A stretch of DNA of 64,000 bases from Acidobacteriaceae bacterium (GCA_965199635.1 CBDASL010000001.1:1275422-1339421), one strand, 5' to 3'; positions 1 through 64,000 are shown, counted from the first letter of the stretch. The notes: generated by a model from the letters alone, not told the origin. Program-made: numbers and translations.

Positions 1-773
1 TCGAGGGTGCAGTCGGCGCATCGAGGATTGCGAGCAATGCACACCTGGCGCCCATGGTGGATGATGCGGTGGCTGAAGTCGATCCACTGGTCCTGAGGGA
101 TGACCTTCTGGAGGTCCTGCTCCACCTTCTCCGGGGTAGTGCTGGTCGTGAGCTCGAGACGGCGCGAGATGCGATAGACGTGAGTGTCGACGACGACGCC
201 TGAGGGGATGGCGAACCAGCTGCCGAGGACGACGTTGGCGGTCTTGCGGGCGACGCCCGGGAGCTGGAGTAGGTCATCCATGGTTGTGGGAATCTCACCC
301 CCGAAGTGTTCGACGACGGCCTGCGCGGCACCGCGGATGCTCTTGGCCTTGTTGCGATAGAACCCGGTGGTGCGGACCAACTCCTCGAGCTCGGGCAGGG
401 AGGCGGTGGCCATAAGCTGAGGGGTCGGGAAGGCGCGGAAGAGATGAGGGGTGACCAGGTTGACGCGGGCGTCGGTGCACTGGGCGGAGAGGATGGTCGC
501 GACGGTGAGCTCCCAGGCGGAGGTGTGGTTAAGGGCGCAGACGGCATCGGGGTAGGACTTGGCGAGCGCGTCGAGGATAGCGGCGATGCGCTCGGGGGCG
601 AGCGGCTTCTTGGTGCGGCCGGGACGCTTCCTTGGGGAAGTGGGTTCGGTGGCGGCGATGGCTCGGGCTTTGCGGCCGGTCGGGGTGGAGGTGATCTTGC
701 GGACGGGCTTGCCCTGACTGGCTGCAGCTGTACGGGCGGGTTTGGCGGAGGGAGATGCGGCTTTTGGCGGCAT
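1..773 (-). CDS. nth: endonuclease III (Nth); C-terminus cut off by the window edge; Lys/Ala/Pro-rich N-terminal tail
   Basis: Hand translation of the minus strand from ATG at 771-773: MPPKAASPSAKPARTAAAS... It contains the HhH motif LLQLPGVARKTANVV and ends ...RIIHHGRQVCIARNPRCADCTL, which is the CX6CX2C part of the [4Fe-4S] loop. It is absent from the ORF track because no stop codon lies inside the window. Confidence 0.85.
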   Translation of the reverse strand, partial: MPPKAASPSAKPARTAAASQGKPVRKITSTPTGRKARAIAATEPTSPRKRPGRTKKPLAPERIAAILDALAKSYPDAVCALNHTSAWELTVATILSAQCTDARVNLVTPHLFRAFPTPQLMATASLPELEELVRTTGFYRNKAKSIRGAAQAVVEHFGGEIPTTMDDLLQLPGVARKTANVVLGSWFAIPSGVVVDTHVYRISRRLELTTSTTPEKVEQDLQKVIPQDQWIDFSHRIIHHGRQVCIARNPRCADCTL

Positions 774-924
774 AGGGAGAGAGTACCGGAGAGGTGGTTC
801 TCCAAATGGAGACACTACTCACCCTCTCAAAGACCGTAGCGATATCTGTTCCTGAGTCTGGAAGATACTCTGAAGGGAGCCGGTCACCGTGGCAGTCTGG
901 CCGCTTTCTCTGCATCTGGCCGGG

Positions 925-2286
925 CTAGGGAAGAATCGAGTTGATGTCGATCGCCTGCGACTTGACTCGATAGCCGGCGCCGTCCGGGTGATAGTTGTCG
1001 CCCGAGTTGAGGGTAGGAATCAGGAAGTCCGGGTGGTCAGGATCCGCAAGGGCGGCTTCGAAATCCGCAACGCCTACAACTCCCGGCAGGCCGCGGCCGG
1101 TAGTGCGGATCCATGTGTTGACCAGAGTCCGCTGCACGTTCTCCGGATTCTGTGGACCAGGATTTCTGTCGCCGGCAAATGGGTCTGCGTTGTCCGCCGG
1201 GTTAGGACCGTAGTTTGGGCTGGCTGCGTTCGTGCAGTATGAGGCGGGAGCGATGGTGCCGAGAATGACGCGTACGCCCGCGGCGTGGGCCTGAGCCACC
1301 ATATCTTGCAGCGAGGCTTCCACCTCAGTGGCATCCCCGCATGCCTTAAGGCGAAGATCGACCTGGCCGAGATCGATAACGACTGTCTTGATACCGGGCT
1401 GGTGCAGCACATCGCGACCGATCCGATCAACCCCTGGCGATCCCGAGGCCGAGCCGCTGGAGGGCCCGGCGTAGTCACCCAGGATGCCGGCGTTGAGAAC
1501 GCCCAAGTGGAAGCCTGCGGCGTTCAGCGTGCGGGCGAGAGCGTCGGAGATGCGAGCGTTGTCCTGTCCCGGCACCGCCAGTTGAGGGACGGGGTAGGCA
1601 TTGGAATCGCCGAGGTTCGAAGCGTGCCCATCGATGGTGGAGCTACCGAGAATCGCTACGGTCCCTTGGTACTGGCCGTAGACGTCCACGCCACTGAGCA
1701 GGAACCACTCTGTATTCGGCTGAGTGAGGGAGGCGCCTGCGGCGTCGGCGGTGGTGTTGCCGGCGTTCACAGGTGAGGCGTAGTTCGTGATCACCTGTGA
1801 GTCGTGCTGGGTAAGTGGCGCGAATGTGCCCTGGACATACGCGGTAACGGCCAGCTTCTGCCCAAACGTGTAGGTGAGAGGGACGGGATCGGACATGATC
1901 TCCGTTCCTGGTGCGATGTTGATGGAGCTTGCGCCGCCGAAGGTGAGGGCGACATCATTCTCCGGATCGACGGCTGGCGGAACCGTGGCGATGCCAAGAT
2001 GCGCGGCGCCGATCGTTATCGGCGATGTACCGAAGTAGTTGGAGAAGCGGACACGCTCGGTCGTCCCTGAAACAGTGGGATAGAAGAAGGATCGAAAGGT
2101 CTGCTCAGCTCCGCCCGGGTTCGATGTGGTTGCCGCCGCGTTCTCCGGCGAAGCACCCCAAGCCACGGCCCACACGTCACTGTTTGCTGGAGTCGTCGTG
2201 GGTGTCGGGTGGACTGTTGAAGAGCAGCTTGTGAGGCCGGCGAGAGTGAGCGAGAGCGCGAAGAAGCGCGTGACTTTGGGGAGCAT
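925..2286 (-). CDS. SGNH/GDSL-type hydrolase family lipoprotein
   Basis: Lipoprotein signal LSLTLAGLTSCSS. Block-I-like ILGSSTIDGHAS and C-terminal block-V-like GDNYHPDGAGY (D-x-x-H). Confidence 0.6.
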   Translation of the reverse strand: MLPKVTRFFALSLTLAGLTSCSSTVHPTPTTTPANSDVWAVAWGASPENAAATTSNPGGAEQTFRSFFYPTVSGTTERVRFSNYFGTSPITIGAAHLGIATVPPAVDPENDVALTFGGASSINIAPGTEIMSDPVPLTYTFGQKLAVTAYVQGTFAPLTQHDSQVITNYASPVNAGNTTADAAGASLTQPNTEWFLLSGVDVYGQYQGTVAILGSSTIDGHASNLGDSNAYPVPQLAVPGQDNARISDALARTLNAAGFHLGVLNAGILGDYAGPSSGSASGSPGVDRIGRDVLHQPGIKTVVIDLGQVDLRLKACGDATEVEASLQDMVAQAHAAGVRVILGTIAPASYCTNAASPNYGPNPADNADPFAGDRNPGPQNPENVQRTLVNTWIRTTGRGLPGVVGVADFEAALADPDHPDFLIPTLNSGDNYHPDGAGYRVKSQAIDINSILP

Positions 2287-2367
2287 AAGGGGAGGTATGC
2301 CTGACCGCTAAGGATTCGGAACTCGGCGCCAGCGAGCGCGGACGCTTGTTATGTGTTGACCGCCCTC

Positions 2368-3270
2368 TCAGCCGAGGCGCTCGAGCATCTCGGCAGGAGG
2401 GAGGCGGACGCAGGAGAAAATGGGCGTGTCCTGGAGAGTGTAGAGGGAGATCTCGGTTTCGCGGAGTTGCTGAACGAGGTCGAGGAAGTCTTCGGGAAAG
2501 TTGGTCTCGAAGGCGACGACAAACTCCTGGTCGTCGATGCCAAAGGAGTAGGTGGTATTGAGCTTGACGCGGGGGTAGAGCAGGCCGATGCGGATGTGCT
2601 CGTCCATCAGGCGCTTGCGTTCCTGCGCGGAGAGCAGGTACCAGGGGCGGGTCTTCCAGAAGGGGTAGATAAAGATGTACTTCTGGCCGCCAGGACGTAT
2701 GGCGCCGCGGCCTTCCCCTTCGCTCTCATCATCGCGATCGATCTGGTACTGCGAGCGCTTGGTCATGGCGAGGAAGTTGTGGGGCGTGCTGAGGTAGCCG
2801 CCAAGCGCGGTACGCATGAGCTCGGAGCGCATGCGGTTGAGCTCTTCCACGGCGTAGCCGATGGACCAGACACACATGTCAACATCACCGCGGGTGCCGA
2901 TGGTCGAGTAGGTGAGGGAGAGAAATTCGCCGGGCTTGTTCCAGCGGGTGAGGACCTCGGCGAACTCGGCGCGGTGGGCAGCCTTCTGCTCGGCGGGGAG
3001 GCGGCGCCACTCGGGCATGACCTTGTAGAACGAGAAGCAGACGATCTGGCGCTTGACGGCGGGCTTGGAGGGGTCGGGCCGGCCGTAGGCACCCTGGGGG
3101 CGAGCGACGTTGTCGGTTTCGGGTCGGGTGGCAACGGCGGTGGCGGTGCTGCTGGCGCTGCTTTGGGCCGTGGTGCCAGCCGAGGCTCCCGGAACGACAG
3201 CGGCCGAGGCAGTTGTGCCAGCGGCGGCTTCTTCGCAAACCTTCTGTTCCAGTGTGGTGGTGTCGGCCAT
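2368..3270 (-). CDS. hemQ: chlorite dismutase family protein / coproheme decarboxylase (HemQ-like) with Ala/Thr/Ser-rich N-terminal extension
   Basis: FSFYKVMPEWRRLPAEQK..., WNKPGEFLSLTYSTIGTRGDVDMCVW and FIYPFWKTRPWYLLS are typical of the Cld/HemQ fold. Confidence 0.7.
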   Translation of the reverse strand: MADTTTLEQKVCEEAAAGTTASAAVVPGASAGTTAQSSASSTATAVATRPETDNVARPQGAYGRPDPSKPAVKRQIVCFSFYKVMPEWRRLPAEQKAAHRAEFAEVLTRWNKPGEFLSLTYSTIGTRGDVDMCVWSIGYAVEELNRMRSELMRTALGGYLSTPHNFLAMTKRSQYQIDRDDESEGEGRGAIRPGGQKYIFIYPFWKTRPWYLLSAQERKRLMDEHIRIGLLYPRVKLNTTYSFGIDDQEFVVAFETNFPEDFLDLVQQLRETEISLYTLQDTPIFSCVRLPPAEMLERLG

Positions 3271-3376
3271 GGTGAGTCTCCTTCAGGTTCTTTGCGGGGC
3301 TTGTCCGTGATGCTGTCTAGTAAATGCTAGCAGGAGCGCTGGTTCCGTCAGAACAGGTGGGTATACTCGGGGGGCG

Positions 3377-4018
3377 ATGACCGAGCATATTGTTGCAGCC
3401 CTTGCAGGATTTATTACCAGCTTTATTCAGGCCACACATTACCTGGGCGTGGCGCTCTTGATGGCCATTGAGTCGGCATGTATCCCGCTGCCGTCTGAGA
3501 TCATCATGCCGTTTGGCGGCTATGTGCTGGGATCCGACATGGGCAAGCTGTTGCTGGTGGCAACGGCCGGGGCGATCGGGTGCAATCTGGGCTCGATTCC
3601 GCCCTACATCGTGGGAGCGATCGGCGGCCGGCCGGCGGTGGAGCGGTTTGGCCGGTACATCCTCCTGAACATGCATGATCTGGATCGGGCGGAGCGGTTC
3701 TTTGCAAAGTATGGCGGCGTGACTGTGCTGATCGGGCGGCTGCTGCCGGTGGTGCGGACCTTTATTGCGCTGCCCGCCGGCATCGCGAAGATGTCGCAGG
3801 TGCGCTTCCACATCTACACCTTTGTCGGCTCGTGGCCCTGGTGCTTTGTGCTGGCCTATGTAGGGATGAAGCTGGGTGCGCGGTGGGACTCGGATCCGCG
3901 CTTCAAGGAGATCTTTCACCGATTCCACCTTGGGGTGGAGTTGGTGCTGCTTGCCGGTATCGTGTGGTTTGTGTGGACGCACTGGAAGAACCGGGCCGGG
4001 GCAGAGCGCGCAGCCTAG
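3377..4018 (+). CDS. DedA family inner-membrane protein
   Basis: LLMAIESACIPLPSEIIMPFGGY and RLLPVVRTFIALPAGIAKM are the DedA/SNARE-associated signature regions. Multiple TM segments. Confidence 0.8.
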   Translation: MTEHIVAALAGFITSFIQATHYLGVALLMAIESACIPLPSEIIMPFGGYVLGSDMGKLLLVATAGAIGCNLGSIPPYIVGAIGGRPAVERFGRYILLNMHDLDRAERFFAKYGGVTVLIGRLLPVVRTFIALPAGIAKMSQVRFHIYTFVGSWPWCFVLAYVGMKLGARWDSDPRFKEIFHRFHLGVELVLLAGIVWFVWTHWKNRAGAERAA

Positions 4019-4067
4019 CTTTGCGTCGCGCGCAGGAGCTGTCGCTCGGCCGTTGGCAGGTACAGGG

Positions 4068-4685
4068 CTAGAGGGCTTCTGAGTTGAAGCTGTCGGCGGC
4101 GGCACGGATGACGGGCCAGAGCAAGCGGCAGCCGGTTTCGGAGTTGGAGACGGGTAGTATCTCGGTCACGCCGTGCGCCTTGCGCAGCTCTGCCAGGGAC
4201 TTGCCCAGGGTGTTGTTGGACAGGCGGTCGGATTTTGTGGCAACCACAATAAACGGGCGTCCGATCTCCTTCAGGTAGGAGATTAGCTGGTTGTCGTTAG
4301 GCCGGGGAGGGATGTTGGAATCCACCAGGCAAACGCAGAGTGCAAGTTGGGCGCGTTCAGCCAGGTATGGCTCGATGAACTTCGGCCACTCAGCGGAGAT
4401 GGAGCGGGAGATCTTGGCGTAGCCGTAGCCTGGGAGGTCGGCGAAGATCATCGCCGGTCTGACCTGCGCTCCCTCATGCAGAGCGAAGAAGTTAATGGCC
4501 CGCGTGCGCCCCGGGGTGGAGGACGTGTGCGCTTGCTTGGAGCCGAGGAGAGCGTTGATCAGGGAGGATTTTCCCACATTCGATCGGCCCAGAAAGGCGA
4601 TCTCCGGAGCATTTGCCGTGAGGACCTCCGTGGGGAAGAGGGCCGGGTCTGTGACGGATCGGAGAAAGCGCGGTGTAAGTCTCAC
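4068..4685 (-). CDS. engB: ribosome-biogenesis GTPase EngB/YsxC/YihA
   Basis: P-loop GRSNVGKSSLINALLG, DLPGYGYA (G3) and ATKSDR (G4). GTG start. Confidence 0.85.
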   Translation of the reverse strand: MRLTPRFLRSVTDPALFPTEVLTANAPEIAFLGRSNVGKSSLINALLGSKQAHTSSTPGRTRAINFFALHEGAQVRPAMIFADLPGYGYAKISRSISAEWPKFIEPYLAERAQLALCVCLVDSNIPPRPNDNQLISYLKEIGRPFIVVATKSDRLSNNTLGKSLAELRKAHGVTEILPVSNSETGCRLLWPVIRAAADSFNSEAL

Positions 4686-4752
4686 CAGACCAGTGTATGG
4701 AGACGGCGCCGCTCTGTGGCGACGCCGTCGATAAGAGGAGAGCTGTCAGGGC

Positions 4753-5601
4753 CTAACGGACGCGGATCTCGGAGGTTGTACGGAAGACAACCACCGTCTC
4801 CGCCGGGAGGACGACGTCGCGGTTTCCGGTGTAGGCACCGGCTGCCGTGCCTGCACCGGCACCGGCGAGACCACCGATGAGTGCACCCTTGCCGCCGCCC
4901 GCCAGACCGCCGATAAGGGCACCGAGTCCACCGCCGCCACCGATGAAGCCGGCCGTGCGCTTGCCGCGGCCCTTTTCGTCCTTCTCGTATTCGGTGGTGC
5001 TGACGTCGTGTCCGTCGACCGATGTGATCTGGATGCCGAGCCCGCCAGCTCCCTTGAAACGACCCTTGCCCTTGGCTGCAACCACTGTGCCCCGCACGTC
5101 GGCGCCGCGCGGGAAGACGGTCCTGCCAGAGGTGGTGATGACGGGGCGCGCCAGACTTCCGGTGAAGGAGTCACCGGCGTTGTTGTGGCTCGCGCTCAGC
5201 GTCTGTGAGAGGCTGACCTCGAGCCGGGTGCCAGTGGGTACTACAAGGCTGGAGCGTACAGGGGCTAGGTCCGCGGTTTGGGTCCGCGCGGGACTCGAGT
5301 CCGGAGCGGCCTGGGCCTGCTGCACGGGGGCCTCTGCAAGAGCGGTGGCGGCCGGGGCGGGCTGGCTGGCAGGGTAGGTCACCGAGCCATCTGCATTCTT
5401 CACAACGCCTGGCGTGCTGGGCTGGGCGGCGAGCTGGGCCTGCTGCGAGTTTGCCGGATAGGTCACACTGCCGTCCGGGTTGGTGATGGATCCGTCCGCG
5501 TTGCGGATCGCAACGGCTGCAGGCTTGCTCTTGCAGCCGGACAAGAGGAGAGCGACTCCGAGGGCTAGGGTTCCGAACCTGCTGCGGACGCTGTGGGTCA
5601 T
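4753..5601 (-). CDS. lipoprotein with short NADGS(I/V)T-x-P repeats and a C-terminal glycine-zipper segment
   Basis: The internal Met at 5601 gives MTHSVRSRFGTLALGVALLLSGCKS (lipobox). C-terminus reads GGGGGLGALIGGLAGGGKGALIGGLAGAGAGTAAGA. The ORF-track start at 5658 lies upstream of the signal peptide. Confidence 0.6.
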   Translation of the reverse strand: MTHSVRSRFGTLALGVALLLSGCKSKPAAVAIRNADGSITNPDGSVTYPANSQQAQLAAQPSTPGVVKNADGSVTYPASQPAPAATALAEAPVQQAQAAPDSSPARTQTADLAPVRSSLVVPTGTRLEVSLSQTLSASHNNAGDSFTGSLARPVITTSGRTVFPRGADVRGTVVAAKGKGRFKGAGGLGIQITSVDGHDVSTTEYEKDEKGRGKRTAGFIGGGGGLGALIGGLAGGGKGALIGGLAGAGAGTAAGAYTGNRDVVLPAETVVVFRTTSEIRVR

Positions 5602-5993
5602 GGCGTGCCTTGCTTTCTGTGAAGAAGATGGAAACATCGCCGATTCTATGCGCAGCAAGAGCGACCGTGCGCGGCGATGTCACCTCGCACAGATCAGATG
5701 GATGATGGGTATAGGCCGTTGTCCCTCCCCATACATGAAGGAACGCAAAGGTAATGGGCGAGGCTGGCGAGGACAGCCGGCTTCGGTCTGCGACCACACT
5801 GGCGCGGACCGAAATTGTTCGCCGAATTTTCTTCCCATAACCATGAGCGGGCCCTATGCTCACCAGTGATGTGAGTAGGCCCGGTTTTGCTGCGGCCTGC
5901 TGAGTCGCACGTGCAGGATCGGGCTGTGAGATGGAACGCGACTCGCGGTCTGGGTGCTTTGGACAACTGTTCTAAGTTTTTTGGAGGCAACAC

Positions 5994-8111
5994 ATGGTAA
6001 CGATGAAATCTGCTGGATCACCGGTCCGCGCCTTGCTGGCTGCGTTGGCGACCAGTTCGCTCTTTCTGGCTGGCTGCTCCAGTTCAATGGCTCCCCTGGA
6101 GAGTGTCGGTGGTGGCGCTGGTCATGCATCCGCGCAGATCTCCGGCAAGATTCACGGAGGAAACCAGCCGGTTGCTGGAGCGACGGTGACCCTGTACCGC
6201 GCGTCTCAGGTTTCCTTTGCCAGCGGCGCGATTGCGGTGGCCCACACCACCTCCGCAGCAGACGGGTTTGGCTCGTTTGCCTTCCAGTCGAGTCCTTCAT
6301 CCACCAACAGCAACGCCGACAACACCTACAACTGCGATCAGCCCGCCAACACCACGCTGTCCTCCCCCTTTCTGTTCCTTGTCGCGCGGGGTGGTACCAC
6401 GGTGAACACGCCTGGAGCCTTGCCTAACCCTGACTCTGTCTTCATCGCTCCTTTGGGTCGATGCAACGCAGTAAATGCCAGCACATTCGTGAACATGTCG
6501 GAGGTGGTCACCGTCGCGACAATGGCAGCGTTGCACCAATTCATGACACCCCCGGCTTCCGGTCAAGGGATTGAGAACTCAGTTGGGGCGGACGGCATCT
6601 TCGCCTCCGATCTTGCGCTGGGCAACGCCCTCTATAGCGTGTCGAACATGGTAAGCCTGACCGATGGAACCGCTAACGCCCCCTTCGTGAAACAGGCAGC
6701 TGGTGTGAATCTGACGGTGACGCCGGAGTTGGCAAAGATCAACCAACTGGCGAACGCGCTTTCTGCATGCATCAACTACTCGGGCAGTGGCAACCCGAAC
6801 TGCGCCACCCTCTACAATAGCGCTCCCCCGCCGTCCGACACCGCTTCAACCAGTGTGGGTGGAACCATGAACGCGGCTCAAGATCCCTTGACGGCGCTGT
6901 ACTACATCTTCGCGAACCCAACGAACTCGGTGACGCTGGGAGGGGACGGCACAACGAATCGGACTGCGCTGTTCAACCTTTCGACCGGGACCGGGGCGCC
7001 CTACCAGCCCACCATGGCCGCTGTTCCCACGGACTGGTCGATTGGTCTCTCCTTCAAGTCGACCAGCACCTGCTCGGACATTCCATCCTCCACGGCTGGC
7101 TTCCTGAGTAACCCCTCCAACATCTCCATCGATCTATACGGAAACGTCTTCTTCAGCAACCTCCAGCCTGGTTCAGCAAGCCTCGGCAGCCTGGACGGGA
7201 CCGGGACACCAACTGGCTGCACCACGCTGGCAGCGACCGGCGGGCAGACGGCGGGGGGTAGCATGGCCACAACCGTGGACAGCAATGGAGTGGTGTATGC
7301 CGGTGTGTTGGGAACAACAGACGGCTACACATTCACGCCAAGCCCGACAGCACCGACCTCCGCGCATTTCACGGCGCCAGCTCCAATTCTCGGGCTCGCG
7401 GCGGATGGATCTAGCAATGGATCTAGCAACATTTTCATCTCAACGGCAGACGGAAGATTGTTCAAAACAGTCCCGGGATCGTTCGCATCGACTCAGATCA
7501 GTGCTGCGCTGGATAACGGCGGTGGAGCAACTAGCCTGATTGTGGATCCGCTTGGAAGAATTTGGGCTAGTGGATCTGCTGCAGGCACCGCCAACAAGGG
7601 CACTGTGACCTACCCCGATGGCAATTCCTCGACCGGTTACACTACGGTTGCCGTGAACTCCCTCTTCCCGGGAGCCATGACTGCACTGACGGTCGGCCGA
7701 GACAGTGGCACAAGAACGACCCTCTACGGCACAAATGGTACGAACGTGCTCTATGCAGCCTATGGCGATGCGGCAGGTGCGCCACTCATCCAGTCTGCCT
7801 TCTACTTTGCAGGTAGAGGCATAGCAGCAGCCAAGGCCTTGGCCGTCGACGGGGCGGAGAACCTGTGGGTAGCCAACGCAACTGGGTCGATCGTGGGGCT
7901 GAACCGGAATGGCACTCCTTTCGCGCCGAATGGCTTCGTCAAGGATCCCAGCTATTTCGGTAACGAAACGGCTATCTCGATCGACACCGCAGGGAACATC
8001 TGGGTAGCGGCCGGGCCGAACACGATCACCGAAGTTGTTGGTGCAGCAGTCCCAGTGATGAAGTCGTACGCGTCTGCTCTGAGTACGGGTCGCTTCCAGC
8101 GGATCCCGTAG
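5994..8111 (+). CDS. large lipoprotein: N-terminal carboxypeptidase-regulatory-like beta-sandwich plus beta-propeller (NHL/SMP-30-like) repeats
   Basis: Lipobox SLFLAGCSS. ISGKIHGGNQPVAGATVTLY. Recurring D-x-x-G-N-(I/V/L)-(W/F/Y) blades (IDLYGNVFFSN, VDSNGVVYAG, VDPLGRIWASG, VDGAENLWVAN, IDTAGNIWVAA). Confidence 0.55.
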   Translation: MVTMKSAGSPVRALLAALATSSLFLAGCSSSMAPLESVGGGAGHASAQISGKIHGGNQPVAGATVTLYRASQVSFASGAIAVAHTTSAADGFGSFAFQSSPSSTNSNADNTYNCDQPANTTLSSPFLFLVARGGTTVNTPGALPNPDSVFIAPLGRCNAVNASTFVNMSEVVTVATMAALHQFMTPPASGQGIENSVGADGIFASDLALGNALYSVSNMVSLTDGTANAPFVKQAAGVNLTVTPELAKINQLANALSACINYSGSGNPNCATLYNSAPPPSDTASTSVGGTMNAAQDPLTALYYIFANPTNSVTLGGDGTTNRTALFNLSTGTGAPYQPTMAAVPTDWSIGLSFKSTSTCSDIPSSTAGFLSNPSNISIDLYGNVFFSNLQPGSASLGSLDGTGTPTGCTTLAATGGQTAGGSMATTVDSNGVVYAGVLGTTDGYTFTPSPTAPTSAHFTAPAPILGLAADGSSNGSSNIFISTADGRLFKTVPGSFASTQISAALDNGGGATSLIVDPLGRIWASGSAAGTANKGTVTYPDGNSSTGYTTVAVNSLFPGAMTALTVGRDSGTRTTLYGTNGTNVLYAAYGDAAGAPLIQSAFYFAGRGIAAAKALAVDGAENLWVANATGSIVGLNRNGTPFAPNGFVKDPSYFGNETAISIDTAGNIWVAAGPNTITEVVGAAVPVMKSYASALSTGRFQRIP

Positions 8112-8132
8112 TGCTTCTTTCTTCCTAAACAA

Positions 8133-8157
8133 AGAGGACCCGGTCTCCGGGTCCTCT
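8133..8157 (+). terminator. intrinsic-terminator-like hairpin after the 705-aa lipoprotein gene
   Basis: agaggacccgg-tct-ccgggtcctct is a perfect 11-bp stem. The downstream T-tract is weak (tcctcatt). Confidence 0.55.
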
Positions 8158-8283
8158 TCCTCATTGCGCAACAGCTATCCAGGTACAACGTAACTTTAGT
8201 GCGCGTGTCCCACGGATGGTGGAGAGAAAGCATCCGTTCTCCCTGCTAGCCTGCCTTCGGCCCAGCCAGGGCCGGGACTAGCC

Positions 8284-10728
8284 GTGCACCTGAGACCTTT
8301 TCAAACGATCCGGACCGCTAGGAGAGATATCTCCGGGGCTGCAGCTGCCTTGCTGGCATCTGTGCTGATCGCTCTGGTGAGCGCAAGTTGGTGTTCGGCA
8401 GCGACTCCGGCCTCGGATGCTGCTGTCCCCCTGTTGCAGCCGACCAGTGTGGCCTATGACGCTCTGGGAAACCTCTTCTTCGCGGAGTCGCGGAACAATG
8501 TCGTGCGCCGGCTGTCTCCGGACGGGACGCTTGCGATAGTGGCGGGGTCAACGGTTCAGGGGTTCGCGGGAGATGGTGGCGATGCGCTCGCAGCGGAGCT
8601 GGATGCGCCACGAGGCGTTGCGCTCGACGCGGCGCAAAACCTGTATATCGCGGATACGCATAACAATCGGGTACGTCGGGTGAACGCCGTGACCCACGTG
8701 ATTACGACTGTTGGCGGCACCGGCAAACCGGGATTCAGCGGGGATGGTGGCCCGGCCGGGCAGGCGCAGTTACGTGCACCGCTCGCGCTGGCCCTTGATG
8801 CGAGCCAGCATCTGTTTGTGGCGGACTCGGGCAACCACCGTGTGCGATCAATTGACCTTAGCAGCGGAGCTATCTCGACGGTCGCCGGCACAGGCAAACA
8901 AGGCTTCTCAGGCGACGGTGGACCCGCGGCGTTGGCCAGCTTCGACACGCCCTCCGGTCTGGTACTTGATGCGTCCGGAAACCTGTTCATCGCTGACGCG
9001 GGCAATCGGCGGGTGCGGGAGGTGAGTTCGGCGTCCCGCCAGGTTGTCACCGTGGCCGGGGCCACCGGAATGCCGATACCGCTGATGCGACCGGAAGGAC
9101 TGACGCTGAACGCGCATGGCGGGCTCCTGATCTCCGACGCAGGGAACCAGTGCGTGTATCTGCTGGATCTCTCATCCGGGCGTATGTCCTTAGTCGCAGG
9201 GCAGCGCACTCAGGCCTTCGCAGGCGATCATGGCCTGGCCACGCTGGCGATGTTGGATACTCCGACAGGGGTCGCGGTCGCGCCAAACGGCGACCTTGCG
9301 ATCGCGGACAGTGGCAATGCCCGAGTGCGCCTGGTTGCGGCAGCTGGAGATCAGACCGTAAGTACCGTTGCTGGCGTCGGCAGCAGGGTGCCGGGAGCGT
9401 TGCTGCTGGAGGGCGCGGTAGAGCAGCCGTACGGTTCCACTGCGGTCAACGTACGACTGCCTGGTGGTGAGGCGGTGTCAGGGGCTGTGTCGTTGAGTGT
9501 AGCTGGTGCAGGAGGGAGCTTTCAGGCTCTCTCGGGGTCGTTCCAGGCAGGGGTAGCCCGCTTCGACCTGAGCCTTCTGCCCGCAGGCAGCTATGAGCTC
9601 ACGGCGCGATGGGCTGGGAACGCCTCGTTCGACGCATCAACCTCTGTTCCGGGCGTGCTTACGGTACGGCCACTTCCTCTTACGCTCGGAACAACGACAT
9701 GGAGCATGATCTTCGGCGGTCCACCGCCTGCGTTCCAGAACACGCTCACAGGTCTGCTGCAGCAGGACCAGGGGCAGGTAAGCATCAGCGTTGGCCTACC
9801 CGCGATGCCTCAACTCGCGCCCGGCGTCTACCCGCTGCCCCTCACTCTCTCTGGTGCTGGCGCGGGGAACTACGTTTTGACCAGCACGACGGGTCAGTTA
9901 ACAGTCGGGAAGGCGCCGGTCCAGATTTACGTCAGCCAGGTACCTGGTGATCTCTTGGCGACGGTGAAAAGCACGACGTCCGGTGTGCCCTCTGGAGCTG
10001 TTACGCTGCTGAACTCGGCCGGCGGAAGCCTGGGTTCCTTTCCGCTGGATGCAACCGGTACGGCCTCGCTCTCGACAGCGGGGCTCTCGCCGGGAAGCTA
10101 CACCGTGACCGCTGTGTATAGCGGCGATCCGGATTACGTCGCAAACCAGACATCCCCGCAGCAGCTCCAGGTTGGAGCAGCGAACGGATCGACGCCAGCT
10201 CCGACCGGTGACTTCGTCCTGAGCAGCGTGGGGGCAGGAAGTGCTTCCGCGCCCGCCGGGGGCACTGCCGTGTTCTCACTCCAGGTACGACCGACCGGGG
10301 AAGCCCTGGCCGCGCCGATTCTTCTCAACGTGGCGGGGTTGCCATTCGGCGCCACAGCGAGCTTTTCGCCAAGTCTGATCCCGCCAAGCGGAGCAGCCAG
10401 CGTGGCCACGCTCACGGTTCAGCTGCCACGAAGTGCTGCGGAGGTCGCCTGGAACCATGGTCGGGTTGTGACAGCGGCACTGGGTACTCTGTGCCCGATC
10501 TTCCTGTTCGCCGGTTTACGCGGCTGGCGGCACGGCTTGCGCCTATTGAGCGCGGTCCTTGTCTGCGTCGTGCCACTGACGCTGGCAGGCTGCGGAGATC
10601 GGGTTGCTGCCACATCTGCCGGCATAGCCGCGCCGAAGACCTACACCTTGGTTGTGACAGCCACGACGACCCTGGCAGATGGCGCTGCCCTGCAGCATAC
10701 GACGTCTGTAACGCTTACCGTTCCGTGA
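8284..10728 (+). CDS. NHL-repeat beta-propeller protein with Ig-like domain array and C-terminal membrane segments
   Basis: Six or more NHL repeats (LDAPRGVALDAAQNLYIADTHNNRVRRV, LRAPLALALDASQHLFVADSGNHRVRSI, FDTPSGLVLDASGNLFIADAGNRRVREV ...). These are followed by Ig-like Y-x-(L/V)-T-A-x-(Y/W)-x-G modules and two hydrophobic helices near the C-terminus. GTG start. Confidence 0.8.
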   Translation: MHLRPFQTIRTARRDISGAAAALLASVLIALVSASWCSAATPASDAAVPLLQPTSVAYDALGNLFFAESRNNVVRRLSPDGTLAIVAGSTVQGFAGDGGDALAAELDAPRGVALDAAQNLYIADTHNNRVRRVNAVTHVITTVGGTGKPGFSGDGGPAGQAQLRAPLALALDASQHLFVADSGNHRVRSIDLSSGAISTVAGTGKQGFSGDGGPAALASFDTPSGLVLDASGNLFIADAGNRRVREVSSASRQVVTVAGATGMPIPLMRPEGLTLNAHGGLLISDAGNQCVYLLDLSSGRMSLVAGQRTQAFAGDHGLATLAMLDTPTGVAVAPNGDLAIADSGNARVRLVAAAGDQTVSTVAGVGSRVPGALLLEGAVEQPYGSTAVNVRLPGGEAVSGAVSLSVAGAGGSFQALSGSFQAGVARFDLSLLPAGSYELTARWAGNASFDASTSVPGVLTVRPLPLTLGTTTWSMIFGGPPPAFQNTLTGLLQQDQGQVSISVGLPAMPQLAPGVYPLPLTLSGAGAGNYVLTSTTGQLTVGKAPVQIYVSQVPGDLLATVKSTTSGVPSGAVTLLNSAGGSLGSFPLDATGTASLSTAGLSPGSYTVTAVYSGDPDYVANQTSPQQLQVGAANGSTPAPTGDFVLSSVGAGSASAPAGGTAVFSLQVRPTGEALAAPILLNVAGLPFGATASFSPSLIPPSGAASVATLTVQLPRSAAEVAWNHGRVVTAALGTLCPIFLFAGLRGWRHGLRLLSAVLVCVVPLTLAGCGDRVAATSAGIAAPKTYTLVVTATTTLADGAALQHTTSVTLTVP

Positions 10729-11206
10729 AGCGCGAGCCAGTAGACTGCGCCGCGGCAAGTGCCAAAGCCACAAGTCCGCACAACAGGACCGCACCTTCGA
10801 GACGCTCGGAGAGGTGGTGAAGCCGATCAAAATCGACCCGGGGAGGTGCATCAGGGGCGACACTGTCAATCGCGCCGTTCGCGGCGGCTCGATCTACCTC
10901 CATACGCGGCAGGATGACGAACTGCGAGACACAGGTGATCGCCAGCATGGAGCACAGAAGCGTGATCTGCAGCCCGCGCGAGGCGCTGCGGGTGGCCGGG
11001 GTAAGACTCGCCAAAAGAAAGAGGCCGCCACACACCAGACCGATCCAGTGCAGGATACGCAGGCAACCAGCGACTACGGTGCCTGCCTCATGTGTTGTGG
11101 GCAGGACGTGAAAGGCCACCGGCGCCACAGCAAAGGCGAAGAAGACCAGGCCACCAACCCACAGAGCAAGCGTGATGATCCGAAGGACACGGGACGCGGT
11201 CTCCAT
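10715..11206 (-). CDS. DUF4149 (TMEM205-like) membrane protein
   Basis: Four TM segments. N-terminus ITLALWVGGLVFFAFAVAPVAFHVL is typical of DUF4149. The 3' end overlaps the convergent NHL gene by 14 nt. Confidence 0.55.
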   Translation of the reverse strand: METASRVLRIITLALWVGGLVFFAFAVAPVAFHVLPTTHEAGTVVAGCLRILHWIGLVCGGLFLLASLTPATRSASRGLQITLLCSMLAITCVSQFVILPRMEVDRAAANGAIDSVAPDAPPRVDFDRLHHLSERLEGAVLLCGLVALALAAAQSTGSRFTER

Positions 11207-11217
11207 GCTGGGATGTC

Positions 11218-12576
11218 CTAGAGGCCGCTACGGGCGGATAGGTCTGGCGAGATGGTCTCCGCAGAGGCCGTAGCTGCACCTGCCTGGCCCGCCGCGCCCG
11301 GAGTGCCACGCTGCAACACGCGACGGAGCACACGCTCAAGAGCGGCCTTGTGTTCCGTGTACTCAGCTTCAGTCACATGGCCCTGAAGCCGCTCGGTTTC
11401 CAGGTGGAAGAGCTCCTCCTTCAAAGCTCCGAGCGTCAGATTAGCGGGGCCGCCCTGGCCAGGAGTGCTGGGACCAGGCTGTCCATCGGGACCGCCTTCC
11501 GACGGACGACGCAGCATCAGGCCAGCACCCGTGGCGAGCGCGAGGCCAAGCCCGCCGATGATCCACCACCGGTACTTCGCCCAAGGATCGTTCGTGGCAC
11601 CGGGGTCGACAGGGTTGCCAAGACCACCGCCCGGACCATTGGTGGGCGCACCGGATGCGGCAGCGCCGGAGGCTTCGCCCTGTGCGTTGGGCTGGCCGTT
11701 GCCACCCGGGGCAGCCTGGGTATCGCGTGGCAACTGACCGGTGCCGGAGAGCGTGAAGCCGGCGGGCTCCGATGGCGAGATGTTGCGGGCGACAAACGTC
11801 TGCGCACTCACCTCCTCGGTCACGGAGCTGTAGGGCGAACTAGGGCTGGAGCTCTTGAATGTCATGCTCTTGGGCATGATGACGGCGATCGTGTCCGTCG
11901 GGAGGGTGGGCTTGGGATCGAGCTGGAATGAACCGCTGTAGGGAACGTGGTACGAGACCTGAAAGCGAGTTTCACCTGGACGAATGGGGAAGATGAACGC
12001 AAAGTGATTCGGGTCACCCAGCGGAACTGGCGCGGCCTGCACCGGCATTCCGTTCGGCGCAAGAGCCGCAGAGCCCTCGATCACCGCTCCGGCGGGCAGA
12101 TAAAACTCATAGGGCCGGTCAGAGAACTGCGTCATCGGCGGCGTTGAGTCGTTCCGCACGAAGAAGTTTTCGACTACCTTGAGCGACTTGCCAGGCTCGT
12201 CGGTCTGCACGCGGATCACGTTGGCTTCGCCAACGATGCCCTTAACGTGTGCCGCCGCGTTGTAGACGTCGATGTCAACGGAGGTGGTGCCGGGAGGCGC
12301 TGGCTTAAAGTAGTTGGCCTTGTCATGCGTGACCCGGACGAGGTGAATGCCGGGATCCGGAAGCTCGAGCGTAAAGTGACCGTGCGCATCCGTCTTTGTG
12401 CGGGTCGCTTCCTGCATGCCCTGCGCAAGGCGGATCAGGACGACGTCATCGCCTACCGCAGGCTTGTTGTTGGTCTTGTTCGTGACGGTTCCGGAGACGG
12501 ACCCGCTTTGCGCAAGCGCCGGGCTGGCGAGGAAGGCGAGAGAAAGCAGCAGGCGAGCTAAGCTAGGAAGTGTCAC
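11218..12576 (-). CDS. secreted carboxypeptidase-regulatory-like domain protein with one TM helix and a cytoplasmic CcmI-like helical tail
   Basis: Signal peptide LLLSLAFLASPALAQ. SGSVSGTVTNKTNNKPAVGDDVVLIRL...DAHGHFTLELP (CarboxypepD_reg-like). Gly/Pro-rich linker, then TM YRWWIIGGLGLALATGAGLMLRR. Tail LKEELFHLETERLQGHVTEAEYTEHKAALERVLRRVL. GTG start. Confidence 0.55.
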   Translation of the reverse strand: MTLPSLARLLLSLAFLASPALAQSGSVSGTVTNKTNNKPAVGDDVVLIRLAQGMQEATRTKTDAHGHFTLELPDPGIHLVRVTHDKANYFKPAPPGTTSVDIDVYNAAAHVKGIVGEANVIRVQTDEPGKSLKVVENFFVRNDSTPPMTQFSDRPYEFYLPAGAVIEGSAALAPNGMPVQAAPVPLGDPNHFAFIFPIRPGETRFQVSYHVPYSGSFQLDPKPTLPTDTIAVIMPKSMTFKSSSPSSPYSSVTEEVSAQTFVARNISPSEPAGFTLSGTGQLPRDTQAAPGGNGQPNAQGEASGAAASGAPTNGPGGGLGNPVDPGATNDPWAKYRWWIIGGLGLALATGAGLMLRRPSEGGPDGQPGPSTPGQGGPANLTLGALKEELFHLETERLQGHVTEAEYTEHKAALERVLRRVLQRGTPGAAGQAGAATASAETISPDLSARSGL

Positions 12577-12683
12577 CTCCCTAGTTTAGCGGCGCGGGAG
12601 TGGACCGGTGTGCACTCGATGAAAGATGAAGGCCTCTTCTCTGCGGCAAAGCTTCAGAAAAGCGAGCTGCGTGAGGCCCGAGG

Positions 12684-12950
12684 CTACGGGTTGGGCAGCG
12701 TATCCATCTCGGACAGGATGGTTGCGGCCTCATGCTCGAGCGCGCCGCGTTGTGCAAGGTAGTCCTCTTCCGGATACTTGCCAGCCTGGTACTCAAACCG
12801 GAGGTCGCGCAGATTGTCGTAGACGGAGGACTTCCGCTCCTCCAGGTAGTCGCGCCGCGTCTTGCTGGCTCGTCGAAGTACCCGACCCTGGGGCCAGAAG
12901 ACAAAGGCGAAGCAGAGAAGCGTAAGGGTCAGTGCCGCGGTGCCGCCCAT
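12684..12950 (-). CDS. small single-TM protein, CcmI N-terminal-like (cytochrome c maturation accessory)
   Basis: TM AALTLTLLCFAFVFW followed by YLEERKSSVYDNLRDLRFEYQAGKYPEEDYLAQRGALEHEA. Its ATG overlaps the ccmH stop (TAATG). Confidence 0.5.
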   Translation of the reverse strand: MGGTAALTLTLLCFAFVFWPQGRVLRRASKTRRDYLEERKSSVYDNLRDLRFEYQAGKYPEEDYLAQRGALEHEAATILSEMDTLPNP

Positions 12951-13423
12951 TACAGGTCGACCTCACGGCGGATGCGGTCACGGAGGGCCGCGTGTTCGGC
13001 GGTAAGGGGAGCGGAGTTGCTGGCCGTGATCAGCGTGGACTTGTGCCGGCGAGTCCATGTGCGGACCAGCAGCGCGGTCCCGACTGTCCCGAAGAGAAAG
13101 ACGGCAATTGGTGCGATCCAGGCGACCGTATCGAAGCCACCGCGGATAGGTGCGGCCAGAATAACGGCGCCGTACTTGTTTACAAACCAGTTATAGATCG
13201 GGGTGTCGTCAGGCGTGGAGGCGACCTGCTGCCGCAGTTCATTGATCATGCGGGCTGAATCCGGGCAGCCGACGTGGTTGCACTCCAACAAGATCTGGCC
13301 ACAGGAGCAGGCACACATCATGCGATGGCCGACCCGGTCGAAGCGCGAATCAGGATCGTTGGCGCCCAGAACCACAACGGCAAGCAGGCAGGCGAGCATG
13401 GCCTGGATCCAGCGCTTAGGCAT
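12950..13423 (-). CDS. ccmH: cytochrome c-type biogenesis protein CcmH/NrfF family
   Basis: The internal Met at 13423 gives a signal-anchor MPKRWIQAMLACLLAVVVL. Cys-rich motif HRMMCACSCGQILLECNHVGC and a C-terminal TM. The ORF-track start at 13486 would overlap ccmF by 71 nt. Confidence 0.75.
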   Translation of the reverse strand: MPKRWIQAMLACLLAVVVLGANDPDSRFDRVGHRMMCACSCGQILLECNHVGCPDSARMINELRQQVASTPDDTPIYNWFVNKYGAVILAAPIRGGFDTVAWIAPIAVFLFGTVGTALLVRTWTRRHKSTLITASNSAPLTAEHAALRDRIRREVDL

Positions 13424-15488
13424 GGTGAACCTCCGCTTCCGCAGGAACCGCAGCCGGTGCCTTGGCCGGGGTTTGCAACAGCGCACGACGTGTGTTGGGG
13501 AAGAGCGTAACCACGGTTCCGAGAATAACGACTCCCACTCCGATCCAGATCCAGTTGATCAAGGGGTTCAGAAACACCTTGATGATCGGCCGGCCGGTAT
13601 CCGGATTCTTGCCCTCGTATATGACGTAAAGGTCGTTCTGCAAAGTGGAGTGATTCGCAACCACGGTGGAGTTCGTCTGACTCGCGTTGTAGAAGCGCTT
13701 CTCGGGGGAAAGCTCAGTGATCTTGCGATTGTTCTTGAAGATGTCGAGCAGCGCGTATTCCGTGTCGAAGTTCGGATTCGAGTCCTGTGAGAAGGACCGG
13801 CAGACCAACTTGTATGGGCCCATGTGAATGCTGTTGCCGAAGCCCATCTCCTGCTCATGCTGTTGGTTGAAGGCGCCACCGGCAATGCCGATAAACATGA
13901 CCACAATGCCGAAGTGGACGAGGTAGCCGCCGTAGCGCCGCGTGTTCCGCTGCGTCAGCAGCAACGCGGACGACAGAAGGGATCGGCCGGACTGTGTGCG
14001 GACTACGGCTGCTCCGCGCAGGAATTCGGCGGTAATGGCGGTTATCACACCTGCACCCAAAGAAAACGCCAGCAGGGAAAAGAGGGTAGCCTGCCAGTCA
14101 TCGCCGTCCTTCCACGGGCGCACGCCAAAGCCCATCAGGGCCGAAGCGGTAACCAGAACCGCGACGCCAGGCAGCACGAAGTTACGCCGGATCGTCCGCA
14201 GCGTGGTCGCTCGCCAGGCGAGCAGCGGGCCGACGCCGGTGAGCAGCAGCAGGGCAAGCCCGATCGGAAGGTTTACCCGGTTGTAGAACGGGGCGCCGAC
14301 CGTGGCCTTTGAGCCCTGCACATACTCGGAAAGTACCGGAAACAGTGTTCCCCACAGGACGGTGAAGCAGGCTGCCAAGAGGATCAGGTTATTGAACAGA
14401 AAGGAAGACTCGCGGGAGACCAGCGACTCCAGCCGGTTCTCACTCTTCAAATGGTCGCGCTGGCGGAAATAGGTGAAAAGACACACGGCGAGAACCACAA
14501 GCAGGAAGCCATAGAACCAGTTGCCGATGGAGGACTGGGCAAATGCGTGGACCGACTGGACCAGGCCGGAACGCGTGAGCAGCGTTCCCAGAATGGTGAG
14601 CATGAACGTGGAAAAGATGAGCCATACGTTCCAGCTCTTCATCATCCCGCGCTTCTCCTGCATCATCACCGAGTGCAGAAAGGCGGTGCCGGTAAGCCAC
14701 GGCATGAGCGAGGCATTTTCGACCGGATCCCATCCCCAGTAGCCGCCCCAGCCAAGCACCGCGTAGGCCCAGTGCATTCCCAGGCAGATGCCGCATGTGA
14801 GAAAGAGCCAGGTCACCATCGTCCAGCGGCGGGTGATGTGAATCCACCGCTCGCCGGGGTACCGCATCATCAGCGCGCCCAGTGCAAAGGCGAAGGGCAC
14901 TGTAAAGCCGACGTAGCCTAGGTAAAGCATCGGAGGGTGGATGACCATCTCCGGATACTGCAGGAGGGGATTCAGGCCGAAGCCATCCTGCGCCAAGGGA
15001 CCGGGTTCGATGGCAAAGGGCGGCGCGGCGAAGTTCAGCAGCAGCAGGAAGAAGACCTGGACGCCTGCGGTGATGACCGAAGCAAAGGCGGATAGGCGAA
15101 CGTCGACTTTGTGGCGCAGCCGAAGCACAAAGCCATAGGCAGCCAGCAGCCAGGCCCAGAGAACAAGCGAGCCCTCCTGACCGGACCACAGCGCAGAGAA
15201 CTTATACGCGGGGTTCAGGGCGCGGTTTGTGTGGTGAAGGATGTAAGAGACGGAGAAGTCGTTTGTATAGGAGGCCCACACCAGGGCAAAGGCCGCGCCG
15301 CACATGGCGACAAATGAGGCGATGCCGGCCCGGCGAGCCGTCTCTCCCAGCCGGAGTGCTGCGGTGTCGGCGGCGGACTTGTGCTCTCGCCAAAGAGCCA
15401 CGGCGCCAAAGATAAGCGTGTAGGCGGACAGAACGAGTGCCAGCAGAAGGGAGAAGCTGCCGAACTCAGGCATAGGGTGGGATGGCAT
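13416..15488 (-). CDS. ccmF: heme lyase CcmF/NrfE family
   Basis: 690-aa polytopic protein with the Trp-rich heme-handling motif WGGYWGWDPVENASLMPW and conserved His residues. Confidence 0.9.
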   Translation of the reverse strand: MPSHPMPEFGSFSLLLALVLSAYTLIFGAVALWREHKSAADTAALRLGETARRAGIASFVAMCGAAFALVWASYTNDFSVSYILHHTNRALNPAYKFSALWSGQEGSLVLWAWLLAAYGFVLRLRHKVDVRLSAFASVITAGVQVFFLLLLNFAAPPFAIEPGPLAQDGFGLNPLLQYPEMVIHPPMLYLGYVGFTVPFAFALGALMMRYPGERWIHITRRWTMVTWLFLTCGICLGMHWAYAVLGWGGYWGWDPVENASLMPWLTGTAFLHSVMMQEKRGMMKSWNVWLIFSTFMLTILGTLLTRSGLVQSVHAFAQSSIGNWFYGFLLVVLAVCLFTYFRQRDHLKSENRLESLVSRESSFLFNNLILLAACFTVLWGTLFPVLSEYVQGSKATVGAPFYNRVNLPIGLALLLLTGVGPLLAWRATTLRTIRRNFVLPGVAVLVTASALMGFGVRPWKDGDDWQATLFSLLAFSLGAGVITAITAEFLRGAAVVRTQSGRSLLSSALLLTQRNTRRYGGYLVHFGIVVMFIGIAGGAFNQQHEQEMGFGNSIHMGPYKLVCRSFSQDSNPNFDTEYALLDIFKNNRKITELSPEKRFYNASQTNSTVVANHSTLQNDLYVIYEGKNPDTGRPIIKVFLNPLINWIWIGVGVVILGTVVTLFPNTRRALLQTPAKAPAAVPAEAEVHHA

Positions 15489-15584
15489 GAAGGCCTCCCA
15501 TCTATCTTCTCAACCCGTCAAAGCTCTGTCCAACTCCCTGGGGGCTTACAGATGAGTGCTGTAGAGCGAAAGCGGGTCGATTGG

Positions 15585-15998
15585 CTACAGGGTCGACAGT
15601 CCTTGGGCGTTCAGGGCCGCTTCGTCTGTGGCGCTTCGGCTGAGATCAGCCACGTTGCTGAGAAGTCCATCCGGATTTAGCGGCTTTAACCGGAAGGTCA
15701 CGTTCAACCCCTCGTATTCCTGCTCTGCATCTTCAAGTCCACTGATCACGATGACCGGGATGATCGGGCGAAGCGCTCGCAGGCTTCGCACCAGCGCTGA
15801 TCCACTCATGCCAGGCATGATGTGGTCCGTGATGACCATCCAGATCGGTACGGAAAAGAGATTCTGCTCCATCTGCTCCAGAGCGCGCCGAGGATCCAAC
15901 ACGGCAACTACGCTGTACCCGCCTCGCTCCAGGATGGCCTTTCGGGTTGCGGCCTGCACCACGTTGTCGTCGATCAGAAGAATGGAGCCCAAACCCAT
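15585..15998 (-). CDS. single-domain response regulator (CheY-like receiver)
   Basis: From the internal Met at 15998: MGLGSILLIDDNVVQAATRK...WMVITDHIMPGMSG...VIVISG...LKP (DD, D, S/T and K positions present). The upstream extension to 16163 is Arg/Pro-rich and unlikely to be coding. Confidence 0.8.
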   Translation of the reverse strand: MGLGSILLIDDNVVQAATRKAILERGGYSVVAVLDPRRALEQMEQNLFSVPIWMVITDHIMPGMSGSALVRSLRALRPIIPVIVISGLEDAEQEYEGLNVTFRLKPLNPDGLLSNVADLSRSATDEAALNAQGLSTL

Positions 15999-16242
15999 CG
16001 TGCTGTCTTTCCTCACTGTCCGGCGCTGACTGTCCCCAATCCAGAGACTCTGCTCTTGGATGCACTGATAAGGAACAGAGCAGCCTGCCCCTTTGCTCAG
16101 AGATCGGCATACCGGAGGTATCACGCGGCGGTGCCGTGGCGGACAAGGTCGATGGACCAACAAGGGATCGCTGGTTCAGGTAGCATAAGGCGCACATTCC
16201 CCATGACAGGGCGTCCGTTCACAGGCTCGCGGCAAGGAGGGG

Positions 16243-18093
16243 GTGCAGGGGTGGGCTGTGTCTCTTTCCATTGTTGATTGGCTGATCATGGTGGTGTACT
16301 TCGCCTTTGTGCTGGGCATTGGCGTCGCGCTGAAGCGCTACATGCGTACCTCGAACGACTTCTTCCTGGCCGGCCGTTCCATCCCAGCCTGGGTCTGCGG
16401 TCTTGCCTTTATCTCTGCGAATCTGGGAGCGCAGGAAGTCATCGGCATGGGCGCTTCCGGCGCCAAATATGGCATCGTTACCAGTCAGTTCTACTGGATC
16501 GGCGCGATCCCGGCGATGGTCTTTGTCGGGATCTTCATGATGCCGTTCTACTACGGCTCCAAAGCCCGCTCTGTCCCGGAATACCTCCGTCTGCGCTTTG
16601 ACGAGAAGACCCGCGCGCTCAATGCGATCTCCTTCGCCCTGATGACCGTCTTCTCTTCCGGGATCAGCATGTACGCCATGGCGCTGTTGATTCAGACGCT
16701 GGGGCTCTTTCGCGGCATCATGCCGGAGCGGTATATCTTCCACGTCTCCATCCTGCTTTCGGCCGCAATCGTCCTCGGCTACATCTTCCTGGGTGGGCTT
16801 ACGAGCGCGATCTACAACGAGGTCTTGCAGTTCTTTCTGATTGTGGCCGGCTTCTTTCCCCTGGTGTGGATTGGTTTGCGCAACGTTGGAGGCTGGTCGG
16901 GTATTAAACAGGCATTGCCGTCGCCCATGGTGCACTCCTGGCGCGGCATGGCTCACGCCAACACCAACCCGCTGGGGGTGGAGTGGGTCGGGCTAGTGAT
17001 GGGGCTTGGTTTTGTGCTCTCGTTCGGCTACTGGTGCACGGACTTCCTGGTGATCCAACGCGCGCTCGCGGCGGACTCGATGGACTCGGCCCGACGTGTG
17101 CCGCTGATCGCCGCCGTACCCAAGATGTTCTTTCCGTTCCTCGTCATTCTGCCAGGCCTGATCGCCGTGAGCGTCACCTCGCACGCGGCAGGCGATGTGC
17201 GCGCGCCGGCCAGCTTGGAACGTAGTGTGCTGGCAGGGAACTCCACAGCCGCCACCGCAAGCAGCACCGCGGTCCCAATGAGCGAAGCGCACGAGCACGG
17301 TCTGGTGCCGGTCAAGCTGGATGCACTGAGCGGCCAGCCGCTGCGCAATGTAGACGGCACGCCTGTCTACAACTACGATCTGGCAATTCCGGTGATGCTG
17401 TTGCACTACTTTCCAACGGGCATCCTGGGACTTGGGCTCACGGCTCTGCTGGCGAGCTTCATGTCCGGCATGGCCGGCAACGTCACGGCCTTCAACACCG
17501 TATGGACCTATGACATCTACCAGTCGTATCTGAACAAACGGGGCACGGACGCCCACTATCTCTGGATGGGTCGTATGGCGACGGTAGGTGGCGTCCTTCT
17601 CTCCGTTGGTGCGGCCTACCTGGTGACCAGCTTCAACAACATCATGGACTCCCTGCAGCTGATCTTCTCCCTGGTCAACGCGCCTCTCTTCGCAACCTTT
17701 CTTCTCGGCATGTTCTGGAAACGATCGACGGGACACGGCGCGTTTGCCGGCCTGCTCAGTGGAACGGTGGGAGCGCTCATCCACCAGGGCCTCACCCTGC
17801 CGGCAGGTGCTGTGCCGGGCATCCACGGTGGCTGGATCGCTGTGCTGCACAACTACCCAAGCGAGATGGCACAGAACTTCTGGACCGCCATCTTCGCATT
17901 CTCGATCAACTTGATCGTAACCATTGCGGTCAGCCTGGCGACGCAGCCCCGGCCTGAAGGCGAATTGGTGGGGCTGGTCTACTCGCTTACGCCGAAGCCG
18001 GTGGAGACGCACCTGCAGTGGTATCAGCGGCCGGTCACGTTGGCGATCGGAGTGATGGCCATGCTGGTGGTTTTGAATCTGGTCTTTGCATAG
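16243..18093 (+). CDS. sodium:solute symporter family (SSF/SGLT-like) transporter
   Basis: About 14 TM segments. FFLAGRSIPAWVCGLAFISANLGAQEVIGMGASGAKYG is the SSF signature region. There is a long periplasmic insert at about aa 310-380. Confidence 0.85.
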   Translation: MQGWAVSLSIVDWLIMVVYFAFVLGIGVALKRYMRTSNDFFLAGRSIPAWVCGLAFISANLGAQEVIGMGASGAKYGIVTSQFYWIGAIPAMVFVGIFMMPFYYGSKARSVPEYLRLRFDEKTRALNAISFALMTVFSSGISMYAMALLIQTLGLFRGIMPERYIFHVSILLSAAIVLGYIFLGGLTSAIYNEVLQFFLIVAGFFPLVWIGLRNVGGWSGIKQALPSPMVHSWRGMAHANTNPLGVEWVGLVMGLGFVLSFGYWCTDFLVIQRALAADSMDSARRVPLIAAVPKMFFPFLVILPGLIAVSVTSHAAGDVRAPASLERSVLAGNSTAATASSTAVPMSEAHEHGLVPVKLDALSGQPLRNVDGTPVYNYDLAIPVMLLHYFPTGILGLGLTALLASFMSGMAGNVTAFNTVWTYDIYQSYLNKRGTDAHYLWMGRMATVGGVLLSVGAAYLVTSFNNIMDSLQLIFSLVNAPLFATFLLGMFWKRSTGHGAFAGLLSGTVGALIHQGLTLPAGAVPGIHGGWIAVLHNYPSEMAQNFWTAIFAFSINLIVTIAVSLATQPRPEGELVGLVYSLTPKPVETHLQWYQRPVTLAIGVMAMLVVLNLVFA

Positions 18094-18116
18094 GGAATTT
18101 AGATAGGAGGCGTGTT

Positions 18117-18365
18117 GTGGGGCTGGATATTCGTGTGCCGCTGGGGCTTATCTTTTTGATCATCGGCGGCATCATGGCCGCTTACGGGGCAGTGACCAAC
18201 GGCAGCGCTATGTACCAACGCTCGCTGGGGATCAACCTTAACCTCATCTGGGGTGTGCTCATGATGGTGTTTGGGGCCGTGATGTTCTTTGTTGGCCGCC
18301 GGCAGAAGTGGCAGGACGACCCCGGCACGCCCAGGCCGTGGGAAAAGGGCAGGGGTCCCCGGTAG
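18117..18365 (+). CDS. small two-TM membrane protein downstream of the symporter
   Basis: A GTG at 18117 is preceded by AGGAGG (18105-18110). Sequence VGLDIRVPLGLIFLIIGGIMAAYG...IWGVLMMVFGAVMFFVGRR. The ORF-track start at 18018 overlaps the symporter gene. Confidence 0.5.
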   Translation: MGLDIRVPLGLIFLIIGGIMAAYGAVTNGSAMYQRSLGINLNLIWGVLMMVFGAVMFFVGRRQKWQDDPGTPRPWEKGRGPR

Positions 18366-18430
18366 TCCTCATGAGGCCGGCCGTGCGATACTTTCCGTGG
18401 CAGTGTGGCGCCGGTGGGCTGGCGCTCAGG

Positions 18431-18517
18431 GCCGGGATGGCGGAACTGGCAGACGCAGCGGACTCAAAATCCGCCGAGGGCAACCTCGTGGGGGTTCGAC
18501 CCCCCCTCCCGGCACCA
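18431..18517 (+). tRNA. tRNA-Leu (anticodon CAA), encoded CCA
   Basis: Acceptor stem GCCGGGA/TCCCGGC. Anticodon arm GCGGA-CUCAAAA-UCCGC. Long variable arm CGAGGGCAACCUCGUG. T-arm GGGGG-UUCGACC-CCCCC. Ends ACCA. Confidence 0.9.
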
Positions 18518-18573
18518 GTTGCAGGGAGGGATGCAACCGAAGAGTAACGTGTCTTTGTTATCCTTAAGCCATT

Positions 18574-19638
18574 ATGGCTATGTCCAAGCAGGACCTTCTC
18601 CAGCGCACCATTGAGCACATCGACATCAAGCAGCATGACGTGACCGCGTTGGTGGACGCGATGGGGTCGATGGCGTTCAGTTCGCGGGATCTTCACCGCG
18701 CCGCGTCAATCTACGACCGCATGCTGCGTGACACCGACTGCGGAGTGATTCTGTGCCTGGCGGGCTCCATGGTGAGCGCCGGCCTGAAGCAGGTCTTTAT
18801 CGACCTGATCCGCAACAACATGGTTGACGCAATCGTCTCAACCGGCGCCAACATCGTCGATCAGGATTTCTTCGAGTCGCTCGGGTTCAAACACTACATC
18901 GCGGACGAGGTGCTCAAGGGCGGCACAGAAGACGGCACGCTCCGCGAGCTCATGATCGATCGCATCTATGACACGCTGATCGACGAGAGCGAACTCCGGG
19001 TCTGCGACGACATCATGAAGCAGATCATCGACAGCCTCGAGCCACGTGCCTACAGCTCGCGCGAGGTGATCCACGCCATGGGCGCCTACCTCGAGCGCGA
19101 GGGCAAGATCCCGGCGAAGGGTGGCGTGGACGGTCTTGTCTGGGCCGCTTATGAGAAGGATGTGCCCATCTTCTGCCCGGCGTTCTCCGACTGCTCCGCC
19201 GGCTTCGGCATCGTGGCTCACCAGCACGAGCGACAGGGCAAGCCGATCGTCTCATTCGACTCCGGCAAGGACTTCTACGAGCTGACCAGGCTCAAGATGG
19301 AAAATCCCACCACCGGCCTCTTCATGCTTGGTGGCGGAGTGCCCAAGAACTTTGCGCAGGATATCGTCGTCGCCGCCGACGTGCTTGGCGTTGACGCCTC
19401 CATGCACAAGTACGCCATCCAGATCACGGTAGCCGACGTTCGTGACGGCGCCCTGAGCTCCAGCACCCTCAAGGAAGCGAGCTCGTGGGGCAAGGTCGAT
19501 ACCGTGTACGAGCAGATGGTCTACTCCGAGGCAACGCTCGCCGTGCCGCTGATCGCTGGCTATGCCTTTCACAAGGGCGCAGCTCAGGCAAGAAGCGGCA
19601 AGCGGCTGTCGCGCGTGCTCGATCCGGTCAACGTTTAG
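18574..19638 (+). CDS. deoxyhypusine synthase family protein (bacterial DHS-like / homospermidine-synthase-like)
   Basis: MLGGGVPKNF and DGALSSSTLKEASSWGKV match the eukaryotic DHS ...EAVSWGK catalytic-lysine region. Confidence 0.8.
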   Translation: MAMSKQDLLQRTIEHIDIKQHDVTALVDAMGSMAFSSRDLHRAASIYDRMLRDTDCGVILCLAGSMVSAGLKQVFIDLIRNNMVDAIVSTGANIVDQDFFESLGFKHYIADEVLKGGTEDGTLRELMIDRIYDTLIDESELRVCDDIMKQIIDSLEPRAYSSREVIHAMGAYLEREGKIPAKGGVDGLVWAAYEKDVPIFCPAFSDCSAGFGIVAHQHERQGKPIVSFDSGKDFYELTRLKMENPTTGLFMLGGGVPKNFAQDIVVAADVLGVDASMHKYAIQITVADVRDGALSSSTLKEASSWGKVDTVYEQMVYSEATLAVPLIAGYAFHKGAAQARSGKRLSRVLDPVNV

Positions 19639-19660
19639 CGAGCAGCACATGCAGGAAAAA

Positions 19661-19688
19661 GGGGCCGCGACACCGCGGCCCCTTTCCC
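19661..19688 (+). terminator. intrinsic terminator after the DHS-like gene
   Basis: ggggccgcg-acac-cgcggcccc is a 9-bp GC stem, followed by tttccc. Confidence 0.6.
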
Positions 19689-19734
19689 ATTACTCGTGGC
19701 TCCAGGAGTGATCGCGCTGTGAGACCATGCTTGC

Positions 19735-20877
19735 TTGAAGCAGTCAGGAGCTGTTGTGGTGGATGAAAGATACAAGCGCCGTTTCTCCGCACCGGGTCGG
19801 GTCAACCTCATCGGGGAGCACACCGATTACACTGGCGGGCTTGTGCTGCCAATGGCTATCGAGTTCGAAACAGTAGCCGAGATCACGTCGCGCGCAGACC
19901 GAACTGTCTCCTTCTCCTCGAGCAACTTCGAGGGTGAAACCAGCTACCCACTCGAGGGCTTTCCGGAGCGCGGCCGCAGGCACTGGAGCGACTATCCCGC
20001 CGGTGTCGTCAAAATGCTTCGCGAGGCCGGTATCGATGTACGCGGCTTCAGCATGCAGATATCCGGCAACGTGCCGCTTGGCGCAGGCCTCAGTTCCTCG
20101 GCGTCGATCGAAGTCGCCACGGCAGTCGCTGTTCTGATGGAGTCGGGCGCGATGCTGCCCGCTGAAACCATCGCGCGTCTCTGCCAGCGCGCCGAGAACG
20201 AGTTCGTCGGTGGCGCCTGTGGCATCATGGATCAGTTCGTGATCACCAGCGGGCGAAAGGGCCATGCGCTGATGCTCGATACGCGCTCGCTTGCCTACGA
20301 TCTGCTGCCGCTGCCGGAGAGCATCCGCGTGGTCATCTGTAACTCCATGGTGAAGCACGAGGTGGCGCACGGGGAATACGGTGATCGGCGCGGCGAGGTG
20401 GAAGCGGGGCAGGCGGCCATCCGACGCGCTCGACCAAACATCGCCATGCTGCGGGATGCGACGCTTGACGACCTTGAAGCGGCAAAGCCCACGATGTCGG
20501 AAGCATCCTTTCTCCGCGCGCGTCACGTCATCACCGAGAATGCTCGCGTCCTGCGCGCACGCGATGCACTTGCAAACGGTGACATGCAGACCTTTGGTGA
20601 GCTGATGGTCACAGCGCATGCCAGCTTCCGGGATGACTTTCAGGCAAGCTGTGCAGAGGTCGATGGTCTGGTCGAACTCGCCACGGCGCTTCCGGGCTGC
20701 TTTGGCGCACGCATCACGGGCGGCGGCTTTGGCGGGTGCACCGTCAACGTGGTAGCACGTGAGAGAGCTGAGAGATTCCGGGAGGAGCTGATGGCGGGAT
20801 ACAAGCAACAGTTTGGCATCGAGGCAGAGTGCTACATCTCAAACGCGGCAGATGGCGCTCTGGCGAGGCTCCGATGA
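19735..20877 (+). CDS. galK: galactokinase
   Basis: [15 protein letters not shown] signature and GHMP motif [14 protein letters not shown] start as given in the ORF track. Confidence 0.9.
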
Positions 20878-21899
20878 GCCTTTCCACCCAGCCCCATCGT
20901 CGTTGGAACCCGCTCAAGCGGGAGTGGATTTTGGTATCACCGCAACGGACGCAGCGCCCCTGGCAGGGCCAGACTGAGACCACTGCCCCCCCTCCCGCGC
21001 TGCACTACGATCCGACCTGCTATCTATGCCCCGGCAATGAACGTGCCGGTGGCAAACACAACGATAACTACACCTCCACCTTCGTCTTCGAAAACGACTA
21101 CGCCGCTCTCCGGTCTGTAACCGAGACGGTCAAGGAAGACGAGCAGGGACTTCTAGTCGGAGAGACTGAAGGCGGCACCTGTCGTGTGCTCTGCTTTTCG
21201 CCGCGACACGACCTGACACTGGCGAAGATGGAGGTGTCGGCCATCCGCGAGGTCGTCGACCTATGGGCCGAACAGACCGTTGAGCTGGGCAGCCGTCCGG
21301 AGATCGGATACGTGCAGATCTTCGAGAACCGGGGCGCCATGATGGGCGCCTCCAACCCCCATCCGCACGGGCAGGTTTGGGCGACGGAGCACCTGCCGGA
21401 CGAGATCGTGCTGGAGCTGAGCGCGCAGAAGGCTTACCTCGACGAACGCGGTGAGTCACTCCTCGACGCCTACCTGAAGCTTGAGCTGCAGCGCAAGGAA
21501 CGTGTTGTTCTCGAGAATGACCACTTCGTGGTTGTTGTGCCGTATTGGGCGGTCTGGCCCTTTGAAACGCTGGTCCTGCCGCGGGCCAGGGTGAGCCGCG
21601 TGGACGAGCTTAGCAATGAGCAGCGCAGCGGTCTTGCAGACATCCTGCAGCGGCTCACCTCGAGCTACGACCGCGTCTTTGACACTTCGTTCCCGTATTC
21701 CATGGGGCTGCACGGAGCGCCGGCTGACGGCCTGGCGCATCCCGAGTGGCAGTTCCACCTTCACTTCTACCCACCCTTGCTCCGCTCCGCCACCGTGCGG
21801 AAGTTCATGGTGGGCTTCGAGCTGTTGGCATCGCCGCAGCGGGACATCACGGCCGAGACAGCAGCCGAGGTGTTGCGCGCAGCGGTCGCGCGCTCCTGA
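20874..21899 (+). CDS. galT: galactose-1-phosphate uridylyltransferase
   Basis: The Met at 20874 overlaps the galK stop (ATGA). [28 protein letters not shown] and active-site [11 protein letters not shown] (HPH). Confidence 0.9.
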
Positions 21900-21920
21900 C
21901 CGGAGCGGAGAACGAGGGCA

Positions 21921-22340
21921 ATGGCTGAGCTTCCCAATCTGACTCCACGCGAAGCCGCCCGCATGTTGGGCATCAGCTACCCGACCATCAAGCAGTGGAT
22001 CCTGCAGGGCAAGTTGTCCACGATCACGACCCCCGGCGGACACCATCGCATCCCGCAGAAGAACCTCGAGCCATTCCTTGAGGCGAACCGCGGTCAGGGT
22101 GAAGAGCGCTCGCGTGCCCGCTTTCAACGTGTGAGTGGGCGTAACCAGTTGGTGGGAACGGTGGTGGATGTGCGCTTGGAGGGTCTTCTGGCCCAGGTGC
22201 GGCTGAAGATCGGCGATCAACAGATTACCGCCATCATCACTGCCGAAGCCGCCCGGGAGATGCAGCTGGCCAAGGGAGATCAGGCTGCAGCCCTGGTCAA
22301 GGCGACCGAGGTGATGATCGAGCGACTGGAAGAGTTTTGA
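21921..22340 (+). CDS. excisionase/MerR-type HTH + TOBE (Mop-like oxyanion-binding) domain regulator
   Basis: LTPREAARMLGISYPTIKQWILQGKL (HTH_17-like). VSGRNQLVGTVVDVRLEGLLAQVRLKIGDQQITAIITAEAAREMQLAKGDQAAALVKATEVMI (TOBE pattern). Confidence 0.7.
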   Translation: MAELPNLTPREAARMLGISYPTIKQWILQGKLSTITTPGGHHRIPQKNLEPFLEANRGQGEERSRARFQRVSGRNQLVGTVVDVRLEGLLAQVRLKIGDQQITAIITAEAAREMQLAKGDQAAALVKATEVMIERLEEF

Positions 22341-22469
22341 CGGCAGGCGTGAACTCGTTGTGCATGCAAATCTATACAAGTAGAATCGTATTGTTGCCGC
22401 CTGAGAGGAGTACCGAACGCTCGCTGCGTTCGCGAGTTCCACTCTCTCCGACGGCCCTACGGAGTCTGC

Positions 22470-25400
22470 GTGTCTCGTCGGTCCACCCTTTTCCCAGTCG
22501 CTCTGCTCGGGGCATTCCTGCCCCTCCACGCTCAGATCAGTAGCAGCTTGCAGGGACGCGTGGTCGATCCCTCGGGCGCGCCCGTCCCGGGTGCCGTGGT
22601 CGTCGTCACTGAGCTCAGTACCGGCGCCCGGCGTCAGACGCTGACCACGGCTGAAGGCCTGTTTAGTGTGGCCCAGGTCGAACCTGGACTGTACTCCGTC
22701 ACAGTATCGGCTGTGGGTTTCGCACCGCTCACCCGTCGTGGCATCACGCTCACCACTGGCTCCACAGCCAGGGTCGAGCTAGGCCTAGCTGTCGGCAGCG
22801 CGGAACAGACCGTCAACGTCACCGCAGATGCTCCCTTGCTCCAGCAGGGGCAAAGTGACATCCAGATGACGATTCCGGGGCATGAGATCGTCGGGCTGCC
22901 GCTGAATGGGAGAAACTTCGTTCTACTATCGCAGCTTGCGCCCGGTGTCTCACTCCCCCCCGGAACGCTGCTGCCGCGGATCAACGGCGGGCGCCCACGC
23001 ACCAACGAGTACCTCTTCGACGGCATCTCCGCGCTGCAGCCGGAGCCAGGGCAGGTTGCGTTCTTTCCCATCGTCGATGACATTGCGGAGTTCACCGTGG
23101 AGGCGAACAATGTGCCGGCCGAGTTCGGCCGTTTCAACGGCGGCGTCGTCAACGTGACTACCCGCTCCGGATCGAACGCCCTGCACTTCAGCCTGTATGA
23201 CTTCTTCCGCAACGAGGATCTGAACGCTCGCAACTACTTCTCCCGCACCGGCCCAAAGCCCGAATACCAGCGCAACCAGTACGGCGGCACGCTGGGTCTG
23301 CCGCTTTGGAAGGATCGCCTCTTCTTCTTCGGCGGCTATCAGGGCCAGAAGCTGCTGGAAGGGATTACCCGCATCTCCACCCTGCCCACCTTGGCGCAGC
23401 GGCAGGGAATCTTCACCGGAACGCACATCTACGATCCTGCAACGACCACATCGGCCAACGGGCAATACCTGCGGACCGAGTTCCCCGGCGACGTGATCAA
23501 TCGCCCGTTCGACCCAGCAGCTGCGGCCATTCTGGCGCAACTGCCTTTGCCAACCAACCCAACGGCGACGGCGAACAACTACAGCCGCACGGCCAACGAC
23601 GCCGATCACCAGAACCAGTTCGACGCGCGATTCGACGTTGCCGCGGGCCGGCGGGACCGTGCCTTTGTGCGCTACTCGTACTTCTCGGATGTGGAGCAGC
23701 CTGTCTACCCCCTCCCGACGTTGGGCGGCGCTATCTCCGGGACGACGGTTGGTACCGGCAATGTTTCCGGCCTCTCCAACGTGCTGGGACAGCAGGTTGT
23801 GCTGAACGAGACGCACACGCTCGGTGTGCGATCGCTCAACGATCTTCGCGCCGGCTACACGCGCCGAAGCAACGTCATCGGCGGTCCGATGCTGGGTGGC
23901 GCTTCGGGAGCGACGCTTGGCATCCCCGGTATACCGAGCAACGGCGCCTTCGCGAACGCGCTCCCCCTCTTCACCTTCTCTAACGGCGACCAGCAGATTG
24001 GGCCATCTGCCGGCACGAATTCCAACTACCAGACTGGCGTATGGGAGCTGGTGGACACCTACTCCACGCAGGTAGGTCGGCATGCGCTGAAGGCCGGCAT
24101 GGACCTCCGCTGGTACCAGCTCAACACGATCGCGCCACCCAACCCGACCGGATCATTTGCGTTCACGACCACAGGAACCGGGCTGCCGAGCGTCGCCGGC
24201 AGCGGCAACGCGCTCGCGAGTTTTCTGCTTGGGCAGGTCGATACGTTCCAGATCGATCTGCAGCAGGAGAAGCTGCGGCCCCGTGACTTCATCGAGGAGT
24301 ACTTCGCCCAGGACGACTGGCGTGTGACGCCGACGCTGACGCTGAACCTGGGGGCACGCTGGACACTGCACCATCCTTCGGTAGAAAAGAACAACCAGGG
24401 TGCGATCTTCAACCTTGCGACGGAGCAGCTGGACTACCTGGGGGTGGGTGGCAACCCGCGCAGCGCACGCGAGCTGCACTACGGCAACCTGGCACCGCGC
24501 ATCGGGTTCACCCTGTCGCTGACGCCGAAGACAGTGGTGCGTTCAGGGTATGGCATCGTGTTTATCGACCAGTCTGGCATTACGACGCCCTTCACTACGC
24601 CACAGTTCCCCTTTATCCAGAGCGTGGCGCAGCGGACGCAAGATAACGTCAACGCCGCCTTTACGCTGTCCAGCGGGCCAACGGTGGCTCCGATCCCGCT
24701 GACGCCGGATGCCGGGCTGGGTCAGAGTGTGTATGCGGCACAGCGGGCGCTGGGGTCAGGCTATGTGCAGCAATGGAACCTGGCGGTGCAGCGCGAAGTG
24801 TCGACCAATCTGTCGTTCGAGGTGGCCTATGTGGGGTCGCACATCGTGCATGTGGGCATCCCGGACCAGAACCTGAACCAGCTGACGACGACGCAGCTGG
24901 CTGAAGGAGCGCCCTTGCTCCAGAAGGTGGAGAACCCGTACTTCGGGCAGCTGCCGGCGTCCTCGACGATCGGCACCAGGACAGTGGCTGCGGCGCAGCT
25001 GCTGAAGCCCTATCCTCGCTTCCAGAATGTGGCGTATTACCGCAACAACACGGGGACCACGAACTACAACGCGCTTGAGGTGAAGGTTGAGAAGCGGCTG
25101 TCGCACAACCTGTCGTTGTTGGGCAGCTACACGAAGTCAAAGCTGATTGACGATGCGTCGTCAGTGTTCTCATCGACCGTGCTGTCGTCGCCGAATACCA
25201 GCAGCCTGGTTGCGGCGGACACGAACCGGCCATATCTGGAGCGGGACGCCTCAAACGGGGATGTGCCTAACGTGGGTTCGGTGAGCGTGTTGTACCAGTT
25301 TGGAACGCCGCGACTGAATGGCGCATTTGCACCGTTGGTCTCGCGCGTGTTGGGCGGGTGGTCGCTGAATGCAATTGGGTTGATGCAGTCGGGCATGCCA

Positions 25401-25799
25401 GTGACGGTGGTGCAGGCGAACAACCTGAACTCCTTTGCGGGCTTTGTGCTGCAGCGGCCAAACGTGACAGAGCCAACGGCGCTGCAGGCGGGGCAGCGGA
25501 CGACGGAGCGCTTCTTTCGGACAAGTGCCTTCTCAGCTGCGCCGCAGTTCACGCTGGGGAATGCGTCGCGCAACCCGGTGCGCGGGCCGGCCTATCGCGA
25601 TGTAGATGTGGCGGCGGTGAAGCACACGGCCATCGCGGAGCGGTTCGACCTGGAGTTGCGGGCGGAGGTCTTCGACCTAACCAACACACCGGCGTTCGCC
25701 CAGCCAAACGGAAGCTTCGGGAGCGCTGGTTTCGGGAGCATCACGTCGACGGTGGCGGACCCGCGGGTGGTCCAGTTTGCGCTGCGGCTGAGCCGGTAG
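22470..25799 (+). CDS. TonB-dependent receptor with N-terminal carboxypeptidase-regulatory-like domain
   Basis: Signal peptide. LQGRVVDPSGAPVPGAVVVVTEL...GLYSVTVSAVGF (CarboxypepD_reg). Plug region NGGRPRTNEYLFDGIS. 1109 aa ending in an aromatic-containing terminal strand ...VQFALRLSR. Confidence 0.85.
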   Translation: MSRRSTLFPVALLGAFLPLHAQISSSLQGRVVDPSGAPVPGAVVVVTELSTGARRQTLTTAEGLFSVAQVEPGLYSVTVSAVGFAPLTRRGITLTTGSTARVELGLAVGSAEQTVNVTADAPLLQQGQSDIQMTIPGHEIVGLPLNGRNFVLLSQLAPGVSLPPGTLLPRINGGRPRTNEYLFDGISALQPEPGQVAFFPIVDDIAEFTVEANNVPAEFGRFNGGVVNVTTRSGSNALHFSLYDFFRNEDLNARNYFSRTGPKPEYQRNQYGGTLGLPLWKDRLFFFGGYQGQKLLEGITRISTLPTLAQRQGIFTGTHIYDPATTTSANGQYLRTEFPGDVINRPFDPAAAAILAQLPLPTNPTATANNYSRTANDADHQNQFDARFDVAAGRRDRAFVRYSYFSDVEQPVYPLPTLGGAISGTTVGTGNVSGLSNVLGQQVVLNETHTLGVRSLNDLRAGYTRRSNVIGGPMLGGASGATLGIPGIPSNGAFANALPLFTFSNGDQQIGPSAGTNSNYQTGVWELVDTYSTQVGRHALKAGMDLRWYQLNTIAPPNPTGSFAFTTTGTGLPSVAGSGNALASFLLGQVDTFQIDLQQEKLRPRDFIEEYFAQDDWRVTPTLTLNLGARWTLHHPSVEKNNQGAIFNLATEQLDYLGVGGNPRSARELHYGNLAPRIGFTLSLTPKTVVRSGYGIVFIDQSGITTPFTTPQFPFIQSVAQRTQDNVNAAFTLSSGPTVAPIPLTPDAGLGQSVYAAQRALGSGYVQQWNLAVQREVSTNLSFEVAYVGSHIVHVGIPDQNLNQLTTTQLAEGAPLLQKVENPYFGQLPASSTIGTRTVAAAQLLKPYPRFQNVAYYRNNTGTTNYNALEVKVEKRLSHNLSLLGSYTKSKLIDDASSVFSSTVLSSPNTSSLVAADTNRPYLERDASNGDVPNVGSVSVLYQFGTPRLNGAFAPLVSRVLGGWSLNAIGLMQSGMPVTVVQANNLNSFAGFVLQRPNVTEPTALQAGQRTTERFFRTSAFSAAPQFTLGNASRNPVRGPAYRDVDVAAVKHTAIAERFDLELRAEVFDLTNTPAFAQPNGSFGSAGFGSITSTVADPRVVQFALRLSR

Positions 25800-25808
25800 A
25801 CTCGGGCC

Positions 25809-26240
25809 CTACTTCGCGAAGAGCTGGCTCGGATCGGCGAAGGCCTTGAACTCGAGAGCGTTGCCGGCCGGATCGTAGAAGAACATGGTGGCCTGCTCGC
25901 CGACCTCGCCCTGGAAGCGGATGTAGGGTTCGATGACGAAGCGAACGGAGGCGGCGCGGAGGCGGTCGGCAAAGGCCTGCCAGGTGGGCATGGGGAGGAC
26001 GACGCCGAAGTGAGGGACGGGGACGGCGTGACCATCTACGGCATTGTGGTGAGGATCATGGTGCGGGGCGGTAGCTGAGCGCGGGGCGAGGTGGGCGACG
26101 ATCTGGTGGCCGAAGAGGTTGAAGTCGATCCACTCGGAGGAGCTGCGGCCTTCGTCGCAGCCAAGGGTTTCGCCGTAGAAGTGGCGGGCGGCTGCGAGAT
26201 CGTCGACGGGGAAGGCGATGTGGAAGGGGGTGAGGGACAT
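25809..26240 (-). CDS. VOC (glyoxalase/bleomycin-resistance/dioxygenase) family protein
   Basis: From the Met at 26240: [28 protein letters not shown]...HFGVVL...[12 protein letters not shown]. Confidence 0.75.
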
Positions 26241-26612
26241 GGGGAAGTCTCCGGATGGGGTATGGCCCTCCCTCCCCCTATGCTTTTCGTGCAAAGTATT
26301 CGAACAGAAGGGGTTAGGTCTGGACCAAAGGTGCGGTTGGCGTGGCGGCTTGCGGGGCTGCGACGGCTGGTCTGGGGTGGTGCCGAGGGTGAGGATAGCT
26401 GGTTTGTGGGGGGTTGATGCGCCAGCCTGGGCCTAGTTCTTTACGAGTCTCCGTCAGGCGGATCCCTTCGGGATGGCAACAAAGGAGGATCGGGCTAGAC
26501 CGGTTTCTGTGGTGGCGCAAGAGCGGCTGGCTCTTACGTATGTAGGTAGGTGGGCAGCGGAGCTCGGGGGGGCTGAGATCTCAGCTTCGGTAGGACCGCG
26601 GCTGGCGTGAGT

Positions 26613-28187
<1,575 letters not shown>

Positions 28188-28191
28188 GGGA

Positions 28192-29844
28192 TTAGGCGGG
28201 CAGAGACGCAAGGTATTGGTGGACGAACTGAATGGCGATGGAGCCTTCGCCGACGGCGGAGGCGCAGCGTTTGACGGAGTTGAAGCGGACATCGCCGGCG
28301 ACAAAGATGCCGGGGACGCTGGTCTCAAGCAGGTAAGGGTCGCGCTGGAGGGGCCAGCTCTTGGGGCAGCGCGCCATCAGATCGGGACCGGAGAGGATGA
28401 AGCCCTTGGGGTCGCGTGCGAGCTGACGCGGCATCCATTCGGTCTTGGGGGCGGCACCGATGAAGACAAAGAGATCGGTCGCATCGCAGGTCTTCTCGCC
28501 TTCGGGAGTCTGAAGGGTGATGCGCTCGAGGTGACCGTCGCCCTCGAGACCGATGACAGAGGTCTCGGTGAGGACCTCGATCTGGGAGGTACGGGCGATC
28601 TGGTCAATGAGGTATTTGGACATGCTTTTTTCAAGGGACGGGGCGCGCACGAGAAGCTTGACCGAGGAGGCGTACCGAGCGAAGTACATGGCGGCCTGGC
28701 CGGCGGAGTTGGCGCCCCCGACGAGGAAGACGGTGGAGTTGCGGCAGGCGTTGGCCTCGGTCTGTGCTGCACCGTAGTAGACGCCGGCACCGGACAGGCG
28801 CGTGGCGCCGGGAATATCCAGCATGCGATAGGAGACGCCGGTGGCAATCACACAGACGAGGCAACTGATCTCGCGGCCGTCTGCCATGGTCAGCAGGTGG
28901 TAGGGACCTTCGCTGCGCATGGAGCAGACACGCTGCGTGAGGAACTCGGCGCCGAGACGCTGGGCCTGGAGGAAGGAGCGCTTGGCGAGTTCTTCGCCGG
29001 AGATGCCTTCGGCGAAGCCGAGATAGTTCTCGATGCGGGAGCTGGAACCGGCCTGGCCGCCGGGGGCTTCTGCCTCAACAATGAGGGTGCGGAGGCCTTC
29101 GGAGGCGCCATAGACGCCTGCCGCGAGACCGGCGGGGCCGGCTCCGACGACGACGACGTCGTAGAACTCTTTTTCGGAGGTGGTACGGAGGCCGACGCGG
29201 GCGGCGAGTGCGGGGATCTCCGGCTGGACGAGGGCGCTGCCGTCAGGAAGGAGGACGACGGGCAGTTTGCTGTCGTCCAGACCGCGCTCACAGAGCTGGG
29301 TAAGAATCTCGGGGTTGGTTTCGGGGGTGATCCACTGGAAAGGAATGAGATTGCGCGACAGAAACTGACGGATGTTGAAGTCGGCTGGCGACCAGCGGGT
29401 GCCGACGACGCGGATGCCGTCAAAGCGGGGCTCGCGATCCGACTTCCAGGACTGCAGGAGGTCGTCCAGGACGGGATAGAGCTTTTCTTCCGGCGGGTCC
29501 CAGGGCTTGTTGAGGTAGTAGTGGATCCGAGCGGAGTTGATGGCGCGGATGGCGGCTTCGGTGTCGGCGTAGGCTGTGAGCAGGACACGCTTGGCCGCCG
29601 GGTAGGGATCCATGACGCGCTGGAGCAGCTCGACGCCGGTCATGCCGGGCATACGCTGGTCGGAGAGGAAGAGGGCGACATCGTCGCCGCGCTCCTTGAG
29701 CTGATGGCAGATGTCGATGGCGGCCTGGCCGGAGGCGGCGCGGAGGATGCGATATTCCTTGCCGTAGCGTCGACGCAGGTCTTCAACAACAGCGTCAAGG
29801 ACGCTGATATCGTCGTCTATCGCAAGGAGAACTGGTTTTGCCAT
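28192..29844 (-). CDS. fused response-regulator receiver / thioredoxin-reductase-like FAD-dependent oxidoreductase
   Basis: From the Met at 29844: MAKPVLLAIDDD...LFLSDQRMPGMTG...LLTAY...LNKPW (REC). Dinucleotide motifs VVVVGAGPAGLAAGVYGA, FLVGGANSAGQAAMYF and GIFVAGDV. Confidence 0.85.
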   Translation of the reverse strand: MAKPVLLAIDDDISVLDAVVEDLRRRYGKEYRILRAASGQAAIDICHQLKERGDDVALFLSDQRMPGMTGVELLQRVMDPYPAAKRVLLTAYADTEAAIRAINSARIHYYLNKPWDPPEEKLYPVLDDLLQSWKSDREPRFDGIRVVGTRWSPADFNIRQFLSRNLIPFQWITPETNPEILTQLCERGLDDSKLPVVLLPDGSALVQPEIPALAARVGLRTTSEKEFYDVVVVGAGPAGLAAGVYGASEGLRTLIVEAEAPGGQAGSSSRIENYLGFAEGISGEELAKRSFLQAQRLGAEFLTQRVCSMRSEGPYHLLTMADGREISCLVCVIATGVSYRMLDIPGATRLSGAGVYYGAAQTEANACRNSTVFLVGGANSAGQAAMYFARYASSVKLLVRAPSLEKSMSKYLIDQIARTSQIEVLTETSVIGLEGDGHLERITLQTPEGEKTCDATDLFVFIGAAPKTEWMPRQLARDPKGFILSGPDLMARCPKSWPLQRDPYLLETSVPGIFVAGDVRFNSVKRCASAVGEGSIAIQFVHQYLASLPA

Positions 29845-30057
29845 GATAAGACGATGGTACGCCGCCAATCCAAAGGGCGCTTGGCGTCGTAATTCTTGTA
29901 ATTCGATTCGCCGAAGAAGCGAACGATGCACGTGTTATGAACCGTTTGGGTCATGGAATGCAAGCTCCCAAGGTGTTTGGATGTGAGGTAGCCGGGGGAA
30001 CCTGCCCGGCATACCGAGGCCGTACTGGACCAGTGACGTCTCGGGAGGAGCTTTGGC

Positions 30058-30714
30058 ATGACACGATTGATTTTGGCGGATAACCAGTCCATCTTCCGCG
30101 CGGGTGCCGCCCGTGTGCTGGCGCTGGAAGAGGATATTCGCATTGTGGCGCAGTGTGCGGATGTGCCGCGACTGCGGTCCGCGGTGGATGCGCACCGGGG
30201 ATCGGTGGTGTTGTTTTCGTCGGCGCTGGACTTGCAGCTGCCGGGCTTTCTGGCGACGGTGGCCGGGGCAGGGAGCCGGGCGGTAATCATTGCGGAGAAC
30301 CAGGAGCCGATCGACCCTGGGGCGCAGTCGATGCTGTACGGGGTGGTGTACCGGAGCGTTTCCGGTGCGGACCTGGTGGAGTGCGTGCGCAAGGTGAACC
30401 AGGGGAAGCGCTGCATGCCGACGGGGAACGTGACGGTGATGCAGGTCTCTGACAGCGTGGGGACGCGGGTGCGGGACCGGTTGACGCCCAAGGAGATCCA
30501 GATTGTTGCCCTGATTGTGCAGGGTTGCAAGAACAAGGACATCGCGACGCAGCTGGGGACCAAGGAGCAGGTGATCAAGAACTACCTGCGCGGGATCTAC
30601 GACAAGACCGGGGTTTCAGACCGGCTGGAGCTGGCGCTGTTTACGATTCACCACAAGGTGCTGGCGGAGGCGGCGGCGAACGCGGGCCGGCTGCTGCAGA
30701 TGAAGAGCGCCTAG
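30058..30714 (+). CDS. LuxR/NarL-family response regulator (receiver with atypical signature residues + LuxR HTH)
   Basis: C-terminal LTPKEIQIVALIVQGCKNKDIATQLGTKEQVIKNYLRGIYDKTGVSDRLELALF. N-terminal receiver-like fold LILADNQ...ALDLQLPGF. Confidence 0.8.
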   Translation: MTRLILADNQSIFRAGAARVLALEEDIRIVAQCADVPRLRSAVDAHRGSVVLFSSALDLQLPGFLATVAGAGSRAVIIAENQEPIDPGAQSMLYGVVYRSVSGADLVECVRKVNQGKRCMPTGNVTVMQVSDSVGTRVRDRLTPKEIQIVALIVQGCKNKDIATQLGTKEQVIKNYLRGIYDKTGVSDRLELALFTIHHKVLAEAAANAGRLLQMKSA

Positions 30715-30730
30715 CTTCGGGCTCGGGATG

Positions 30731-30761
30731 AAAGAGGGTCTGCCGGGGCAGACCCTCTTTT
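30731..30761. terminator. bidirectional intrinsic terminator between the convergent luxR-type gene and pruA
   Basis: aaagagggtctgc-cggg-gcagaccctcttt is a 13-bp stem flanked by A-run and T-run. Confidence 0.8.
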
Positions 30762-30770
30762 CCGTTGGGC

Positions 30771-32402
30771 TTAGAGCCCCATGTTGGCTTCGGTCTGCTC
30801 GTCGGTGGGGTTGGGGGCGATGCCGATCTTTTCGGCGATGCTCTTGGCCTGGGTGAAGAGAAGCAGGTAGTCGGGGCCGCCTGCCTTGGAGTCGGTGCCG
30901 CTCATGTTGAAGCCACCGAAGGGATGCGCGCCGACCATGGCGCCGGTGCACTTGCGGTTGAAGTAGAGGTTGCCGACGTGGAAGCGGGTGGCGGCGTCGT
31001 CGAGCTTGTCGCGGGAGTTCGTGTAGACCGCGCCGGTGAGGCCGTACTCGGAGTTGTTGGCGATGGCGAGAGCGTCGGCGAAGCTGCTGGAGCGGAGGAC
31101 GGCGAGGACGGGGCCGAAGACCTCTTCCTGCGCGAGGCGGGAGTCTGGGTCGAGGTCGGCGATGATCGTGGGCTGGACGAAGAAGCCGTCGGCGGCGTCG
31201 GAGATGTCGCCACCGGTGATGAGGCGGCCTTCGCTTCGGCCGAGGTCGATGTAGGACTTGTTGCGATCGAGGGCGGCGCGGTTGATGACGGGGCCGATCT
31301 GAGCGTTTTCGGTGGGGAGGCCGAGTTTGAGCGCTTCGGCGCGGTCACGGAGGTGGTCGAGGAAGATGTCGTAGATGCTGTCCGCAACGATGACGCGGGA
31401 GCAGGCAGAGCACTTTTGGCCGGAGAAGCCGAAGGCGGAGGCGATGACGCCATCGGCGGCGACGTCGAGGTCGCAGTCGGGCTCGACGATGATGGCGTCC
31501 TTGCCGCCCATCTCAAGGATGGTGCGCCTGATGAAGGGCTGGCCGGGACGGGCGCGGGCGGCGGACTCGTGGATCTCGAGACCGACCTTTTTCGAGCCGG
31601 TGAAGGCGATGAAGCGGACCTTGGGATGGGCGACGAGGGCGGCGCCGAAGCCGGGGCCGGCACCCTGGCAGAGGTTGACGACGCCGTCGGGGAGACCGGC
31701 CTGCTCGAGCAGGAGGAGGAACCGGGCGGCGATGGTGGGGGCGTCGGGCGAGGGCTTGAGGACGACGGTGTTTCCGCAGACGATGGCGGCGGCGGTCATG
31801 CCGGCCATGATGGCGAGGGGGAAGTTCCAGGGCGGGATGACGGCGCCGACACCGAGGGGAAGGTAGCGGAGGCGGTTGCGTTCGCCGGGCATCTGGATGG
31901 GAGTTTGGGTCCCGTCGAGCGCGAGGGCCTCGCGAGCGTAGAACTCCAGGAAGTCGATGGTTTCGCCGACATCGGCGTCGGCCTCGGCCCAGTTTTTGCC
32001 CACCTCAAAGGAGAGCCAGGCGCAGAGCTCGTACGAGTGCTCGCGGACGAGCTGGGCGGTACGGAGGAGGAGGCCGGCGCGGTCGGCCATCGAGCGCCGG
32101 GACCAGTCGGGGAAGGCCTGCTCGGCGGCGGCGACGGCGAGGTCGGCGTGCTCGGGGGTGGCTTCGGCGTGGATGCCGATGATCTGGGTTGGGAAGGCGG
32201 GGTTAACCGAGGTAAGGGTCTGGGCGGAGGTGAGCTGCCGGCCACCGACCGTCATGTCGTAGTGGTGGCCGAGCTGCGCCTCGACCTGGGCGAGGGCGGC
32301 CTGCATGCTGCGGCGGTGGTCAGGGACGGAGAAGTCGAGGAACGGGGCGTTCTTGAATGGCGGTAGGGCGGAGAGGGGTGGCGCGGGGGTGGAGGTGGCC
32401 AT
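30771..32402 (-). CDS. pruA: L-glutamate gamma-semialdehyde (1-pyrroline-5-carboxylate) dehydrogenase
   Basis: Aldehyde dehydrogenase fold with FTGSKKVG, EMGGKDAIIV and FGFSGQKCSACSR (catalytic Cys). N-terminus PFKNAPFLDFS is typical of PruA/RocA. Confidence 0.85.
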   Translation of the reverse strand: MATSTPAPPLSALPPFKNAPFLDFSVPDHRRSMQAALAQVEAQLGHHYDMTVGGRQLTSAQTLTSVNPAFPTQIIGIHAEATPEHADLAVAAAEQAFPDWSRRSMADRAGLLLRTAQLVREHSYELCAWLSFEVGKNWAEADADVGETIDFLEFYAREALALDGTQTPIQMPGERNRLRYLPLGVGAVIPPWNFPLAIMAGMTAAAIVCGNTVVLKPSPDAPTIAARFLLLLEQAGLPDGVVNLCQGAGPGFGAALVAHPKVRFIAFTGSKKVGLEIHESAARARPGQPFIRRTILEMGGKDAIIVEPDCDLDVAADGVIASAFGFSGQKCSACSRVIVADSIYDIFLDHLRDRAEALKLGLPTENAQIGPVINRAALDRNKSYIDLGRSEGRLITGGDISDAADGFFVQPTIIADLDPDSRLAQEEVFGPVLAVLRSSSFADALAIANNSEYGLTGAVYTNSRDKLDDAATRFHVGNLYFNRKCTGAMVGAHPFGGFNMSGTDSKAGGPDYLLLFTQAKSIAEKIGIAPNPTDEQTEANMGL

Positions 32403-32411
32403 GGGCTGATT

Positions 32412-33437
32412 TTAGTCCTCGGCCGTCGCAGCTTGAAACCAGGCTCGCCATTGCGCCAGCACTCGGTAGAAAGCATCGCTTGGCATCCGGACGTCACTCA
32501 ACGTTGCAGGATCGTAGAGGGTGGCAGAGCTGTCGCCGCAAAAAGCGATGAGTCTAACTTCGGTTTCACTCTCGAGCTGGAGGACGTAGCTGCCGTCATC
32601 GAATGCTTCGTCACCATCAGGTGCCCACGTAATGTGCCGCGAGGTGATCAGAGCTCGAAGAGATGATCCCGATAGTGGAAGGGGTATTTGAGGTCGAGAT
32701 GGATCACCGTAGAAGGCTTTACGGAAAGCTTCGGCGATCACCTGCGGGGACAGGTGGAACAACTCGGGTGCTGAGTGAGTGCCGCGCCTCGCTATCCGCC
32801 GTTCGACCTCATCGAAAGAGCAGGCCAACGAGGTTGCGTCAGGTTGCCGTAGGCCAAAGAGGCGGTCGCGAAGGTAGATGACGAAGAATCCCAACGCACG
32901 CTGACCTGCGGACTCCAGGCGTTCGGTGATCTGCGATTCGATCGCGAAGAGTGTTGGCTCGCCAACTAGCAAACGCGTCAGCCCGGCATTTCTGGGGTAT
33001 GCCAGGGGCGATGGATGATGGATTGATCCAGAGGAGAAGCGCCAATCCTTTTCGTGGGTGTTTGCCGCCCGAATGGCATTGTAGAGAGCCCTCTGAGCGG
33101 CGTTGATATCCCCCGAAGGGCGGTCCACCTCACGCTTGGAGGATGGGATGAAAGACCTAGATTTGGATCCGTAGATTAGTGTGCCGTGGATTCCTTGCGC
33201 ATAACTCTTATGGATCGGTCTGTCCCATAGTGGGTCTAAGTAGCGTCTTGCTTCTTCGCCCATCCTAGCGACGAAGTCGTCGATTAGCTCAATGTCCTGC
33301 CCTGGTGCCGGAAAGATCGCCTGGAACTCGGAGTCGGTCGCTTGAAAGATGCTGAAGGTTGCGTTAACCGCGTCGTCGATGATCTGGATGTTCTTCATGT
33401 AGCGGACGTACTCGCAGTAGGGATGACAGATGCTCAT
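32412..33437 (-). CDS. hypothetical protein (no domain recognised)
   Basis: Uninterrupted 341-codon ORF, 28 nt downstream of the synthase gene and 9 nt upstream of pruA on the same strand. An alternative start is the Met at 33398 (MKNIQIIDD...). No motif I can name. Confidence 0.55.
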   Translation of the reverse strand: MSICHPYCEYVRYMKNIQIIDDAVNATFSIFQATDSEFQAIFPAPGQDIELIDDFVARMGEEARRYLDPLWDRPIHKSYAQGIHGTLIYGSKSRSFIPSSKREVDRPSGDINAAQRALYNAIRAANTHEKDWRFSSGSIHHPSPLAYPRNAGLTRLLVGEPTLFAIESQITERLESAGQRALGFFVIYLRDRLFGLRQPDATSLACSFDEVERRIARRGTHSAPELFHLSPQVIAEAFRKAFYGDPSRPQIPLPLSGSSLRALITSRHITWAPDGDEAFDDGSYVLQLESETEVRLIAFCGDSSATLYDPATLSDVRMPSDAFYRVLAQWRAWFQAATAED

Positions 33438-33465
33438 GCATCGACTTCGCCTGGACAGGGCTCAT

Positions 33466-36400
33466 CTAGCCGGCAGTTAGCTTTTCGGTTTCTTCGGACA
33501 TCTTGGCGGTTCGGTCCAGCTTGTCCCAGTTGAAGGGTTTGCCGTCGATGGCGCGCTTCATGGTTTTAAGCAGGACGACGGAGAAGACCTGGCGGTAGCT
33601 GAAGCGCTGGATCCAGATGTGGACGAGGAGCCAGGCGTCGCCCTTGCTGGCGGGGTGTTTGCGCTCGAGGGCGAAGGCGAGGGCAGACGCGGCGAAGTCG
33701 ATGACCATGAAGGCCAGGAAGAAGGTGAGGAGCTTGATGAGGTCGTCGGGCGGCGTGGACTCGGGGTGGAAGTGGCGGTCGACGATGTACTTGATGACGC
33801 CGGTGACGAACATGAGATCGATCAGCGGAGAGACGAGGGGGAGAAGGATCTGGAAGATGATGATGTTCGGCAGGGCGAACCAGCCCATGGCGCGACGGGT
33901 GCGGATGGCGCCGAGGTGTTTGAAGACAGCCTGAAGGATGCCGAACGACCAGCGGAAGCGCTGGCGCATGAGGCCGTTCATATCGACGGGGGCCTCGGTG
34001 AAGGCGAGGGCCTGGTCCTCGTAGATGACCTCGTAGCCCTGCTCAAGCAGGTTCATGGTGAGGTCGGCGTCTTCGGCGACGGTGTTGGAGTGATAGCCGC
34101 CGCCGGCGCGGACGGCAGACGTGCGCCAGGCGCCGATGGCGCCGGGCACGACCATGACGACGTCGAAGAGGTCGAGGGCGCGGCGTTCGAAGTTTTGCGA
34201 GGTGATGTATTCGAGGGCCTGCCAACGGGTCCAAAGATTGACGCGGTTGCCGACCTTGGCATTGCCGGCGACGGCGCCGATTTTGGGGTTGGCAAAGTGG
34301 CAGACGAGGCGCGAGATGGCATCGTGGGCGATGACGCCATCGGCGTCTATGCCGATGTAGATCTCTTCGTCGGTCTGCTCGAGGGCGAAGTTGAGGGCTT
34401 CGGCCTTGCCGCCGTTGGGCTTGCGGAGGACGGTGAGGCGGCCTGACTCGATGTCCTTGGGGTAGGCGTTGATGCAGACCTCGGCGGTGCGATCTCCGGA
34501 GCCGTCGTCAATGACGACGATGCGGATGTTTTTGTAGGTGGACATCATGACGGAGCGGACGGTCCGGACGATGACGAGTTCTTCGTTGTAGGCGGGGATG
34601 AGGACGGCGACGCGCGGATTGTAGTCCGCGGTGGCGAAGGAGGGCCGTTTGCGGAAGCGGTCGATGACGGCGAAGAGGCCGATGATGAGCAGGCGCGCGC
34701 TCATGAGGACGTCGCCGACGAAGAAGACGGCGATGACGAGGTGATTGAAGGCGGAGAAGACAAAGAAGGCGACGGAGTCTGCGCGAGCCTGCCAGCGCTG
34801 GCGGGGGGTGAGCTGCGGCATGACCTGATCGCGGGTTTTGCCGAGCAGGGCGGAGACGGGGACGATCTTGTAGCCGTGGGCGCGGAGGGTTTCGATGAGG
34901 ACGGGAAGGGCGGCGACGGTGGGGGCACGGTTGCCGCCGCCATCGTGCATGAGGATGATGGAGCCGCGGGTCCAGGGGCGCTGCTGCATGGCGTCGATCT
35001 GCTGGAAGACGCTGTCGCTGATCTCTTTGGGAGTCTTGCGGGGGTGCTCGTCCCAGTCGTTGGTGTCGATCTTGTTGCCGACGATGACGTACCCGAGGCC
35101 CTGGATGCGGTCGACGGGGGCGGCCTGGTCGTTGGTGTCGGGCTCCTGATCGATGGAGTAGGGCGGGCGGAAGTAGAGGGGCTGAACGCCGAGTTTGGAG
35201 GCGAAGAGGCGCTCGGTCAGGGTGAGCTGGAGGTCGACCTGGCGATTGGAGATCTCGCTGATGTCGGGGTGGGTGAAGGTGTGGTTGCCGATCTCGTGAC
35301 CTTCGCGGTAGACACGCTGCATGAGGCCGACGTTGTTCTGGGCGACCTCGCCGATCATCAGGAAGGTGCCCTTGACGTTGTAGTGGTTGAGGATGTCGAG
35401 GATCTTCGGGGTCCACTCGGGGTCCGGGCCGTCGTCGAAGCTGAGCGCGACGACGCCTGGCTTGTAGCCGTACTGCTCGACCGTGTAGGAGAGCGGGTAG
35501 GTGTCCATGGATTCGTCGTCGACGAGCCGGAACTGGTCGGGGACGGTGGGGTCGTCGTCCATGGCGAGGGAGCGGGTGCCGGGTTGGGGCTTGCGGGTGA
35601 TGCGGAGGATGTCGCCTTCGCCTTCGGTGTCGACGTCGTAGCCGGGTTCCACCTTGGCGAGATCTTTGACGGGGTTGGCGCGTGAGGGATTGTCCCAGAT
35701 GCTCCACAGGGAGTCGTCTTCGCTGCCGAGACGCCAGAGGGCGAAGGTTTGAAGGCCGAGGGATCGGGCGGCGCGCATTTCGTTCAGGACGGTGACCGCA
35801 TCCAGGAACCAGACCTGGTGACGGACGTGGTCGTCTTCGTCGTCGTAGGCGAAGTGGGCGTTGAGGCTGTCGTCGTCGAAGTTGATGCGGGCGTCGGAGT
35901 CGGAAGCTGCCTGCCAGGCGGCCTGGGTAGAGAGCTCGCGCGCGGCGAGGGGGGCGAGGGCGACGGCCTGGTGAGAGCGGGACGCGTGGTGTGACGGGAG
36001 CGGGACGGTCCAATCGTAGCCGTAGCTGCCCAGCGAACAGATGATCTTTTCTTTGGGGACGGTCTTGAGGATGGTGCGGAGGTTCTGCTCAAACCACTCC
36101 TGGGCGGCGATCGGGCCGGGGGCGCTTTCGGTCTCGTGCTGATCGTAGTTCATGACCAGGAGGCCGTCGGAGTTGTCGGCAAGGAGCTTGAGGTTGAAGT
36201 TGTCGTCACCGACGGGGACGTTGACGTAGAGGCGGAGACCTTTGGCGTGGAGATTCTGGTAGAGATCGTGGATCAGGGTGTTGAAGCCGGGTTGGGCTGC
36301 AGGAGGGATCTGCTCGAAGTCCATCGAAAGGCCGCGGTAGTCGGAGTTTGCAGCGAAGAACTGGTCGAGTTGCTGCAGAAAGTTGGCGCGTGCGGCGGGA

Positions 36401-36999
36401 TCGGAGAGCATGGCACCGATCTCCGGCTGGAAGACGCCCTTAACGGGATCGTAGTTATTGACGAGCGGGAAGACTTCGGCGTTGACGCGGTTGTCGGCGA
36501 CGGTGCGACGCACCTTGTCTTCCTTGTCGACGCTGTGAACACCCGCATCGTCGACGACGGCATAGGACCGGTTGTCGATGGTGAACGCGGTGAGCGCACC
36601 GTTGGGGGAGACAACGTGGAGCCACTCGGGGAAGAGCAGATCGATCTGCCGGATGTGCTCTTTGAGTGAGGAGTAACTGGCCGGATCGTCGTCGACGTAG
36701 AAGGCGGCGCGGAGGCCTTCGCCCTGGTTGAAGGGAACGTCAGAGGGGCGAACATCGCTGTGCCGGTGGGCGGAGCGACGGAGTTTGCCGCCTGACCGGA
36801 GGGGGATAGGCGCGGAGTTAAGCGCGCGGTAGTTACGCTTGGGGGCCTGGAGGAGCAGCTCGGGGAGAGGCTTGATCCGAAGCAGGCCGATGATGAAGAT
36901 GACGCCGACGACGAGGCCGACAAGGGCAAAGCTGTCGAAGACGCGACGGAGTCGCTTCCATCGCTTGCGTTGAGGATCGTAGAAGACTGGTTTGCTCAT
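33466..36999 (-). CDS. multidomain exopolysaccharide synthase: TM anchor + GH18-like domain + CE4 (NodB) polysaccharide deacetylase + processive family-2 glycosyltransferase
   Basis: GH18-like: YRGLSMDFEQ (D-x-E) and LLVMNYDQHE...GPIAAQEWF. CE4: LSFDDGPDPEWT, GNHTFTHPD, YFRPPYS, IILMHDGG. GT2: VAVLIPAYNEE, VVIDDGSGDRT, GIDADGV, VAEDADLT, QRFRWSFG. TM helices before and after the GT2 domain. Confidence 0.85.
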   Translation of the reverse strand: MSKPVFYDPQRKRWKRLRRVFDSFALVGLVVGVIFIIGLLRIKPLPELLLQAPKRNYRALNSAPIPLRSGGKLRRSAHRHSDVRPSDVPFNQGEGLRAAFYVDDDPASYSSLKEHIRQIDLLFPEWLHVVSPNGALTAFTIDNRSYAVVDDAGVHSVDKEDKVRRTVADNRVNAEVFPLVNNYDPVKGVFQPEIGAMLSDPAARANFLQQLDQFFAANSDYRGLSMDFEQIPPAAQPGFNTLIHDLYQNLHAKGLRLYVNVPVGDDNFNLKLLADNSDGLLVMNYDQHETESAPGPIAAQEWFEQNLRTILKTVPKEKIICSLGSYGYDWTVPLPSHHASRSHQAVALAPLAARELSTQAAWQAASDSDARINFDDDSLNAHFAYDDEDDHVRHQVWFLDAVTVLNEMRAARSLGLQTFALWRLGSEDDSLWSIWDNPSRANPVKDLAKVEPGYDVDTEGEGDILRITRKPQPGTRSLAMDDDPTVPDQFRLVDDESMDTYPLSYTVEQYGYKPGVVALSFDDGPDPEWTPKILDILNHYNVKGTFLMIGEVAQNNVGLMQRVYREGHEIGNHTFTHPDISEISNRQVDLQLTLTERLFASKLGVQPLYFRPPYSIDQEPDTNDQAAPVDRIQGLGYVIVGNKIDTNDWDEHPRKTPKEISDSVFQQIDAMQQRPWTRGSIILMHDGGGNRAPTVAALPVLIETLRAHGYKIVPVSALLGKTRDQVMPQLTPRQRWQARADSVAFFVFSAFNHLVIAVFFVGDVLMSARLLIIGLFAVIDRFRKRPSFATADYNPRVAVLIPAYNEELVIVRTVRSVMMSTYKNIRIVVIDDGSGDRTAEVCINAYPKDIESGRLTVLRKPNGGKAEALNFALEQTDEEIYIGIDADGVIAHDAISRLVCHFANPKIGAVAGNAKVGNRVNLWTRWQALEYITSQNFERRALDLFDVVMVVPGAIGAWRTSAVRAGGGYHSNTVAEDADLTMNLLEQGYEVIYEDQALAFTEAPVDMNGLMRQRFRWSFGILQAVFKHLGAIRTRRAMGWFALPNIIIFQILLPLVSPLIDLMFVTGVIKYIVDRHFHPESTPPDDLIKLLTFFLAFMVIDFAASALAFALERKHPASKGDAWLLVHIWIQRFSYRQVFSVVLLKTMKRAIDGKPFNWDKLDRTAKMSEETEKLTAG

Positions 37000-37095
37000 C
37001 GACTCCGCAGCGCGTCGGCAGGCGACCGCGACTGTCCATGATCGTATGGTGGGCGGCAGAGGGCGTCAACGAAGGCGAGCCCTGGAGGGAACCGT

Positions 37096-38499
37096 ATGAT
37101 GCGAAAGATGGTTACCGCCCGCCTCCGTTCCTCGCTGCCCGTGGTGCTGCTTCTGCTGCTGGGGGCGATGCTGCGCGTGTGGTACATCCGGCATGCGAAC
37201 CCGGTGGAGGGGGACCCGTTGCTGTATGGAAATATTGCGCGCAACCTGCTGGTGCACGGGGCTTACAGCTTTTCGCCGGTGACGGCGGTTCGGCCACTGC
37301 CGACCCTGATTCGGCTGCCGGGGTATCCGCTATTTCTGGCGGTGGTGTTTCGGGTGTTCGGGATCTTTAACTTTGGGGCTGTGCGCTGGGTACAGCTGGT
37401 TCTGGATCTGCTGGGGTGCCTGGTGCTTGCGAGTTTGGCGCAGACTCTGTTTGGCCGGAGAGCGGGGCTGGTTGCGCTGGCGATGGCGACGCTGTGTCCG
37501 TTTGTGGCCAACTACGTGGCGGCGCCGCTGACGGAGACCCTGACGCTGTTGACGATCGGTGTGAGCTTCTGGGCACTAGAGCGCTGGCGGCGAGAGTCCT
37601 TAGCGTGGAACAGGTATCTGGCGTGGGTGGCGGGGGCGCTGTCGCTTTCGGTGCTGCTGCGGCCGGAGCAGGGGCTGCTGTGCGTGGTGGTGGTGGTGAC
37701 GATGGTAGCGATGCGGTGGAAGGCGAAGGGGTCGGCGCTGCAGCGACTGGCGCCGGTGCTGGTCGTGTGCGTGGTCATTGCGCTGCCGCTGCTGCCATGG
37801 GCGTGGCGGAACTGGAAGACGTTCCATGTGGTGCAACCGCTGGCGCCGCACTATGCGACGGACCCTGGGGAGCCCGTGCCGCTGGGCTTTCAGCGATGGT
37901 TTCGGAGCTGGGCGATCGATTTCGCGTCGACCGAAGAGGTGTATTGGAACTACGACGGGTCGCCGATTGCGCTGGGCGATCTGCCGGCGCGGGCGTTCGA
38001 CAGCGAGGAGCAGCGGCGAGTGACGGCGAAGCTGCTGGCGGACTACAACGAGACGGTGACGCCGACGGACGAGTTCAACGACCGGTTTGAGGCGCTGGCG
38101 CGTGAACGGAAGATGGGCCATGAATTCCGGTACACCGTGTGGCTGCCGCTAGCGAGGCTGGGAAACATGCTGCTGCGACCGCGTACGGAGCTGATGAATA
38201 CGCAGCTGGCGTGGTGGGACTGGCGGGAAAATCTCCTGCAGGCTGTGTTTGCGCTGGGGTACGCGCTGCTGAATGCCGCGTACCTGATGGCGGGGGTGCT
38301 GGGTGGGGTGTGGTGGTGGCGGAGGGGCGAGCGGGCAACGCGGCCGCTGTTGTTGGCGTTTGCCGCGTTTGTGGTGCTGCGGTGCGCGCTGCTGCTGACG
38401 CTTGACAACTCCGAACCGCGCTACACGCTGGAGTTCTTTCCGCTGCTGATTGTGGCGGCCACGGCGAGACTGGGACCGCAGAGACCGCGAAGCGACTAG
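37096..38499 (+). CDS. GT-C fold glycosyltransferase (family 39/83, ArnT/PMT-like)
   Basis: About 11 TM segments. N-terminal GDPLLYGNIARNLL...LRPEQG region typical of PMT_2 / dolichyl-phosphate-mannose transferase-like enzymes. Confidence 0.7.
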   Translation: MMRKMVTARLRSSLPVVLLLLLGAMLRVWYIRHANPVEGDPLLYGNIARNLLVHGAYSFSPVTAVRPLPTLIRLPGYPLFLAVVFRVFGIFNFGAVRWVQLVLDLLGCLVLASLAQTLFGRRAGLVALAMATLCPFVANYVAAPLTETLTLLTIGVSFWALERWRRESLAWNRYLAWVAGALSLSVLLRPEQGLLCVVVVVTMVAMRWKAKGSALQRLAPVLVVCVVIALPLLPWAWRNWKTFHVVQPLAPHYATDPGEPVPLGFQRWFRSWAIDFASTEEVYWNYDGSPIALGDLPARAFDSEEQRRVTAKLLADYNETVTPTDEFNDRFEALARERKMGHEFRYTVWLPLARLGNMLLRPRTELMNTQLAWWDWRENLLQAVFALGYALLNAAYLMAGVLGGVWWWRRGERATRPLLLAFAAFVVLRCALLLTLDNSEPRYTLEFFPLLIVAATARLGPQRPRSD

Positions 38500-39212
38500 C
38501 TGGCCGTGGTTTTGCCGTCGGTTTTGATACTGAAGCGCTTCTGATTGACCGGCTGGTTCAGGCGGATGTGAGTGTAGGTGGCGGTCTGGATATCTTCTGA
38601 CGGCGTGAAGAACTGCTGTTTGAGCGAGACGGCGCGGGTGGGATCGACCCAGATGGTGACGTGGGTGAAGGTGTTGCGCAGGCCGGCATCCTTGGCGACA
38701 AGATCCAGCTTTTCGACGGCGACGGTGGCTGTGCCATCGGTCATCTGCTCCGAGCCGCCGTCGGTGATGGTCCAGGTGCGCTCGAGGTCTTTGCCGCTGC
38801 CACCGAAGCCGAGGGTGAGAAAGGTCTCGTACTGGGCCTGGTTGGCGTGGGCGTCGACGGTGGTGAGGTGATTGGCGCCGGGGTCGAAGAGGCGGAGACG
38901 ACCGTCCTTGAACTCGATGGTGCGGGCGTCAGGCGGGTTGATGATGGCGCCCATCTGCGCACCGCTTGCCGCTTTGAGGAAGTAGATGCTGCCGGTCTGG
39001 GTGGTTGTTTCTTTGACGACGCGCTGAAAGAGGTCCTTGTGGAAGTCAGCCTCGGCGGAGTGAAAGCGGGCGCTAGCGGCGTCGAGCTGACGAAGGACGT
39101 CATTGAGGTGGGGGTCGGTCTGCGGAGCCTGAGCGAGGAGGAGTGTGGAGGTGCCGAGGAGGAGGAGGGAGGAGGCAGTAAGGAGGGCGGTGAGACGGTT
39201 ACGACGGGGCAT
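38496..39212 (-). CDS. LolA-like outer-membrane lipoprotein carrier/sorting family protein
   Basis: Signal peptide. LRQLDAASARFHSAEADFHKDLFQRVVKETTTQTGSIYFLK...FKDGRLRLFDPGAN is typical of the LolA/DUF1571-type fold. Its stop shares CTAG with the convergent GT39 stop. Confidence 0.55.
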   Translation of the reverse strand: MPRRNRLTALLTASSLLLLGTSTLLLAQAPQTDPHLNDVLRQLDAASARFHSAEADFHKDLFQRVVKETTTQTGSIYFLKAASGAQMGAIINPPDARTIEFKDGRLRLFDPGANHLTTVDAHANQAQYETFLTLGFGGSGKDLERTWTITDGGSEQMTDGTATVAVEKLDLVAKDAGLRNTFTHVTIWVDPTRAVSLKQQFFTPSEDIQTATYTHIRLNQPVNQKRFSIKTDGKTTAS

Positions 39213-39239
39213 GGTGTGCTCCTGGACGGCAGGGACGGA

Positions 39240-39620
39240 TTAGCGGGTGGCCCAGGCGTTATAGGCGACGAGCTTGCCTGAGGGGTCATGAACGGGCTCG
39301 ACCCGCACCAGGGTGACGTCTCCGGCGATGGGCTCGATGATGCGAAGGATGGCGGCGCGGCGCTGCTGGTCTGTTGTAGCGGAGCGAAGATCTTCGGCGC
39401 GGATTTCGTAGCGCACTTCCTGGCCGTCCGGGGTGGGGGCGGCGCTTTGTACGAGGACCTCGCTGGTTTGGAGGGCGAGGGGCGGTGTGGGGCGCTCGCG
39501 GAAGTTGATGAAGTGGGGGGAGACGAAGAGGAACAGAAGAATGAGCGTGACCATGACGTCGTAGTGGAAGCTGCCGCGCTCGTAGGTCCAGAAGAGGTAG
39601 CTGCGAAAGAGCTTAAGCAC
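39240..39620 (-). CDS. small membrane-anchored hypothetical protein, translationally overlapping serS
   Basis: One TM ([20 protein letters not shown]) plus a roughly 80-aa soluble domain. The start overlaps the serS 3' end by 8 nt. Confidence 0.5.
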
Positions 39621-40953
39621 CGATGCCTCCCAGTGCAGGTTGCTGACGGATCTCGGTAGCGCCTTTCATATAGGGCACGAGGACCTCGGGTATTCGTATG
39701 GACCCGTCGGCCTGCTGATAGTTCTCAAGGATGGCGAGGTAGGTGCGACCGACGGCAAGGCCGGAGCCGTTGAGGGTGTGAAGGTGCTCGGCCTTTTTGC
39801 CGCCGGCGGGGCGGAAGCGGATGTTGGCGCGACGGGCCTGGAACGCTTCAAAGTTCGAGCAGGAGCTGATTTCGCGGTAAAGGGCCTGGCCGGGGAGCCA
39901 AACTTCGAGATCGTAGGTCTTGGCGGAGGCGAAGCCCATGTCGCCGGTGCAGAGGAGCATGCGGCGATAGGGAAGACCAAGGAGCTCGAGAACGCGTTCG
40001 GCGTGGCGGGTGAGCGCTTCGTGCTCCCGGTCGGAGTCTTCCGGGCGGACGAATTTGACGAGCTCGACCTTTTGGAACTGGTGCTGGCGGATGAGGCCGC
40101 GGACGTCTTTGCCGTAGCTGCCGGCCTCGCTGCGGAAGCAGGGTGTCCAGGCACAGAGCGAGACGGGAAGTGCGGCGCCGTCGAGGGTTTCGTCGCGCAG
40201 GAGGTTGGTGACGGGGACCTCGGCGGTGGGGATGAGCCAGTGGTCGTTGTCGAGGACCTCGCCTGGGAGATAGGGGCCGCGGTCGTCGCAGTGGAAGAGA
40301 TCTTCGGCGAACTTGGGCAGCTGTCCGGTGCCGAGGAGGCTGCGGCTGTTGACCATAAAGGGGGGTAGGACCTCGGTGTAGCCATGCTCTTCGGTGTGGA
40401 GATCGAGCATGAAGGAGGCGAGGGCGCGCTCGAGGCGAGCGCCGGCTCCGATGTGAACGGTGAAGCGGGCGCCGGAGATCTTGGCGGCGCGTTCGAAATC
40501 GAGGATGCGGAGGCGCTCGCCGAGCTCCCAGTGGGGGAGGGCGGCGAAAGGGAAGGTGGTGGGCTCGCCCCAGGTCTTCTCGACGCGGTTGCCGCGCTCG
40601 TCTGTGCCGAGCGGGACCTCGGGGCGGGGGAGGTTGGGTAGCGTCTGCATCAGGCTGCGGAGTTTGCCGTCGAGGTGGTTGGCCTCGTCTTCGATGGCGT
40701 CGAGCTCGCTCTTGAGGGCACGGGTGCGCTCGGTGGGCGCGGTGGCGTCAGCGCCGCTGCGGCGGAGGGTGCTGATCTCGGCAGTGAGGCGGTTGCGCTC
40801 GGCCTTGAGGTTTTCGGCGAGCGTGATCTGCTCGCGCCGAGACCGGTCGAGGGTTTGGAACTCCTCGAGGAAGCCGTCAGGAGACGCGCCGCGCGCGCGG
40901 AGTCGCTCTTCGACGAGCGCAAGGTTGGACCGAACAAAGGCAAGATCGTGCAT
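39613..40953 (-). CDS. serS: seryl-tRNA synthetase
   Basis: N-terminal coiled-coil [22 protein letters not shown]. Class-II motifs [25 protein letters not shown] and GSGLAVGRT. Confidence 0.9.
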
Positions 40954-41010
40954 CGATCCTCCATTTTAGCCTCGGTGGTGATTCGGTTTGGTAGAGGTTA
41001 GGCTTGGGGC

Positions 41011-42669
41011 ATGCGAAAGGTCGGATCTGCCCTGCTTTGCGCGGCGCTCCTGGGTGGGACCCAGGTTTCTGCTCGTGCTGACGCCTACCATGCCTCGCCC
41101 AAGCTAGTTGTGGAGCTGGTGATCGACCAGTTTCGGGGGGACCTGTTGCTGCGGTACGCGGACGACTTCAAGTCGCCGAGCGGCTTCAACCTGTTTCTGA
41201 AGCGTGGGGCGGTGTTTACCAACTGCTACTACGAGTACGACAACACGATGACGGCGCCGGGCCACTCGACGATTGGCACGGGGGCGTACAGCAACGGGCA
41301 CGGGATCGCATTGAACGAGTGGTGGGACCTGAAGCGGTCGACGACGCACCCGGTGAGCTCAGTCGACGATGAGCGCTACCAGATTGTGGGGGACCATGCG
41401 CCGGACGATGAGGGGACCTCACCACGGAGCGAGCGGGCGAGCACGCTCGGCGACGAGGTGGTGCTGGCTACGGGCGGGCGGTCGAAGCTGTATGGCATCT
41501 CGCTCAAGGACCGGGCGGCTATCCTGACGTCGGGCCACGCGTCGAACGGGGCGTTCTGGCTGGATCATGCGTCCGGGCACTTTGTGAGCTCGAGCTACTG
41601 GGGCAAGGAGCTGCCGTCGTGGGTGCAGCAGTTCAACCAGAGCGGCCGGACGGAGCAGGCGGAGCGCGAGGCGAAGGTGGGACCGGAGCATTTTTATGAC
41701 CAGGTGGGGCCGACGCCGGCGAGTGTCTCTTACCTAATGGACTTTGCGAAGTCTCTGGTGACGGCGGAGCAGATGGGGCGGCACGAGACGACGGATGTGC
41801 TGACGATCAGCATTTCGTCGACAGATCTGCTGGGGCATCGCGTGGGGCCGGATGCGCCGGAGCAGCGGGCGATGATCGACGCGATTGACGTGGACCTGAA
41901 TGACTTCTTTGGGTGGCTGGACAAGCATGTGGACGGCGGGATGGGGAATGTGTGGGTGTCGCTGACGGGCGACCATGGCGTGGGGCCGGCGCTGGATGCG
42001 GCGCACGCGGCGCGGATGCCGGCGGCGCTTTACAACCTCAAGCAGGTGTATGCGGACGTGAATCGCCAGCTGAACGCAAAGTACTCGCCGGGGAAGTCAG
42101 TGAACTACCTGCTGCAGACGGCGCAGCCTTACCTGATGCTGGATCCCCGGCCGTTTGAAGAGAAGAAGGTTTCTGAGGCCGAGGCAGAGGATGTGGTGGC
42201 GCAGTTGATCTCGGCGGCGTTTGAGCAGGTGGAGCAGGGAGTGGCGCCGGCCCCAGGCGAGAGGGCGCCGGTACGAGGGGCGGTGCGCCACGTGTATACA
42301 CATCTGCAGATTGCCTCCGGCAACGTGCCGAACACGCCGGAAGGGCAGCGGGTGCTGAACAGTTTCTCGCCGGACGAGGCATGGTCGGTGATGATTGAGC
42401 CGAGCATGTATAGCCAGGGGAGCACGTCGGGAACGAACCACTACACGGCGTACGCCTATGACCGGCATGTGCCGCTGGCGTTTTTTGGCCGGCCGTTTGT
42501 GCCGGGGCAGTACCCGCAGGCGAGCGCGCCGGTGGACATTGCGTCGACCTTTGCGGTGCTGTTGGGGGTCAACCTGCCCACGAATGCAGTGGGCCGGGTG
42601 CTGGGCGAGGCGCTGCAGCCGGCGGCGGCGCAGGTTCCCGCCAAAGCGGGACGACGTGGCCATGATTAG
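41011..42669 (+). CDS. alkaline phosphatase superfamily protein (nucleotide pyrophosphatase/phosphodiesterase-like)
   Basis: Signal peptide. VIDQFRGD...TMTAPGHSTIGTG (metal/nucleophile region). SISSTDLLGHRVGP and LTGDHG. Confidence 0.7.
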   Translation: MRKVGSALLCAALLGGTQVSARADAYHASPKLVVELVIDQFRGDLLLRYADDFKSPSGFNLFLKRGAVFTNCYYEYDNTMTAPGHSTIGTGAYSNGHGIALNEWWDLKRSTTHPVSSVDDERYQIVGDHAPDDEGTSPRSERASTLGDEVVLATGGRSKLYGISLKDRAAILTSGHASNGAFWLDHASGHFVSSSYWGKELPSWVQQFNQSGRTEQAEREAKVGPEHFYDQVGPTPASVSYLMDFAKSLVTAEQMGRHETTDVLTISISSTDLLGHRVGPDAPEQRAMIDAIDVDLNDFFGWLDKHVDGGMGNVWVSLTGDHGVGPALDAAHAARMPAALYNLKQVYADVNRQLNAKYSPGKSVNYLLQTAQPYLMLDPRPFEEKKVSEAEAEDVVAQLISAAFEQVEQGVAPAPGERAPVRGAVRHVYTHLQIASGNVPNTPEGQRVLNSFSPDEAWSVMIEPSMYSQGSTSGTNHYTAYAYDRHVPLAFFGRPFVPGQYPQASAPVDIASTFAVLLGVNLPTNAVGRVLGEALQPAAAQVPAKAGRRGHD

Positions 42670-43603
42670 GCGGAGAGCGACGGGCCTGGCGCCGGAGATG
42701 GGGGTCACGCTGGCGGGGGTGCCGCTGCGGTCGCCGGTGATTGGGGCGAGCGGGACGTTCGGCTACGGGGTGGAGTTCGCCGACGTGCTGTCGTTGGACC
42801 GGATTGGGGCGTTTGTAACTAAGGGGTTGTCGCGCGAGCCGATGGCCGGCAATCCTGCGCCGCGGATTGTGGAGACGGCGGCCGGGATGATGAACGCGAT
42901 CGGGCTCCAGAATATGGGCGTGCGGGCCTTTGTGGCGGAGAAGCTGCCGAAGCTGCGAGCGGTGCCAGGGCTGGTGACGATTGTGAACGTGTTTGGGTTC
43001 ACGATTGAGGACTGCATCGAGGTGGTGGAGGTGCTGAACGACGCAGACGGCGTGGCGCTCTATGAACTGAACGCCAGCTGCCCGAATACGAGCCATGGCG
43101 GGATGGTGTTTGGGACCGATCCGAAGCTGCTGGGGGAGTTGGTGGGCCGGGTGAAGGCGGCGAGCCGGCGACCGTTGATGGTCAAGCTGTCACCGAACGT
43201 GACGTCAATCGGGCAGATGGCGCGCGCGGCGGTGGAGGCCGGGGCGGATGCACTGTCGCTGGTGAATACATTTTTGTCGCTGGCGATTGATCCCGAGACG
43301 CGGCGACCCCGCATAGCAAACGTGACGGGTGGGCTGTCGGGGCCGGCGATCAAGCCGATTGCGTTGCGTATGGTGTACGAGGTGTCGAAGGCGGTCGCAG
43401 TGCCATTGGTGGGGCTAGGCGGGATCGTGACGGAGCAGGATGCGGTGGAGTTCCTGCTGGCGGGAGCGACGGCGGTGCAGGTGGGAACGGCGAGCTATGC
43501 CGACCCGCGAGCGATGGAGACGATTACGACGCGGCTGGAGCGGTGGTGCCGGACGCACGGGGTAGCGCGGGTGAGTGACTTGACGGGCGGATTGCAGGTG
43601 TGA
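42662..43603 (+). CDS. pyrD: dihydroorotate dehydrogenase, class 1
   Basis: The Met at 42662 overlaps the upstream stop. GASGTFGYG, NAIGLQNMG, ELNASCPNT (catalytic Cys) and GGLSGPAIKP. The ORF-track start at 42395 lies in an alternate frame of the upstream gene. Confidence 0.85.
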   Translation: MIRRRATGLAPEMGVTLAGVPLRSPVIGASGTFGYGVEFADVLSLDRIGAFVTKGLSREPMAGNPAPRIVETAAGMMNAIGLQNMGVRAFVAEKLPKLRAVPGLVTIVNVFGFTIEDCIEVVEVLNDADGVALYELNASCPNTSHGGMVFGTDPKLLGELVGRVKAASRRPLMVKLSPNVTSIGQMARAAVEAGADALSLVNTFLSLAIDPETRRPRIANVTGGLSGPAIKPIALRMVYEVSKAVAVPLVGLGGIVTEQDAVEFLLAGATAVQVGTASYADPRAMETITTRLERWCRTHGVARVSDLTGGLQV

Positions 43604-43643
43604 GGGCGGCAGGCTGAGCGGCTGCCTGCTTTAAACTTGTCTG

Positions 43644-45269
43644 GTGAACTTTGCTGCTGATCGCTCCTCTTCTGCCGCCCCGGTTGATCGCAAACCCGTG
43701 CGACGTGCTCTGCTTTCTGTGACGGACAAGACCGGATTGGTGGCCTTTGGACAGGGGCTGGCGGCGCTGGGGGTGGAGCTGGTGTCAACCGGCGGGACGG
43801 CTCGGGTGCTGCGTGACGGCGGGCTGGCCGTGCGGGACATCTCGGAGCTGACGGAGTTTCCGGAGATGCTGGACGGCCGGGTGAAGACGCTGCATCCGCG
43901 GGTGCATGGGGGGCTGCTGCACGTCCGGTCGAACGCCGAGCACCAGGCGGTGGCGGCCGAGCATGGGATTGTGCCGATCGACATGGTGGTGGTGAGCCTG
44001 TACGCGTTTGAGGCGACGGCGGCAAAGGCTGGGGTGACCGAGGCCGAGTTGATTGAGAACATCGACATCGGCGGCCCGGCGATGATTCGGTCCGGGGCAA
44101 AGAACTTCGAGGACGTGGCCGTGGTGACGGAGGTGGCACGCTACGACGCGGTGCTGGCGGAGATGCAGGCGCATGATGGGACGCTTTCGCGCGCGACGCG
44201 ATGGGAGCTGGCCAGGGCGGCGTTTGCGACGACGGCGGCCTATGATGCGGCGATTGCCTCCACGCTGGAGATGCTGCCGGGCGTGGCTGCTCAGACAGGG
44301 ATGCCGCCCGTCTTGCGGGTGACGGCGAAGTTGGCGAGCCCGTTGCGCTACGGAGAAAATCCGCACCAGGCGGCGGCCCTTTATGTAGACGGGAGCGGGC
44401 GGGGTGTAGCTGCAGCCAAGCAGCTGCAGGGCAAGGAGCTTTCCTATAATAACCTGGTGGATCTGGATGCGTGTTGGGAGCTGACGCAGGAGTTTGCGGG
44501 TGAGGAGGGAGCGGCGGTTGCGATTGTGAAGCACACGAACCCGTGCGGGGTGGGCACAGGGGCGACGGTTGCGGAGGCGTATCGGCGGGCGCTCGAGTGC
44601 GATCCGGTGTCGGCGTTTGGCAGCGTGATCGGGGTTTCGCGAGAGATCGATGAGGAGGCCGCGGAGGAGATCGCGAAGTTGTTTGTGGAGGCGATTGCGG
44701 CGCCGGGGTTTACGGCCGGGGCGCTGGCGCGGCTTGGGGCGAAGAAGAACCTTCGGCTGCTGGAGGTGAAGAGTTCGGCGAGCAAGCAGGTGCTGAAGCA
44801 GATCTCCGGTGGGCTGCTGTTGCAGGATGCGGACCGGGCGGTAGTGGATGCGGCGGCGCTGAAGGTGGTGACGGCGCGGCCGCCCTCGCCTGAGGAGATG
44901 CAGGCACTGCTGTTTGCGTGGAAGGTAACGCGTCATGTGAAGTCGAATGCGATTGTGTATGCGCGGGCCGTTCCGGGCGGCGATGGAGCGGTCGCGAACC
45001 AGACCGTGGGTATTGGCGCGGGGCAGATGAGCCGTGTGGATGCGGCGCGCTTTGGGGCGTTGAAGGCGGTGCTGCCGCTTGCCGGGTCGGTAGCAGGATC
45101 GGACGCATTCTTCCCGTTCGCGGACGGTTTGGAGGTGGTGGCCGGGGCTGGGACAACGGCGGTGATCCAGCCAGGCGGGTCAGTGCGGGACGCGGAGGTG
45201 ATCGCGGCGGCGGACCGGCTGGGGGTGGCGATGGTGTTTACCGGGATGCGGCACTTTCGCCACGGCTGA
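43644..45269 (+). CDS. purH: bifunctional AICAR transformylase / IMP cyclohydrolase
   Basis: RALLSVTDKTGLVAF, STGGTA, GRVKTLHPRVHGGLL, C-terminal GSDAFFPF and RHFRH. GTG start. Confidence 0.9.
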   Translation: MNFAADRSSSAAPVDRKPVRRALLSVTDKTGLVAFGQGLAALGVELVSTGGTARVLRDGGLAVRDISELTEFPEMLDGRVKTLHPRVHGGLLHVRSNAEHQAVAAEHGIVPIDMVVVSLYAFEATAAKAGVTEAELIENIDIGGPAMIRSGAKNFEDVAVVTEVARYDAVLAEMQAHDGTLSRATRWELARAAFATTAAYDAAIASTLEMLPGVAAQTGMPPVLRVTAKLASPLRYGENPHQAAALYVDGSGRGVAAAKQLQGKELSYNNLVDLDACWELTQEFAGEEGAAVAIVKHTNPCGVGTGATVAEAYRRALECDPVSAFGSVIGVSREIDEEAAEEIAKLFVEAIAAPGFTAGALARLGAKKNLRLLEVKSSASKQVLKQISGGLLLQDADRAVVDAAALKVVTARPPSPEEMQALLFAWKVTRHVKSNAIVYARAVPGGDGAVANQTVGIGAGQMSRVDAARFGALKAVLPLAGSVAGSDAFFPFADGLEVVAGAGTTAVIQPGGSVRDAEVIAAADRLGVAMVFTGMRHFRHG

Positions 45270-45307
45270 GGCGATAAGGGCGTGAAAATCGGCGCACGTC
45301 GGTACCG

Positions 45308-45335
45308 TTGCAAGGGAAGGGCTGCGTTCTATAAT
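45308..45335 (+). promoter_or_regulatory. sigma70-type promoter candidate for the TPR gene
   Basis: TTGCAA (45308-45313), a 16-nt spacer, then TATAAT (45330-45335). A perfect -10 in GC-rich surroundings, about 90 nt upstream of the start codon. Confidence 0.45.
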
Positions 45336-45427
45336 CCCCCAAACAGGGCCGCCTGGAGCGCTGCATCCAGCACCCTAGCGCCATCGTCTAACGGAAGAGC
45401 TTGAGTTGATGAGCTGAAGAAGGGTCC

Positions 45428-47572
45428 TTGATGAGTCTTTTGCAGCGTGCTTGCCGGTGTGCCGTCCTCCCCACTGCCCGTCGACTCGGCTTGCTGGGAT
45501 TTGTTGTGCTGTGTGGCAGTGCCGGAGCGCAGACTCCCGCGACGCCGGGCACCCAGGGAGCGACTGCGGCGAACCGTGCTTCCGCAACGGCGGCGAGCGG
45601 GGCCAAGCCTGACCGGAGCGCGGCCTACTTCCACTACGGGCTGGCTGAGATGTATGAAAGTCAGGCGGCCACGGCCGGCCGCAACGACCTGGCGAACAAG
45701 GCTGTGGACGAGTACAAGCTGGCGCTGGCGGCGGATCCCGACTCACGCACGCTGCAGACCGGGCTCGCGGACCTTTACTTCAAGCTCGGGCGGATACGGG
45801 AGGCAGTTTCCGCGGCGCAGGAGCAGGTAACGCGCAACCCGAACGATCTGGAAGCTCACACACTGCTGGCGAAGATCTATCTGCGATCACTCGGTGACAT
45901 GCAATCGCAGCAGTCGGATGAGATGCTGCGGCTGGCGATCGGCGAGTATGAGCGGTTGATCCAGCTGAAGCCGGCGGACGTGGAGAACCACCTCATTCTT
46001 GGACAGCTGTACGGGGTCAATCACGATTCAGCCAAAGCGGAGGCGCAGTTTCGCGCGGCGCAGGCGATTGATCCGAACTCGGAAGAAGTTGTGCTGAACA
46101 TGGCGCGGCTGTATAGCGAGCAGGGAGACTTTCGGCGCGCGGCGGAGACCCTGGCAGCGGTTCCGCAGGATGAGAAGACGACACGAATCGACTTCGCGCT
46201 GGGCGCAAGCTATGACCAACTGAAGGAGCCGAAGAAGGCGGCGGAGGCCTACAAGGCGGCCCTTGACCTTGATCCTGAGAGCTCTGTGGACACGCAGCGT
46301 GGCCTGGCAAGTGCGTTGCTGCAGGACGGGCAGCTGGATGCGGCGCGCAAGGCGTATGAGCAGATCATCGCGGCGGAGCCACAGGACGCGCAGGCCCGGG
46401 TGAAGCTTTCTGAGATCCAGCGTCGGCAGGGCCACTACCAGGAGGCGCTGAGCACGCTGCAGAAGGCGAAGCCGCTGGTGCAGGACTCGACGGAGCTGAG
46501 CTATAACGAGGCGCTGATTGACGATTCGCTGGGCCGGTATGACGATGCGATCGCCCTGTTGAAGCAGCTGCTGCAGGCCTCAACCCATGCGGATGGGGCG
46601 TACAGCGAGCCGGAGAAGTCAAATCGGTACCTTTTCCTGGACCGGCTGGCGATCATCTCGCGCGAGCAGGGAAAGACCGCGGAGGCGATTGGCTACTACC
46701 AGCAGATGCTGCCGCTTGGTGCGGAGTTTGCGTTGCGGGGTTATCAGTCGCAGGTGGACACCTATCGTGAGGGGCATGACCAGCGTCAGGCGACGGCGGT
46801 GGCGGCTGCGGCGGCGAAGGCGATGCCCAAGGATCGTAGTGTGCAGCTGATGTATGCGGGGCAGCTCGCGGACACGGGGTCAGTCGACGAGGGGTTTGCG
46901 ATCGCGAAGCAGCAGCTGAGTGGGTCAAACGACGACCGCGAGGTGTACCTGGCGATGGCGCAGATGGACATACGCCTGAGGCGCTGGGCAGATGGAACGG
47001 CCGCGCTCGACAAGGCGGACGCGCTGACCACCAAGTCTGACGACAAGATGAACATCTACTTCCTCCGGGGCACGTTGCTGGATCGCGAGAAGCGATACGA
47101 CGAGGCGGAGGAGAACTTCCACCGCGCGTTGGCCCTTGATCCGCAGAACGCCACAGTACTGAACTACATTGGTTACATGCTGGCGGAGCGTGGAGTGCGG
47201 CTCCCTGAGGCGACGGCGATGATCCGGAAGGCAGTGGAGTTGGAGCCACAGAACTATGCCTATCTGGATTCGCTGGGATGGGCCTACTTCAAGTCCGGGC
47301 AGTATGCGCTAGCCGAGCAGTACCTCCACGAGGCCGCATCGCGTTCGTCCGCCGACCCTACCGTGCATGACCACCTGGGCCAGGTGTACGAGAAGACTGG
47401 CCGGCTGAAGCTGGCAGTGGAGCAGTGGGAGCGCGCTGTTACGGAGTACACACGGTCTTTGCCAGCCGATGTGGAGCCGGGGGATGTGGACAAGGTGCAG
47501 CGTGAGTTGCAGAATGCGCGAACGAAGCTAGCCAAGCTGTCGCCCGCAGCTGCACCCCATCCGTCGCGCTAG
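45428..47572 (+). CDS. tetratricopeptide (TPR) repeat protein, secreted
   Basis: Signal peptide LGFVVLCGSAGAQ. More than 12 TPR-like units (A-x3-Y/F-x2-A-L-x-L/I-D-P-x-N). Confidence 0.8.
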   Translation: MMSLLQRACRCAVLPTARRLGLLGFVVLCGSAGAQTPATPGTQGATAANRASATAASGAKPDRSAAYFHYGLAEMYESQAATAGRNDLANKAVDEYKLALAADPDSRTLQTGLADLYFKLGRIREAVSAAQEQVTRNPNDLEAHTLLAKIYLRSLGDMQSQQSDEMLRLAIGEYERLIQLKPADVENHLILGQLYGVNHDSAKAEAQFRAAQAIDPNSEEVVLNMARLYSEQGDFRRAAETLAAVPQDEKTTRIDFALGASYDQLKEPKKAAEAYKAALDLDPESSVDTQRGLASALLQDGQLDAARKAYEQIIAAEPQDAQARVKLSEIQRRQGHYQEALSTLQKAKPLVQDSTELSYNEALIDDSLGRYDDAIALLKQLLQASTHADGAYSEPEKSNRYLFLDRLAIISREQGKTAEAIGYYQQMLPLGAEFALRGYQSQVDTYREGHDQRQATAVAAAAAKAMPKDRSVQLMYAGQLADTGSVDEGFAIAKQQLSGSNDDREVYLAMAQMDIRLRRWADGTAALDKADALTTKSDDKMNIYFLRGTLLDREKRYDEAEENFHRALALDPQNATVLNYIGYMLAERGVRLPEATAMIRKAVELEPQNYAYLDSLGWAYFKSGQYALAEQYLHEAASRSSADPTVHDHLGQVYEKTGRLKLAVEQWERAVTEYTRSLPADVEPGDVDKVQRELQNARTKLAKLSPAAAPHPSR

Positions 47573-47590
47573 AGCCGGTGTTGGTTAGAC

Positions 47591-48745
47591 TTGAGCTGTA
47601 TGCAGGGTAGGTCGCTTCAGTTTTGCGCCGTGGTTTTGTCCGAGGATGATCCGCTCGTCAGCCGGGTTTACCCGGCACGACCGCGGCCGGCGTCGTTAGC
47701 GTTTCAACGAGATCGCGAACGCATCGTGCAGGCGCGTGCGTTTCGCCGCCTGGCGGGCAAGACGCAGGTGTTTACCAGCCGCGCCTCGGATCACTTCCGC
47801 TCCCGGCTGACGCACACGATCGAGGTGGCACAGATTGCACGCGATGTGGCGGTGCAGCTTGGGCTGAACGAGGAGCTGGCGGAGGCGTTGGCGCTGGTTC
47901 ATGACATCGGGCACCCGCCGTTTGGGCATGCCGGCGAGCGGGCGCTGGACGAGTGTCTGCGCGAGCATGGATTGCGTTTCGACCATAACCTGCATGCGTT
48001 GCGGATCTGCGAGCACTTCGAGACGCGCTACGCCGCGCACAGGGGATTGAACCTGACCTTGGGTGTGCGCGAAGGGATCATCAAACACTCGCGAGACTAT
48101 TCAGTCGCTGCGCATCCCGAACTGGCCAGCTACTTCCTGGATATGAGGCCGCCGCTTGAAGCGCAGATGATCGATCTGGTGGACGAGATTGCTTACCTGA
48201 CGGCGGACCTGGATGACGGGGTAGAGTCTGGTCTGTTGAGCATCGGTGACATTCGGGACCAGGTGCCACTATTTGAGAGTTGCTACGCCAAGGTGGAAGC
48301 GATGCACCCGGGGACGGAGGAGAAGTACCTCTTCCACGAGGCGCTGCAGTGGATGCAGAACTTCCTGGCGGATGACCTGGTTGTGGGGACGAGGGCGGCG
48401 GTGCTGGAAGCGGGAGCGAGCAGACTCGAGGACATAAGGAAGCACCCGACACGACTGGCCTGCTTCACCCCGCCCACGGAGTCGCAACGGCTGGAAGAGA
48501 AGGCGTACCTCTATCGGCAGCTTTACAACTGCCGGGAGTTGACAGTCGAACATGACAAGGCCGAAGAGGTGATCCAGGCGCTTTTCCATGGATGGATCGG
48601 TTCCCCGGAGACGCTGCCGGCGGGGTATGCGGAGGATGTAGCCACAGAAGGTCTGGCTCGGGTGGTGGCGGACTATATTGCCGGGATGACCGACAGCTAC
48701 ATTTTGCAGCGGTATGCCACAGCTAAGGATGCGGTGCGTTTTTAG
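47591..48745 (+). CDS. dGTPase-like dNTP triphosphohydrolase (HD domain)
   Basis: FQRDRERIVQARAFRRLAGKTQVF, RSRLTHTIEVAQIAR and VHDIGHPPFGHAGE. Confidence 0.85.
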   Translation: MSCMQGRSLQFCAVVLSEDDPLVSRVYPARPRPASLAFQRDRERIVQARAFRRLAGKTQVFTSRASDHFRSRLTHTIEVAQIARDVAVQLGLNEELAEALALVHDIGHPPFGHAGERALDECLREHGLRFDHNLHALRICEHFETRYAAHRGLNLTLGVREGIIKHSRDYSVAAHPELASYFLDMRPPLEAQMIDLVDEIAYLTADLDDGVESGLLSIGDIRDQVPLFESCYAKVEAMHPGTEEKYLFHEALQWMQNFLADDLVVGTRAAVLEAGASRLEDIRKHPTRLACFTPPTESQRLEEKAYLYRQLYNCRELTVEHDKAEEVIQALFHGWIGSPETLPAGYAEDVATEGLARVVADYIAGMTDSYILQRYATAKDAVRF

Positions 48746-48805
48746 AGCTGCTGGGGACGATGCGGCTTGACCACAGGTGTGTGTGGCTCCGCTAGGATGG
48801 AGGGC

Positions 48806-49936
48806 ATGGTGTCTCATCGTAAGCGCGCCCTTGTGACCGGGGGAGCAGGACTGATTGGCTCGCACATTGTGGATCTGCTGCTTCGCGAGGGGTGGACCGT
48901 TCGCATACTCGACAACCTGGAACCGCAGACGCACAAGCTGGGCCGGCCGGAGTGGGTGAACCCGCAGGCGGAGTTCCGCCTGGGCGAGGTGCAGGACGCA
49001 GCGACGATGCGAAGCGCACTGGAAGACATTGATGTGGTCTTCCACGAGGCGGCGTACGGCGGGTATATGCCGGAGATGGCCAAGTATGTTCTGGTGAACA
49101 GCTTTGGCACCGCGCAGATGTTGGAGATCATTCGCGACGAGAAGCTGCCGATTCAGAAGGTCGTGGTAGCGAGCTCGCAGGCGGTCTACAGCGAAGGTGC
49201 AGCGCAGTGCCCGGAGCATGGCAAGGTTTCCCCGCTGCTGCGGCCGGTAGAGCAGTTGCGAGCCGGAGACTTCGCCGTGCACTGCCCGATATGCGGGAAG
49301 GCGACGACGTCGATACCGACGCCAGAGGGAACGCCGGGGGGTGGCGAGACAGTCTATGCGCTCACCAAGGTGGACCAGGAACGACTTGTGCTGCTTTGGG
49401 GCAAGCAGACGGGTGTGCCGACGGTGGCACTACGCTACTCGTGCACGTATGGGCCGCGGCAGTCGCTCTTCAATCCCTACACGGGCGTGATCGCAATCTT
49501 CTGCACACGTCTGCTGAACGGGCAGCCGCCGGTGATGTATGAAGACGGCGGGCAGACACGGGATCTGTGCTTCGTGGAAGACATTGCTCGGGCGAACCTC
49601 CTGGTCGCGACGACGGACGCGCTGGACGGGTTGCCGGTGAATGCCGGCAGCGGACGGGCAACCAGCGTGCGGGACCTGGCGAAGATCATCGCTGACCAGC
49701 TTGGCGTGCAGCTTGCACCGCTCGCGCGTGGGGAGTTCCGGCCCGGAGAGATCCGGTCGCTGATCTCTGACATCAGCAGGATCCGGACGATCGGGTATGA
49801 GCCACAGACGACGCTGGAGCAGGGAATCGCACGGTACATCGAGTGGATCCGAACGCAGGGCTCGGTGGAGGACTACTTTAGCAAGGCGGAGGCGGGACTA
49901 CGTGCCAGTGGGATCGTGCAGCGCGTCGGCAGCTAA
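48806..49936 (+). CDS. NAD-dependent epimerase/dehydratase (extended SDR) with a Cys/His knuckle insertion
   Basis: ALVTGGAGLIGSH (Rossmann) and YALTKVDQE (YxxxK). Insertion CPEHG...CPICG. An alternative ATG lies at 48797. Confidence 0.8.
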   Translation: MVSHRKRALVTGGAGLIGSHIVDLLLREGWTVRILDNLEPQTHKLGRPEWVNPQAEFRLGEVQDAATMRSALEDIDVVFHEAAYGGYMPEMAKYVLVNSFGTAQMLEIIRDEKLPIQKVVVASSQAVYSEGAAQCPEHGKVSPLLRPVEQLRAGDFAVHCPICGKATTSIPTPEGTPGGGETVYALTKVDQERLVLLWGKQTGVPTVALRYSCTYGPRQSLFNPYTGVIAIFCTRLLNGQPPVMYEDGGQTRDLCFVEDIARANLLVATTDALDGLPVNAGSGRATSVRDLAKIIADQLGVQLAPLARGEFRPGEIRSLISDISRIRTIGYEPQTTLEQGIARYIEWIRTQGSVEDYFSKAEAGLRASGIVQRVGS

Positions 49937-50009
49937 TCTCGACTCGCGAACAACGGCTAACGCTCCGATGCACGGCCGGTGAGCTGGTCGCGCCGACTCC
50001 TGTCTTACG

Positions 50010-50038
50010 TTGAAAGCTGTAGCGGACGCGGCTAATTT
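50010..50038 (+). promoter_or_regulatory. possible sigma70-type promoter for the riboswitch-controlled transcript
   Basis: TTGAAA (50010-50015), a 17-nt spacer, then TAATTT (50033-50038). Weak -10. Eye match only. Confidence 0.3.
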
Positions 50039-50122
50039 GTAACTTCGTCGGAGCGTGGCTTGCGTCCCCCTTCGGGCTGTGCCACAATCAATTCATTCCA
50101 GTCTGCCCCGTGCAGATTTGAA

Positions 50123-50224
50123 TTTCATGAAGAGTGGTCGAGGGACGAGCCCTGTGACGCCACGACAACCGGACAGACCACACGTACCGGTGTCACCTCT
50201 CTCCTGGCAACAGGGAACATGAGA
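50123..50224 (+). promoter_or_regulatory. SAM-I (S-box) riboswitch aptamer
   Basis: P1 UUUCAUG/CAUGAGA. Conserved core AGAGUGGUCGAGGGACGAGCCCUGUGACGCCACGACAACC. P3 ACCGG...CCGGU. GUGUCA junction. P4 CCUG-GCAA-CAGG. Hand-aligned to the T. tengcongensis / B. subtilis SAM-I consensus. Confidence 0.8.
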
Positions 50225-50331
50225 TTCGGAGTCAGAAGTTTCTAGTCTGCACCCCTTATCCCCGTCCCTGGTGCAGATTCCCCTGAGAGAGTTGGTGAAA
50301 TAGGCCGCACCCCTCCGCTACGGAGAGTGCA

Positions 50332-51621
50332 ATGGCGTATTCCTGTTCGACGTACGAGCTGCGGTGTAATGAATGCGGAAAGTCCTTCGGCAATCAGCCG
50401 CTCTCAGCCTGTGACGTCTGCCTGGCTCCCCTCGAGGTGCAGTACGATCTGGACGCTCTACGGTCCAAGGTCACACGAGAGACAATCCAATCGGGTCCGT
50501 TCAACATCTGGCGCTACGCTGCGTTGCTGCCGATTCCTGAAGGTTTTCAGCCCGACTTGCCGGTAGGGTTCACGCCACTGCTGCGCGCACGATCCCTTGG
50601 GCGACGCATTGGGGCGAACAATCTCTACATCAAGAATGATTCCGTCTGTTTCCCCACGCTTTCCTTCAAAGACCGGGTTGTATCCGTCGCGCTGGCCAAT
50701 GCGCAGGCCTTCGGCTTTACAACTGTTGGCTGCTCGTCTACTGGCAACCTGGCCAACTCTGTAGCAGCGCAGGCCGCTCGCCTCGGCCTGAAGGCGACGA
50801 TCCTGGTGCCGGCAGACCTGGAGCCGGCAAAGATCCTGAACACACTGGTCTACGGGGCACAGCTTGTCCGTATCGATGGCAACTACGACCACGTCAACCG
50901 GCTGTGCACGTTGATTGCTGACGAGTACGGGTGGGGCCTGGTGAATGTGAATCTGCGGCCATACTACGCCGAAGGCTCGAAGACGGTTGGGTATGAAATT
51001 GCCGAGCAGCTGGGGTGGCGTCTGCCGGACAACGTGGTTTGCCCGATGGCAGGTGGCAGCCTGATCCGGAAGATCCGGAAGGCCTTCCGCGAGCTGGTAG
51101 AACTGGGCCTGGTGGAAGATAAGCCGGTGCGCTTCTTTGGCGCACAGGCGACGGGCTGCTCGCCGATTGCGCACTCGGTGAAGAACAAGTTTGACTTCAT
51201 CGAGCCGCAGCGACCGAATACGATCGCACGGTCACTGGCTATCGGCAATCCAGCGGATGGTCCAGCGGCATCGATGATGATTCAGGAGACGGGCGGGTAT
51301 GCAGAGGATGTCTCGGACATTGAGGTCGTCTCTGGAATCCAGGAGCTTGCCGAGACGGAAGGGATCTTCACCGAGACAGCAGGTGGTGTGACGACATCCG
51401 TGACGGCACGGCTTTACGCGCATGGCCGAATTCACCCTGATGAGACGACAGTGTCGGTTATCACCGGCAACGGGCTGAAGACAACCGATGCGCTGGTGAA
51501 CTGCTATCCGCAGGAGGCCGCGATCCGGCCACGGCTGCAGGACTTCGCGGAGTACCTTGAGAAGCATTCGAAAGTGAGTCACGCCGAGGCTGAAAGCCTG
51601 CTGACTGTAGGAGTGAACTGA
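50332..51621 (+). CDS. threonine synthase family PLP enzyme (ThrC-like; MetM-like candidate)
   Basis: N-terminal Zn-knuckle YELRCNECGK...CDVCLAPLEV. PLP-lysine motif FPTLSFKDR. GCSSTGNLA. Lies downstream of the SAM-I aptamer. Confidence 0.85.
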   Translation: MAYSCSTYELRCNECGKSFGNQPLSACDVCLAPLEVQYDLDALRSKVTRETIQSGPFNIWRYAALLPIPEGFQPDLPVGFTPLLRARSLGRRIGANNLYIKNDSVCFPTLSFKDRVVSVALANAQAFGFTTVGCSSTGNLANSVAAQAARLGLKATILVPADLEPAKILNTLVYGAQLVRIDGNYDHVNRLCTLIADEYGWGLVNVNLRPYYAEGSKTVGYEIAEQLGWRLPDNVVCPMAGGSLIRKIRKAFRELVELGLVEDKPVRFFGAQATGCSPIAHSVKNKFDFIEPQRPNTIARSLAIGNPADGPAASMMIQETGGYAEDVSDIEVVSGIQELAETEGIFTETAGGVTTSVTARLYAHGRIHPDETTVSVITGNGLKTTDALVNCYPQEAAIRPRLQDFAEYLEKHSKVSHAEAESLLTVGVN

Positions 51622-51622
51622 T

Positions 51623-51901
51623 ATGGCTGTACAGGTGACCTTGCCCACCGCATTTACACGGCATACGGGCGGGCAGAAGAGCTTTTCCTGCGATGTTGCG
51701 AACCTGCCATCGCTGCTGAAATACATCACCGAGAGCTTTCCTGCTCTTGGGACCCAGATCCTTGACGAGGGCGGGCGGCTACGCCGCTTCGTAAATATCT
51801 ACATCAATGACGAGGACATCCGCTTCTTGGGAGGTGAGACCTATTCCTTCCAGGATGGGGACGAATTGATGCTTATTCCATCGATTGCCGGCGGAATCTA
51901 G
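51623..51901 (+). CDS. MoaD/ThiS-family ubiquitin-like sulfur-carrier protein
   Basis: 92 aa. ...FVNIYINDEDIRFLGGETYSFQDGDELMLIPSIAGGI has a beta-grasp pattern with a C-terminal Gly-Gly plus one residue. The ATG is 1 nt after the ThrC-like stop. Confidence 0.75.
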   Translation: MAVQVTLPTAFTRHTGGQKSFSCDVANLPSLLKYITESFPALGTQILDEGGRLRRFVNIYINDEDIRFLGGETYSFQDGDELMLIPSIAGGI

Positions 51902-52010
51902 AGGGAGAGTCGCCAGGTATGTGGCTCGAAGCAACGATCCAGCGCTGCTAGACCTCTTATGGATGGAATGGACGACTGTTTAGTCGTAGGTCAGTCCAGA
52001 AAGAGGATGT

Positions 52011-52157
52011 ATGTTTCTGATTCTTGCGCTGGTTTTGCTTGTTCTCTGGGTCGGTGGCTTCTTCGTGATGCACATCAGCAGCTTCGCGATCCACTTACTC
52101 ATCATCTTTGCCGTGATCTCGTTCATCCTTAACTTCGTAACAGGCAGGCGCGCTTAG
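52011..52157 (+). CDS. lmo0937-family small membrane protein (48 aa)
   Basis: Hand-translated as MFLILALVLLVLWVGGFFVMHISSFAIHLLIIFAVISFILNFVTGRRA. Two TM helices and a basic tail. AGAGGA lies 5 nt upstream. It is shorter than any ORF listed in the track and so is not listed there. Confidence 0.6.
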   Translation: MFLILALVLLVLWVGGFFVMHISSFAIHLLIIFAVISFILNFVTGRRA

Positions 52158-52181
52158 TCGCTGGACTGGCACTATGACGAA

Positions 52182-52207
52182 AGGCCGGGCTTAGAGCCCG
52201 GCCTTTT
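52182..52207. terminator. bidirectional intrinsic terminator between the small membrane-protein gene and lon
   Basis: aggccgggct-tag-agcccggcct is a perfect 10-bp stem, followed by ttt on the plus strand and flanked by an A-rich run on the other side. Confidence 0.8.
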
Positions 52208-52225
52208 GCCTTGGTGCCATGTATT

Positions 52226-54652
52226 TTACTGGTGCGACTGGACGGATGGAGGGTCGACGACGGGTGGCGGCATGACGCCCTCAAGCGCCTCGGGCGTCTC
52301 CTCTTCGAGTTGGGGCAGGGCACCCTCGAGTGCGATCTGGAGCACCTGATCCATGCTCTCGACAAAGTTTAGCTTCATCGAAGTCTTGAGAAGCTCCGGC
52401 AGATCCGCGTAGTCCTTGCGATTTTCTTCAGGGACGATTGCCTCGAAGATGCCAGCGCGGTGTGCCGCGAGCAGCTTCTCTTTCAGACCACCGATAGCGA
52501 GCACCTTGCCGCGGAGCGTGACCTCACCCGTCATGGCGATGTCTCGCCGGACCTTGATCTGCGTGAGCGCGCTCGCCAAAGCGGTGGCCAGCGTGATCCC
52601 GGCAGATGGGCCATCCTTGGGAATAGCACCCTCTGGCACGTGGACGTGAATGTCAACCTGCCGGTAGAAGTCCTTCTTCAGGCCCAAGTGGTGCGCCCGC
52701 GAGCGGATGTAGCTGAGAGCAGCCTGCGCTGACTCCTGCATTACGTCGCCGAGTTGACCTGTCGTGGTGAGCTTCCCTCGACCGTCGAGCACCTGCACTT
52801 CCGTCTGAAGGATGGTCCCACCGACCTCGGTCCAAGCGAGTCCTGTGACCAGACCAATCTCACTCTTCTCTTCGGCCATGGAATCACGAAACTTCTGGAC
52901 GCCGAGCAGGTCAGGCAGCGATTCGGCTGTGATTGCCTCGGTGTGCTCCGCTCCGTTCTTCACGACGCGTCGTGCTACCTTGCGGGCGACATTGCCTATC
53001 TCGCGTTCGAGATTGCGGACGCCGGCTTCCCGGGTGTAGCCGCGGATGATCCGGCGCAGCGACTCGTCATCGAACTGAAGCTGTGCCTCCGTGAGCCCTG
53101 TGCCCTCTCGCTGCTTGTTGACGAGGTACTGCTTGGCGATCTCAAGCTTTTCAAGCTCGGTGTAACCATGCAGACGCAGGATCTCCATGCGGTCCTGGAG
53201 TGGGCCGGGAATAGTGTGGAGAACGTTTGCCGTGGCGATGAACAAGACCTGCGATAGGTCGTACTCGACGTCGAGGTAGTGATCCTGAAAGGTGGTGTTC
53301 TGCTCCGGATCGAGCACTTCAAGAAGAGCGCTGGCGGGATCACCACGGAAGTCGGACGCCATCTTGTCGATCTCGTCGAGCATGATGACCGGGTTTTTAG
53401 TACCGGCCTTCTTCATGTTCTGGATGATCTGCCCAGGAAGTGCGCCGATATAGGTTCGTCGGTGGCCGCGGATCTCCGCTTCATCGCGAACACCACCGAG
53501 GGACATCCGAACAAACTTGCGACCGGTGGCCTTGGCGATGGACATGCCAAGCGAGGTTTTGCCAACGCCGGGAGGCCCGACGAAACACAAAATCGAGCCT
53601 TTTGGATTCTTGATCAGCTGGCGCACAGCGAGGAACTCAAGAATGCGCTCCTTGATCTTCTCGAGGCCGTAGTGATCTTCGTTCAGGATCTGTTCGGCAT
53701 GCTCGATGGATCGGATCTCCTTGGAGCGTTTGCGCCACGGTACGCCGAGGAGCCAGTCGAGGTAGTTGCGAGAGACGGTCGACTCGGCCGACATGGGCGG
53801 CATCGCCTCTAGCTTCTTCAACTCCTGCAGGCTCTTCTCGAGAACGTCCTTGGGCATGCCGGCGGTCTCGATCTTCTTGCGGAGCTCGTCGAACTCACTC
53901 TTCTCGCCGCGGCCGAGTTCCTTCTGGATGGCCTTGATCTTCTCGTTGAGGTAGTACTCTTTCTGTGCCTTCTCCATCTGGCGCTTCACGCGAGATTGGA
54001 TGGTGCGATCCATATTGAGCTTCTCGATCGCGACATCCAGAGTGTCGGCAACGCGGGAAAGACGCTCTTCCACGTCGAAGACTTCCAGGAGCTGCTGCTT
54101 CTCTTCAATGGACAGCTGAAGGTTGGCGGCGATGGTATCGGCGAGCCTGGCAGGCTCGTCGGTCCGCACACTGGCTGCCATCGTTTCGTAGTTGAGGGAC
54201 TGCTGCAGCTTGACATATTGCTCGAACAGCGTAGTCACACGCTGCATCAGTTGCTCAAGCTGGGGGGAGGGGGCGGCGGGGGCGCCTGCCGTGCGAAGAG
54301 TGGCGATGAAGAAACCATCCTCATCGTTTAGCTCGCTGGCGCGCGCTCGCTCAACGCCCTCTACGAGCACCTTGATGTTGCCGTCCGGCATCTTCACGCT
54401 CTGGACGATGTTGCCTATGGTTCCGGTCTCGAAGATGTCGTTGGCTGATGGCTCATCGACTGAGGCGTCGTGCTGCGTAGCCAGGAAGATCTTGCGGTCA
54501 CCGTTGAGGGCTTCTTCCAGAGCCCGCACGCTTGATTCTCGTCCCACCACGAACGGAGTCATCATGAAGGGGAAGATGACCATGTCGCGGATCGGCATCA
54601 TCGGGAGCTTGCGCTCGTCGCCGGTCAATACTGTCTTTGCTGAGGTCGTCAT
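52226..54652 (-). CDS. lon: ATP-dependent Lon protease
   Basis: From the Met at 54652 (GGAGG upstream): [23 protein letters not shown]. Walker [10 protein letters not shown]. Protease site [15 protein letters not shown]. The ORF-track extension to 54781 is unsupported. Confidence 0.9.
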
Positions 54653-54904
54653 AGATCTCCTCCAATACAAGACGCGTGGCAGAGGGAAACGACGCGCCTC
54701 CGACACGGCGTTTGGTGATTGTACTTCTTCAGACCGGGGTGGAGATCGATCCCATGAGATTGCGCCCATATCCGGGCACACGGCTTCACAACGTCAACGT
54801 TGCGCTGACTGGCACTTTGGAGAAGATATTGGGCGGGAAGAGAAGTGCAGCGGCGTAGGGCGTATCGGCTGCCTGAAGAAGCTGCCGTACGCCCCAGCCC
54901 GAAG

Positions 54905-56191
<1,287 letters not shown>

Positions 56192-56333
56192 GGCCGTCAG
56201 CGTGCTCCCACACAACACCGCAGTAGCGACAGTGTTCCTGCTAGTTTACACCGCCACGGGCGGTGGGGCCGGGGAGGCACGGTACCCTGCTGAGTACGCA
56301 AGGACCGTGCCTTTCGGAGAAGTTAAGGACCAG

Positions 56334-56930
56334 CTAGACCCGGGGCCGATCGATGATGTCATCAACAAGGCCATAGTCGCGAGCCTGAGGGGCTGTCATG
56401 CTGAAGTCGCGATCGGTGTCCCGCTCGATCTGCTCGACAGACTGCCCGGTGTGACTTGCCATGATCTTGTTCATCAGTTCGCGGATGCGCAGGATCTCCC
56501 GAGCGTGGATGTCGATCTCGGTGGCCTGGCCGCTGATGCCGCCGCCCATGATCAGTGGCTGATGGATGAGGATGCGGGAGTTGGGGAGAGCGAATCGCTT
56601 GCCCTTTTTGCCTGCCATCAGCAGGAAGGCGCCCATGCTGGCAGCCTGCCCGATGCACAGGGTTTGTACATCGTTCTTGATGTACTGCATGGTGTCATAG
56701 ATCGCCATGCCAGCCGTAATGGAGCCGCCGGGCGAGTTGATATAGAGCTGGATATCCTTTTCCGGGTCTTCACCGCTCAGGAAGAGCAGCTGCGCAATGA
56801 TGACGTTGGCGATGTTGTCGTCAATCGGTGTGCCAAGAAAGATAATGTTGTCGCGAAGCAGACGGCTATAGATGTCGTAGGCACGCTCGCCTCGACTCGT
56901 CTGCTCGATCACCATCGGTACAAGTCCCAT
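56334..56930 (-). CDS. clpP: ATP-dependent Clp protease proteolytic subunit ClpP
   Basis: [16 protein letters not shown], catalytic [11 protein letters not shown] and IHQP. Confidence 0.9.
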
Positions 56931-57016
56931 TGCTGTCTCCGTTCGGTGGGGCGGTAGCTGTCGTGTGGTGTGGATCGGGCGCCTGACTCAGAACGCCCAA
57001 TCTATTGATGCCACGT

Positions 57017-58432
57017 TTAGGAGGCGAGCTTCTCGTAGACCGCAGTGCCAGTGCGCTCGCGACGAATTTGATCGCGGATGCGGTCGATGCTGCCGTCGCG
57101 CGAAAGACGCTCGCGCAGGGTGTCGAGCGGCTCACGCGTTTGCAGCGACAGCATCAGGAGCTCGCGGTCGAGATCGTCCTGGCTGACCTCGATGCCTTCG
57201 AGCTGTGAGAGCTTGTCCAGAATCATGGAAGCTTTCACCTCGTTGATGGCCTGGTCGCGCTGGGCGTCGCGGAGACGATGGAAGTCGAGTTGCCGCATCT
57301 GCTCTTCACCCATGCCCTGCTGAGCGAGAGCGCGAAGCCCACGCTCGAGACGAGCATCGATCTGTTGCTGCACGAAGATCTCCGGAACAGGGAAGGGGAA
57401 GCGAGCGATCATGGCTTCGAGCATGTCGTCCTTGGCCCGGCTTTCGAGAGCATCCTTCTTGCGTCGCTCCGCCATCTCGCGAAGCTTGGTTTCGAGCTCC
57501 TCGAAGCTCTCGTACGCGCCGAGCTTCTTGGCGAGTTCTGCATCGCGCTCGGGATACGACTTGCGCTTGATCGCTTTCACCGTGACGTCATAGGAGACGG
57601 TCTGCCCGGCCAGGCGGGGCTCACCAAAATCCTTCGGGTACTCGACTTCAAAGCTGAGCTCCTGGCCAGGCTTGGTGCCGCGAAGCGCGTCAGAGAAGGC
57701 AGGCAGGGTAGTTGTGCCACCAATCTCAAGGAGCACGTCCTCCCCGTCGATCGTTTCGGCCTCCTCGGATGCCGCCTCTGCATCGCCCTGGGCGTCCTTG
57801 AACTGCCCTTTAAACTGGATCTCCGCCCAGTCGCCGTCGCGAATCTCCCGATCCTCCTCGACTGCTTCGACGGTGGCTACGCTGTCGAGCACGCGATTCA
57901 GCTCGGCGGTGTATTCCTCTTCTTTCAGCTGTGTGTCTGGCCGCTTGACTTCTACCGTTTCGAAGCCGTTGAGGTCGAGCTCGGGGCGGACCTCAAACTG
58001 TGCCTTGAACCGCAGAGGCTGGCCCTCGAAGAGCTGGAGATCGCGAAGTTGCGGTTCGGAGACCGGAGCCACCTGCTGTGCTTCAAGAGCTTCACGGAAG
58101 CGCTGCGACACAAGGCCTTCAAGCACTTCCTGGCGAACTTCCTTGTCGAACTTACGGCGCACCAGCGACTCCGGCACCTTGCCGGCGCGGAAGCCCGGAA
58201 TGCGAGCCAGCTTCTGGTAGCGCTTGATCACCTGCCGAAAGGCCTTATCCACATCATCCGCGCTGGCCTCAACGCTGATCTCTCGTACCAGGTCCGGATT
58301 CATCGCGGGGGCGTGTACGTGAGCCGGAGCAGCTTTAATAGGTGCAACGTCGGTGGTTGCTGTTGGCTGCGTTGTTTCGTTGTCGCCGTTTTGCGGCGCA
58401 TCCTGTGTCAGTGTTTCTGTCGACTCGCTCAC
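57017..58432 (-). CDS. tig: trigger factor
   Basis: IPGFRAGKVPESLVRRKF signature and a C-terminal arm domain. I prefer the GTG at 58432 (VSESTETLTQ...) because the ORF-track TTG at 58526-58528 lies inside a -35-like TTGACC. Confidence 0.85.
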   Translation of the reverse strand: MSESTETLTQDAPQNGDNETTQPTATTDVAPIKAAPAHVHAPAMNPDLVREISVEASADDVDKAFRQVIKRYQKLARIPGFRAGKVPESLVRRKFDKEVRQEVLEGLVSQRFREALEAQQVAPVSEPQLRDLQLFEGQPLRFKAQFEVRPELDLNGFETVEVKRPDTQLKEEEYTAELNRVLDSVATVEAVEEDREIRDGDWAEIQFKGQFKDAQGDAEAASEEAETIDGEDVLLEIGGTTTLPAFSDALRGTKPGQELSFEVEYPKDFGEPRLAGQTVSYDVTVKAIKRKSYPERDAELAKKLGAYESFEELETKLREMAERRKKDALESRAKDDMLEAMIARFPFPVPEIFVQQQIDARLERGLRALAQQGMGEEQMRQLDFHRLRDAQRDQAINEVKASMILDKLSQLEGIEVSQDDLDRELLMLSLQTREPLDTLRERLSRDGSIDRIRDQIRRERTGTAVYEKLAS

Positions 58433-58499
58433 TTCTCTTTTAAACCTTCCCTGGTTCCCGGGATCAGATCCCCGCCCCGTCTTAAGACCACATCTCTCC

Positions 58500-58528
58500 A
58501 CTCTACGAGTCAGCTTGGGGAGGGTCAA
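58500..58528 (-). promoter_or_regulatory. sigma70-type promoter candidate for tig(-clpP-clpX)
   Basis: On the minus strand: TTGACC (58528-58523), a 17-nt spacer, then TAGAGT (58505-58500). Confidence 0.4.
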
Positions 58529-58552
58529 ACAGCCGTGCGAGCAGGCGGCAAC

Positions 58553-59842
58553 CTAAAGCGGCGATCCTTCCGGGGAAGAGAGGCCAAGCAGCTCAAAACG
58601 GACGTGCCATTCTAGTGCCTGGCCGGGCTGCAATGTGGGGATGGAGTCCTGCGCCTTGACTCCCCAGGCCTTGTTGAAGGGATCGTCGAGGTTGTTCTGG
58701 AAACCCATCTGCAACACACCAGGGTCAGAAGGGCTGGTAGCGACGTGGACGGCCGGCATGCCCTGGGACAGCGCCGTCATTCGCAGACCGACGCCGGATG
58801 CAGGGTCGCGCACTTCGAGTACGGGGCCATTGTCTAGAAATCCCGTGCGGAGGTGCGTGTACGTTGCGTCCAACGCACCCTTCCCGAGTGCTTTGCCGCC
58901 GCGCGCGGAAAAGTCCGACGCAGAGGAAGCTACATCGAGCAGATGACCAGTAGCGCGACCGCTGTGCATTTCCTCGATCTCAGATGACGGCACACGCAGG
59001 GTGGCGGCCGAACGGGAGTTGCTGGGCAGAATAAGCAGAGGAAGCCAGCCGATGCCGACCGGTTCAGCTTCCCGTCCGGTATTGCGGACGGTGATCTTCA
59101 TGTCAAGGGCGCGGATGCTGAGCAGTGCTGAAACGGTGACGCTGGAGCTGGAGGGCCAGCGATTGCCGAAGTTGCCAGGCTCAAAGCCTGCCTGGATGGA
59201 GCCGCCGTCCGGCATGACATCGTGGTCCACGGCCTCGCTTGCCACGCCCTGGAGCAGGCCGCCCTCGCTCCCAGTCTCGCCAGTCCGTGGCAGAGACAGT
59301 TGTCGACCGTGCCACTCGGCCAAGACGGCGTCAGGACTGCCTGGTGCGCCCGGGACCACACCAGCCCACGGGACCTGGAGTGTTGACGCACCAGAGAAAT
59401 GAGCATGCCGCGACTGTTCGTGGGCCAGCTGTTCCACTGAAGGCGCCTGAAGAAGGGAGACGATGCCCTTTCCGGGAATGGAGGCCGTGATTTGCAGCGG
59501 CTCCATGCCTCTGCCAGGAAGAAACGTGACTGACAGCAGCTCCGGCATAGACCCGTCGCTGAGAGGAGCCCGCTGCAACACGAGCGGCTCCTTCCCTCCA
59601 ATCAGCAGCACCGGCGCGCTGGCGGGTTCGTTCGAGGCCTTCAGCTCGCGCTTCAGGCGGCCAAAGCGGCCTTTCACATGGGCGTAGTACCCGAAACCGA
59701 TGCCAAAGAGGGTGAGAAGGATCACAAGAGCGCGGAGCGCACGCCGTCGCGCGATGAGCCATCGCTCTGTGCGCCTGAGGCGCGAGGAGACTTCGCCTGA
59801 GACAGCGCGGGCGTACATCCGACTTAGTCGTGGGTCTTCCAT
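58553..59842 (-). CDS. membrane-anchored protein with galactose-mutarotase-like (aldose 1-epimerase family) beta-sandwich domain
   Basis: N-terminal TM ALVILLTLFGIGFGYY. The overall strand pattern of aldose-epimerase-like proteins is present (LLSVTFLPGRGMEPLQI..., ...LQPGQALEWHVRFEL). Catalytic residues are not confidently identified. Confidence 0.4.
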   Translation of the reverse strand: MEDPRLSRMYARAVSGEVSSRLRRTERWLIARRRALRALVILLTLFGIGFGYYAHVKGRFGRLKRELKASNEPASAPVLLIGGKEPLVLQRAPLSDGSMPELLSVTFLPGRGMEPLQITASIPGKGIVSLLQAPSVEQLAHEQSRHAHFSGASTLQVPWAGVVPGAPGSPDAVLAEWHGRQLSLPRTGETGSEGGLLQGVASEAVDHDVMPDGGSIQAGFEPGNFGNRWPSSSSVTVSALLSIRALDMKITVRNTGREAEPVGIGWLPLLILPSNSRSAATLRVPSSEIEEMHSGRATGHLLDVASSASDFSARGGKALGKGALDATYTHLRTGFLDNGPVLEVRDPASGVGLRMTALSQGMPAVHVATSPSDPGVLQMGFQNNLDDPFNKAWGVKAQDSIPTLQPGQALEWHVRFELLGLSSPEGSPL

Positions 59843-59981
59843 CAGCCCTCAGTGGAACATGCCATTTTGTTTGCGGATCGGGGAGGTCCGCTCCTCGGCG
59901 AATCTTACGGTGCGCGGACGTGAGAGACAACCTTAACCAGAGCGAAGGCAACCCAGTGTTTTGAGAAAGACGGAGGGTTAC

Positions 59982-60278
59982 ATGAACGCACGGGGTTATT
60001 GGCTGGCTTTTTCGATAGGTGTTGCTGCTGGTGCAGGGATTGCTCTGCTGTACGCTCCGCAGAGCGGCACGCGGGCTCGCAAGAAGCTGCGGCGTGGTGT
60101 AGAGGACGCCGGGGACTCGCTCCGGGATGCGGGGGACTATTTGAAGAGCCAGGCAGAACGCCTGAGTGACGAGGCTCAGACCATCTACGGGCGGGGCAAG
60201 AGCGGGGTGAGTGACGCTGTTGACACGGCTTCGAGCTATGCCGGCTCGGCTGCCAAGCAGGTGCGTTCGCTCGTCTAG
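59982..60278 (+). CDS. YtxH domain-containing protein
   Basis: The Met at 59982 has GGAGG 5 nt upstream. WLAFSIGVAAGAGIALLYAPQSGTRARKKLRRGVEDAGD. Confidence 0.75.
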   Translation: MNARGYWLAFSIGVAAGAGIALLYAPQSGTRARKKLRRGVEDAGDSLRDAGDYLKSQAERLSDEAQTIYGRGKSGVSDAVDTASSYAGSAAKQVRSLV

Positions 60279-60300
60279 TTGTGGCCAGGCATTGAAGCGA

Positions 60301-60328
60301 AAGGGCAGCCAACTGGCTGCCCTTTTTG
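60301..60328. terminator. intrinsic terminator between the ytxH-like gene and clpC (convergent)
   Basis: aagggcagcc-aact-ggctgccctt is a 10-bp stem followed by tttg. Confidence 0.8.
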
Positions 60329-60350
60329 CTCGTTCGGTTGACCTCATGCC

Positions 60351-62825
60351 TTACACGACGGAGAGTGCCAAACCGTCCACACGCTCCTCGCCGTCGGAGG
60401 CGATAGGGCGGTAGAACAGCTGGTTGGTGTCGAGATACACCTCGAGGAACGCAGGACGTTGGGTGATGCCGCCCGCGATCAGCGCCTCCGAAAGCGGATC
60501 TTCGATGTAGCGTTGCAGTGCGCGCCGCAGTGGCCGGGCTCCGTAGCTACGATCCACGAGTGTTTTGTCGAGGATCCACTTCTTCGCATCGTCGGTGACG
60601 CTGATCGTAATCGCCTTGTGGACGAGGTTGGTGTTGAGTTGCTGGACCAGGAGCTCGAGGATCTGCATGAGATCCGCGTCGCTCAATGCGGTGAAGATGA
60701 TCACCTCATCCAGACGGTTCAGGAACTCCGGGTTGAAGGTGCGCTTCACCTCGCCCTTGACCATCTCCTCCATCTTCTCAAGCACCATCTCGTCCTTGGA
60801 GGACTGGAAGCCAAGACCCTCTCGCTTCATCAGGTGCTTGGCCCCGATATTCGAAGTCATGATGAGGATGGTGTTCTTAAAGTCGACGGTGTTGCCGAGG
60901 CCGTCAGTGAGCTGGCCGTCCTCAAAGACCTGCAGGAGCAGGTTGAAGACATCCGGGTGCGCTTTCTCGATCTCATCGAGAAGCACAACCGAGTACGGGC
61001 TGCGCTTGACACGCTCCGTGAGCTGACCGCCCTCCTCGTAGCCGACATAGCCCGGGGGCGAACCGATCAGCTTGGAGACGGAGTGCTTTTCCATGAACTC
61101 CGACATGTCAAAGCGGACCAGCGATTTCTCAGAGCCGAAGAGGAACTGAGCCAGAGTACGCGCCATCTCGGTTTTGCCAACGCCGGTTGGGCCAAGGAAC
61201 AGGAAGCTGCCGATCGGGCGTGCCGGATTCTTCAACCCTGCACGGGAGCGCCGAATGGCGCGTGCCAGGGCACTGATGGCCTTCTCCTGACTGATGACGC
61301 GCTTGTGCAGCTCTTCCTCAACACGAAGCAGTCGCTGTGTTTCCTCTTCCTTCAGCGAGGTGATGGGTACACCAGTCCACCGGCTGACGACGTCCTCGAT
61401 ATCTTCGCGCGTAACGATGCCCGCGGAAGAGTCGTCGAGGTGGTACTTGTCACGCAGCGAGCGAAGGTTCTCCCGCTCCTTGCGTTCCTCGTCGGAGTAG
61501 AAGCGCGCCTTTTCAAACTCGTGATTCGCGATGGCGTTTTCCATGCGGTGCACGATGAACTTGATTCGCTTCTGGACCTCGGTGAGTTCCTCGGGGAGGG
61601 AAGTCTGGCGCAGCTTGACGCGCGCTCCAGCCTCGTCGATCAGATCGATGGCCTTGTCGGGCAGAAAGCGATCCGGAATGTAGCGGCTGGAGTGCGAGAC
61701 GGAGAACGAGATCGCATCGTCGGTATAGCTGACGGCGTGGAACTTCTCGTACTTGTCCTTGATCCCCATGATGATCTTGACCGCGTCGTCTTCGTTGGGA
61801 GGTGGAACCTTAACGGCTTGGAACCGACGCTCGAGGGAGCGATCCTTCTCGATGGACTTGCGGTATTCAGCAGGCGTGGTAGCGCCGATGCACTGGATCT
61901 CGCCCCGGCTTAGCGCCGGCTTGAGGATGTTTGCCGCGTCGAGCGAGCCCTCGGCTGAACCGGCGCCGACCAGTGTGTGCAACTCATCGATGAAGACGAT
62001 GGAGTTCTGATTCTCCATGAGCTCCTTCATGATGGTCTTGAGGCGCTCCTCAAACTGCCCGCGGTACTTGGTGCCGGCCACGATGAGAGAGAGATCAAGC
62101 GCCAGCACGCGCTTGTCAGCCAGGAAGCTAGGGACCTCGCCGTCGGCAATCTTCTGAGCCAGGCCTTCGACTATCGCTGTCTTGCCCACACCAGGCTCGC
62201 CGATGAGGACGGGATTGTTCTTGGTGCGACGGCACAGGATCTGGATGACGCGATCCACTTCAACATCGCGCCCTACAAGGGGGTCGAGCTGCTGGTCAAT
62301 CGCAGACTGGGTGAGGTCTCGGCTGAACTCAGCGAGCATGCTTTGCTCCTGCCGTCCTCCGCCACCGCCCTGCTTGCCCTGGGCCGGTGCCTTCTCCTGC
62401 GTGGTGCGCTGCAGCTCCTCGCGGATGGCTGGCAACCGGAGGCCGCGCTCGGTCAGGATCTCGGCCGCAAAGCACTTTTCTTCTCGAAGGAGCCCCAGCA
62501 GCAGGTGCTCGGTGCCGATGTGCTTGTGGCTGAGGCGCTCGGCCTCCTCCGCGGCGTAGGCCAGAACCCGCTTGCACTCATTGGACAGCGGCAGATCTAC
62601 GGAGGTGGATACTTTCTCTCGAACTGTCGTATGTTGCTCGATCTGCTTGCGGATCGACTCTACCGAGGCGTGGCTCCGCAAGAACCGGTTTGTGAGCGCC
62701 TTGTCTTCGCGCAACAGCCCGAGCAAAAGGTGCTCGGTCTCGATATAAGGTGAACCGAACTGGCTCGCCTCATATCGCGCAAAGAAGATGACGCGCCGCG
62801 CTTTCTCCGTATAGCGTTCGAACAT
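60351..62825 (-). CDS. clpC: ATP-dependent Clp protease ATP-binding subunit ClpC (class-I AAA+)
   Basis: The Met at 62825 gives [20 protein letters not shown] (Clp_N repeats). Two Walker A motifs, GEPGVGKTA and [12 protein letters not shown]-like linker. Confidence 0.9.
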
Positions 62826-63148
62826 GGTTTCCCCTTCCAGCCCCACGGCGGCGACCCAAAGACTGTCGCCTCCATAACTGATGTTGCACCCCCCGGCTCA
62901 GGTGCAAGGCACCCTCCCCGAGTCTTGGCTGCTCCAGCAGAGCACCCGTACATGTTTCAAGTGTAGCCCGCGTTTCCGGGGTATGTGCCTCTCCCCGTGT
63001 ATGCGTCACAGTACCGCACGGCTGCACTTTTGGCTGTGCAAAGATGGACGGAATCTTCCTGCAAAGGTCACCAGAGTAGAGACCTCCTGAGGGGTTACGG
63101 GGGAGGCCGTTGTACCTGCTCGGACGGGGGCCAGGTCTGCGCTTCGAG

Positions 63149-63859
63149 CTAGGGCTGGTCCGTAAGTCTGCCACTGTGAAGACGCAGGCGCCGGTCGCAG
63201 CGCTGGGCCAGACCCATATGGTGGGTCACAAGGATCGCGGCCAGGCCATTGTCTCGCTGCAGCTGCTGGAGCAGGAGGAAGATGTCTTCTGCGGTTCCCT
63301 CGTCGAGATCGCCCGTAGGCTCGTCTGCCAGGAGCAAAATCGGCTGGGTCACCAGAGCACGAGCCAGGCTCACCCGTTGTTGCTCGCCGCCACTTAATTC
63401 GCCAGCGCGGTGGTCAGCGCGGGCCCGCAGCCCAACCCGTTCCAGCCAGCGGAGGACCTGTGGGCGAGCCGCCACCATGCTGAAGCCCTGCGCGAGCAGG
63501 GGCATGGCGACGTTCTCTTCCGCGGTGAACTCAGGCAGCAGATAGTGGGACTGCCACAGGTACCCGATCTTTCGGCCGCGCAGACGAGTGAGTGCGGTGG
63601 TGCTTAGACCGGTCATCAACTCGCCCCCAACCCACACCTTGCCGGAACTCGGCCGGTCAAGCGCGGCGAGAAGATGAAGAAGGCTGCTCTTGCCGGCGCC
63701 GCTTGCGCCCACGATGGCTACCATCTCCCCGGCACACACCGTGAGATCCAGATCCCGGAAGAGCTCCAGCTCCGCCGAGCGGCCGACTGCGGGGAAGCGG
63801 CGGCTCAGGCCTTCCGTCCGAAGCACGATCTCCAACGGGGCGGGCGGGGCGAGGCTCAT
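63149..63859 (-). CDS. ABC transporter ATP-binding protein (LolD/MacB-type)
   Basis: From the Met at 63859: Walker A GASGAGKSS, Q-loop, signature LSGGEQQRVSLARAL, Walker B ILLADEPTGDLD. Confidence 0.85.
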   Translation of the reverse strand: MSLAPPAPLEIVLRTEGLSRRFPAVGRSAELELFRDLDLTVCAGEMVAIVGASGAGKSSLLHLLAALDRPSSGKVWVGGELMTGLSTTALTRLRGRKIGYLWQSHYLLPEFTAEENVAMPLLAQGFSMVAARPQVLRWLERVGLRARADHRAGELSGGEQQRVSLARALVTQPILLLADEPTGDLDEGTAEDIFLLLQQLQRDNGLAAILVTHHMGLAQRCDRRLRLHSGRLTDQP

Positions 63860-64000
63860 GCCTGCTCCGTTGCGGATCGAACCTGGGCAGCCGGGGCGTC
63901 CTGAGATTCCTGAGTCAGCGGGATGTCGGTGGATGGGCGGGGGTGCCACTGTGGGCGAAAGGCGATTGCCATGCGATTCCAAGCGTTGATACTGGCGATC
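63856..64000 (-). CDS. C-terminal fragment of a probable carboxymuconolactone decarboxylase (AhpD-like) family protein; 5' part outside the window
   Basis: Hand translation gives ...IASINAWNRMAIAFRPQWHPRPSTDIPLTQESQDAPAAQVRSATEQA*. INAWNR-x-AI-x-FR recalls the CMD family C-terminus. The stop TGA overlaps the ABC ATPase ATG (ATGA). Confidence 0.4.
   Translation of the reverse strand, partial: IASINAWNRMAIAFRPQWHPRPSTDIPLTQESQDAPAAQVRSATEQA

Follow-up and report, generated by a model that had tools for sequence, protein, structure and literature searches.

A probable SAM-repressed MetM/MetO-type gene pair for homocysteine synthesis in an Acidobacteriaceae bacterium

The closest described systems

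Sulfur can be delivered to an amino-acid precursor by a protein thiocarboxylate. In the CysM/CysO/Mec+/MoeZ system of Mycobacterium tuberculosis, a PLP-dependent enzyme of fold type II uses O-phosphoserine and a protein thiocarboxylate to make cysteine, for which an E1 enzyme and a JAMM hydrolase are required. For homocysteine, Krishnamoorthy & Begley reportedly described in 2011 a thiocarboxylate-dependent synthesis in Wolinella succinogenes (HcyS/MetY/HcyD/HcyF), and Hasebe et al. (Appl Environ Microbiol 90:e01247-24) are said to have described in 2024 the MetM/MetO pathway of Streptomyces albulus, which works with Mec and MoeZ. SAM-I riboswitches characteristically control methionine and S-adenosylmethionine (SAM) genes. 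Here, we describe a locus in an Acidobacteriaceae genome at which these elements occur together: a SAM-I aptamer, a gene for a ThrC-family PLP enzyme (metM-like) and a gene for a small ThiS/MoaD-fold carrier (metO-like), all on the + strand. The term window is used for the whole stretch of DNA analysed (64,000 nucleotides). We consider that the unit is probably a self-contained SAM-repressed two-gene homocysteine (methionine) operon of the MetM/MetO type.

The S. albulus system resembles the window unit in having a ThrC-homologous PLP enzyme adjoining a small ThiS/MoaD-type carrier, in the SAM riboswitch upstream (PMC12172450) and in the routine annotation of the enzyme as threonine synthase (GapMind 2026 preprint). 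Actinomycete homologs of the same layout are 50–53% (MetM) and about 40% (MetO) identical to the window proteins. The S. albulus system belongs to Actinomycetota and the window to Acidobacteriota; the window carrier ends in GG-I, compared with GG in Nonomuraea, and neither Mec nor MoeZ is encoded nearby in the 64 kb window. The M. tuberculosis system shares with the proposed reading a fold-type II enzyme, a phosphorylated hydroxy-amino acid and a ThiS/MoaD-fold carrier, but its enzyme is of the CysK/CysM family and converts O-phosphoserine to cysteine, its genes are clustered with mec and it has no SAM riboswitch. The Wolinella HcyS-Ala system (cited in PMC5764234) has an extra C-terminal residue that is removed by a metalloprotease, which parallels the GG-I end of the window carrier; its enzyme, an O-acetylhomoserine sulfhydrylase of fold type I, uses O-acetylhomoserine, whereas that of the window is a ThrC homolog with O-phosphohomoserine as its presumed substrate. 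Canonical ThrC (Thermus thermophilus, PDB entry 1UIM; Aquifex aeolicus, 2ZSJ; Bacillus subtilis, 6CGQ) has the fold, the PLP lysine motif and the presumed substrate O-phosphohomoserine in common with the window enzyme and is 32–35% identical to it over the catalytic domain, but is without the N-terminal Cys4 extension, the carrier coupling or the SAM regulation and falls in a separate clade (100% bootstrap).

The aptamer, its leader and the switching mechanism

A search with Rfam RF00162 placed the SAM-I aptamer at 50122–50225 (+ strand), scoring 66.7 bits, above the gathering score of 44.4 (E = 2.3e-13), and matching over the full length of the model (1–108 of 108); with its own covariance model the window aptamer scores 105.7 bits. 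The aptamer had been proposed in an earlier reading made from the DNA letters alone (the sequence-only reading) and is borne out here, with every element that was named in that reading found: P1 (UUUCAUG/CAUGAGA), the GAGGGA...GCCC core, P3 (ACCGG/CCGGU) and P4 (CCUG-GCAA-CAGG). Among 35 homologous aptamers, the four-helix fold with its pseudoknot was 95.4% paired, compared with ~42% when the partners were slid, and compensatory changes were found in 12 pairs. The pseudoknot joins the P2 loop (CGAG, 50146–50149) to J3/4 (CUCU, 50199–50202); by covariation in the same 35 aptamers, its pair 29:91 is AU in 17, GC in eight and GU in seven. In the alifold consensus P1 is lengthened to 11 bp (50119–50129 with 50218–50228), so that the aptamer with the extended P1 spans 50119–50228.

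Upstream of the aptamer, promoter-like elements are present at 50060–50088, comprising TTGCGT (50060–50065), a 17 nt spacer and CACAAT (50083–50088), with TGTGC just before CACAAT. In seven close relatives, three of which have a different upstream gene, TTGC and TGTG..ACAAT show little or no variation. The match scores under the threshold of a generic sigma-70 scanner; the segment is a putative promoter. A 5′ hairpin (AGUCUGC/GCAGAUU, 50100–50118) abuts P1, and in an RNAalifold consensus of ten leaders four of its pairs are maintained by double changes. It may stabilize the 5′ end or stack on P1.

The aptamer end lies 106 nt from the enzyme start codon, close to the distance of about 105 nt given previously, compared with 10–13 nt in the two actinomycetes examined; in the window this interval includes a hairpin around the Shine–Dalgarno (SD) sequence. 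The linker, a putative expression platform (50229–50306), contains a hairpin (CUGCACC, 50247–50253, with GGUGCAG, 50270–50276), C-rich tracts and a purine motif, GAGAGAG (50285–50291), and these motifs, GAGAGAG included, are conserved in the closest relatives. The conserved purine motif is complementary to the pseudoknot strand. The linker is followed by the SD-sequestering hairpin (GCAC-CC-CUCCG-CUA-CGGAG-A-GUGC, 50307–50330), identified by folding and in the alifold consensus, in which an anti-SD, CUCCG (50313–50317), faces the Shine–Dalgarno sequence GGAGAG (50322–50327). Its minimum free energy is −15.3 kcal/mol (z = −2.6), and an equivalent SD hairpin of different sequence is present in 15 of 15 terminator-less leaders. 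Two similar hairpins flank the aptamer.

In sister lineages a canonical terminator directly follows the aptamer. This is the standard SAM-off design and counts in favour of a SAM-off reading of the window unit, for which we infer the same polarity. The window leader itself contains no hairpin with a U-tract 3′ of the aptamer: a terminator scan agreed on this point with the sequence-only reading, which had gone on to suggest translational control. Of that suggestion, the missing terminator stands, and the SD lies in a conserved local hairpin; a SAM-dependent switch was not demonstrated computationally. Predicted SD accessibility under constraint folding was 0.33 with the aptamer forced and 0.23 with P1 blocked, no SAM-dependent change in accessibility was predicted by this method and the SD hairpin was predicted in both modelled states; no conserved alternative or SD-releasing helix was found by constraint folding and alifold. 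The element previously put forward as the anti-SD, CUCUCC within the aptamer (50199–50204), had to be abandoned. By covariation its bases belong to the pseudoknot strand in J3/4 and to the beginning of P4, and as it would be free only without SAM it has the wrong polarity for an off mechanism. In its place, modelling points to the nearer CUCCG (50313–50317) as the anti-SD that buries the SD. The switch in the window lineage is most likely translational, acting via the SD hairpin, possibly together with Rho-dependent termination.

Several other elements were considered and rejected. The linker hairpin (50247–50276) does not qualify as an intrinsic terminator, with a 16 nt loop and no U-tract, and it is missing in four relatives. 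Three alternative helices considered by eye found no support in constraint folding or alifold: a relay between GAGAGAG, the anti-SD and the SD, which lacks conservation and would make an ON switch; UCGGAG mimicking the SD, with only 5 bp; and a GCACCCCU duplication relay, with only 4–5 bp.

Instead of sequestering the SD directly, the riboswitch of the window lineage might act on transcription, through termination (Rho-dependent or of a non-canonical kind) within the C-rich linker or at the beginning of the coding region. Transcription termination is used by the sister lineages, the part of the linker around 50250–50284 is rich in C and poor in G, UUUUCUU follows the conserved linker hairpin in one relative (L087) and the SD hairpin, forming as it does in both modelled states, may not be the regulated element. 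The lack of a U-tract terminator in the window leader and the 16 nt loop and patchy occurrence of the linker hairpin speak against it, and we regard this mechanism as possible but the less probable of the two.

The gene pair and its proposed reaction

The metM-like gene (50332–51621, + strand) encodes a protein of 429 amino acids that matches Pfam PF00291 (PALP; 222.7 bits) and TIGR00260 thrC (278.5 bits, cutoff 167.1), in agreement with its earlier assignment to the ThrC family. Since the second score exceeds the cutoff, pipelines call such a gene thrC, as had been predicted, and all homologs are annotated as ‘threonine synthase’ in the databases. The enzyme carries an N-terminal CxxC...CxxC extension (residues about 1–55), and the PDB structures of ThrC align to it only from residue about 59. 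In an alignment of homologs, Cys12, Cys27, Cys30 and Lys113 of the PLP motif (S-F-K-D-R) are invariant, and Cys15 is nearly so. Sequence identities are 50–53% to actinobacterial homologs, 54–57% to cyanobacterial homologs and 32–35% to ThrC proteins of known structure. A neighbour-joining tree separated the enzyme clade from canonical ThrC with 100% bootstrap support and grouped the window enzyme with the actinobacterial riboswitch-linked and the cyanobacterial MetM homologs, with low support inside the clade (22%). The tree thereby gave the separation expected by the sequence-only reading, with actinobacterial and cyanobacterial homologs representing the MetM side, and by way of these intermediate homologs the enzyme is a putative ortholog of S. 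albulus MetM.

The metO-like gene (51623–51901, + strand) encodes a protein of 92 amino acids for which the ThiS/MoaD fold proposed earlier was recovered with PF02597 (ThiS; 40.2 bits, cutoff 22.5); Urm1 matches with 24.3 bits, and the SAMP1 and MoaD models match under their cutoffs. The stop codon of the metM-like gene (51619–51621) ends 1 nt before the carrier ATG, exactly the gap first reported, and the carrier is probably translationally coupled to the enzyme gene. The window carrier ends in ...SIAGG-I, the GG being capped by one residue, and those of relatives end in GG, GG-S, GG-C or longer tails. Among close relatives the residues after GG differ without apparent constraint, which fits a tail that is cleaved off, and the capped GG would imply proteolytic maturation of the carrier.

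The pair was compared across a collection of genomes using the best 80 loci, all of which share at least 53% identity, a level that leaves Streptomyces out. A carrier homolog lies directly downstream of the enzyme in ~70 of these 80 loci, the pair being found in Acidobacteriota, Cyanobacteria, Nitrospinota, Methylomirabilota and Chloroflexota, and all six nearest relatives have a MetO-like ORF 3′ of the enzyme. Of the best 80 loci, 34 have a SAM-I aptamer upstream of the enzyme gene, as do two actinomycetes, Micromonospora and Nonomuraea; no other riboswitch class was found in the loci without SAM-I. The order in Nonomuraea is identical to that in the window (aptamer, metM-like, metO-like), its MetO is 39.6% identical to that of the window and a separate canonical thrC lies 9 Mb from the riboswitch-linked gene. 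A tblastn search against PLSDB returned no Streptomyces metM (it did return Nonomuraea, a chromosome mis-filed there), and a protein search from an actinobacterial representative returned Micromonosporaceae only. The gene thrB encodes homoserine kinase, the product of which is O-phosphohomoserine. In three loci (L064, L035 and L047) it comes after metM and metO inside the riboswitch-controlled unit, and in another (L032) it is fused to MetO; its presence in the same SAM-controlled operon indirectly supports a route from O-phosphohomoserine. Neighbour clustering of the best 80 loci gave no other conserved neighbour beyond the pair, thrB itself being conserved in four or five loci. No E1 or JAMM/Mec protease was conserved near these 80 loci, and the ~40 ORFs surveyed in the 64 kb window included no E1 or JAMM gene, neither thrB nor hom, and no further thrC or met gene. 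Against the MetM/MetO reading stand this lack of partner genes in the window, the NCBIfam thrC equivalog cutoff, which the enzyme passes, the activities reported for a Microcystis homolog (see below), the constraint folding without a SAM-dependent change in SD accessibility, and loci with the enzyme but without an adjacent carrier (Micromonospora L081, L035 and L072).

The MetM/MetO interpretation of the sequence-only reading is strengthened by the retention of the pair across phyla, the clade apart from ThrC, the shared actinomycete layout and the recruitment of thrB. The Streptomyces precedent named in that reading was located in the literature: in S. albulus, metM is preceded by a SAM riboswitch and adjoined by metO (PMC12172450; GapMind 2026 preprint). 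By analogy with the characterized S. albulus system, the unit would work as follows. A dedicated promoter would drive transcription of the leader, the SAM-I aptamer of which would bind S-adenosylmethionine, and abundant SAM would turn off the expression of both genes. MetO would be made with one extra residue past Gly-Gly, which a JAMM/Mec-type protease encoded elsewhere would remove, and a MoeZ/ThiF-type E1, likewise encoded elsewhere, would adenylate MetO and lead to its C-terminal thiocarboxylate; the trimming step and both partner enzymes are deduced here. MetM would then take O-phosphohomoserine, eliminate phosphate and add the thiocarboxylate sulfur at the gamma carbon, and release of the product from the carrier would yield homocysteine, giving the overall reaction O-phosphohomoserine + MetO-COSH to homocysteine.

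The 429-residue protein could alternatively be a true threonine synthase, perhaps the sole one of the organism, with the riboswitch tuning how O-phosphohomoserine is split between threonine and methionine and the ThiS-like gene an unrelated passenger. In plants, SAM activates threonine synthase. SAM-off control would run opposite to this logic and would starve the cell of threonine when methionine is plentiful. Near-universal adjacency and translational coupling to a GG-ended carrier in five phyla would also be unexpected of a passenger, Nonomuraea has its canonical thrC besides the riboswitch-linked gene and the enzyme clade stands apart from canonical ThrC with an extra Cys4 domain. The score above the curated TIGR00260 cutoff, the name given to every database copy and the finding of no second thrC in the window or at any locus examined weigh on the side of threonine synthase, as does a Microcystis homolog (51.6% identical to S. 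albulus MetM, with a neighbour 47% identical to MetO) that is reported to act in vitro as a threonine synthase, converting O-phosphohomoserine to threonine, and as a deaminase, without a clear role as MetM in vivo (PMC12172450). On balance we think it unlikely that the protein is a threonine synthase.

It is highly improbable that the pair makes some other sulfur compound (cysteine from O-phosphoserine in the manner of CysM/CysO, or else a cofactor or secondary metabolite carrying a thio modification) and that its SAM control is incidental to the general sulfur economy: protein-thiocarboxylate donors do serve different pathways (CysO, HcyS, QbsE, ThiS and MoaD), a cysM-like gene adjoins the pair in Nitrospinota loci and a second moaD-like gene lies near it in cyanobacterial loci, but the enzyme is of the ThrC and not the CysK/CysM family, SAM-I control is typical of methionine and SAM genes, the gene that joins the operon is thrB and not one of a serine pathway, and the neighbours of the window unit are housekeeping genes that are not conserved, with no biosynthetic gene cluster around it.

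Implications for Acidobacteriota and related annotations

Current understanding is not overturned. The literature already covers the pathway, how it is regulated and the misannotation: MetM, MetO, Mec and MoeZ are listed together, with the remark that MetM is often wrongly annotated as ThrC (GapMind 2026 preprint). The locus is most likely an acidobacterial example of a known system. The sequence-only reading knew of no characterization of the route in an acidobacterial-type genome; the literature searched contained no report for Acidobacteriota, and because both the pathway and the riboswitch had been published the novelty is only taxonomic.

A broader reading is that in Acidobacteriaceae MetM/MetO is the principal homocysteine route and has diverged in two respects, in a pro-protein carrier and in a SAM-I riboswitch with a replaced expression platform. 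We hold this joint reading tentatively and consider it somewhat doubtful. Within it, the carrier tails could be a single residue (Ile here), a Cys-rich stretch of 15–40 amino acids (CCSYCGxEECxCG) or a fused homoserine kinase, and an ancestral intrinsic terminator could have been exchanged for a platform made up of the 5′ hairpin stacked on the extended P1, the purine motif and the SD hairpin. If true, the pro-protein carrier would represent a ubiquitin-like processing step that gates activation of the sulfur carrier.

Across the lineages compared, one aptamer is combined with varied platforms, be it a terminator, an SD hairpin at a distance of 100 nt or an SD 10 nt from P1, a natural series in which the evolution of expression platforms can be studied. 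With this locus, a pathway first described in 2024 from Streptomyces is extended to a major phylum of soil bacteria, and the riboswitch supplies independent functional evidence. Among the proteins named ‘threonine synthase’ in Acidobacteriota, Cyanobacteria, Nitrospinota and Chloroflexota, hundreds are probably homocysteine synthases, and correcting this systematic error would change how methionine and threonine pathways are reconstructed, and which auxotrophies are predicted, for abundant soil bacteria.

The gene pair and its SAM-I aptamer

The metM-like gene (window 50332–51621, + strand) encodes a PALP/ThrC-family protein of 429 residues (PF00291, 222.7 bits), and the metO-like gene (51623–51901, + strand) encodes a ThiS-family protein of 92 residues (PF02597, 40.2 bits versus 22.5). 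The stop codon of the former lies 1 nt from the ATG of the latter. The Pfam and NCBIfam scores and the ORF coordinates agree with the sequence-only reading, which had described a ThrC-family gene followed at this spacing by a 92-residue MoaD/ThiS-fold protein; the likenesses of the latter to SAMP1 and MoaD were both sub-threshold. That reading also foresaw that pipelines would call the first gene thrC. The 429-residue protein scores 278.5 bits with the NCBIfam 'thrC' model TIGR00260 (cutoff 167.1) and is therefore named threonine synthase by automatic pipelines, and every one of its many homologues in Acidobacteriaceae (Edaphobacter, Granulicella; 80–93% identity) carries this label.

A SAM-I aptamer was located upstream at 50122–50225 (+ strand) as a full-length match to RF00162 (66.7 bits, gathering score 44.4, E = 2.3e-13), with the helices and core by which it had been proposed all present. 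A tRNA was the only other match in the Rfam scan of the 64 kb.

The pair stands isolated. Genes for PurH, a TPR protein, a dGTPase-like HD protein and an NAD-dependent epimerase lie upstream on the same strand, and lon, clpX and tig lie 3′ of the pair on the opposite strand. No E1 (ThiF/MoeZ), JAMM protease, hom, thrB, second thrC or other methionine gene was found among the approximately 40 ORFs of the 64 kb window. A small hydrophobic ORF (MFLILALVLLVLWVGGFFVMH...; about 52011–52157, + strand) lies 3′ of metO; its counterpart in six relatives (48 residues, named DUF5670) is kept between metO and lon. The window also holds a tRNA with a long variable arm (18431–18514), a bacterial deoxyhypusine-synthase-family gene (18574–19638; PF01916, 300 bits) and a gene for a 1177-residue protein with GH18, polysaccharide deacetylase and GT2 domains (33466–36999).

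Conservation of the pair and separation from canonical ThrC

Species-representative genomes were scanned with a diverse alignment as the query. The best 80 loci belong to Acidobacteriota (61–80% identity), Cyanobacteria (53–57%), Nitrospinota, Methylomirabilota and Chloroflexota. A MetO-like ORF directly follows the enzyme gene in about 70 of these 80, several of the exceptions being incomplete contigs, and also in all six nearest relatives, which were fetched separately. Beyond the pair, neighbouring genes are not kept among the 80 loci, with the single exception of homoserine kinase (thrB; TIGR00191, up to 253 bits). In Acidobacteriota this gene follows metM–metO in L064 (7634–8545) and lies 3′ of metM in L035 and L047. 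A 437-residue ORF of a MAG from Limnocylindrales (Chloroflexota; L032:7267–8580) joins MetO in frame, right behind the GG, to a complete homoserine kinase, an arrangement that resembles a ubiquitin-fusion protein; an assembly error is another possibility. All four homoserine kinase loci carry the riboswitch. Since homoserine kinase makes O-phosphohomoserine, placing it under SAM control is sensible only if O-phosphohomoserine feeds methionine synthesis in those loci.

Two Nitrospinota loci (L062:8396–9409 and L080:8354–9400) have a cysM/cysK-like cysteine synthase gene adjoining metM–metO, which hints that the carrier may be common to cysteine and homocysteine synthesis. Nine cyanobacterial loci (e.g. 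L050:1087–1353) have a second small moaD-like gene, GG-ended, upstream of the metM-like gene.

The top PDB matches of the enzyme are canonical threonine synthases (2ZSJ, 1UIM, 6CGQ and 2D1F; E of about 1e-45), which align only from about residue 59 onward, with 32–35% identity. The N-terminal 55 or so residues contain a CxxC...CxxC motif, with Cys12, Cys27 and Cys30 invariant and Cys15 nearly so in a 13-member alignment (39–81% identity); this extension may form a zinc ribbon. A neighbour-joining tree was built from 62 sequences, and 100% of bootstrap replicates split the whole extended family from the ThrC of Thermus, Aquifex and Bacillus. The window protein grouped tightly with proteins of other Acidobacteriota, of Nitrospinota and Chloroflexota, with the four from actinobacteria and with the cyanobacterial MetM homologues; support for this inner group as such was low.

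Two actinomycete loci were examined. That of Nonomuraea gerenzanensis repeats the order of the window: aptamer (68.7 bits), enzyme gene, then a MetO-like gene whose product is 39.6% identical to that of the window. At 11.85 Mb, the PLSDB entry 'Nonomuraea gerenzanensis plasmid I' (NZ_LT559118.1) is chromosome-like and mis-filed as a plasmid. When this whole chromosome was searched, a canonical thrC was found 9 Mb away from the metM locus, its product 61.8% identical to Thermus ThrC, so the riboswitch-linked gene there is a paralogue of the real thrC. In Micromonospora coriariae (L081:5855–7287) 10 nt separate the end of a SAM-I aptamer (69.2 bits) from the start codon of the metM-like gene. 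No carrier gene adjoins the enzyme gene at this locus; in this species the carrier either is encoded elsewhere or can be done without.

Riboswitch distribution and expression platform

A covariance model made from seven aptamers was used on the 80 best loci. An aptamer was found 90–255 nt 5′ of the enzyme gene in 34, all from Acidobacteriota except for the two from Chloroflexota; no Rfam riboswitch of any class was found at the cyanobacterial, Nitrospinota, Methylomirabilota and approximately ten of the Acidobacteriota loci. Across 35 aptamers 95.4% of positions expected to pair did so, compared with about 42% when the partners were slid as a control, and 12 pairs showed compensatory changes. 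The pseudoknot between the P2 loop and J3/4 covaries (central pair AU in 17, GC in eight and GU in seven). Three RNA elements at related loci (L018:864–1052, L018:12954–12999 and L028:2497–2724), namely a lysine riboswitch, an Acido-Lenti-1 RNA and a group II intron domain, have no bearing on this finding.

In about half of the leaders with an aptamer, those of sister lineages, a classic intrinsic terminator follows soon after it (e.g. GCCUCUUUUCC-loop-GGAAAAGGGGUUUUGU), scanner-confirmed in L064 and L047. An intermediate hairpin precedes this terminator, and the hairpin's base can be extended by pairing of the P1 3′ strand with the terminator 5′ strand; this layout is the standard SAM-off design. 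No hairpin-plus-U-tract terminator was found 3′ of the aptamer in the window or in the leaders of its closest subclade. These leaders share conserved linker motifs. A promoter-like element (TTGCGT, 17 nt spacer, CACAAT; from 50060, + strand) is conserved across relatives, including those with another gene upstream, and a 5′ hairpin (50100–50118, + strand) with compensatory changes abuts and may stack on P1, which is itself extended to 11 bp. Just before the AUG, a further hairpin (50307–50330, + strand; −15.3 kcal mol−1, z = −2.6) buries the Shine–Dalgarno sequence. It recurs in all 15 terminator-less leaders through at least four different sequence solutions, which argues for selection.

The absence of a terminator had been taken as a hint of translational control. 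The absence stands, and translational control would be the most likely mechanism, with roughly an even chance of being correct. Folding shows no SAM-dependent release of the Shine–Dalgarno sequence: its predicted accessibility was 0.33 with the aptamer forced and 0.23 with it blocked, a small change in the wrong direction. Folding of the leader 3′ half across relatives gave no conserved helix that frees it, and neither constraint nor comparative folding found a ligand-dependent switch in the window leader. Termination by Rho or in another non-canonical way is less probable than translational control but has to be taken seriously as an alternative. The proposed pairing of CUCUCC (50199–50204) with the Shine–Dalgarno sequence was rejected, because these bases form the covarying pseudoknot strand (CUCU, 50199–50202) and the first two bases of P4, are occupied when SAM is bound and can reach the Shine–Dalgarno sequence only in the ligand-free state, the wrong polarity for repression of a methionine gene. 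The hairpins flanking the aptamer (50100–50118 and 50244–50280) have nearly the same arms (AGUCUGC.../...GCAGAUU), so that cross-pairing is possible, and GCACCCCU occurs twice in the leader (50249–50256 and 50308–50315).

Carrier C-termini and relation to the MetM/MetO pathway

MetO ends exactly in ...AGG in cyanobacteria and Nonomuraea, and in ...SIAGG-I in the window. Its closest relatives end in GG-I, GG-S, GG-C, GG or GG plus 15 residues, and other Acidobacteriota proteins extend 1–17 residues beyond GG. One Acidobacteriaceae subclade (six loci, e.g. L004:7253–7627; also L003, L007, L008, L009 and L010) has a Cys-rich tail of 15–40 residues after the GG, finishing CCSYCG(Q/R)EECxCG(D), which looks like a metal- or persulfide-binding extension of a sulfur-carrier pro-protein. 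Free variation beyond an invariant GG is as expected if the tail is cut off, and MetO would then be processed. HcyS-Ala of Wolinella is a precedent for removal of a carrier tail. A second is the requirement of MetO for the Mec hydrolase in its maturation; Mec is listed as a pathway step with the MetO carrier, the MoeZ sulfur ligase and MetM (GapMind 2026 preprint), and the same source remarks that MetM is often misannotated as ThrC.

The window pair probably performs MetM/MetO-type homocysteine synthesis, as first proposed from the sequence; carrier linkage, the tree, the Nonomuraea layout and thrB agree on this as independent comparative lines. Synthesis of homocysteine from O-phosphohomoserine by a thiocarboxylate route was reportedly described in Streptomyces albulus by Hasebe and coworkers in 2024. 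A SAM riboswitch lies upstream of S. albulus metM (PMC12172450). The window locus shares this riboswitch and the carrier neighbour with S. albulus, to whose MetM its enzyme is provisionally tied through the actinobacterial and cyanobacterial homologues. Homologues are stated to occur in cyanobacteria; the Microcystis 'ThrC' shares 51.6% identity with MetM, and its neighbour 47% with MetO (PMC12172450). A main reservation is that both threonine synthase and deaminase activities have been reported in vitro for the Microcystis homologue (PMC12172450). The S. albulus architecture being already in print, the three-part architecture of the sequence-only reading is the published one; we found no mention of it in Acidobacteria in the searchable literature. 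The window locus adds a new member, from Acidobacteriota, to a published system and is not a new kind of system. It is of value for correcting annotation and for the natural diversity of riboswitch platforms and of carrier C-termini that the comparison brought to light.
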